NCBI GenBank assembly: GCA_036636255.1
Contig: JAVWOV010000002.1
Location: forward strand, 1 to 28,805
Length of the DNA: 28,805 nucleotides
DNA from: Bacilli bacterium
Lineage (GTDB): Bacteria > Bacillota_I > Bacilli_A > RF39 > UBA660
Direction of reading: 5' to 3'
Shown: positions 1 through 28,805 of the stretch, in pieces
Layout of the letters: each line of letters opens with the position of its first letter
How positions within the stretch are numbered: position 1 is the stretch's first letter
Position numbers and translations under genes: made by a program
The notes under the pieces: model-generated
What the model was told of the DNA's origin: nothing
The model's database searches: none
Seen by the model: only the letters and a program-made list of their open reading frames with translations

Positions 1-372
1 TTATTAATCAAATTATCTTTTTAGAAAATCAAATTGATGAAGTTAGTAAAGAAATTAAAGAATTATATAATAAATTAGATAGTCATCTTTTATCAGCTCT
101 CGGTGTTGGTGTTAATCTTGCCCAATCATTTTAGCAGAAATTGGGATATTAATAACTTTGATAAACCAAGTAAACTGATTGCTTTTGCTGGTACTGATCC
201 AACTGAGTCCCAATCTGGTAACAAGTTATCTGCCAATGATAAAACATTCAAACGAGGTTCACCATATCTTCGTCATGCCATCTATAAAGTAAGTTTAGTT
301 GCTATATCTAATGAACCAGAGTTAAGAACTTATCATTTTGTGAATACTTTTGTGTCTATATATCTATCCTAA
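1..372 (+). mobile_element. IS110-family transposase remnant (C-terminal part; frameshifted, truncated pseudogene)
   Basis: Stitching frame 3 (3..122, INQIIFLENQIDEVSKEIKELYNKLDSHLLSALGVGVNLA), frame 2 (125..142, IILAEI) and frame 1 (145 onward, DINNFDKPSKLIAFAGTDPTESQSGNKLSANDKTFKRGSPYLRHAIY) gives the IS110 'LAEIGDI.NF..PSKL.AFAG.DP...QSG...KRGSPYLR' signature. This needs two single-base deletions near 123 and 143. Similarity is lost after about 335. Confidence 0.85.
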
Positions 373-592
373 CACCAAATTTATTAGATAATCATTATGC
401 CATTATTTGTTTTAATTCTTGGTTAGCTCATAGTAGTCATGCTAATTGTTATAATTTACAAAGAAAAATGATTAGTGACATGGATTTATATCATCATATT
501 TAATTTTTATATTAATTATTTAAAAAAATTTTACTTTGTTTTTACAAAAATTAATTTTTTTAAATAAATTTGATGCTTTTTACTAATACATA

Positions 593-601
593 TGTTATAA
601 T
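593..601 (+). promoter_or_regulatory. Extended -10 sigma-A promoter element upstream of argS
   Basis: TG-T-TATAAT at 593..601; no well-spaced -35. Confidence 0.55.
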
Positions 602-761
602 TACCAAGTAAAGAGCAATTTTAATTAATATTAGAATTATTTCTTGCCCAAATAATAATTATATAATAAAATTTGCTTTTGATGTTAATAATAAGCCATT
701 TAGTACATATTATTTAAAGAATTTAAGAAACATTTTAATTATCAGAAAATGAGGTGATTTT

Positions 762-2363
762 ATGAAAGATTTACTTAAAGAAATTATTGTTAAAGCATTG
801 CTTACAATGACTATTGTTAAGAAGCCAGAAGATATTATAATAGAGGTTCCTAAGTGTCGGGATAACGGTGATTATTCCTCTAATATTTGCATGCAATTAG
901 CAGCTGAATGCAAGATGAATCCCCGTGATATTGCCTATAAATTAATTGAATTTATTACTGATGATCACGTTGCTAAAGTTTGCGTTAAGGGACCCGGTTT
1001 TTTAAATTTTTATTTAAACAAACAATTTTTACTAAAAAATCTTCATAACATTTTAATTAGTGGTGATAATTATGGACGTAATTCGCTTGGCTTAGGACAA
1101 AAGGTTAATCTAGAATATGTTAGCGGTAACCCAACAGGAACACTTCATATAGGTCATGCTAGGGGCGCTAGTTATGGTGATTCTCTAGCTAACATTTTAA
1201 AATTTTGTGGCTACGACGTAACAAGAGAATATTATATTAACGATTCCGGCAATCAGATTGATAATTTAGAAAAGTCAATTAAAATTCGTTATTTAAATAT
1301 TTGTGGAGATCGGTTAACAATGCCTAATGATGGTTATCATGGTAAAGAAATTATTAAAGTTGCCTCAGATATTTTTACTAAGTATGGTTACGATGCTTCA
1401 GATGATGTTTTTAAAAAATGGGGCTTAAAATATTTACTAGATGAAATTAAAAATGATTTAAATAATTATGGCGTTTCATATGATGTTTGGACAAGTGAAA
1501 AGGATTTATACCAAAATGGTTTAGTTGATCAAACCCTAAATTTATTAATTGAAAATAAATATACATATAAAAAAGATTCAGCATTATTTTTAAAAACAAG
1601 TGATTTTGGTGATTCTAAGGATAGGGTTTTGGTTAAAAGTGATGGTAATAATACCTATTTATTACCAGATATTGCCTATCATAGAGATAAATATAATCGC
1701 GGCTTTGATCGCTTAGTAGACGTTTTTGGCGCTGATCACCACGGCTATATTGCCAGATTAAAGGCATCGATGACAATGCTTAACCTTGATGCTAATAAAT
1801 TGGATGTTAAAATATTACAAATGGTACGCCTGCTTCAAGATGGTGAAGAAATTAAACTTAGTAAGCGAACAGGTAAGACTTTAACGATGAATGATTTAGT
1901 TACAGAAGTAGGACTTGATGCAACACGTTATTTTTTTGCAATGCGTAGTTTGGACTCACAGATGGATTTTGATCTCTCATTAGCAACAAAAAAATCTAAT
2001 GAAAATCCATTCTATTATGTCGGTTATGCCCATGCTAGAATTAATTCGATTATAGGTGATAAAAGTATTGTTTTAAAAGATGATTATGTTACTTTAGAAG
2101 GAGAAAAAATTTTAAATATTATGTTTAAGCTATATCAGTTTGAGGATGTTGTTAAGCTCAGTGCTAATAACATGGCCCCACATATTGTGACTAATTATGT
2201 TTATGAACTTGCTACTTTATTTCATAGTTTCTATGCAAAGGAAAAAGTTCTTACCGATGATTTACTAGCAACAAAGGAACGCATTAATTTAATTAAAGCA
2301 GTAGGAATTGTTATAAAAAATTCATTAAGATTAATTGGTGTTAAAGCACCTAATAAAATGTAG
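762..2363 (+). CDS. argS: Arginine--tRNA ligase
   Basis: EYVSGNPTGTLHIGH (HIGH motif), REYYINDSGNQI, DVFGADHHGY, KLSKR (KMSKS-like), NPFYYVGYAHARI; GAGGTG RBS at about 751. Confidence 0.97.
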   Translation: MKDLLKEIIVKALLTMTIVKKPEDIIIEVPKCRDNGDYSSNICMQLAAECKMNPRDIAYKLIEFITDDHVAKVCVKGPGFLNFYLNKQFLLKNLHNILISGDNYGRNSLGLGQKVNLEYVSGNPTGTLHIGHARGASYGDSLANILKFCGYDVTREYYINDSGNQIDNLEKSIKIRYLNICGDRLTMPNDGYHGKEIIKVASDIFTKYGYDASDDVFKKWGLKYLLDEIKNDLNNYGVSYDVWTSEKDLYQNGLVDQTLNLLIENKYTYKKDSALFLKTSDFGDSKDRVLVKSDGNNTYLLPDIAYHRDKYNRGFDRLVDVFGADHHGYIARLKASMTMLNLDANKLDVKILQMVRLLQDGEEIKLSKRTGKTLTMNDLVTEVGLDATRYFFAMRSLDSQMDFDLSLATKKSNENPFYYVGYAHARINSIIGDKSIVLKDDYVTLEGEKILNIMFKLYQFEDVVKLSANNMAPHIVTNYVYELATLFHSFYAKEKVLTDDLLATKERINLIKAVGIVIKNSLRLIGVKAPNKM

Positions 2364-2374
2364 GAGGAGATTTA

Positions 2375-2809
2375 ATGGAACTTAAAAAAATGTCGAAAGA
2401 GGAAATTGAATTGATGTCTTATACCGATATAACTTATCAACTTTTTAAAGAGAATAAGAAACCTATGAATACGGCAAAAATTTTCAAAAAAATTTGTAAA
2501 TTACTCGGTTATGATGAAGATGCTTATCAAACTAAGATAGGAGATTATTATACTTCTTTAACCCTTGATAAGCGCTTTATTTTGCTCCCTAATGGTAATT
2601 GGGATGTTCGTGATCATCATGCCATTTCATTATTGGTTGATGACGATGATGATGATGAATTAGAGGAAACAGTTTCAGAAGAAACAGATGAAGAAGTTGA
2701 TGACGACGAAGATAAAATTATCGATGACGATGACGACATCGAGGATGATGATTTAGCCGAACTCGCTATTATTAAAGATGAGGAAATTGATGGGGAAATG
2801 AATAGGTAG
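2375..2809 (+). CDS. rpoE: DNA-directed RNA polymerase delta subunit
   Basis: N-terminal domain with YYTSLTLDKRFILLPNGNWDVR followed by a long D/E-rich tail; AGGAGGA RBS; next to argS as in Bacilli. Confidence 0.93.
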   Translation: MELKKMSKEEIELMSYTDITYQLFKENKKPMNTAKIFKKICKLLGYDEDAYQTKIGDYYTSLTLDKRFILLPNGNWDVRDHHAISLLVDDDDDDELEETVSEETDEEVDDDEDKIIDDDDDIEDDDLAELAIIKDEEIDGEMNR

Positions 2810-2842
2810 ATTACCTATTTTCTTTTAAAGGAGGAAAAAATC

Positions 2843-3898
2843 ATGTTAGAGCGACTTAAAAATATAGAAAAAAGATATTTAGAAATTGAAAGTTTAATGG
2901 CTTCTTTTGAGGTAGTTAATGATATAAAACAGACAATGATTTTGTCTAAGGAAAGATCTTTATTAAAGGATGCTTATGACATATATCAAGAGTATAAACA
3001 AATGCTTGCTGATAGAAAAGCTGCTAAAGAAATGAGCCATGACGCTTTATTTTTAGAATTTTCACGAGAAGAGTTGGCTAAGCTTGATATTTTAAAGCAA
3101 GATTTAGAAGCTAAAATTGCTATTATTTTATTACCTAAAGATCCTAATGATGATAAGAACGTTTTGGTAGAAATTAGAGGTGCAGCCGGAGGTGATGAGG
3201 CTAATATTTTTGCAGGCGATTTATTTAGAATGTACGCTAAGTATGCAGAAAAGGAAGGATACCAAGTTGAAGTTTTAAATGCTTTAGAATCAGATGCTGG
3301 GGGATTTTCACAGATTAGTTTTATGATTAAAGGTGATAATGTTTACGGTAAGTTAAAATATGAAAGTGGAGCACACCGAGTACAAAGGGTTCCAGCAACG
3401 GAGACGCAAGGTCGGGTTCATACATCAACAGCGACAGTTTTAGTTATGCCAGAAGTTTTAGACAGTGAGGCCGAAGAAATTAATCCAAATGATATAAGAA
3501 TTGATGTTTATCGTAGTAGTGGTAAAGGTGGACAAGGGGTTAATACAACAGATAGTGCCGTTAGAATTACCCATATGAAAACAGGAATTGTGGTTACTTG
3601 TCAAAATGAGCGTAGTCAAATTCAAAACAAGGAACATTGTATGAAAATTCTTAAAACTAAATTATATGAAGAAAAGCTTAGAAAGCAAGAAGAAAAATTA
3701 GGAGCAGCCAGAAGAAATAAGCTTGGTACTGGTGATCGCTCAGAAAAGATAAGGACTTATAATTATCCTCAAAACAGGGTTACTGATCATCAAATTAGTT
3801 TTACTTTAAAACAATTAGACCGCGTTATGGAAGGAATGCTTGATCCCATTATTGAAGCTTTAATTACAGAAGATCAAGCAAGAAAGTTAAAATGTTGA
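2843..3898 (+). CDS. prfA: Peptide chain release factor 1
   Basis: GGQ motif (SSGKGGQGVNTTDSAVRITH), RF1 PxT motif (RVPATE), RSEKIRTYNYPQNRVTDH; AGGAGG RBS. Confidence 0.98.
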   Translation: MLERLKNIEKRYLEIESLMASFEVVNDIKQTMILSKERSLLKDAYDIYQEYKQMLADRKAAKEMSHDALFLEFSREELAKLDILKQDLEAKIAIILLPKDPNDDKNVLVEIRGAAGGDEANIFAGDLFRMYAKYAEKEGYQVEVLNALESDAGGFSQISFMIKGDNVYGKLKYESGAHRVQRVPATETQGRVHTSTATVLVMPEVLDSEAEEINPNDIRIDVYRSSGKGGQGVNTTDSAVRITHMKTGIVVTCQNERSQIQNKEHCMKILKTKLYEEKLRKQEEKLGAARRNKLGTGDRSEKIRTYNYPQNRVTDHQISFTLKQLDRVMEGMLDPIIEALITEDQARKLKC

Positions 3899-4677
3899 CG
3901 GCTGACTTTTTAGCATATGGAATGAAAAAATTAGCTGATAATAAAAAAGATGAAAACTTAGCTAAATATTTATACAAATATGTTGATAATAAAGAAAAAT
4001 TTATTAAAGGTATAGACCAAATAATTGCCGGTATACCTGTTCAGTATATTGTTGGTAATGTTAATTTTTATGGTTTTATTTTTAATGTTAATGCTAGTGT
4101 TTTGATTCCTCGTTTTGAAACAGAGGAGCTTGTTAATAAAACATTTGATTATATTGAAAAAAATTTTGCTAAAGATTTGGATATTGTCGATGTAGGAACA
4201 GGAACAGGCTGTATTGCGGTTACGCTTAAAAAGTTATTACCATATTGCCATATGAGTGCTGTTGATATTTCTTTAAAAGCACTTGATGTTGCTTGTGATA
4301 ATGCTAAATTAAATAGTTGCGATATTGATTTTCATTTAGGTGATTTACTGAGTCCTTTAACTAAAAAGTACGATGTTATTATTAGCAATCCGCCTTATAT
4401 TGATCATAATGATTATGATGTAATGGATATTGTTAAAAATAATGAACCTAAAATCGCTCTTTATGCCGGTAATGAGGGATTAGAAAATTATGAAAATATT
4501 TTAAAAAATGCCAATAAATATTTAAAGACTAAAAGCATGATTGCATTAGAAATAGGCGCCGATCAAGGGAAAAAAGTTGCTAATTTAGCCAAAACCTATT
4601 TTCCTAACTCCCATATTATAGTTAAACAGGACATGCAGGATCGGGATCGATTTATATTTGTTTTTAATAATTTCTAA
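3892..4677 (+). CDS. prmC: Release factor glutamine N5-methyltransferase
   Basis: PVQYIVG, VLIPRFETEELV, DVGTGTGCIA (SAM motif I), ISNPPYI; ATG overlaps the 3' end of prfA by 7 bp. Confidence 0.96.
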   Translation: MLTADFLAYGMKKLADNKKDENLAKYLYKYVDNKEKFIKGIDQIIAGIPVQYIVGNVNFYGFIFNVNASVLIPRFETEELVNKTFDYIEKNFAKDLDIVDVGTGTGCIAVTLKKLLPYCHMSAVDISLKALDVACDNAKLNSCDIDFHLGDLLSPLTKKYDVIISNPPYIDHNDYDVMDIVKNNEPKIALYAGNEGLENYENILKNANKYLKTKSMIALEIGADQGKKVANLAKTYFPNSHIIVKQDMQDRDRFIFVFNNF

Positions 4678-4743
4678 ATTTAACTATTTAGTTATTTTTT
4701 TAATCATATATTTAAAGTTTTTAACTGTTAGCAAGTTAATAAT

Positions 4744-4772
4744 TTCAAATATTGCTTAAATTATGCTATACT
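4744..4772 (+). promoter_or_regulatory. Putative sigma-A promoter for the orphan-polC unit
   Basis: TTCAAA-17 nt-TATACT with TG at the extended -10 position. Confidence 0.5.
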
Positions 4773-4790
4773 ATTATAAGTGGTGATAAT

Positions 4791-6125
4791 ATGGAAAATA
4801 AAAAAAGGCGCACATTAACAAATTTTAACATTAATAATAAAGGATCCGATTTTAAAGGTCGTCTTAAGTGGTTTTTAGATTTTGACCGAATTGTATTAGT
4901 TAAAAAAAAATCCAAGGCAGTTCCAATTTTTAGTTCCAGAATAGAAGAAATTAATTTTACTAATCAAGGTATTGACAACATGAATTTTTTTAAAAAAAGT
5001 GTCGTTGTTAAAGAAAATGACGTTGATATTGTAACTGCTAAGCCAGTTAAAATAGTTAAGAAATCATCTTTGACAAAGGTTCATGATGATATTAAACATA
5101 AAATAACTACTTTAGATATGGAAATAGCTATTAAAAATAAAATTGATAATTTCATTTTAAAAAACAAAAAGAAACTTAGCCTACTTAAGGAACAACTTGA
5201 TAATATTAATGATGGTATTTCTAATATTTTTTTAAAAGACGAAATTGACTTAAAGAAGCAAAAAATCAAAGATATTAAGAAGAAAGCTAATGTTTTACGT
5301 TTGGAATGCTTACTAGTTTATAATAATAGTGATTTTAAAAATTTTGATATTTTAAACGATGAGAAGTTAGATAAAATGATTACGCATTTTACATCTGATG
5401 TTGCTCAAGATGAAATTACTGTTTTAGCTAGTAGTTGTCGTGACGATATTGATTATGTGGATAATTTACTAGTTACGCTTGACAAAACAGCTCAGATTAA
5501 TTTTTTGATTGCATTACAGGATAATGATATTACTTCACGCGATGATGATTTTAAAAAGTATAAAGGTGAAGTTGCTACAGTTAGTAACAAGAATAATGAA
5601 ATTATCAATATATTAAGTAAAGAAAATAAAAAGATGGCTGATATTATGGAACAGTTAAATACTTTTGAAAATCACAAAGATAATTTGTCACTGATTGATT
5701 TAAAGCAAATAAGTAATAATTATATTAAATATCTTTTTAGTGTAAGTCACTTTCAAGCTTTACTTCATTTATTAACATTAAATATTTTTGGTGATAAGCA
5801 AAATGAACTACAAAACGAAATTTTCAAACGTCGTCGGTTGATTAATAAAACTTATGATAATTATGCTGATATGCTCGGTGATGGAATTAATCAGTTGAAA
5901 TATTTATCAACTAATATTAAGCATTGTTTATATGACCTTAGAAGTCTTTGTAATACTTTTGATAATAAATTTTATAAGTATAAGCATTTAATTCCCGAAT
6001 ATGACATTATTTACAATAAACTTGATCAATTAAAAGGTATTCTTAATAAAAAAAGCGAAGAAATCATTAATGTTAATGAGGTGTTAATTTATAAAAAACA
6101 AAAAGCAATCGCTAAAAAGATATGA
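4791..6125 (+). CDS. Hypothetical, largely alpha-helical/coiled-coil protein (444 aa)
   Basis: Long open frame; ATG 4791 follows a GGTGA RBS (preferred over TTG 4752); K/N/D/I-rich with heptad-like stretches; no recognisable motif. Confidence 0.75.
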   Translation: MENKKRRTLTNFNINNKGSDFKGRLKWFLDFDRIVLVKKKSKAVPIFSSRIEEINFTNQGIDNMNFFKKSVVVKENDVDIVTAKPVKIVKKSSLTKVHDDIKHKITTLDMEIAIKNKIDNFILKNKKKLSLLKEQLDNINDGISNIFLKDEIDLKKQKIKDIKKKANVLRLECLLVYNNSDFKNFDILNDEKLDKMITHFTSDVAQDEITVLASSCRDDIDYVDNLLVTLDKTAQINFLIALQDNDITSRDDDFKKYKGEVATVSNKNNEIINILSKENKKMADIMEQLNTFENHKDNLSLIDLKQISNNYIKYLFSVSHFQALLHLLTLNIFGDKQNELQNEIFKRRRLINKTYDNYADMLGDGINQLKYLSTNIKHCLYDLRSLCNTFDNKFYKYKHLIPEYDIIYNKLDQLKGILNKKSEEIINVNEVLIYKKQKAIAKKI

Positions 6126-6144
6126 TATTTAGGGGGAAGATTAG

Positions 6145-9100
6145 ATGGAAGTTAATTTAAAAAAGTTATTGATTAAAAGCGGATTGGAGGAGTTTTATCC
6201 TTTTTTTGAAAATGGTAAATTACTTAAGATTGTTGGTAATAAGGAGAAAACAGAATATGTTTTTAAGATTCAAGTGGAAAAAATTTTACCAATTGACGTT
6301 TATGATAAGGTATCAAAGAATATAAAACGTGTTTTTGCTTGTTCACAAAATATTATTGTTGATTTAAAAGTTAGTCATATTGAATGTTTATTAGTTAAGC
6401 AATATTTTGATTATTGCATTAAAAAATATATGGTGGATAATCCATTATTAGAGCTTTTTCTTGCAAATGAGGTAATGATTTCTGATAATGTTATAAAAAT
6501 AAGTATTAATAATAAGGCTGAGGAACGTAAACTTAGTAGTGTTAAGAATAATTTGCTTGAAGATTTTAAGCATTTTGGTTTTGGAGATTTATGTTTAACA
6601 TTCATTACTGTTCATAAGGAAAGTGAAAAGATTCGTGAGCAGATTAAGAAGGATATGAATTTGTATAGTAATACGGTAGTTGAGGCACCCAAGGTATCTA
6701 AGAGTTTTAAGCGACAAACTAGTAAGGATGCTATTTTAGGTCGAGTTATTAATACTGATAGTATGCGAATCGAAAATATTTTAGGCCCACTTACTAGTGC
6801 AACGATTGAAGCATGTATTTTTGATATGGATATTAAAGAGACTAAGAGCAATTTGAAAATTATGACCCTAAAGGTTACGGATTATACAGATAGTATTTAT
6901 TGTAAGTTATTTATTAATGATGATGAACAGTTTAAAGTTTTAAATGATTGTCTGAAGGTCGGTAAGTGGTTTAAAATTAGAGGTAATGTTAAGGATGACA
7001 GTTATTCTAATGAGTTAGTTATTAGTGTTTATGATATTAATAATTTAAAACATTTAGAAACAGTTGTTACCGATGATGCTCCATTAAAACGAGTTGAGTT
7101 ACATACCCATACTAAAATGAGTCAAATGGATGGAGTAGTTGATTGTCATGATTTACTTAAGCAGGCTTTAAAATGGGGTCATAAGGCAATCGCAATTACT
7201 GATCATAATTGTTTACAATCATTTCCAGATGTTTATAATTTTGTTAAGTGTCATAATAAGTCTTTAAAGGAAAACGAGCAACCTTTTAAGGCTATTTATG
7301 GAGTGGAATTATTGATGGTTGATGATGATATAGACATTGTCGTTAGGCCTGATGATAGTAGTTTACTAGATACTACATATGTTGTTTTTGATTTTGAAAC
7401 CACTGGTTTAAATGCCGGAGGTCAAGATTCAATTATTGAAGTTGGAGCGGTTAAGATAAAAAATGGAGAAATTATTGATCGCTTTTCCCAATTAATAGAT
7501 CCATTACGAAAATTACCAGCAATAATTACTGAAATTACTAATATAACGGATGAGATGTTAAAAGGAAAGGAATCAGAAGAAAAGGTTATTGGTGATTTTA
7601 TTAATTGGTTTGGTGATTTACCATTGGTCGCTCATAATGCTAAATTTGATATTTCTTTTTTAAAAAAGGCCTATAGAAAGTATGATTTAGGTATTTTTTC
7701 TAATATGGTTATTGATACTTTAGAACTTTCTAGAACTTTGGATAATAATTATAGTCGTCATGGTTTATCAGCTATTGTTAAACGCTATAATGTAGTTTTT
7801 GATGAATCTGGTCATCATCGTGCTGATTATGATGCTGAAACAACGGCACTGGTATTTCATAAAATGTTGTTAAAATTAGATGGTCGTAATTTTGCAACTA
7901 TTAGGGATATTGATAAGTTGGTGACAAAGGAAGACATTTATAAATATGGTCGAACATTTCATATAAATATTTTGGCTAAAAATAAAGTAGGTTTAAAAAA
8001 TTTATTTAAGATTGTTAGTTTTGCTAATACTAAATATTTATACAAGACACCACGCATTTTAAAAAGTGAACTTTCAAAATTAAGAGAAGGTTTACTTTTT
8101 GGCAGTGGTTGCTATGAAAGCGAGGTTTTTATTCAGTGTCGATCTAAAAGTGATGCTGAACTTTCAAGCATTATTGATTTTTATGATTATGTGGAAGTTC
8201 AACCACTTGATTGTTATGACCATTTATTACAAAGTGGTGATTTTGAAAATAAGTCATTATTGCTTGAGCATGTTAAAAAAATTATTCGCAACACGGTTAA
8301 TGTTGGAAAGATTATTGTAGCATCTGGTGATGTTCACCATCTAACTACCAATGATCGAATTTATCGTGAAATTTTAGTTAATCAGAAAGTTCCAGGTGGT
8401 GGCCGTCATCCTTTAGCTAGGGGTAATATTAAAAAAATACCTAGCTATCATTTTAGAACAACGGAAGAAATGCTTACAGATTTTGCTTTTTTAGGTGAGG
8501 ATTTAGCGTATGAAATAGTTGTTTCGAATGCTAATAAAGTAGCGGATATGATTGATATTTTGGAAGTAATTATTGAAACTGGTGGTGTTCCTTTTTCACC
8601 AAAAATCGAAAATTCCGCAGCTATTGTTACGGATATGGTTTATAAGAAGGCTTATGAAATTTATGGTAATCCATTACCTGATTTGATTCAAAAAAGGGTT
8701 ACTAGTGAATTAAACGGTATTATTAATGGTGGCTTTGATGTTGTTTATTTGCTTTCACAGCGTCTAGTTAAAAAAAGTAATGAAGATGGATATTTGGTTG
8801 GTAGTCGAGGTTCAGTAGGTTCATCTTTTGTGGCAACAATGATGGGAATTACGGAGGTTAATCCATTACCGGCGCATTATGTTTGTCCTAAGTGTCAACA
8901 TACGATATTTGAACTTGATGGTAAGATTCTTGGCAAGAAATATGCTAGTGGTTATGATTTACCTAATTTAGCTTGTCCTTGTTGTGATACATTACTGAAT
9001 AAAGAAGGACAAGATATGCCTTTCGCGACTTTTCTTGGCTTTAATGCTGATAAGGTACCAGATATTGATTTAAATTTTTCGGGGGATTATCAGTGGAAAG

Positions 9101-10518
9101 CTCATGAGTATACGAAAGAATTGTTGGGCGTTTCTAATGTATATCGTGCGGGCACAATAGGAACAGTTGCTAAGAAGACAGCGTTTGGTTATGTTAAAGG
9201 TTATTGTGAAGATAAGGGCTTTACGATGCGTACAGCGGAAATTGAACGCTTAGCTAGTGGTTGTGAAGGTGTTAAAAGAACAACAGGTCAACATCCGGGG
9301 GGAATTGTGGTAATTCCTGAGTATATGGAAATATTTGATTTCACACCTTATCAATATCCAGCTGATGATGTTAATTCTTTGTGGAAAACAACTCATTTTG
9401 ATTATCATTCCTTAGAGGATGATTTATTAAAATTGGATATTTTGGGGCATGATGTACCTACTATTTTAAGAATGTTACAAGACTTATCCGGAATTGATGT
9501 TACAAAGTTACCGATGGATGATGAACGTCTTTATTCCCTATTATCATCACCACAGGAATTAGGGGTAAGTGAAGAGGATATTATGTGTATGACGGGGACT
9601 TTAGGGTTACCAGAATTAGGAACTAAGTTTACTATTGCTCTATTAAAAGAGACGAAGCCGAAGACTTTTTCCGAGTTGGTAAAAATTTCGGGCCTATCAC
9701 ATGGCACAGATGTTTGGGCCGGAAATGCAAGTGAATTAATTCGCAATAATATTATTCCTTTTAAGGAAGTTATTGGTTGTCGTGATGAGATAATGATTTA
9801 TTTGATGAATAAAGGAATGGAACCACTTGATTCATTTAAGATTATGGAATTTGTTCGTAAAGGTAAGGCAACTAAAATTCCTGAACAGTGGCCTATTTGG
9901 GAAAAAAAGATGCGCGATGCTCATATTCCTGATTGGTATATTGAATCGTGTCATAAAATTAAATATATGTTTCCTAAGGCCCATGCCGTAGCATATGTTA
10001 TGAGTGCTTTGCGGATTGCTTGGTTTAAACTATATAAACCGATTATATATTATGCTACGCATTTTTCTATTAAGTGTACGGATTTTGATATTGAGGCTAT
10101 GATTAGTGGTAGTGTAGCTATGAAAAGTAAAATTACCTTGATTAATGAAATGGGATATAATGCTTCTAATAAAGATAATTCCGTTTTAGAAGGTTTACAA
10201 GTTGCATTGGAGGCTAGTATGCGGGGAATTAAATTTGCCCCTATAGATTTGCTTAAAAGTGATGCTAATAAGTTTATTATTGATGATGATTCTATGACTT
10301 TGATACCACCTTTTAGAGCCCTTGAAGGGTTAGGCGAAACAGTTGCTAAAAAAATTGTTGAGCAACGCGATATTAATCATTTTTTAAGTATTGAAGATTT
10401 TCAAAAAAGATGTAAGGTTTCAGCAACCATTATTGATAAGATGAGGATGCTTGGAATGTTTTCCGGGATGGATGAATCTAGTCAACTTAGTATTTTTAGT
10501 TTTGATGGAGTTGGTTAG
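6145..10518 (+). CDS. polC: DNA polymerase III PolC-type alpha subunit
   Basis: OB fold, PHP domain (ELHTHTKMSQMDG), inserted DEDDh exonuclease (DFETTG, HNAKFD, HRADYDA), GSRGSVGSS, Zn finger (CPKC...CPCC), catalytic PDIDLNF, YMFPKAHA; 1457 aa with no intein-sized insert. Confidence 0.99.
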   Translation: MEVNLKKLLIKSGLEEFYPFFENGKLLKIVGNKEKTEYVFKIQVEKILPIDVYDKVSKNIKRVFACSQNIIVDLKVSHIECLLVKQYFDYCIKKYMVDNPLLELFLANEVMISDNVIKISINNKAEERKLSSVKNNLLEDFKHFGFGDLCLTFITVHKESEKIREQIKKDMNLYSNTVVEAPKVSKSFKRQTSKDAILGRVINTDSMRIENILGPLTSATIEACIFDMDIKETKSNLKIMTLKVTDYTDSIYCKLFINDDEQFKVLNDCLKVGKWFKIRGNVKDDSYSNELVISVYDINNLKHLETVVTDDAPLKRVELHTHTKMSQMDGVVDCHDLLKQALKWGHKAIAITDHNCLQSFPDVYNFVKCHNKSLKENEQPFKAIYGVELLMVDDDIDIVVRPDDSSLLDTTYVVFDFETTGLNAGGQDSIIEVGAVKIKNGEIIDRFSQLIDPLRKLPAIITEITNITDEMLKGKESEEKVIGDFINWFGDLPLVAHNAKFDISFLKKAYRKYDLGIFSNMVIDTLELSRTLDNNYSRHGLSAIVKRYNVVFDESGHHRADYDAETTALVFHKMLLKLDGRNFATIRDIDKLVTKEDIYKYGRTFHINILAKNKVGLKNLFKIVSFANTKYLYKTPRILKSELSKLREGLLFGSGCYESEVFIQCRSKSDAELSSIIDFYDYVEVQPLDCYDHLLQSGDFENKSLLLEHVKKIIRNTVNVGKIIVASGDVHHLTTNDRIYREILVNQKVPGGGRHPLARGNIKKIPSYHFRTTEEMLTDFAFLGEDLAYEIVVSNANKVADMIDILEVIIETGGVPFSPKIENSAAIVTDMVYKKAYEIYGNPLPDLIQKRVTSELNGIINGGFDVVYLLSQRLVKKSNEDGYLVGSRGSVGSSFVATMMGITEVNPLPAHYVCPKCQHTIFELDGKILGKKYASGYDLPNLACPCCDTLLNKEGQDMPFATFLGFNADKVPDIDLNFSGDYQWKAHEYTKELLGVSNVYRAGTIGTVAKKTAFGYVKGYCEDKGFTMRTAEIERLASGCEGVKRTTGQHPGGIVVIPEYMEIFDFTPYQYPADDVNSLWKTTHFDYHSLEDDLLKLDILGHDVPTILRMLQDLSGIDVTKLPMDDERLYSLLSSPQELGVSEEDIMCMTGTLGLPELGTKFTIALLKETKPKTFSELVKISGLSHGTDVWAGNASELIRNNIIPFKEVIGCRDEIMIYLMNKGMEPLDSFKIMEFVRKGKATKIPEQWPIWEKKMRDAHIPDWYIESCHKIKYMFPKAHAVAYVMSALRIAWFKLYKPIIYYATHFSIKCTDFDIEAMISGSVAMKSKITLINEMGYNASNKDNSVLEGLQVALEASMRGIKFAPIDLLKSDANKFIIDDDSMTLIPPFRALEGLGETVAKKIVEQRDINHFLSIEDFQKRCKVSATIIDKMRMLGMFSGMDESSQLSIFSFDGVG

Positions 10519-10626
10519 TATTAAAAAAGATATTTTGTAATATTTATTTATTACCTTATTCTTTTTTTTTTACATATTTTATTCTTTTTAGCTTGTTTTA
10601 TTTGTTTGTTTTATACTATGTCTAGT

Positions 10627-10656
10627 TTGACTTATAGCTGGTGGCATATTTATAAT
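10627..10656 (+). promoter_or_regulatory. Sigma-A promoter for the ABC cassette
   Basis: TTGACT-18 nt-TATAAT. Confidence 0.7.
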
Positions 10657-10695
10657 GATATAAAGGAATTCCGTTTATTGATTGTGGAGGAAATT

Positions 10696-11403
10696 ATGAA
10701 AAATTTATATCGTTTAGAGGATGTTTCAAAAATTTATTGTGGTACTAGTTCTAAGACTTATGCATTAGATCATGTTGATTTAGAAATAAATGCCGGAGAA
10801 TTTGTGATTATTTTAGGACCTTCGGGTAGTGGGAAAAGTACGTTATTACATATTTTAGCAGGACTCGATTATATTACTTCTGGTAGTGTATTTTTTGGTG
10901 ATTTACGAATTGATAATTTGTCTTCTAAGGACTTAAATAATTATCGAAGAGATAATTTGGGTTTTGTTTTTCAAAGTTATAATTTAGTTCCTAATTTGAC
11001 GGTTTGGGGAAATATTTTACTTAGTCAGCAAATTGTTCGTCGCCCCTTAAATGGGAAAAACATTTTAAAGGTAGTTGGACTTGGTAATTTTTTTTCGAAG
11101 TATCCTTATCAGTTATCCGGAGGACAGATGCAAAGAGTAGCTATTGCTCGGGCACTTGTTAAAAATCCATCCGTTTTATTTTGTGATGAACCGACTGGGT
11201 CAATGGATGAGAAGACGGGGAAGGTTGTTTTAAATTTATTACAGGCTATTAATCATGAATATGGGATGACGGTCATTATGGTAACACATAATCCTGGTAT
11301 AGCCTTGATGGCAAATACGGTTATAAAGATGGACAGTGGACGGATTAGAAGTGTTACAAAGACAAATAATGTTACATCTGCTTTTGATTTGAGGTGGTCC
11401 TGA
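10696..11403 (+). CDS. ABC transporter ATP-binding protein (LolD/MacB-like), copy 1
   Basis: GPSGSGKS, LSGGQMQRVAIAR, FCDEPTGSMD, VTHN; ATG 10696 after GGAGG (the track start at 10606 lies upstream of the predicted promoter); 235 aa. Confidence 0.95.
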   Translation: MKNLYRLEDVSKIYCGTSSKTYALDHVDLEINAGEFVIILGPSGSGKSTLLHILAGLDYITSGSVFFGDLRIDNLSSKDLNNYRRDNLGFVFQSYNLVPNLTVWGNILLSQQIVRRPLNGKNILKVVGLGNFFSKYPYQLSGGQMQRVAIARALVKNPSVLFCDEPTGSMDEKTGKVVLNLLQAINHEYGMTVIMVTHNPGIALMANTVIKMDSGRIRSVTKTNNVTSAFDLRWS

Positions 11404-13919
11404 AATTGTTAATACTAAATTGTTTGAAGGGCATGAAAAGAAAAAAAGTATTAATGTTATGTATTATTTTACTTGTTTTATTGATGACGGCTAGTTACGT
11501 GGCAGTAAATTATGCTCTTGATCAAATGGATGATAGTTATGATCATTATCTTAATAAGCAACAAGTAGCAGATATTGCTGTTGACGTTTTGCTCGATTTA
11601 AATCGTGATGTTTCTTTAAGGGAATTAAATGACTTTAAAAAAAAAGAACTTAAAAATATGAGCTATGAGGAAAAAAAGATTATTAGTTTATATGAGTATT
11701 ATTTATTTAGAAAATTACCAATTGGGTTACAAAACAGTTATGATATTATGACTATTTTTAAGAAGTATGGAGTAGATATTTTACTTAGTTATAAAAAGTT
11801 GGATGTAATTAAAAATCACTATGATTTTATTTATGAACAAGAAAGAAGTAAAACAATTTTTACTAGTGATATAATTATTAAGGCTATGCCTTATTTTTGT
11901 AATAAAGAAATCAATAAATTTTTTTTGATTAAAGGTCGTTTTCCCGTTAAAGATAACGAAGTTACTATTTTGCCAGATTTTGCACGGGAACATAATTTGT
12001 ATATTGGTTCTAGTTATAAGATAGGTCATAATGTTTACCAGGTGGTTGGTTTTGCCTATGCTTCAGCTTATATTTATCCATTGATGGATATTAGTAATTT
12101 ACTTTTCGATAAAGCTAAAAACAATATTGTTTTGTTGATGCCAGATGATTTTAACTCTTTAGCAGGACTTAGTGATAATATGTATGCTTTGCATTTTAAT
12201 CATTCGGATAATCAGGTGAATTCTAAAGATGTTTTCCATAATGATTTTCTGATGAAATTTTTGGCATCAACAACAGATACGATTATTTATAATGATAACA
12301 CGGTTTTGCACATGATGCGAACTATATCTTTACCCTTAGAGTTTTCTATTAATCGAAAGTTTTCTTCATGTTTTTTGTACTTATTGTTAGGAATAAATGT
12401 TTTTATTATTATAATTATCATGAGGAAGATATTTACTTCCGATCGTTTAGCGATTGGAATTTTATTGTCACTTGGTTATAATCGATTACTTATTGCTTTT
12501 AGTTATTTGGTTTATCCAGTTGTTGGTTCAATTGTTGGGGGTATTTTAGGTTATTTTTTGGGGATTATTTTACATTATCCGCTCGCTTTTATTTACCGAA
12601 ATTTTTATGCATTACCCTTTGATGATTTTAAAATTACTGGTGAGTATTTTTTAATTAGTGTTTGTATACCTTGCTGTATTTTAGTGGTTATTAGTTTACT
12701 TGTTATGTTAGTTATGCTTAGAAAAAAACCACTTATTTTGTTAAAAGAAGGTAGTAATTTAAAAATTGGTTTAGTTAGTCGTATATTAAATCGGTTACTA
12801 TGTTTTTTACCCTTTAGCTGGCGTTTTAAGTATGCCTTGGCTTTTGCTTCTTTGGGTAAGTTATTTATTGTTTTTTTAATATCTTTTAAAACCGGGTTAA
12901 TAATTGTTTTTATTTTAATAGGACCTAATTTATTTAATAATAGTATTGATAAGTCGTTTGCAGGGATAAGGTATGATTATGTTGTTATGTTAAATAAGGT
13001 AGCAACGGCTGTTAAGGTTAAAGATGATGATTTAATTTTAACTAAGAGCTTAAACATTGTTTCAATAAACGATGGTAATCGGGTTAGATTAATTAGTAAG
13101 AATAATGAAGTTATGTTGTCAGGATATGATGATAGTCCTAATTATTTCAAACTTTTTTCCTTTCATAATCAAAATATTACCTCCATGCTTGCTAATGATG
13201 GTATTGTTATTAGTAAAGCTTTACAGGATGCCCTAAAGATTAAGGTTGGTAATACGTTAATTTTTAATACAAATTTTGGTAATATTTCATATCGGGTTAT
13301 AGGTGTTTGCGCGGAACATTTAAATTTTGTTGGTTATGTTAATCGTAATGGCTTTAGTAAAAGGCTTGGGTTATTACCTTATTCTTATAATCGCTTTGCT
13401 ACTAGAAATAATAAGTACAGTTCTGTTTTAAACTTAAATAGTACTGACCTTTTATCTGTAGCGCGTATTGTCAGTGCTACAGATTTGAAAAATAGTATGT
13501 GCCTTCAGGTGAAGCGATTTAGTAATATTATTTATGCGATAGTTATTATGGCTTCTTTTATGGCATTTATTATTATGGTAGTAATGGGGAACATGGTTAT
13601 TTCGGAAAATAAAAAGATCATTTCATTAATGAAGGTTATGGGGTATAGTAATAAAAAAATTAGTCAAATTGTTTTAACTGTTTATCGTTCTTTAGTGATA
13701 TTTGCTTATTTACTTGCTATTCCATGTATGCTTTTTTTGTTACAATATGTTTTTGATTTGTTAGCTGTTTCAATTAATATGAGTATTGATGTTTCTCTGT
13801 CACCACTACTTTGTTTAATAGGCTTTTTTATGATGATGTTTGTTTATTATATATCTTTGTTTATTTCGCGGATTATGTTAAATAAAGTACCGTTAGCAGT
13901 TGTTTTGAAAGGAGAATAG
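11394..13919 (+). CDS. ABC transporter permease, duplicated FtsX/MacB-type (two extracellular domains, about 8 TM)
   Basis: N-terminal TM, large loop with GRFP...EVTILPDFAREHNL, then three TMs; the pattern repeats in the second half (ENKKIISLMKVMGYS). Start uncertain (GTG 11394 or TTG 11406). Confidence 0.88.
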   Translation: MVLKLLILNCLKGMKRKKVLMLCIILLVLLMTASYVAVNYALDQMDDSYDHYLNKQQVADIAVDVLLDLNRDVSLRELNDFKKKELKNMSYEEKKIISLYEYYLFRKLPIGLQNSYDIMTIFKKYGVDILLSYKKLDVIKNHYDFIYEQERSKTIFTSDIIIKAMPYFCNKEINKFFLIKGRFPVKDNEVTILPDFAREHNLYIGSSYKIGHNVYQVVGFAYASAYIYPLMDISNLLFDKAKNNIVLLMPDDFNSLAGLSDNMYALHFNHSDNQVNSKDVFHNDFLMKFLASTTDTIIYNDNTVLHMMRTISLPLEFSINRKFSSCFLYLLLGINVFIIIIIMRKIFTSDRLAIGILLSLGYNRLLIAFSYLVYPVVGSIVGGILGYFLGIILHYPLAFIYRNFYALPFDDFKITGEYFLISVCIPCCILVVISLLVMLVMLRKKPLILLKEGSNLKIGLVSRILNRLLCFLPFSWRFKYALAFASLGKLFIVFLISFKTGLIIVFILIGPNLFNNSIDKSFAGIRYDYVVMLNKVATAVKVKDDDLILTKSLNIVSINDGNRVRLISKNNEVMLSGYDDSPNYFKLFSFHNQNITSMLANDGIVISKALQDALKIKVGNTLIFNTNFGNISYRVIGVCAEHLNFVGYVNRNGFSKRLGLLPYSYNRFATRNNKYSSVLNLNSTDLLSVARIVSATDLKNSMCLQVKRFSNIIYAIVIMASFMAFIIMVVMGNMVISENKKIISLMKVMGYSNKKISQIVLTVYRSLVIFAYLLAIPCMLFLLQYVFDLLAVSINMSIDVSLSPLLCLIGFFMMMFVYYISLFISRIMLNKVPLAVVLKGE

Positions 13920-13924
13920 ATTTT

Positions 13925-14632
13925 ATGAAAGAACTTATTAGATTTGAAAATGTTTTTAAAGTATATCATAATTTTTCGACCGATGAAAATGTTTTGGCGG
14001 GTATTAATTTTAGTGTTATAAGGGGTTCTATTGTGGTTATTTTGGGTCCTTCAGGCAGTGGGAAAAGTACTTTACTAAATTGCGCTTCAGGTCTTTTAGA
14101 TATTGATTTTGGTAAAATTTTTTTTGATGGTATTGATATTTCGAAATTTAGTGAGCGTCGTAAGGCACGTTTTCGTAAACAAAATGTTGGTTTTATTTTT
14201 CAAAATTATAGTTTATTAAAATATCTTAATGTTTATGAGAATGTTTTATTGGGAGCTCGACTTGGTAAGAATCGGGTTAATGTTCATGAGGTTTTAAAAC
14301 TTGTTTCTTTAGCTAAATTTAGTAAAAGTAATATTGATTTATTATCGGGTGGTGAGTTGCAAAGGGTAGCTATTGCTCGGGCATTTGCGAAGAATCCGCG
14401 GGTTATTTTTTGTGATGAACCAACAGGTGCACTTGATTATAACATGACTCGGCTTGTTTTACAGGCTTTAGTTGCTATTAACCAAAGGTATAATACTACG
14501 TTAATTATTGTGACGCATAATCCAAATATTGCTTTGATTGGGGACCGGATTATTAAAATGAATAGTGGTCAAATTATTAGTGATGTTAAAAATTTATCAA
14601 GAATTGATCCTTTGAAGATTCCTTGGGGCTAA
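13925..14632 (+). CDS. ABC transporter ATP-binding protein (LolD/MacB-like), copy 2
   Basis: GPSGSGKS, LSGGELQRVAIAR, FCDEPTGALD, VTHN; 235 aa; GGAG RBS at the permease 3' end. Confidence 0.95.
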   Translation: MKELIRFENVFKVYHNFSTDENVLAGINFSVIRGSIVVILGPSGSGKSTLLNCASGLLDIDFGKIFFDGIDISKFSERRKARFRKQNVGFIFQNYSLLKYLNVYENVLLGARLGKNRVNVHEVLKLVSLAKFSKSNIDLLSGGELQRVAIARAFAKNPRVIFCDEPTGALDYNMTRLVLQALVAINQRYNTTLIIVTHNPNIALIGDRIIKMNSGQIISDVKNLSRIDPLKIPWG

Positions 14633-14646
14633 ATTTTTATTTTTTG

Positions 14647-14655
14647 TGTTATAAT
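14647..14655 (+). promoter_or_regulatory. Extended -10 element for the ATP-grasp gene
   Basis: TG-T-TATAAT, 20 nt before the ATG; AGGAGG RBS follows. Confidence 0.6.
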
Positions 14656-14675
14656 GATTAAAAGGAGGAAATTAC

Positions 14676-15671
14676 ATGTTAAATTTTAAGGATATTAATA
14701 AAAAAAGATTAAATTTTTTAGCGGGTTTTATTGCTAAGAAAAATGGTGTTTCAGTTACTAAAGTCAAGGTGAATATGTTTTTTAATTATTTTAGGTACGG
14801 GATTGGATATACTGATTATATGAAAGGAGATTATTTTAATTTAAGTTCTAAGGATAAAAAAAATTTTTTAGCTAAGAAAAAATTTCCAGCGATAGTTAGT
14901 TATTTAAATGATGATAAATTCCAAAATATTTTTTTAGATAAGATTATTTTTAATAAGAAATTTAAGGATTTTATTGGTCGTAATTATATTGATTTGCGGG
15001 AAAATAGTTATGATAATTTTAAAAAATTTGTTGGTAAGAAGGATAGTTTTTTTGCTAAGAAGCATAATTCTTTTGGCGGTGATGGTATTGAAAAAATTGA
15101 CAATAAAAAAAATGTTAATTTAAAAGATGTTTATGAGCGCCTACTTAAAAATAAACAGTTTTTGATTGAAGATACTATTATCCAACATGATTATTTAAAT
15201 GAGATAAATCCATCAGTTGTTAATAATGTTAGGCTTGTCACTTTATTAAAAGATAATGAGGTTTATATTATTGCTAGTTTATTAAGACTTAATAATGGAG
15301 ACGGTAATGTTATTAATTGTCAAGATATTTTTGGTTCTCTTGATGAAAATGGTCGCTTAGTGGGTAATATGGTTGATGATTATTGTCATACTTATGAAAA
15401 ACATCCTTTGACTGGGTTTGTATTTAAGAAAATGAAAATTCCTTTTATGAATGAGGCTATTGATATGGTTAAAAAAGCAGGTAAGGTGGTTAAAGAAATT
15501 CGTTATGTTGGTTGGGATGTGGCAATTACACCAAATGGGCCAATTATTATTGAGGGTAATTTTTATCCGAGTTATGGTTTATTTCAATATTACTTATTAA
15601 ATGATGGTAAACCAGTTGGTAAGATTCCTTTGATTAAAGAAATTTTAGGCGATGAGGCTAAAAACATATGA
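14676..15671 (+). CDS. ATP-grasp family ligase (sugar-transfer-associated ATP-grasp / alpha-L-glutamate ligase-like)
   Basis: K..NSFGGDGI, LIEDTIIQH..LNEINPSVVNNVRLVT and the C-terminal YVGWDVAITPNGPIIIEGN metal-binding motif. Confidence 0.8.
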   Translation: MLNFKDINKKRLNFLAGFIAKKNGVSVTKVKVNMFFNYFRYGIGYTDYMKGDYFNLSSKDKKNFLAKKKFPAIVSYLNDDKFQNIFLDKIIFNKKFKDFIGRNYIDLRENSYDNFKKFVGKKDSFFAKKHNSFGGDGIEKIDNKKNVNLKDVYERLLKNKQFLIEDTIIQHDYLNEINPSVVNNVRLVTLLKDNEVYIIASLLRLNNGDGNVINCQDIFGSLDENGRLVGNMVDDYCHTYEKHPLTGFVFKKMKIPFMNEAIDMVKKAGKVVKEIRYVGWDVAITPNGPIIIEGNFYPSYGLFQYYLLNDGKPVGKIPLIKEILGDEAKNI

Positions 15672-15673
15672 AA

Positions 15674-15699
15674 AAAAAGCTATTAATTAATAGCTTTTT
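15674..15699. terminator. Bidirectional intrinsic terminator
   Basis: Perfect 26-bp palindrome AAAAAGCTATTAATTAATAGCTTTTT between the convergent ATP-grasp gene and rpsD. Confidence 0.85.
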
Positions 15700-16297
15700 A
15701 TCTGTTATAAAATTCAACAATTAATGATTCATCAATTTCTTGATTTAATTCACTTCGTTCAGGTAATCTTAAATATGTGCCAGTTTTTTTTGTTTCATCA
15801 TATGCAATATATTCAACACGGTTAATAACTTTTTCTAAAGATGCATTAACAACATCCAATTGTTTATTATCTTTTAAAGCAATAACATCGTTTATTTTAA
15901 CACGATATGATGGAATATCAACTTTTTTTCCGTTAACGGTTATGTGTCCATGATTAACTAGTTGTCTTGCACCTTTTCTGGTTGTTGCAAAACCGATACG
16001 ATATACTAAATTGTCTAAGCGACTTTCTAGTAGTTTGAATAAATCTTCACCGTGAACTCCTTTTAGTTTTCCAGCATCATTAAAGGTTTTTTTGAATTGT
16101 TTTTCGTTTAATCCGTACATGAATTTAACTTTTTGCTTTTCTTGTAATTGTGTTCCATAGTCGGATAATTTTTTTGCTCTTTTTTTACTATGTTGTCCGG
16201 GAATATATGGTCTTTTTACTAATTCTTTACCTGTTTCTAATATGGAAAAACCTAATCTTCGACTTTTACGATAAATTGGTCCAGTATACCTTGACAT
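15698..16297 (-). CDS. rpsD: 30S ribosomal protein S4
   Basis: MSRYTGP..., PGQHS, LQEKQK, LESRLDNLVYR, ARQLVNHGH; ATG 16297 follows an AAAGGAG RBS. Confidence 0.99.
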   Translation of the reverse strand: MSRYTGPIYRKSRRLGFSILETGKELVKRPYIPGQHSKKRAKKLSDYGTQLQEKQKVKFMYGLNEKQFKKTFNDAGKLKGVHGEDLFKLLESRLDNLVYRIGFATTRKGARQLVNHGHITVNGKKVDIPSYRVKINDVIALKDNKQLDVVNASLEKVINRVEYIAYDETKKTGTYLRLPERSELNQEIDESLIVEFYNR

Positions 16298-16310
16298 AAA
16301 ACGCTCCTTT

Positions 16311-16454
16311 CGTAAGCAGGACATCAAGGTTATTTTGGCAAATTATAGGGTGTTTATTTTAATATCTTCGCTTGCAGCTAAAGTTACACAATAACCCAAT
16401 ATAGGTAATAAACACGTTACAATTTTCAAAATAACGCTGCTAGATGTGTTGCTT
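16311..16454 (-). promoter_or_regulatory. S4 (rpsD) autoregulatory mRNA leader
   Basis: Nested inverted repeats: 16314-18/16450-54, 16321-25/16443-47, 16329-37/16427-35 (9 bp perfect) and 16350-58/16407-15 (9 bp perfect). GUGUAA and GCUGC motifs on the mRNA strand resemble the Firmicutes S4 leader. Confidence 0.78.
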
Positions 16455-16459
16455 ATATA

Positions 16460-16488
16460 ATTATAGTATGTTTTTATAACATAGTCAA
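16460..16488 (-). promoter_or_regulatory. Sigma-A promoter of rpsD
   Basis: TTGACT-17 nt-TATAAT on the minus strand, directly before the leader. Confidence 0.85.
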
Positions 16489-16635
16489 TACCATTTCACA
16501 ATATAGTAAAGGTATTTTTAAGACCTTTTTAATTAAATAGATTATTTTTGTGATATTATTTAATAATATTTTTTGAATATTGTTTGATTGAATAATATTT
16601 GTATAAAAAATTATCTTTAATTTTTAATTATTTTA

Positions 16636-16664
16636 TTGCAAACTATTGCTTATAATGGTATATT
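16636..16664 (+). promoter_or_regulatory. Putative sigma-A promoter for the 16698 orphan
   Basis: TTGCAA-17 nt-TATATT with extended TG. Confidence 0.55.
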
Positions 16665-16697
16665 ATTAAATAGTGGTAATAGAAATAAGGTGATAAT

Positions 16698-17234
16698 TTG
16701 AATGATAAAGCACGGGTGATTGATGATGCTTTGCAGGATACGGTTAATAAGTATTATTTGAAGGTTAAGAGTAATAAAAAGTTAACAAATTTATATATTA
16801 AATTATTAAGTAGTGTGATTGAGGGAAATTATGCATGTATTACGTCTTATGGCAATGCACGAAATAATATGGAACAACTTGGACATATGGTTATTATAAT
16901 GGAGTTAATGAAGAATATCATTAAGGTAAACTCTTTTTATAACAGTGATGATGATTATATCCCTCTTAAAACTAATAAGTGTTTAAAGGATAATAATTTA
17001 AGTGTTTCAGAAATTGAATTTTTAATTTATAAGGAGATTTTGCGAAATAAGAGTGATGATGTATTTGATCTTTTGAAGAAAAATAAGTTTATTTTGTTGG
17101 CTTGTATTATTTCTTTTGTTGATGCTAGATATAACGAGAAGACAAAAATTAAAAATTTGGATATTGTTAGAGATTATAATGATTTAATGTTGCTTTCACA
17201 ATTAAATCGTTCACAAGATCAATTGATGGTATAA
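16698..17234 (+). CDS. Hypothetical protein (178 aa)
   Basis: Open frame with TTG start after an AAGGTGA RBS; own promoter candidate; no motif recognised. Confidence 0.65.
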   Translation: MNDKARVIDDALQDTVNKYYLKVKSNKKLTNLYIKLLSSVIEGNYACITSYGNARNNMEQLGHMVIIMELMKNIIKVNSFYNSDDDYIPLKTNKCLKDNNLSVSEIEFLIYKEILRNKSDDVFDLLKKNKFILLACIISFVDARYNEKTKIKNLDIVRDYNDLMLLSQLNRSQDQLMV

Positions 17235-17246
17235 TTTTATATTGTA

Positions 17247-17255
17247 TGTTATAAT
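17247..17255 (+). promoter_or_regulatory. Extended -10 element for the T-box/serS transcript
   Basis: TG-T-TATAAT immediately 5' of T-box stem I. Confidence 0.65.
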
Positions 17256-17261
17256 ATGATA

Positions 17262-17445
17262 AATTGATGATGAAGTTTAGTAATAATTGGATTATTTAAA
17301 GAGAGTTAGTGGTTGGTGAAAACTAATAATAATTAATTACGAATCTGCTTTGGAGAGGAATTAATAATTCCCGGAGAAATCCGTTATTTAAATTAAGACT
17401 ATAATAGGATGGTACCGCATGATTGCTCCTATGGGTAGTCTTTTT
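17262..17445 (+). promoter_or_regulatory. T-box riboswitch (serine) with antiterminator and terminator
   Basis: Loop E AGTA (17279)/GAA (17341); AGAGA box and GGTGAAA distal loop; specifier TCT (17344-46); stem II GGAATT/AATTCC; F-box CCGTTA; T-box AGGA-TGGTACC-GC...GC-TCCT; terminator GATTGCTC/GGGTAGTC followed by T5. Confidence 0.93.
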
Positions 17446-17468
17446 ATATATAGAAAAGAGGAAAGAAA

Positions 17469-18752
17469 ATGATAAGTATTAATTTTATACGTGAAAACAA
17501 AGAAATAGTGTGTGAAAATATTAAAAAGAAATTTCAAGAGGATAAGTTACCTTTGGTTGATTTGGTACTTGATTTAGATAAGCAGATTCGTTTGCTTAAG
17601 CAAGAAGGTGATCTTTTGCGCCAAGAGAAAAATACGCTAAGTAGTTTAATTGGTGGTTTAATGCGAGATAAAAAGGTAATAGAAGCTAATTTGAAGAAGG
17701 AAAGAGTTATAGCAATTAATAGTCAGTTACTGGTTTTAGAAGCTGATCAGTTAAAATTAAGTAAGAATTTAAGAGATAACATGTTAATTATTCCTAATAT
17801 AATTGATGCTTCCGTTCCTCTTGGCAAAGATGATAGTTGTAATGTTGAAATCAAAAGATATCTTGAACCATTTGTTCCTGATTTTGCCATTCCTTATCAT
17901 ATTGATATTTTGAAACGTTTGAAAGGTATTGATTTACAAAGTGCTAGGAGGGTTGCTGGCAATGGCTTTTACTATTTAATGGGAGATATTGCTAGATTGC
18001 ATTCAGCTGTTATTTCTTATGCTCGGGATTTTATGATTGACAAGGGCTTTACTTATTGTATTCCCCCTTATATGATTAGAGGTGATGTTGTTACAGGCGT
18101 TATGAGTTTTGATGAAATGGATCAGATGATGTATAAAATAGAAGGAGAAGATTTGTATTTGATTGGTACTAGTGAACATTCTATGATTGGTAAATTTAAG
18201 GATCAAATGCTTGATAAAAAGGAATTACCGTATAAAATGACTTCTTATTCTCCTTGCTTTCGAAAAGAAAAGGGAGCTCATGGTATTGAGGAAAGAGGTA
18301 TTTATCGTATTCATCAGTTTGAAAAACAAGAAATGATTGTAGTTTGTGAACCAGAATGTGCTGCATCATGGTTTGATAAATTATGGGGCTTTACGGTGGA
18401 GTTATTTGTTTCGATGGAAATACCGGTTAGAACCATTGAATGTTGTAGTGGTGATTTGGCTGATTTAAAGGTAAAAAGCTACGATGTAGAGGCTTGGAGT
18501 CCTCGTCAAAAAAAATATTTTGAGGTAGGTTCTTGTTCTAATTTAGGTGATGCTCAGGCACGTCGATTAGGTATTAGAATTAATGGACAGAAAGATAATT
18601 ACTATGCAGCTACTTTAAATAATACAGTGGTGGCTCCACCACGAATGTTGATTGCTATCTTAGAAAATAACATTCAAAGCGATGGAAACGTTAAGATACC
18701 TAAGGTTTTAGTGCCATATATGGGAGGAAAAGAGTTTATAAAAGCAGATTAG
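17469..18752 (+). CDS. serS: Serine--tRNA ligase
   Basis: N-terminal coiled-coil arm, LYLIGTSEH, motif 2 CFRKE...RIHQFEKQE, motif 3 TLNNTVVAPPR, DG.VKIP..L.PYMGG. Confidence 0.98.
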   Translation: MISINFIRENKEIVCENIKKKFQEDKLPLVDLVLDLDKQIRLLKQEGDLLRQEKNTLSSLIGGLMRDKKVIEANLKKERVIAINSQLLVLEADQLKLSKNLRDNMLIIPNIIDASVPLGKDDSCNVEIKRYLEPFVPDFAIPYHIDILKRLKGIDLQSARRVAGNGFYYLMGDIARLHSAVISYARDFMIDKGFTYCIPPYMIRGDVVTGVMSFDEMDQMMYKIEGEDLYLIGTSEHSMIGKFKDQMLDKKELPYKMTSYSPCFRKEKGAHGIEERGIYRIHQFEKQEMIVVCEPECAASWFDKLWGFTVELFVSMEIPVRTIECCSGDLADLKVKSYDVEAWSPRQKKYFEVGSCSNLGDAQARRLGIRINGQKDNYYAATLNNTVVAPPRMLIAILENNIQSDGNVKIPKVLVPYMGGKEFIKAD

Positions 18753-18776
18753 TGCATAGACACTAATCTGCTTTTT
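18741..18776. terminator. Bidirectional intrinsic terminator
   Basis: 14-bp perfect stem AAAGCAGATTAGTG / CACTAATCTGCTTT with a 6-nt loop, between convergent serS and the sortase gene. Confidence 0.92.
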
Positions 18777-18778
18777 CA

Positions 18779-19321
18779 TTACTTTTTAATAGCTGTAATG
18801 ATAAGTCTTTTATCATCATTATTAGTACATGTTATTAAGGTTAAAATCTTTTGGTTGTTTGTGGTTTTTAATATTGTTGTATCATTTTTAAAAACTTCTT
18901 TTTTATTAGTTACAATATAAGTCTCTTTTTGTTTACTTTTAAGAATAATGGTTGTTCCTAATGTTATATGATGTAATTTTCCAAATACATAATCAACATT
19001 ATGACCAGCTAGAACAATGTTATCAATCAAATTGTTAATATTCCCACTTACTAAGCCGACATAATATTGGTCTAAGGTTTTTTGGTCAGCAGTTGGAGCA
19101 ATGATACGTTTTATTTTTAAGTCATCTATTATAATATAATTAAGATTATCATCGGTTGAAATTTTACCACTTTTATAATCTTTTTCAATAATCTTTGTAT
19201 GTTTTTTAATATTATTATATTTTTGATATTGATTAAAGGTTATGTAAGATAGGGTGATAATTAAAATTATTAGGCCAATAATTTTAATTATTTTCTTTTT
19301 AAACAATATAATCCTATCCAT
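18779..19321 (-). CDS. Sortase (class D-like)
   Basis: N-terminal TM anchor, NIVLAGHN (His), LTLITC (Cys), KRLII (Arg). Start approximate; overlaps the upstream adhesin gene by 34 bp. Confidence 0.9.
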   Translation of the reverse strand: MDRIILFKKKIIKIIGLIILIITLSYITFNQYQKYNNIKKHTKIIEKDYKSGKISTDDNLNYIIIDDLKIKRIIAPTADQKTLDQYYVGLVSGNINNLIDNIVLAGHNVDYVFGKLHHITLGTTIILKSKQKETYIVTNKKEVFKNDTTILKTTNNQKILTLITCTNNDDKRLIITAIKK

Positions 19322-20169
19322 AAAAATAACATGCTACTGATATTTTTTCTGTGGTTTGGGTTATTAGTTTTTGGTAAAATATCTTCAATAATTGGCTTTT
19401 GTTCTATCATTTTATCTTTTACATTTATGGTAAATTCACTTTGTTTTTTTATGTTTGTTCCTATCGACCCAATTGTTTGATGGTTAGGGGCAGAATAGAC
19501 TAATAGATTCTTATTGTTTTTTATATTTTGTTCTAAGATGATTAAAAAGTCACCACTTTTTAATGGTTTAATAAATAGTTGGTTTGCTTCTTTTCTGATT
19601 TCAAAGTTGTCATTTTTAATTATGTCATAATTTTTCAAAGTGTTGGTTTCATCGGTTATGATTAATTCTTCATTGGTAGTAGCATTAAATGTTTGATTAT
19701 TAAAAGGCTTAGTATTAATTAAATCAATAATTTCTTGCTTGTATTTTGTAGTATCTATTACATTACCATTTGGAAAAATTTGATCAGTGAAATAAAAGTC
19801 TTTGGTACTTGTGTGTTCCCAAATCAATTCTTGAGCAGCCATGTAATAAAATTGATTTTGATGATTTTCATATTCATAACCATAATAAGCTATTTGGTTT
19901 ATGTAGTCGATATCAGCCGGGGTATAGGTTTTAGTTAAATATGTTTGATCTTCGTGATAGTTATTTTCGCCAGTGATTATTAATAAGCTTGGGTCAAGAC
20001 AATATGCAAAGTTTTTATCAGCATATATATATCCTAGTTGACCCGACAAAATCTTATCACCAATTGGTCTATTTGAGTAAATATTATCAATATATTGTAC
20101 CTCAACATTGATAGCTTTAATACTGGGAATAAAAAATAGTAAACAGCAAATAATAAAAATTTTTTTCAT
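19288..20169 (-). CDS. Cys-Gln thioester domain (TED) surface protein with sortase sorting signal
   Basis: Signal peptide, AYCLDP (Cys57), AQELIW (TQxxhW-like), HQTI (candidate thioester Gln231), then LPKTN + hydrophobic stretch + KRK; GGAGG RBS. Confidence 0.8.
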   Translation of the reverse strand: MKKIFIICCLLFFIPSIKAINVEVQYIDNIYSNRPIGDKILSGQLGYIYADKNFAYCLDPSLLIITGENNYHEDQTYLTKTYTPADIDYINQIAYYGYEYENHQNQFYYMAAQELIWEHTSTKDFYFTDQIFPNGNVIDTTKYKQEIIDLINTKPFNNQTFNATTNEELIITDETNTLKNYDIIKNDNFEIRKEANQLFIKPLKSGDFLIILEQNIKNNKNLLVYSAPNHQTIGSIGTNIKKQSEFTINVKDKMIEQKPIIEDILPKTNNPNHRKNISSMLFLWIGLYCLKRK

Positions 20170-20339
20170 ATGACATCCTCCTTCTTTTATAGTTTAGTAG
20201 ATTTTATTATGATAGGCAAACGAATGTTTTGGTAAATCACTATTTTTTTTAATAATAATTTTCTTTATGTATTAGAGTATTTATGGATATTGATTAAAGT
20301 AAAAAGACTTATTGTTAAAGTTAGTTATTTTAAAACATA

Positions 20340-20368
20340 TTGTTTTATTATTAGTTTGGTGATAAAAT
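20340..20368 (+). promoter_or_regulatory. Putative sigma-A promoter of mutM
   Basis: TTGTTT-17 nt-TAAAAT with extended TG. Confidence 0.55.
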
Positions 20369-20414
20369 AATATTTAGTAAAGGATACTATATGTATCAAA
20401 ATAGGGAGGTATTT

Positions 20415-21233
20415 ATGCCTGAGTTACCGGAAGTTGAGACAGTTAAAGAGACGTTAAAACGAATTATTATTTCTAAAAAAATTATTGATGTTAATGTTTA
20501 CTGTGATAATATTGTTGCTTACCCTAGTAAGGAAATATTTGTTAAAAAGCTTATTGGACAGACCATTAAAGATATTAAACGACGTGGGAAATGGCTTTTA
20601 TTTGAACTTGATGATTATTATTTATTAAGTCATTTGCGTATGGAGGGCAAGTTTAATTGGAAAAAGACAGGTAAGCGTAGTGTTCATGAACATATAATTT
20701 TTGTTTTTGCCGATGGTCAGTTAAGGTATCAAGATACGCGGAAGTTTGGACGCATGCATTTAATTAAAAAAGACGAACTTTATGTGAACAAGCCTTTATC
20801 GTTATTGGGATTAGAACCCTTTGATGAAAAACTTACGGTTGATTATTTAAAACAATGTTATAAAAATAAAAAATTACCGATTAAATCAGTAATTTTGGAT
20901 CAGAGTATTATAGCCGGTATTGGTAATATTTATGCAGATGAGATTCTTTTTTTGAGTGGAATTAATCCATTGTTAAAGGCTTGTTGTTTAAATGATGATT
21001 TATTGGATAGTATTTTAAAAAATACCCGAAAAGTTTTGTCTCGAGCCATTTTAAAAGGGGGGACAACAATTAGAAGCTATAGTTCCAGTGAGGGGGTTCA
21101 TGGCCGTTTTCAGCAAGATTTATTGGTCCATACGAGGGCTGGTCAAAAGTGTGTAATTTGTTTTAGGATAATTATTAAGATTAAGGTTAATGGTCGTGGC
21201 ACTTATTATTGTCCAAATTGTCAAAAATTATAG
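20415..21233 (+). CDS. mutM: Formamidopyrimidine-DNA glycosylase
   Basis: N-terminal PELPEVET, RRGKWL, HLRMEG, DTRKFG, LDQSIIAGIGNIYADEIL, C-terminal C4 Zn finger; ATG 20415 after GGAGGT. Confidence 0.97.
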   Translation: MPELPEVETVKETLKRIIISKKIIDVNVYCDNIVAYPSKEIFVKKLIGQTIKDIKRRGKWLLFELDDYYLLSHLRMEGKFNWKKTGKRSVHEHIIFVFADGQLRYQDTRKFGRMHLIKKDELYVNKPLSLLGLEPFDEKLTVDYLKQCYKNKKLPIKSVILDQSIIAGIGNIYADEILFLSGINPLLKACCLNDDLLDSILKNTRKVLSRAILKGGTTIRSYSSSEGVHGRFQQDLLVHTRAGQKCVICFRIIIKIKVNGRGTYYCPNCQKL

Positions 21234-22353
21234 GGGTGTTTTTATATTCCTTTTCAATTAAATTTTTTTGATCTTTCTTGTTTAAAACTGAGGCATAAAT
21301 AGCCGTTATGCGTAGTTCTAGATCTAATTGTGGTTTATACTTAGTTAAAAGGGGTATTTTAATATCTTTTTTTATGTTTTTTAAGTGTTTTTGTCCGAGG
21401 TTATTAAAACCTAATACGCGTATATATGTTATATGGGTATTTGCTTTAGCTTCTTCTTTGGTGAAATTGCATAGGATGTGAATTAGCATTCTTTTTATTT
21501 TATTATATGTATAGCGTTTTGTTTTTATGGCTTGAATTAGTTCTTCACTGCTATTAACTTTTAGAATGTATTTTTTTATTCTGTTTTCAATTCCTTCATC
21601 TACTGTTTGATATTTACTTAGATCTTTATCGCTTATTATTTTATATTTTATTAAAGAAAAGTAGTTTTCGATTGTTAGGGCTTTTTTTATATATTGACTA
21701 GTTATCTTGGGAATGTAGTTAGTTATATTTTGTTTGTTTTTTAAGGCAATACGGATGCTTGTAGCACTGGTTATATTTGCTTGTAATTTTGTTTCATGAT
21801 AGTTGTTAGTTCTTTTTATACAGATAGGTATTATGTTACTATTGGTGGTTATTATTTCACGTATGTAGCTTATGGCGAGGATGTCGTTGGGGGTGTTTAT
21901 TTCAATATTATTAAAGTGTTTTAGGGCTTTTGATAAGGCGGTGGGGTAGTTGATTCCTTGTTTTAGATATATTTTTACTTTTTCTTGATATTCTTTGGTT
22001 GTTTGAATTTGGGCTAATTGAGTTAGGACAGTTATATTATTTAATTCACTACCAAAAATTATTTTATCTACTTTTAGATGATTTAGTATTGTTATAGCCC
22101 CATGGGCGAATATGTCGGCACTTTGGGTAGAAAAAGTAAATGGTAATTCGATTATTAGGTCTATACCCATTTTTAAGGCTATTTTTGTTTTGTCCCATTT
22201 ATTTATAATGGTTGGTTCGCCTCTTTGTAGGAAACTAGCACTCATGATTAAAATGATTGTATGATTAGGACAAATTTTTTTTACTTCATTTAAGTGATGC
22301 AAGTGTCCGTTATGAAAGGGACTGTATTCACATATTATTCCTACTGTTTTCAT
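21187..22353 (-). CDS. tmcAL: tRNA(Met) cytidine acetate ligase (HIGH-type nucleotidyltransferase, YlbM)
   Basis: GIICEYSPFHNGH, SASFLQRGEP, ELP..FSTQSADIFA, PNDILA, SATSIR, TKRYTYNKIKR; ATG 22353 after GGTGA; divergent from yceD-rpmF as in Bacillus. Confidence 0.9.
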   Translation of the reverse strand: MKTVGIICEYSPFHNGHLHHLNEVKKICPNHTIILIMSASFLQRGEPTIINKWDKTKIALKMGIDLIIELPFTFSTQSADIFAHGAITILNHLKVDKIIFGSELNNITVLTQLAQIQTTKEYQEKVKIYLKQGINYPTALSKALKHFNNIEINTPNDILAISYIREIITTNSNIIPICIKRTNNYHETKLQANITSATSIRIALKNKQNITNYIPKITSQYIKKALTIENYFSLIKYKIISDKDLSKYQTVDEGIENRIKKYILKVNSSEELIQAIKTKRYTYNKIKRMLIHILCNFTKEEAKANTHITYIRVLGFNNLGQKHLKNIKKDIKIPLLTKYKPQLDLELRITAIYASVLNKKDQKNLIEKEYKNTPIIFDNLDNNKCHDH

Positions 22354-22396
22354 TAATATCACCATGTATATAATAACATATTTTTAGTAATAATGC

Positions 22397-22425
22397 TTGA
22401 TATATCTTTGAATTTTAGGTATAAT
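22397..22425 (+). promoter_or_regulatory. Sigma-A promoter of yceD-rpmF
   Basis: TTGATA-17 nt-TATAAT. Confidence 0.75.
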
Positions 22426-22445
22426 ATTAATATTGAGGTGTGTTT

Positions 22446-22889
22446 ATGAATATAAATTTAACGAGGCTTAAGAGTAATATTGATAAAGAAATTGTAATTG
22501 ATGAGGCTTTTTCTTTTGCTTCTGATGTTCTTAAGCAAGTTGATATTATTGATTTATTTGACGGTCATGTGCTTGGTAATATTTTTCATGATTGCTTGGG
22601 GGATATTATTATTAATGTCGAAGTTAGTGGGGTTATGGTTTTACCATGTAGTATTACTTTAGAACCAGTTAATTATCCCTTTTCTTTTAATATTGAGGGT
22701 GATTTAGAACGTATTTGGCAGGAAATCAATGAAAATGATGAAAATTTACAAAATACTATTGATATTTTACCGATAATATGGGAAAATGTATTAATGGAAA
22801 TCCCTATGAAGGTGGTTAGTGAGCATGCTCACGAGGTTACTTTGAAGGGTGATGGTTGGCAATTGATTAATGAAGAAAATGATAATTGA
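22446..22889 (+). CDS. yceD: DUF177/YceD family protein (23S rRNA accumulation, YlbN-like)
   Basis: [34 protein letters not shown]; conserved position before rpmF; ATG 22446 after GAGGTG. Confidence 0.85.
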
Positions 22890-22911
22890 TTATATAGGAA
22901 GAGGTGTTATA

Positions 22912-23121
22912 ATGTTAAAGTTAGATATTCAAAGATTTGCGGTTCCGGCTAGAAAAGTTAGTAAGACTAGGAAAAGAATGCGTCGTACTCATTATAAATT
23001 AAGTGCGACAGCTACTATTGACTGTCCAAAGTGTGGTAGTGGAATTAGAGCACATCGTGTATGTCCAAAGTGTGGTACATATAAGGGTAAAGAAGTTATT
23101 AAAGTAGAAGAAGCAGCATAG
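22912..23121 (+). CDS. rpmF: 50S ribosomal protein L32 with a 9-aa N-terminal extension
   Basis: [18 protein letters not shown]...CPKCG...[12 protein letters not shown] (C4 zinc type); GAGGTG RBS 5 nt before ATG 22912; no start codon directly before the Ala-Val-Pro. Confidence 0.96.
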
Positions 23122-23132
23122 TTGCTTTTTTT
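23111..23132 (+). terminator. Intrinsic terminator after rpmF
   Basis: AAGCAGC/GTTGCTT hairpin with ATA loop followed by a T run. Confidence 0.6.
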
Positions 23133-23185
23133 CTTTACTTGTGTTTTAAAAGAAGTTATAATGTATTTATAAGGATAGGTGTTTT

Positions 23186-23566
23186 ATGAAAAAAAATGGG
23201 TTTACTTTAATTGAAATATTGGGTGTAGTGGTTATTTTATCATTAATTGCACTTTTATCTTTTCCGTCGATTGTGGAAAACGTTAGAAAAACGGAAAATA
23301 AACTGAGTGATGCTTCTATGTTACTAGTAGAAAGCGGTGTTGATATTTATATGGATAATAATAAAGTTGATTTTAAGATGGCAGTTAACGATGTTTATTG
23401 CATTTCTTTTCAAACGCTGTTTGTTAGTGGTAATTTACGAAAACCTTTTATTGATATTAAGACTGGTAAGGAATTGGATGTTAAGAATAAATCAGTTAAG
23501 GTAATTGTGGGAAGTGAAGATAATACATATAATATTGTTGATTCAAATTTATGTATTCCTAGTTAG
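23186..23566 (+). CDS. Type IV pilin / pseudopilin-like protein (prepilin N-terminal cleavage/methylation motif)
   Basis: MKKNG|FTLIEILGVVVILSLIALLSF with Glu at +5; two Cys in the C-terminal half; AGGT RBS. Confidence 0.88.
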   Translation: MKKNGFTLIEILGVVVILSLIALLSFPSIVENVRKTENKLSDASMLLVESGVDIYMDNNKVDFKMAVNDVYCISFQTLFVSGNLRKPFIDIKTGKELDVKNKSVKVIVGSEDNTYNIVDSNLCIPS

Positions 23567-23630
23567 CTTAATATATTTTAGTGAAAATAACAAATAAATT
23601 GATAATTATGATGTATTTTTTTAAAAAATT

Positions 23631-23639
23631 TGATATAAT
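23631..23639 (+). promoter_or_regulatory. Extended -10 element
   Basis: TG-A-TATAAT upstream of the 23663 gene. Confidence 0.5.
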
Positions 23640-23662
23640 TTATTTATGGTAGGTGATTACAT

Positions 23663-24271
23663 TTGGTTAATAAGAACGATGATAATAATTCGCAGGATAT
23701 ATTTTTTGAACCCTTAAAGGTGACTGAACCAATTTTTCGTCCTATGGATGATCAAAATGCGACTTATAAGGTGGATGATAATGATGGATCCGCATTAGAG
23801 CCTATTATGGTTGATGATGATGAGGAAAATATTGTACCAGATAAAATGGTTAATACAGATGATACCCTTAAACAGTTTTCTAATGTTGAACCTGTATATG
23901 AAGATAGTGTTATAAATAATGTTTCTATAAGTGAAGATAGTGGTCTTATAAATAGTAAACCTATTTCACAAACTATATCTGCTGAGCCTAATTTAAGTGA
24001 CAATAGGTTTATTGGGCAAGCAGGAGGATTATCTTTAGAACAACAAGTTTTACCTTCGGATAATGTAAATGATATGTATACAATGGGTGCAGAAGGTCAA
24101 AAGCCTAAATATGGACGGACAGAAGAAGAAATTAAAGCCCAACAGGATGAATTAAATAGTAAAAGTAGTTTAAGATTATTAATTATTATATCTGTTTTTG
24201 TGTTTGCAGTAATAATTTTTTTACCACAGATAGCTAGTATGATTGCCAAGTTAATGTCGATATTTAAATAA
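23663..24271 (+). CDS. Hypothetical acidic protein with a single C-terminal transmembrane helix
   Basis: TTG start after AGGTGA; D/E/N/S/P-rich N-terminal about 165 aa; TM LLIIISVFVFAVIIFLPQI. Confidence 0.75.
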   Translation: MVNKNDDNNSQDIFFEPLKVTEPIFRPMDDQNATYKVDDNDGSALEPIMVDDDEENIVPDKMVNTDDTLKQFSNVEPVYEDSVINNVSISEDSGLINSKPISQTISAEPNLSDNRFIGQAGGLSLEQQVLPSDNVNDMYTMGAEGQKPKYGRTEEEIKAQQDELNSKSSLRLLIIISVFVFAVIIFLPQIASMIAKLMSIFK

Positions 24272-24273
24272 TT

Positions 24274-24300
24274 AAAAACTCATTAATATAATGAGTTTTT
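24274..24300. terminator. Bidirectional intrinsic terminator
   Basis: 12-bp perfect stem AAAAACTCATTA / TAATGAGTTTTT between convergent genes. Confidence 0.85.
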
Positions 24301-24602
24301 TAAATATTTTGTGATAGTTCAATAATAGCTTCTATATTATCGTCGATGGCAACAATATTTTTGTGTTCTTTATGACAAGTTAAGCATTTATAAATAATTT
24401 TAAATGTTTTTTTATGTTTTTCTAGTTTTAAAGGCTTTAATAAACCTTGGCAAGTATTTTGTCTATCGCCAGGTAGGATATCAACATGTTTAGAATATAG
24501 GCAATTGAAACAGTGATCACGAGCAGTATAATTTAATTTTTTTACTTTTGTATGACAGTTTTCACAGATGAAATTTTCATCCTTCATATTAAATCTTTTC
24601 AT
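24300..24602 (-). CDS. RNHCP domain protein
   Basis: FICENC, ARDHCFNCLYSKHVD..PGDR...C.GLLKP, YKC..C; GGAGG RBS overlapping the uppP stop. Confidence 0.88.
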   Translation of the reverse strand: MKRFNMKDENFICENCHTKVKKLNYTARDHCFNCLYSKHVDILPGDRQNTCQGLLKPLKLEKHKKTFKIIYKCLTCHKEHKNIVAIDDNIEAIIELSQNI

Positions 24603-24609
24603 ATTCCTC

Positions 24610-25422
24610 CTACATAAATAGTAGTACTAATGTACCAACTAGTATACAATAATATACAAAGTATATTAATTTTCCTTTATTCATTATATTCCTAAACCAT
24701 TTAACAGAAAAGTACGTTAGAATTCCGCTCGATAGCATACCTGCTAAATAGTAAAACCATATTTGACTAGTTTGATTACTAGATATTAAGTCATTAATAC
24801 CTAATATCATTGTGGCTATACTTATTGGAATATATAGCATAAAAGAAAATTTAAATGCTGTATCTCTTTTTAAATTTTGAATCATTCCCCCGACAATAGT
24901 AGCACCACTGCGACTGATACCAGGAAAAAGGGCTAATGCTTGGCATAAACCAATTACAATAGCATTTTTAAAAGTGATTTCCTGATCATTTTTTTTACCA
25001 TTAATATTTCTAATCATATACAAAAATAAAGAAGTTATCAGCAATGCTACAGCAATTAATTTAACATTATTGGCATATTTTTCAATAATGTCTTTAGTTA
25101 ATAAACCAATAATACCGGCAGGGATGGTTGCTATTATAATTAGTATTAGATATTTATAATTATAATAATATTGTAATTCTTTTGTTCTTAAATATTTAAA
25201 AAAATGACTTATGATTTCTTTTATATCTTGATAAAAAATCAAACAGATAGCAATTAGACTACCAAAGTTTACAATAATTTCGAAATTTAAATCATTTAAA
25301 ATGTTAAGATTAAACAAGGTTTTAACTATTACTAAGTGACCGCTTGAAGAGATAGGAATCGGTTCAGTAAAGCCTTGGATTAGGCCTAATATTATGTATA
25401 AAATTAAATTTGTAAGAAACAT
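24610..25422 (-). CDS. uppP: Undecaprenyl-diphosphate phosphatase (BacA/UppP)
   Basis: QGFTEPIPISSSGHL and QALALFPGISRSGATI catalytic motifs; multi-TM; AGGTGA RBS. Confidence 0.95.
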   Translation of the reverse strand: MFLTNLILYIILGLIQGFTEPIPISSSGHLVIVKTLFNLNILNDLNFEIIVNFGSLIAICLIFYQDIKEIISHFFKYLRTKELQYYYNYKYLILIIIATIPAGIIGLLTKDIIEKYANNVKLIAVALLITSLFLYMIRNINGKKNDQEITFKNAIVIGLCQALALFPGISRSGATIVGGMIQNLKRDTAFKFSFMLYIPISIATMILGINDLISSNQTSQIWFYYLAGMLSSGILTYFSVKWFRNIMNKGKLIYFVYYCILVGTLVLLFM

Positions 25423-25539
25423 TAAATCACCTAATCTAATTATATACTATTTTAATTATTTAATAAACATTTTTATTATTTATTTACAATTTATTAAATA
25501 TAATTGAAAAATTTAAATAGTATTTAGTAGGTGGTCAAT

Positions 25540-25758
25540 ATGACGAGAGCGTTTTTTTTCTTAGTTGGCTTTGGATTAACAGTTGTTGGATGTGTTTATA
25601 TTATTTGTTATTTAAATTTAATGACTATTGGGTATAATTTTTCTGAATATGTTAATTTTATATTTAGAAGGTTGGAATGTTATTATGCAATTATTGGTAT
25701 AATAATAATGGCTTTATCTTTTGGATGGGGAGGAAAAAAAAATGAGTTATATATATGA
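25540..25758 (+). CDS. Small two-TM membrane protein (72 aa)
   Basis: ATG 25540 after AGGTGG; hydrophobic-YLNL.T.GY.F.EY..FI..R.EC-hydrophobic pattern, recalled from conserved Bacilli hypothetical proteins. Confidence 0.7.
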   Translation: MTRAFFFLVGFGLTVVGCVYIICYLNLMTIGYNFSEYVNFIFRRLECYYAIIGIIIMALSFGWGGKKNELYI

Positions 25759-26374
25759 TGTTTTACTTAATTATAATAAGTATTTTTTTGATTTTTATGA
25801 ATGGAATTTAGGCGATGATATATATCATATTAGAAAGATACCTTTTTTTAAAGTACGAACAAAAGTGTTAGTTGATATTGTTAATAATGATGTTAAAATA
25901 GACAAAAAATTATTAGATAATTTTTTTGATAAAACAGAAATTTTTACAAAAAATGCAGTTAAAACTATTGATTATGCTTGTTTGTTTAGTGATTATAAAA
26001 AGGTGATTGGAGTTAAATTTAATTGTGACGGTGAAGTAATTGGTAAAAGTAGTTTGTTATTTTTAGAAGAGGATGAAGTTATTAAAGCGTGTAAAGGATT
26101 AAAGATTACTGATATTAGTTATGTCAATTTAAATTTACATAGTTCTTTATTTAAAACGAGAAAAGAAATAAAGATGCAATCATTTATTGAAAATAAAATA
26201 AAGATGGAAACTAATTTTGAAAAATTAAAATATTTATATTTTGATTGTTTTGGTAAATCGGAGGATAATATTAATAAGATTGTGGCAGATATTAATCAAG
26301 AAATTGTTTTTAATTGGGATAATATTTATTTAAAACTTTATAATTTTTTGAAATTAACATCGGTTAATAAATAG
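25742..26374 (+). CDS. Probable DUF3603/YjbA-like protein
   Basis: ATG 25742 after GGAGG; YIYDVLLNY...FYEW..GD.IYHIRKIPFFKV and KSSLLFLEEDEV resemble the YjbA pattern (from recall). Confidence 0.6.
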   Translation: MSYIYDVLLNYNKYFFDFYEWNLGDDIYHIRKIPFFKVRTKVLVDIVNNDVKIDKKLLDNFFDKTEIFTKNAVKTIDYACLFSDYKKVIGVKFNCDGEVIGKSSLLFLEEDEVIKACKGLKITDISYVNLNLHSSLFKTRKEIKMQSFIENKIKMETNFEKLKYLYFDCFGKSEDNINKIVADINQEIVFNWDNIYLKLYNFLKLTSVNK

Positions 26375-26404
26375 TTGTTTCTTTTATTGTTTTTGTGATA
26401 AAAT
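26375..26404 (+). promoter_or_regulatory. Putative sigma-A promoter of scpAB
   Basis: TTGTTT-18 nt-TAAAAT with extended TG. Confidence 0.5.
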
Positions 26405-26421
26405 AATAGTGGAGTGATTAT

Positions 26422-27144
26422 ATGGCTTATGAGGTTAAAATATCGGAGTTTGAGGGTCCTTTGGATTTGTTGATTCATTTAATTAAAAAGTCTAATATTG
26501 ATATATATGATATTAAAATTGAGGAGGTTACTAAACAATATTTGGCATATATTAAACAAATGGAGAAAATTAATTTGAATATTGCTAGTGAGTATTTGAT
26601 TATGGCAACAGAGTTGATAGAAATTAAATCAAATAGTTTGCTTCCAATTAAAGAAATTATAGCTGATGATGAGGAAGATCTTCGAAATAATTTGATTAGT
26701 CGTTTACTTGAATATAAAAATTATAAGGAAACAGTTAGCAGCTTTAAAAAACTTGAAGCTTTAAGAAAGTGCTTTTTTACAAAACCACCTAGTGATTTAG
26801 AAACTTGTGGGTTAGACATTAAACCGTTATTAAATGACGAACTAGTAGTTAATGATTTATTATTTGCTTTTAATAATGTTATGAAGCATAAGAAGTTTAT
26901 TGAACCAATATCAACTAGGGTAGTAAAGAGTCATTATGCTGTTAGCAAAAGAGTAGATGAGATAAGAAAGCAATTATTTCATAAAAAAAGAGTTGATTTT
27001 ATTGATTTATTTGATGTATTTACTAAGGAGTATTTTATTGTTACTTTTTTAGCTATGTTAGATTTAGCAAATAGGGAAGAAATTATTATTAAGCAAGATG
27101 ATAATTTTGAAAAAATTTTATTGATTTTAAAAGGAAGTGATTAG
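26422..27144 (+). CDS. scpA: Segregation and condensation protein A (kleisin)
   Basis: FEGPLDLLIHLIKK..IDIYDI, ASEYLIMATELIEIKS..LLP, LLEYKNYK, IVTFLAMLDL. Confidence 0.96.
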   Translation: MAYEVKISEFEGPLDLLIHLIKKSNIDIYDIKIEEVTKQYLAYIKQMEKINLNIASEYLIMATELIEIKSNSLLPIKEIIADDEEDLRNNLISRLLEYKNYKETVSSFKKLEALRKCFFTKPPSDLETCGLDIKPLLNDELVVNDLLFAFNNVMKHKKFIEPISTRVVKSHYAVSKRVDEIRKQLFHKKRVDFIDLFDVFTKEYFIVTFLAMLDLANREEIIIKQDDNFEKILLILKGSD

Positions 27145-27699
27145 ATGGATTTAAGAGGCGTGCTGGAGGGACTTTTGTTTGTTGTCGGTGATGATGGTTT
27201 GACAATGGAGGCAATTAAAAAGCTTATGAATATAAGTGATAAACAAGTTAAGGAACTTATTTTGTCTTTGCAGGATAGTTATCGTAGTAATCAACGTGGG
27301 ATTAAAATTGAGGTTTTAGGTTCTTCATTTAAGTTGGTAACAAAAAAGGAACACCACTTATTTTATCAAAAACTATTTGATGATGAGCAGGGTAATAGCT
27401 TGAGTCAGGCAGGGTTGGAGACTTTGGCTATTGTTGCCTATAATGAACCAATTACGCGAATGCAAATCGATGAAATTAGAGGGGTAAATAGTAGTTATGT
27501 TTTAAGAAAATTATCGGTTATAGGTCTTATTGCTTCTAAAGGCCGGTCTTCTTTGCCTGGGAAACCAATTGTTTATGGAGTTACAAAGCAATTTTTAGAT
27601 TATTTTGGTTTACAAACGATGGCTGATTTACCTAAGTTAGATCCGATTAAGGTTGATGATTTAAAAGAACATGATTTATTTAACAGCGAAAGAATTTAA
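27145..27699 (+). CDS. scpB: Segregation and condensation protein B
   Basis: LEGLLFVVGDDG, LSQAGLETLAIVAYNEPITRMQIDEIRGVNS, GKPIVYGVT..FLDYFGL; abuts scpA. Confidence 0.96.
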   Translation: MDLRGVLEGLLFVVGDDGLTMEAIKKLMNISDKQVKELILSLQDSYRSNQRGIKIEVLGSSFKLVTKKEHHLFYQKLFDDEQGNSLSQAGLETLAIVAYNEPITRMQIDEIRGVNSSYVLRKLSVIGLIASKGRSSLPGKPIVYGVTKQFLDYFGLQTMADLPKLDPIKVDDLKEHDLFNSERI

Positions 27700-27762
27700 A
27701 AATAAGTTTAGTGGTTTAATGTTAATTAATTTTTGGTTATTATTTAGAAGGGAGTAATAATA

Positions 27763-28641
27763 ATGTTATCAAGTAATAATTTAAAATCTCAAATCTTGGG
27801 TAGTATTGAAGATTTAGATTATGTGGTAATGGATAAAGAGGGAGATATTATTGATTCTAGTACTCAGGGATTAAAGCTATATCGTGATTTTATTATTAAT
27901 GATGTTAAATTTATGGGTAATTGTTATTATAAGGGAGAGTATTTTTTCCCTAATAATAACTGGTATGAATGTTCTAAAAAACAATTTAATGATAATTTGT
28001 GCTTAATTTGTTTTAAAAATATTACTAAATATAAAAGTAGGGAACAAGATTTACAAGTTGACAAGATGACAGGATTGCCTAATGCTAATTCGACTGATTG
28101 TTTGATTGATACTTGTATTGAGGATTCTTTAAATGCTGGGGAAGAGTTTGCCCTTGTTTTTGCTGATATTGATTTGTTTAAAACAATTAATGATGTATAT
28201 GGTCATGAATGTGGTGATTTAGTCCTTAAAAAAGTAGGACAATTATTTTTAAATAATACGCGGACAAAAAATATAAATGATAATTTGAAGCGTTCATTTG
28301 ATGTGGTTGGCCGTCGTGGTGGTGATGAGTTTTTGTTTCTTTTGCGCAACATTAGTTGTGATAATGCTGTTACGAAGTGCCGAATGTTAAGTGAATTAGT
28401 GTCGAAAATGGTAGTTATGTATGGGAAAAAAGCGATTGATATAACCATGACTTTTGGTTTATATCATGCTGATAAGAATAATTTAGTTGATAATATAGCA
28501 GTTGATGAAATTCGTAGTTTAATGATGCGTAAAGCTGACATTGCAATGTATAATGGTAAAAAGGATGGCCGCGATAAGGTTGTTTTATATGATGATACGA
28601 TGGCTAAGGGTAATAGCAAATTAAAAGTATATAAAGTTTAG
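27763..28641 (+). CDS. Diguanylate cyclase (short PAS-like N-terminal domain + GGDEF)
   Basis: DKMTGLPN, ADIDLFKTINDVYGHECGD, RSFD-VVGRR-GGDEF, ADIAMYNGKKDGRDKV; GGAG RBS. Confidence 0.92.
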   Translation: MLSSNNLKSQILGSIEDLDYVVMDKEGDIIDSSTQGLKLYRDFIINDVKFMGNCYYKGEYFFPNNNWYECSKKQFNDNLCLICFKNITKYKSREQDLQVDKMTGLPNANSTDCLIDTCIEDSLNAGEEFALVFADIDLFKTINDVYGHECGDLVLKKVGQLFLNNTRTKNINDNLKRSFDVVGRRGGDEFLFLLRNISCDNAVTKCRMLSELVSKMVVMYGKKAIDITMTFGLYHADKNNLVDNIAVDEIRSLMMRKADIAMYNGKKDGRDKVVLYDDTMAKGNSKLKVYKV

Positions 28642-28651
28642 TTTTAAATTT

Positions 28652-28670
28652 AATAAGTTGTCTTATTTTT
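28652..28670 (+). terminator. Weak intrinsic terminator after the GGDEF gene
   Basis: AATAAG/CTTATT hairpin followed by Ts; AT-rich. Confidence 0.4.
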
Positions 28671-28671
28671 A

Positions 28672-28805
28672 TGTCAATATCAAATGAAAATGTCATAAAA
28701 AATATTAAACATTAACAGAAAATTTTAAGCATATATATTACTTGTGTGTGCTTTTTCCATGTATCTTTTAAAAGAAGCAAGTTTCCAAGGATGACTCATT
28801 GATGG
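28672..28805 (-). mobile_element. Probable right end of an IS1202/ISNCY-type insertion sequence (terminal repeat plus transposase C-terminus)
   Basis: Minus-strand frame 28805..28725 reads PSMSHPWKLASFKRYMEKAHTSNIYA*, with the P..HPW tail recalled from these transposases. The end begins TGTCAATATCAAATGAAAATGTCA, with TGTCA repeated at 28672 and 28691. Confidence 0.55.

Follow-up and report, generated by a model that had tools for sequence, protein, structure and literature searches.

The window, the whole stretch of 28,805 nucleotides analysed here, carries a two-gene operon that probably encodes a minimal covalent surface hook: a Class II thioester domain (TED) that is anchored to peptidoglycan by a co-encoded sortase and has no stalk. 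The TED-sortase pair is real and conserved; its architecture, lacking a stalk, is a variation on the TED adhesins already known and does not amount to a new kind of system. A sequence-only reading had already placed the TED gene, Cys57, Gln231, the LPKTN motif, the sortase gene and a 34-bp overlap between the two open reading frames, and every one of these positions checked out. The operon comprises the following elements:

20206..20236, minus strand: promoter-like -35/-10 pair upstream of the TED gene (consensus scan, 9/12 matches)
20176..20183, minus strand: ribosome-binding site AAGGAGGA, 6 nt before the ATG (20169), read from the sequence
19288..20169, minus strand: TED gene, 293 aa, P0001 (Pfam TED, 6FX6 profile match, AF2 and Foldseek)
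18779..19321, minus strand: sortase gene, 180 aa, membrane-anchored, P0002 (Pfam Sortase, TIGR01076, AF2)
18740..18775, no strand given: hairpin with a 15-bp stem, a two-way terminator common to the convergent serS (terminator-like site scan)

The gene fpg lies upstream of the TED gene and is divergently transcribed, and serS converges on the pair from the other side. The hairpin begins three bases past the sortase stop codon, and the scan found three terminator-like sites where 0.3 were expected. The -35/-10 pair is weak evidence because consensus hits of this kind turn up often in AT-rich DNA such as this; the ribosome-binding site, the 34-bp overlap and the terminator together indicate a self-contained two-gene operon among housekeeping genes. 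Furthermore, one NCBI MAG and two SRA runs yielded the identical TED protein in independent assemblies, with matching gene calls, and the calls on the three assemblies placed only the TED-sortase pair between the housekeeping genes. The standard genetic code applies, as TGA serves as a stop and 26 in-frame CGG codons are present, which ruled out an alternative code or CGG shifting. The low GC content (28% in the window) and the tiny genome had suggested a wall-less organism; this was ruled out by the peptidoglycan genes, with 5 PBP, 7 Mur-ligase and MraY matches in the genome, and a peptidoglycan acceptor therefore exists.

To describe the thioester-domain protein, we mapped its signal peptide and the residues surrounding the putative thioester:

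20113..20169, minus strand: Sec signal peptide MKKIFIICCLLFFIPSIKA, residues 1-19 (MKK...SIKA), from the sequence, with cleavage predicted after Ala19
19999..20001, minus strand: Cys57 codon TGT, putative thioester cysteine in the YCLD motif (invariant; aligns with SaTIE Cys296)
19819..19836, minus strand: AQELIW, residues 112-117, the TQXX(hydrophobic)W motif beside the thioester (Q113, E114, I116 and W117 invariant)
19477..19479, minus strand: Gln231 codon CAA, putative thioester glutamine (invariant; aligns with SaTIE Gln467)

An alignment of 20 homologues (A1) provided both the family profile and the invariance calls, revealing Cys57, Gln113, Gln231, Pro266 and Thr268 to be invariant together with Ala19 at the predicted cleavage site. 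The Pfam TED model (PF08341) matched residues 55-135 with 28.4 bits against a cut-off of 22 (30.9 bits in the whole-genome scan), and no second Pfam domain was found in the protein. When the profile of the 20 homologues was searched against the PDB, the TED of SaTIE, the S. aureus TIE protein (6FX6), was the sole solved structure at E<=1, matching at E=9e-23 with residues 28-259 aligned to chain positions 17-241. The crystallized construct spans Gln254-Gly502 of SaTIE and contains a thioester bond between Cys296 and Gln467 (PMC6194298); Cys57 aligned with the Cys at chain position 47 and Gln231 with the Gln at chain position 218. Because they align with the bonded pair in 6FX6, Cys57 and Gln231 are assigned as the candidate thioester pair, which bears out their pairing in the sequence-only reading. 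Cys57 also fits the [YFL]C-hydrophobic-hydrophilic motif (YCLD), and Gln231 falls at the late beta-strand where Class II TEDs carry the thioester Gln. The second conserved glutamine, Gln113 of AQELIW, was considered as the thioester residue and ruled out by the 6FX6 alignment and by the published description of TQXX(hydrophobic)W as an accessory motif, located on helix 2, that does not hold the bonding Gln (PMC6194298); the Thr of this motif is Ala throughout the family.

The AF2 model of the protein (pLDDT 82.5) has strands spanning residues 160-251, the last of them at 243-251, followed by a disordered stretch (261-278) and a helix (279-292). A Foldseek search with this model returned 6FX6 as the only match at E<=0.001 (E=9.5e-15), with a moderate superposition (TM 0.54/0.64, rmsd 5.2 A). 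The profile aligns right through the Class II-defining insert, a seven-stranded beta-sandwich of about 75 residues. What had been noticed from the letters as a 'beta-rich segment' corresponds to this insert, and the proposed Class II assignment agrees with 6FX6 being both the only PDB sequence match and the top Foldseek match. The same profile and Foldseek results ruled out the beta-rich C-terminal half as a separate ester or isopeptide stalk domain. The evidence supports a predicted mature protein made up of one Class II thioester domain and nothing else.

The C-terminal part of the protein is then accounted for by two features:

19363..19377, minus strand: LPKTN sorting motif, residues 265-269 (P266 and T268 invariant; cleavage predicted after Thr268)
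19291..19341, minus strand: hydrophobic segment ISSMLFLWIGLYCL and KRK tail, residues 277-293 (from the sequence; AF2 helix 279-292)

Between Gln231 and Leu265 lie 33 residues, and since the TED fold ends at about residue 251, about 13 residues link the fold to LPKTN; no isopeptide, ester or other repeat domains come between the two to form a stalk. The suggestion that the domain has almost no stalk was reinforced by its nearest longer relative: residues 1-248 of the window protein are collinear with the sister protein L013, as are residues 250-267 (VKDKMIEQKPIIEDILPK vs VLDKIILEKPIIIEDIPK), and L013 carries about 119 residues, the size of one stalk module, exactly between the two matching segments. 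Once the signal peptide and the sorting signal had been cut off, residues 20-268 would remain as the mature protein, essentially a bare domain.

The sorting signal is not a canonical LPXTG, and no Gram_pos_anchor (PF00746) match was found in the LPKTN protein. Its hydrophobic segment is short (about 14 residues), and the pattern of a hydrophobic segment followed by KRK is conserved in the homologues. Where the window has LPKTNN, the orthologues have LPNTSN, LPNTEN, LPNTTN, LPNTQN, LPNTKN and LPNTSD, giving a motif LP[NK]Tx[ND] with a variable position 5 (S/E/T/Q/K/N) followed by N or D at position 6. A sortase with Asn-tolerant specificity had been proposed from the window alone; the LPKTN pentapeptide is indeed present, but in view of LP[NK]Tx[ND] among the orthologues 'Asn-tolerant' is an imprecise description. 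The sister clade of the window protein carries LPNTYNY and LPNTVNY, and a second, larger clade of short proteins carries VPxTG (VPNTG, VPDTG, VPSTG, with an occasional S, E or L at position 5).

The sortase encoded by the overlapping gene was examined for its family, its catalytic residues and its predicted fold:

19001..19003, minus strand: His107 codon CAT, in LAGH (invariant in 23 adjacent sortases)
18827..18829, minus strand: Cys165 codon TGT, in TLITC (invariant in 23 adjacent sortases)
18806..18808, minus strand: Arg172 codon AGA, predicted catalytic arginine, seven residues past the Cys and analogous to the SrtD Arg

Membership of the sortase family was evident from Pfam Sortase (PF04203; 65.7 bits against a cut-off of 26.6) and from the generic TIGR01076 model, which the protein passes (43.4 against 39.35). 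Like the Pfam TED and 6FX6 matches of its neighbour, the Pfam Sortase match far exceeds what chance would give. All class-specific NCBIfam models remained below their cut-offs (SrtD-LPxTATN 44.1/140, class D 41.6/165, class C 29.4/160 and class E 25/160), and the sortase-family profile scored much alike against the solved enzymes of class A (S. aureus SrtA, 80.7 bits) and of class D (C. perfringens SrtD, 79.4 bits). On these scores the sortase is left without a class assignment, and since it reaches no class-specific cut-off, its acceptor (wall or protein) is not readable from class. The AF2 model (pLDDT 90.9) shows a compact catalytic domain of about 120 residues, preceded by an N-terminal helix (residues 2-51). 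The His107/Cys165/Arg172 triad, as read from the alignments, is intact; the equivalence of Arg172 to the Arg of C. perfringens SrtD was transferred by analogy from a related sortase aligned to 4D70. In the sortases of the VPxTG clade, a MAFFT alignment had put a Gln in place of the catalytic Arg, a replacement that we discarded because alignment to C. perfringens SrtD showed a one-column offset. The peptides IEDILPKTNNPN are candidate substrates for the catalytic domain (about residues 55-180).

We then determined the distribution of the pair. Word-indexed and exhaustive searches identified hundreds of relatives of the TED protein (791 cluster representatives at E<=0.001), mostly proteins of 360-1300 aa with an N-terminal TED; about eight of the best 150 relatives are complete proteins of 283-311 aa. 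The species-representative genomes yielded 80 loci, of which nearly all belong to uncultured gut Bacilli, "Tenericutes" or "Candidatus Coprosoma"-type MAGs. Short TED genes, defined as encoding 330 aa or less, occur at 40 of these loci and in the window, and an overlapping downstream sortase gene was present in 41/41; the partner open reading frames encode about 180-210 aa with the TLITC signature, and nine of them were missed by phmmer and found by inspection. Two congeners (54-57% identity) keep the order fpg...TED-sortase...serS; no pilin gene was found around their pairs, the inserted genes being unrelated (murI, a GNAT-like gene and others).

The source genome encodes three sortases in total. 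The other two are of class B (179 and 190 bits against the TIGR03064 cut-off of 153.75), and no class A sortase was found in the genome. A scan of all genome open reading frames for C-terminal sorting signals yielded three further candidate substrates, with NPNTG (458 aa), NPNTS (444 aa) and NPKTA (381 aa). The NPNTG protein adjoins one of the class B sortases, and the NPNTS protein is the second TED protein of the genome, unrelated to that of the window, with which it has no detectable BLASTP similarity. The window protein, next to the only non-class-B sortase, was the only LPxT substrate found, which answers the suggestion of the first reading to look for other LPxTN proteins in the genome. 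Its description of the sortase as dedicated is consistent with the overlap at all short loci and with the class B sortases and NPxT substrates elsewhere in the genome.

These data bear on whether the C-terminal segment is simply a plain membrane anchor, with an uncleaved motif and a sortase that serves other substrates. The non-canonical signal, the absent Gram_pos_anchor match and the example of TIEpLS20, an adhesin with a Class II TED and no coupling to a sortase (PMC8092201), speak for such an arrangement; we nevertheless regard it as very improbable, as Pro266 and Thr268 are invariant across the 20 homologues while their flanks vary, the sortase gene overlaps in every one of the short loci, and other LPxT substrates were not found in the genome.

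A maximum-likelihood tree of the TED regions placed the short proteins in two separate, well-supported clades: the three-species clade of the window (100/100) and a 38-species clade (100/100), in which the sortase subtype differs from that of the window. Although the tree is unrooted, its supported branches force at least two changes of stalk state, so that by this reconstruction a stalk is lost or gained more than once, in separate clades. The sister clade of the window consists of 414-566-aa proteins, also with an adjacent sortase. SpaA/CnaB-type domains were detected in the longer relatives, and the structural neighbours in the Atlas carry SpaA domains in 10/10 among the matches listed. As the long architecture prevails in the wider family, stalk deletion is the simpler reading. 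Signal type and sortase subtype vary together across the clades, a covariation that is suggestive and does not amount to a statistical test because the clades are related to one another. Separately, Atlas clusters exist with TED, SpaA and Sortase in one chain.

A stalk might instead be supplied in trans, with the TED as the tip or cap subunit and the sortase joining Thr268 to a lysine of a pilin or polymer encoded elsewhere. All 23 of the adjacent sortases examined match the class C model weakly, and the large short clade has VPxTG signals, which we take to resemble pilin-type signals. The source genome is a MAG of 801 kb in 80 contigs and 88.5% complete, so that partner genes could lie on missing DNA, and TED proteins such as Cpa act as pilus tips (PMC6194298). 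Against this stand the class C score, far under its cut-off (29 vs 160 bits), the lack of any pilin-like gene next to the pair, both in the window and in those close relatives whose genes were inspected one by one, and the NPxT signals of the other sorted proteins found in the genome, whose partners are class B sortases. Furthermore, K144, the only invariant lysine outside the signal peptide, is also found in SaTIE, which is not a pilin. On balance, we consider a tip or cap role improbable.

For anchoring of the bare TED to peptidoglycan, which we favour, the following sequence of events can be proposed. The 293-aa precursor would be exported via its Sec signal peptide and fold into a single Class II TED, in which Cys57 and Gln231 would form the internal thioester autocatalytically. 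The short C-terminal hydrophobic segment and KRK would hold the precursor in the membrane until the co-translated sortase (His107/Cys165/Arg172) cuts LPKTN between Thr268 and Asn, and the sortase would then transfer the protein to a peptidoglycan precursor as the presumed acceptor. Finally, a target amine may attack the thioester, producing an intermolecular isopeptide bond; recent work on SfbI suggests that this step can be reversible and pH-tuned (PMC13685950). With a linker of 13 residues, the reactive site would lie within a few nanometres of the attachment point, a reach that we estimate from general geometry and that would confine the domain to acting at contact range or inside the wall.

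In a Gram-positive wall of normal thickness, a linker of about 13 residues might leave the head buried. The same anchoring might serve a wall-embedded reactive protein in place of an outward-facing host adhesin, one that cross-links envelope components of its own cell or traps small amines such as polyamines. The very short linker and the loss of the stalk in two separate clades would suit such a role, as would the precedent of IsdC/SrtB, a small protein with a non-canonical signal (NPQTN) and a dedicated sortase encoded alongside (PMC8225981); IsdC lies buried in the wall. The Class II beta-sandwich, on the other hand, already lends the head some height, and TED relatives of the same subfamily carry stalks, which speaks for an external target in the family at large; we therefore hold a wall-embedded function to be unlikely, and retain the surface hook as the preferred reading.

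TEDs have been described as the N-terminal heads of stalked proteins (PMC4450167, PMC6194298, PMC9210967), and most TED proteins carry arrays of isopeptide or ester repeats, which hold the TED at a distance from the surface (Walden et al. 2015, PMC4450167). In the literature searched, we came across no sorted protein that consists of a TED alone and has its own sortase. The conservation of the bare head in about 40 uncultured gut species with very small genomes indicates that at least one biological use of the TED does not require the stalk. The carrier species, with genomes of 0.8-1.3 Mb, are probably partner- or host-dependent gut Bacilli. More speculatively, the stalk may have been lost on purpose, at least twice, leaving the bare TED as a contact-range covalent docking device or a wall-level cross-linker, an idea that we put forward as conceivable though doubtful. 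If true, a private LPxTxN-reading sortase would hold the bare TED flush with a thin wall, and the cell would be locked to whatever it already touched, unlike the fibrillar TIE adhesins that fish at a distance. The locus also offers the smallest natural TED and sortase pair (about 250 and about 120 catalytic residues) for biochemistry and protein ligation, and suggests a sorting motif, LPxTx(N/D), with a free choice of residue directly behind the scissile Thr and a fixed one at the following position.

Compared with known systems, the window protein belongs by profile and predicted structure to the fold class of SaTIE (6FX6), BaTIE (6FWV) and EfmTIE86 (6FWY), and the YC motif, the thioester Gln on the insert hairpin and the QxxxW helix motif occur in both the Class II TEDs and the window protein (PMC6194298). 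Identity to 6FX6 is low, at 17% in the structural alignment. As in the TIE proteins (PMC4450167), a signal peptide, an N-terminal TED and a C-terminal sortase signal are present, whereas the repeat stalk that defines TIE proteins is missing. SaTIE, BaTIE and EfmTIE86 carry the TED on three to six isopeptide or ester stalk domains, with LPXTG and a housekeeping sortase, in contrast to the TED alone in the window.

With regard to the sortase, the class D pairs (B. anthracis SrtC-BasH/BasI, LPNTA; B. subtilis YhcS-YhcR; C. perfringens SrtD, 4D70) likewise combine a small dedicated sortase with one or two substrates that have LPxT followed by a residue other than Gly, and the best NCBIfam matches of the window sortase are class D models; it nevertheless falls far below their cut-offs, and its motif is LP[NK]Tx[ND] rather than LPNTA. 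Sortase-assembled pili have a neighbouring major pilin and a class C sortase, and the window pair has neither. In the S. aureus IsdC/SrtB pair, the cargo is a NEAT haem carrier that stays within the wall and the sortase is of class B, whereas the window combines a TED cargo with a minimal sortase of about 120 catalytic residues. Common to both are a small sorted protein, a non-canonical signal (NPQTN in IsdC) and a co-encoded dedicated sortase (PMC8225981). The LPKTN pentapeptide itself was already known from E. faecalis EbpB, thought to be anchored by SrtA (PMC3708956), and the same type of signal is found in S. agalactiae ScpB, the LPXTN proteins of this species depending on SrtA (PMC8225981). 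Wall anchoring of EbpB and ScpB has been reported or inferred (PMC3708956, PMC8225981) and attributed to the housekeeping class A sortase, whereas in the window the sortase is gene-coupled to its substrate.

The genome that holds the window (G000) encodes a second thioester-domain (TED) protein, which showed no detectable similarity to the window TED protein by BLASTP:

contig C5, 21418-22752 (locus L087, 119-1453), minus strand: second TED protein, 444 aa

Its sorting signal is NPNTS, and approximately three Cys-rich repeats of 33 residues each (...KNHEQCSKDNTCSKEEKSEYEAC...), which may constitute an undescribed short stalk, lie between the TED and the anchor. Two class B sortases are encoded elsewhere in the same genome:

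contig C28, 4153-5022: class B sortase, locus L086
contig C46, 5276-6385: class B sortase, locus L089

Both (289 aa for L086, at least 369 aa for L089) carry long N-terminal extensions, and divergent to one of them lies the gene for a protein of 458 aa that has an NPNTG signal and contains a Listeria-Bacteroides repeat; contig C39 encodes an NPKTA protein of 381 aa. This 0.8-Mb genome yielded no class A sortase; thus, all sorting there appears to be performed by specialised sortases.

The neighbouring genes in the window were as follows:

16698-17234, plus strand: 178-aa ORF upstream of serS
20391-21233, plus strand: fpg
21187-22365, minus strand: tmcAL-like HIGH_NTase1 gene

The 178-aa ORF is kept beside serS in both of the related genomes that retain the fpg...TED-sortase...serS order (E=8e-79 and 9e-41). 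The fpg and tmcAL-like genes are convergent, their 3' ends sharing 47 bp (21187-21233).

Among the ESM Atlas matches listed, the closest structural neighbours of the window TED include clusters (rows 1, 3 and 6) that combine TED, SpaA and Sortase in a single chain of ~900-1000 aa, an arrangement in which adhesin and sortase are fused.

For sortases whose partner TED proteins are of the VPxTG type, the catalytic-Arg column was assigned by comparison with Clostridium perfringens SrtD (4D70). The aligned position is occupied by Arg in ~18 species (DRQLVV), by Lys in ~17 (DKQLVV) and by Leu or Met in ~7 (NTN[LM]QTVY), the latter two types being found at the following loci:

L008, L011, L014, L016, L023 and others, downstream of TED genes: DKQLVV sortases
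L015, L019, L032, L035, L079, L080, L082, downstream of TED genes: NTN[LM]QTVY sortases

The His and Cys are invariant, as is a Gln directly after the aligned position; replacement of the catalytic Arg by Gln was considered and rejected as a one-column alignment offset against SrtD. Lack of the triad Arg would be an unusual feature in a sortase.

Follow-up and report, generated by a model that had tools for sequence, protein, structure and literature searches.

In a Bacilli bacterium (assembly GCA_036636255.1), rpmF, the gene of ribosomal protein L32 (bL32), encoded a product in which nine residues, MLKLDIQRF, were placed directly before the canonical L32 N-terminus, and these residues had the form of the propeptide that the protease Prp removes from ribosomal protein L27 in Bacillota. 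The leader was real, selected at the protein level and restricted to one family, and it tracked the leader of the L27 protein encoded in the same genome. It is thus very probable, as judged from sequence comparisons, that L32 joins L27 as a ribosomal protein matured by a Prp cut. Coordinates given below refer to the window, i.e. the whole stretch of 28,805 nt analysed.

Start site of rpmF and the nine-codon leader

Within the sequence read (nt 22200–23400), rpmF started at ATG 22912, located 5 nt downstream of GAGGTG (nt 22901–22906). The start codon (nt 22912–22914) was followed by TTA AAG TTA GAT ATT CAA AGA TTT up to nt 22938 and, from nt 22939, by GCG GTT CCG GCT AGA AAA, which encoded the canonical L32 N-terminus AVPARK, and the gene ended with the stop codon TAG at nt 23119–23121. 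The product was therefore MLKLDIQRF joined to AVPARKVSK..., and the ribosome binding site, start codon and fusion claimed in an earlier note on this DNA agreed with the sequence base for base. The same note had pointed to the TTT preceding the Ala codon; this was seen in the sequence, so that a short form beginning M-AVP cannot be initiated there. The next in-frame Met was residue 23, and a start at that position would lose the conserved basic N-terminal tail. The open frame extended 5′ to ATG 22870, inside the end of yceD, which had no Shine-Dalgarno sequence, and in relatives a stop codon was present immediately 5′ of the leader of 8 to 9 residues.

The protein scored 84.3 bits (cut-off, 21.3) in its match to the Pfam L32 family (Ribosomal_L32p, PF01783), residues 10 to 64 corresponding to positions 1 to 55 of the 56-position profile. 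Cys residues C38, C41, C51 and C54 of the zinc ribbon, as well as A10-V11-P12, were invariant in the L32 alignment (A1), and the basic tail conformed to AVPxRKxSKxRxxxRR. In bL32 the initiator Met usually stands directly before AVP, as the earlier note had held and as was seen in most relatives, whereas nine residues preceded the Ala here. These nine residues, MLKLDIQRF↓A (the arrow marking the predicted cleavage site), had the features of a pro-L27-type propeptide, namely 8 to 12 residues ending in [DNE]-[IL]-Q-x-F and followed by Ala.

The features of the locus are listed in Table 1. YceD (PF02620) was encoded immediately upstream of rpmF, forming the yceD-rpmF gene pair typical of bL32, and its start had the same layout as that of rpmF, with GAGGTG at nt 22435–22440 and a 5-nt spacer before ATG 22446. 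Together with the divergent neighbour matching PF05636, it confirmed that this is the tmcAL/yceD/rpmF locus named in the note. Directly 3′ of rpmF, a gene at nt 23186–23566 (+) encoded a protein of 126 aa whose N-terminus bore a methylation motif of the prepilin type (PF07963), and the next gene, at nt 23663–24271 (+), an acidic protein of 202 aa with a membrane helix at its C-terminal end. In so small a genome there is no obvious reason to expect a gene for a type IV pilin or pseudopilin.

Table 1. Features of the yceD-rpmF region, with positions in the window
Feature	Position (nt)	Strand	Basis
tmcAL-type HIGH nucleotidyltransferase, divergent neighbour	21187..22365	-	Pfam PF05636, 409 bits
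Promoter-like site (TTGATA, 17 nt, TATAAT) 5′ of yceD-rpmF	22397..22425	+	Consensus scan only, 11/12 matches
yceD (DUF177, large-subunit rRNA accumulation protein), partner gene 5′ of rpmF	22446..22889	+	Pfam PF02620, 51 bits
Shine-Dalgarno sequence GAGGTG	22901..22906	+	Sequence; 5 nt before leader ATG
Nine-codon propeptide MLKLDIQRF (P9 to P1), predicted Prp cleavage after Phe9 (TTT, nt 22936–22938)	22912..22938	+	Sequence, comparison, model
Mature bL32 (AVPARKVSK..., zinc ribbon CPKCG...CPKCG) and stop codon TAG	22939..23121	+	PF01783, match from residue 10; alignment A1
Terminator-like hairpin with T run, 3′ of rpmF	23106..23132	+	Consensus scan only

Distribution of the leader

The family was sampled with one genome per genus (200 genera), candidates being fetched and read, and rpmF was matched in 196 of these genomes. 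The leader was present in at least 62 of the 196 rpmF genes, that is, in about a third of the genera, and the pattern was found in 63 fetched genomes. In each of the 64 rpmF genes with a leader that were examined, a Shine-Dalgarno-like element was positioned to serve the leader ATG, and the leader comprised 8 residues (40 genes), 9 residues (23 genes) or 11 residues (one gene). Retention of the leader in relatives had been proposed as a check, and it was borne out: among 30 relatives the leader was observed in both congeners (MKLDIQRF and MLKLDIQRF) and in three other genera of the family, the remainder having M-AVP. Among public protein clusters at 90% identity, about 95 of the best 120 had the leader, and a scan for the junction pattern gave at least 560 confirmed stretches in species-representative genomes, a circular MAG of 1.26 Mb (OZ006994.1) being among the genomes matched.

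All carriers were uncultured metagenome-assembled genomes (MAGs) of gut, rumen or faecal origin, labelled as Bacilli, Tenericutes or Mycoplasmatota bacterium. Some public MAGs with a Bacilli-type rpmF (L210, L213, L218, L226 and others) were titled Muribaculaceae, Paratractidigestivibacter or Ignavibacteriales, and these are probably mislabelled or mixed bins. When 400 genomes of the class were sampled, none of the about 350 from other families had the leader. Fifteen candidates from outside the family, with alignments starting at query residue 3 to 6, were rejected, since all had plain M-AVP or V-AVP starts when fetched.

Two thirds of the family had no leader, indicating that it is dispensable. 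The mature N-terminus AVP[FA]R[KR] was the same in carriers and non-carriers, which appear to differ by a precise indel of 8 to 9 codons; for example, G003 (L023) had ERGVNM-AVP versus ERGVNMMKLDIQLF-AVP in G077 (L072), with the Shine-Dalgarno/ATG context conserved. On a tree of 76 genomes, presence of the leader changed at least 10 times. A variant junction, MKLDIQLF-G-ALPARR, with an extra Gly and with ALP in place of AVP, was seen in G089 (L127).

Selection on the peptide

The leader consensus was K-L-[DNE]-[IL]-Q-x-F↓A, the residues being conserved and the codons variable. Gln occupied P3 in all 63 carriers (62 CAA and one CAG), and Phe occupied P1 in 62 of the 63 (47 TTT and 15 TTC), the codon before Ala being TTA in the remaining gene. 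Leu was found at P6 in 60 of the 63 carriers, specified by four different Leu codons, and Ala at P1′ was encoded by all four Ala codons. In pairwise comparisons, synonymous and nonsynonymous differences numbered 705 versus 62 at P1 and 62 versus 0 at P3. Because synonymous variation occurred at conserved positions, a purely nucleotide-level element is excluded.

When open reading frames of at least 40 aa in all six frames were scanned with a loose motif, [LMFIV][DNEQST][ILV]Q.[FL] followed by A, G or S, only two matches were obtained in the 801-kb source assembly, the one other than rpmF being internal to a junk ORF. A chance origin of the leader was rejected, as the motif hardly occurs elsewhere in the genome.

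Correspondence between the L32 and L27 leaders of the same genome

In all L27 genes read in the family (100 genomes), the extension had the form ...[LF]-[DN]-[IL]-Q-[LRF]-F↓A-H/S-K-K, in agreement with the motif published for Prp, MLxx(D/N)LQ(F/L)F'A(S/H)KK, as exemplified by S. aureus pro-bL27 (MLKLNLQFF↓ASKK) (PMC9405229). In congener G002, the L27 extension ...LLKLDIQRF↓AHKK stood beside the L32 leader MLKLDIQRF↓AVP, and in congener G001 both proteins had IQRF. The resemblance anticipated between the two leaders in leader-bearing relatives was thus found in G001, in G002 and across 60 paired genomes.

In these 60 pairs, P4 was identical (I or L) in 57 genomes against 39.1 expected if unpaired. 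The corresponding numbers were 31 against 23 at P5, 31 against 22.7 at P8 and 34 against 30.2 at P2, and at this last position the L32 leader did not track that of L27 over the 60 pairs. Identity summed over P6 to P1 was 297, compared with a permutation mean of 264.6 (SD 4.7), and this value was reached by 0 of 10000 permutations. A 2x2 Fisher test of the P4 pairing gave p of about 8e-10, a value uncorrected for kinship. On a poorly resolved tree of the mature L27 and L32 sequences (about 140 residues), the P4 state changed at least 8 times in each protein, and a kinship-controlled test of P4 comprised three supported independent pairs, all concordant (sign test p = 0.25), a number of pairs with which such a test is unable to reach significance. 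G207 (L080 for rpmF, L136 for rpmA) was the only genome with Leu at P1, and it had Leu there in both proteins (L32, MMKLDIQML↓AVP; L27, ...LTIQLL↓AHKK), a natural double variant suited to probing Prp specificity.

At shared residues, codon identity between the two leaders was 0.74 within genomes versus 0.72 between genomes, so the match does not reflect recent DNA copying, and gene conversion from rpmA was rejected on this basis. The L32 leaders had a consensus of their own, M/L-K-L-D at P9 to P5, with frequent Met at P2, which was absent from L27.

Prp in the relatives and the gap in the source assembly

Prp (YsxB), a cysteine protease of MEROPS family C108, was present in 30 of the 30 relatives searched. 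A motif GH[AS]...DIVC[AS] adjoined rpmA in 59 of 63 large loci, and alignment of Prp of the relative G002 to S. aureus Prp (4PEO/7KLD) showed that GHA and DIVCA, containing the catalytic His and Cys, were conserved in this relative. The search for rplU-prp-rpmA suggested in the earlier note, when made in relatives, thus located Prp with its His/Cys pair beside rpmA, and the operon was present in both congeners, with one congener's prp at L043:1794-2090 (-).

Searches of the source assembly (801-kb, 80 contigs, 88.5% complete) detected neither Prp (PF04327) nor L27 (PF01016), and tblastn of the rplU-prp-rpmA operon proteins of G001 and G002 against it found none of them, the sole hit being a weak match of one unrelated flanking ORF. 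L27 is essential. For this reason, and since L21 and the flanking genes were missing too and completeness was 88.5%, the absence is read as an unassembled block and not as a true absence. The earlier note had regarded the lack of a Prp homologue as refuting its proposal; in the assembly this lack is formally the case, but it is uninformative because the whole rplU-prp-rpmA block is missing together with its flanks. We infer the Prp of the source organism from its congeners.

Complex prediction with the G002 Prp dimer and L32 residues 1 to 30 gave a score of 0.41, against 0.02 for the best control, and was rated as weak support. In calibration, 55 of 80 solved complexes attained the mark, as did 3 of 110 mismatched pairs. 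Scores up to 0.60 included only 7 of the 80 solved complexes and yet all 5 passing mismatches, and 0.41 falls in a range where, for a guess that was not likely beforehand, most passes are wrong. The confident contacts predicted were between L32 residues 1 to 13 and Prp residues 19 to 22 and 31 to 33, which include the His and the Cys. A solved Prp-peptide adduct exists, and the memory of it in the model may contribute to the score. The prediction is thus consistent with the proposed cut but is no proof of it.

Proposed maturation of pro-bL32

In the proposed pathway, translation from ATG 22912 adds the propeptide MLKLDIQRF ahead of AVPARK, giving pro-bL32, with a propeptide that copies the motif by which Prp of Bacillota recognizes pro-bL27. 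The protease, whose gene lies between rplU and rpmA, would then cut between Phe9 and Ala10, yielding exactly the N-terminus that other bacteria obtain by removal of the initiator Met. That Prp cuts pro-bL32 after Phe9 to give Ala-Val-Pro... is considered likely. Cleavage may be needed before or during 50S assembly. More tentatively, the tag might hold the N-terminal tail of L32 off the rRNA until a late step, as suggested for L27, or might alternatively couple the supply of L32 and L27 to the activity of Prp. On the primed side, L32 had V-P at P2′-P3′ versus H/S-K in L27, and a Pro so close to the bond to be cut might impede the protease.

This V-P following the scissile Ala, unlike the L27 context, would fit a leader that is translated but not removed by Prp, being either retained as an extension or cut by another protease such as an Rrp-like Ntn hydrolase. 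In another species of Bacillota an alternative protease cleaving bL27 is known (bioRxiv 10.64898/2026.08.10.744006), and Prp was not found in the source assembly, which is 88.5% complete. A retained extension would, however, have no need to copy the L27 motif and to keep Gln at P3 and Phe at P1 beside an invariant Ala, nor to follow the L27 leader of the same genome at P4 and P1, and the unchanged mature AVP[FA]R[KR] in carriers and non-carriers also argues against it. As to another protease, the Rrp of S. pneumoniae is encoded on a mobile element confined to particular strains and differs in its specificity. A leader that is retained, or removed without Prp, is accordingly held to be unlikely.

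Two further explanations would leave the peptide without a role. The short yceD-rpmF spacer is a place where a regulatory RNA could reside, and the upstream frame might be a conserved nucleotide element (RNA structure or regulatory leader) lying outside the protein, with translation starting elsewhere. This is extremely improbable, given that no start codon was present at or near Ala10 (TTT/TTC preceded it in 62 of 63 genes), that the Shine-Dalgarno sequence fitted the ATG of the leader in every one of the 64 genes and a start at the next Met would cost the conserved N-terminal tail, and that the excess of synonymous differences at P1 and P3 is a protein-level signature. The patchy presence of the leader, with its many changes on the 76-genome tree, and a gain or loss resembling a precise indel of 8 to 9 codons behind a conserved Shine-Dalgarno/ATG are what might be expected if the tag had no function and were a neutral remnant of recurrent gene conversion with the 5′ end of rpmA as donor. 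Codon identity between the two leaders was, however, no higher within genomes than between them, and L32 leaders kept their own consensus, including Met at P2. Furthermore, a tag that could not be removed from a buried and essential N-terminus would be expected to be selected against, and the persistence of the leader in over 60 genera implies processing, so that a neutral origin appears highly improbable. Processing of pro-bL32 by Prp is therefore the reading preferred here.

Comparison with known systems

The substrates of Prp listed in a 2022 review are L27, gp46 and gp47 of phage 80alpha and a proposed site in FlhB (PMC9405229), and L27 is also the substrate treated in a paper on kinetics and structure (PMC9261936) and in S. 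pneumoniae preprints of 2025 and 2026, in one of which an Rrp-like Ntn hydrolase rescues bL27 processing in strain TIGR4 (bioRxiv 10.64898/2026.08.10.744006). In the literature searched, neither L32 as a Prp substrate nor a propeptide of bacterial L32 was found, in agreement with the statement of the earlier note that it knew of no such description, and the Prp literature searched named L32 only as a tunnel-lining protein.

The closest known systems include pro-bL27 with Prp. In both cases, a protein of the large subunit, with an N-terminal tail that reaches into the core of the rRNA, bears a propeptide of 8 to 12 residues that has a hydrophobic residue at P6, D/N/E at P5, I/L at P4, Q at P3, F at P1 and Ala at P1′; the cut, which for L32 is predicted, regenerates the N-terminus of bacteria without a tag, and relatives encode Prp in rplU-prp-rpmA. 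The differences are that the substrate here is bL32, that the primed side is V-P-[FA]-R versus [HS]-K-K-G in L27, and that the L32 tag occurs only in part of a single uncultured family, against several phyla for the pro-bL27 tag. The scaffold protein gp46 and the major capsid protein gp47 of phage 80alpha, which are cut by host Prp, show that the tag can be carried by unrelated proteins with differing primed-side residues; these phage proteins exploit the host enzyme, whereas here a second ribosomal protein of the host itself is tagged. The Prp site proposed for FlhB of B. subtilis, spirochaetes and Thermotogae (PMC9405229) resembles the present case in that a cellular protein has an N-terminal extension with the L27 motif, with sequence as its support, and differs in that FlhB is a flagellar export protein and not a ribosomal one, no flagellar genes being involved here.

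The earlier note had also drawn a loose parallel to mitochondrial MrpL32 (bL32m), a member of the same family whose precursor loses an N-terminal piece through the m-AAA protease for ribosome assembly (PMC5438985, PMC7595625). The parallel holds as an analogy, but the protease is a different one and the two processes are unrelated: the piece removed from MrpL32 is an import presequence and the enzyme a membrane AAA+ metalloprotease of the FtsH type, so that motif, enzyme and origin have no relation to the L32 tag, which has a Prp motif and not a targeting presequence.

Occurrence of the same tag in toxins and phage proteins

A scan of the proteome for other such leaders had been suggested. No further N-terminal cellular substrate was found in the source genome by the six-frame motif scan; in five relatives scanned at the DNA level, exactly L27 and L32 were matched in three genomes, and the extra matches in the other two were internal or in junk ORFs, with the exception of one toxin in congener G001.

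This toxin, of 428 aa with a C-terminal LHH nuclease domain, was encoded at L303:996-2279 (-), corresponding to G001:C73, and also at L304:4996-6282 (-). A SUKH immunity gene was located 3′ of it at L304:4455-4994 (-), and 5′ of it were two ORFs of roughly 93 aa, one with a weak, sub-threshold match to WXG100, and an FtsK/SpoIIIE ATPase. By its predicted genes, the locus is of a type VII-style polymorphic toxin layout. The contig was of 18.9 kb, and its ends had the low GC content usual for the genome. Within the toxin, ...LMKLDIQRF↓A was found at residues 252 to 260, identical at 9 of 9 positions to the G001 L32 leader plus Ala and encoded by different codons. A homologue with a WHH/colicin-DNase tip (P0124) was 98% identical to the toxin up to that Ala and unrelated beyond it. 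Two others, with trunks 49% identical (P0125) and 44% identical (P0126), had MLKLDIQRF↓A at the same junction and MKLDIQMS↓A, respectively. A search of the representative library with the toxin trunk gave three relatives only. If the trunk/tip junction is a Prp-type site, the toxin domain would be set free by Prp, either that of the producing cell or that of the target cell; a link between Prp and polymorphic toxins was not found in the literature searched.

A scan of IMG/VR with M-K-[LF]-D-I-Q-x-F-A gave 35 sites in 34 viral contigs (L305-L338), the tag being at or near the N-terminus of a gene at 33 of the 35. Ten of the tagged viral genes were compared with PHROGs; nine fell in structural families, namely major tail protein (4), tail protein (2), tape measure, major head protein and head closure, and one in a family of unknown function. 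The tagged virion proteins thus have a wider range than the capsid and scaffold pair of phage 80alpha.

These occurrences suggest that the tag may be a portable Prp module read by a trans-acting factor. It is possible, though rather doubtful, that in this lineage M-K-L-D-I-Q-x-F↓A is a general 'cut here' module for Prp, which would mature bL27 and bL32, lie at trunk/tip junctions of type VII-secreted polymorphic toxins and head many of the tail, tape-measure, connector and capsid proteins of phages, with Prp as a hub protease for host, toxins and phages alike.

Implications

Several Gram-positive pathogens cannot do without Prp, and the enzyme is being explored as a narrow-spectrum antibiotic target, the premise being that its task in the cell is the maturation of a single protein, bL27. 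If pro-bL32 is matured as proposed, a second substrate of diverse sequence, with V-P on the primed side, would become available for mapping the specificity of Prp. For annotation, the 8 to 9 extra residues may be taken by gene callers and curators for a start-site error. The proteolytic checkpoint in 50S assembly would prove to be extendable to a further protein whose N-terminal tail is buried, providing a bacterial counterpart to the long-known processing need of mitochondrial bL32, and the occurrence of carriers and non-carriers within one family would constitute a natural experiment on the purpose of the propeptide.
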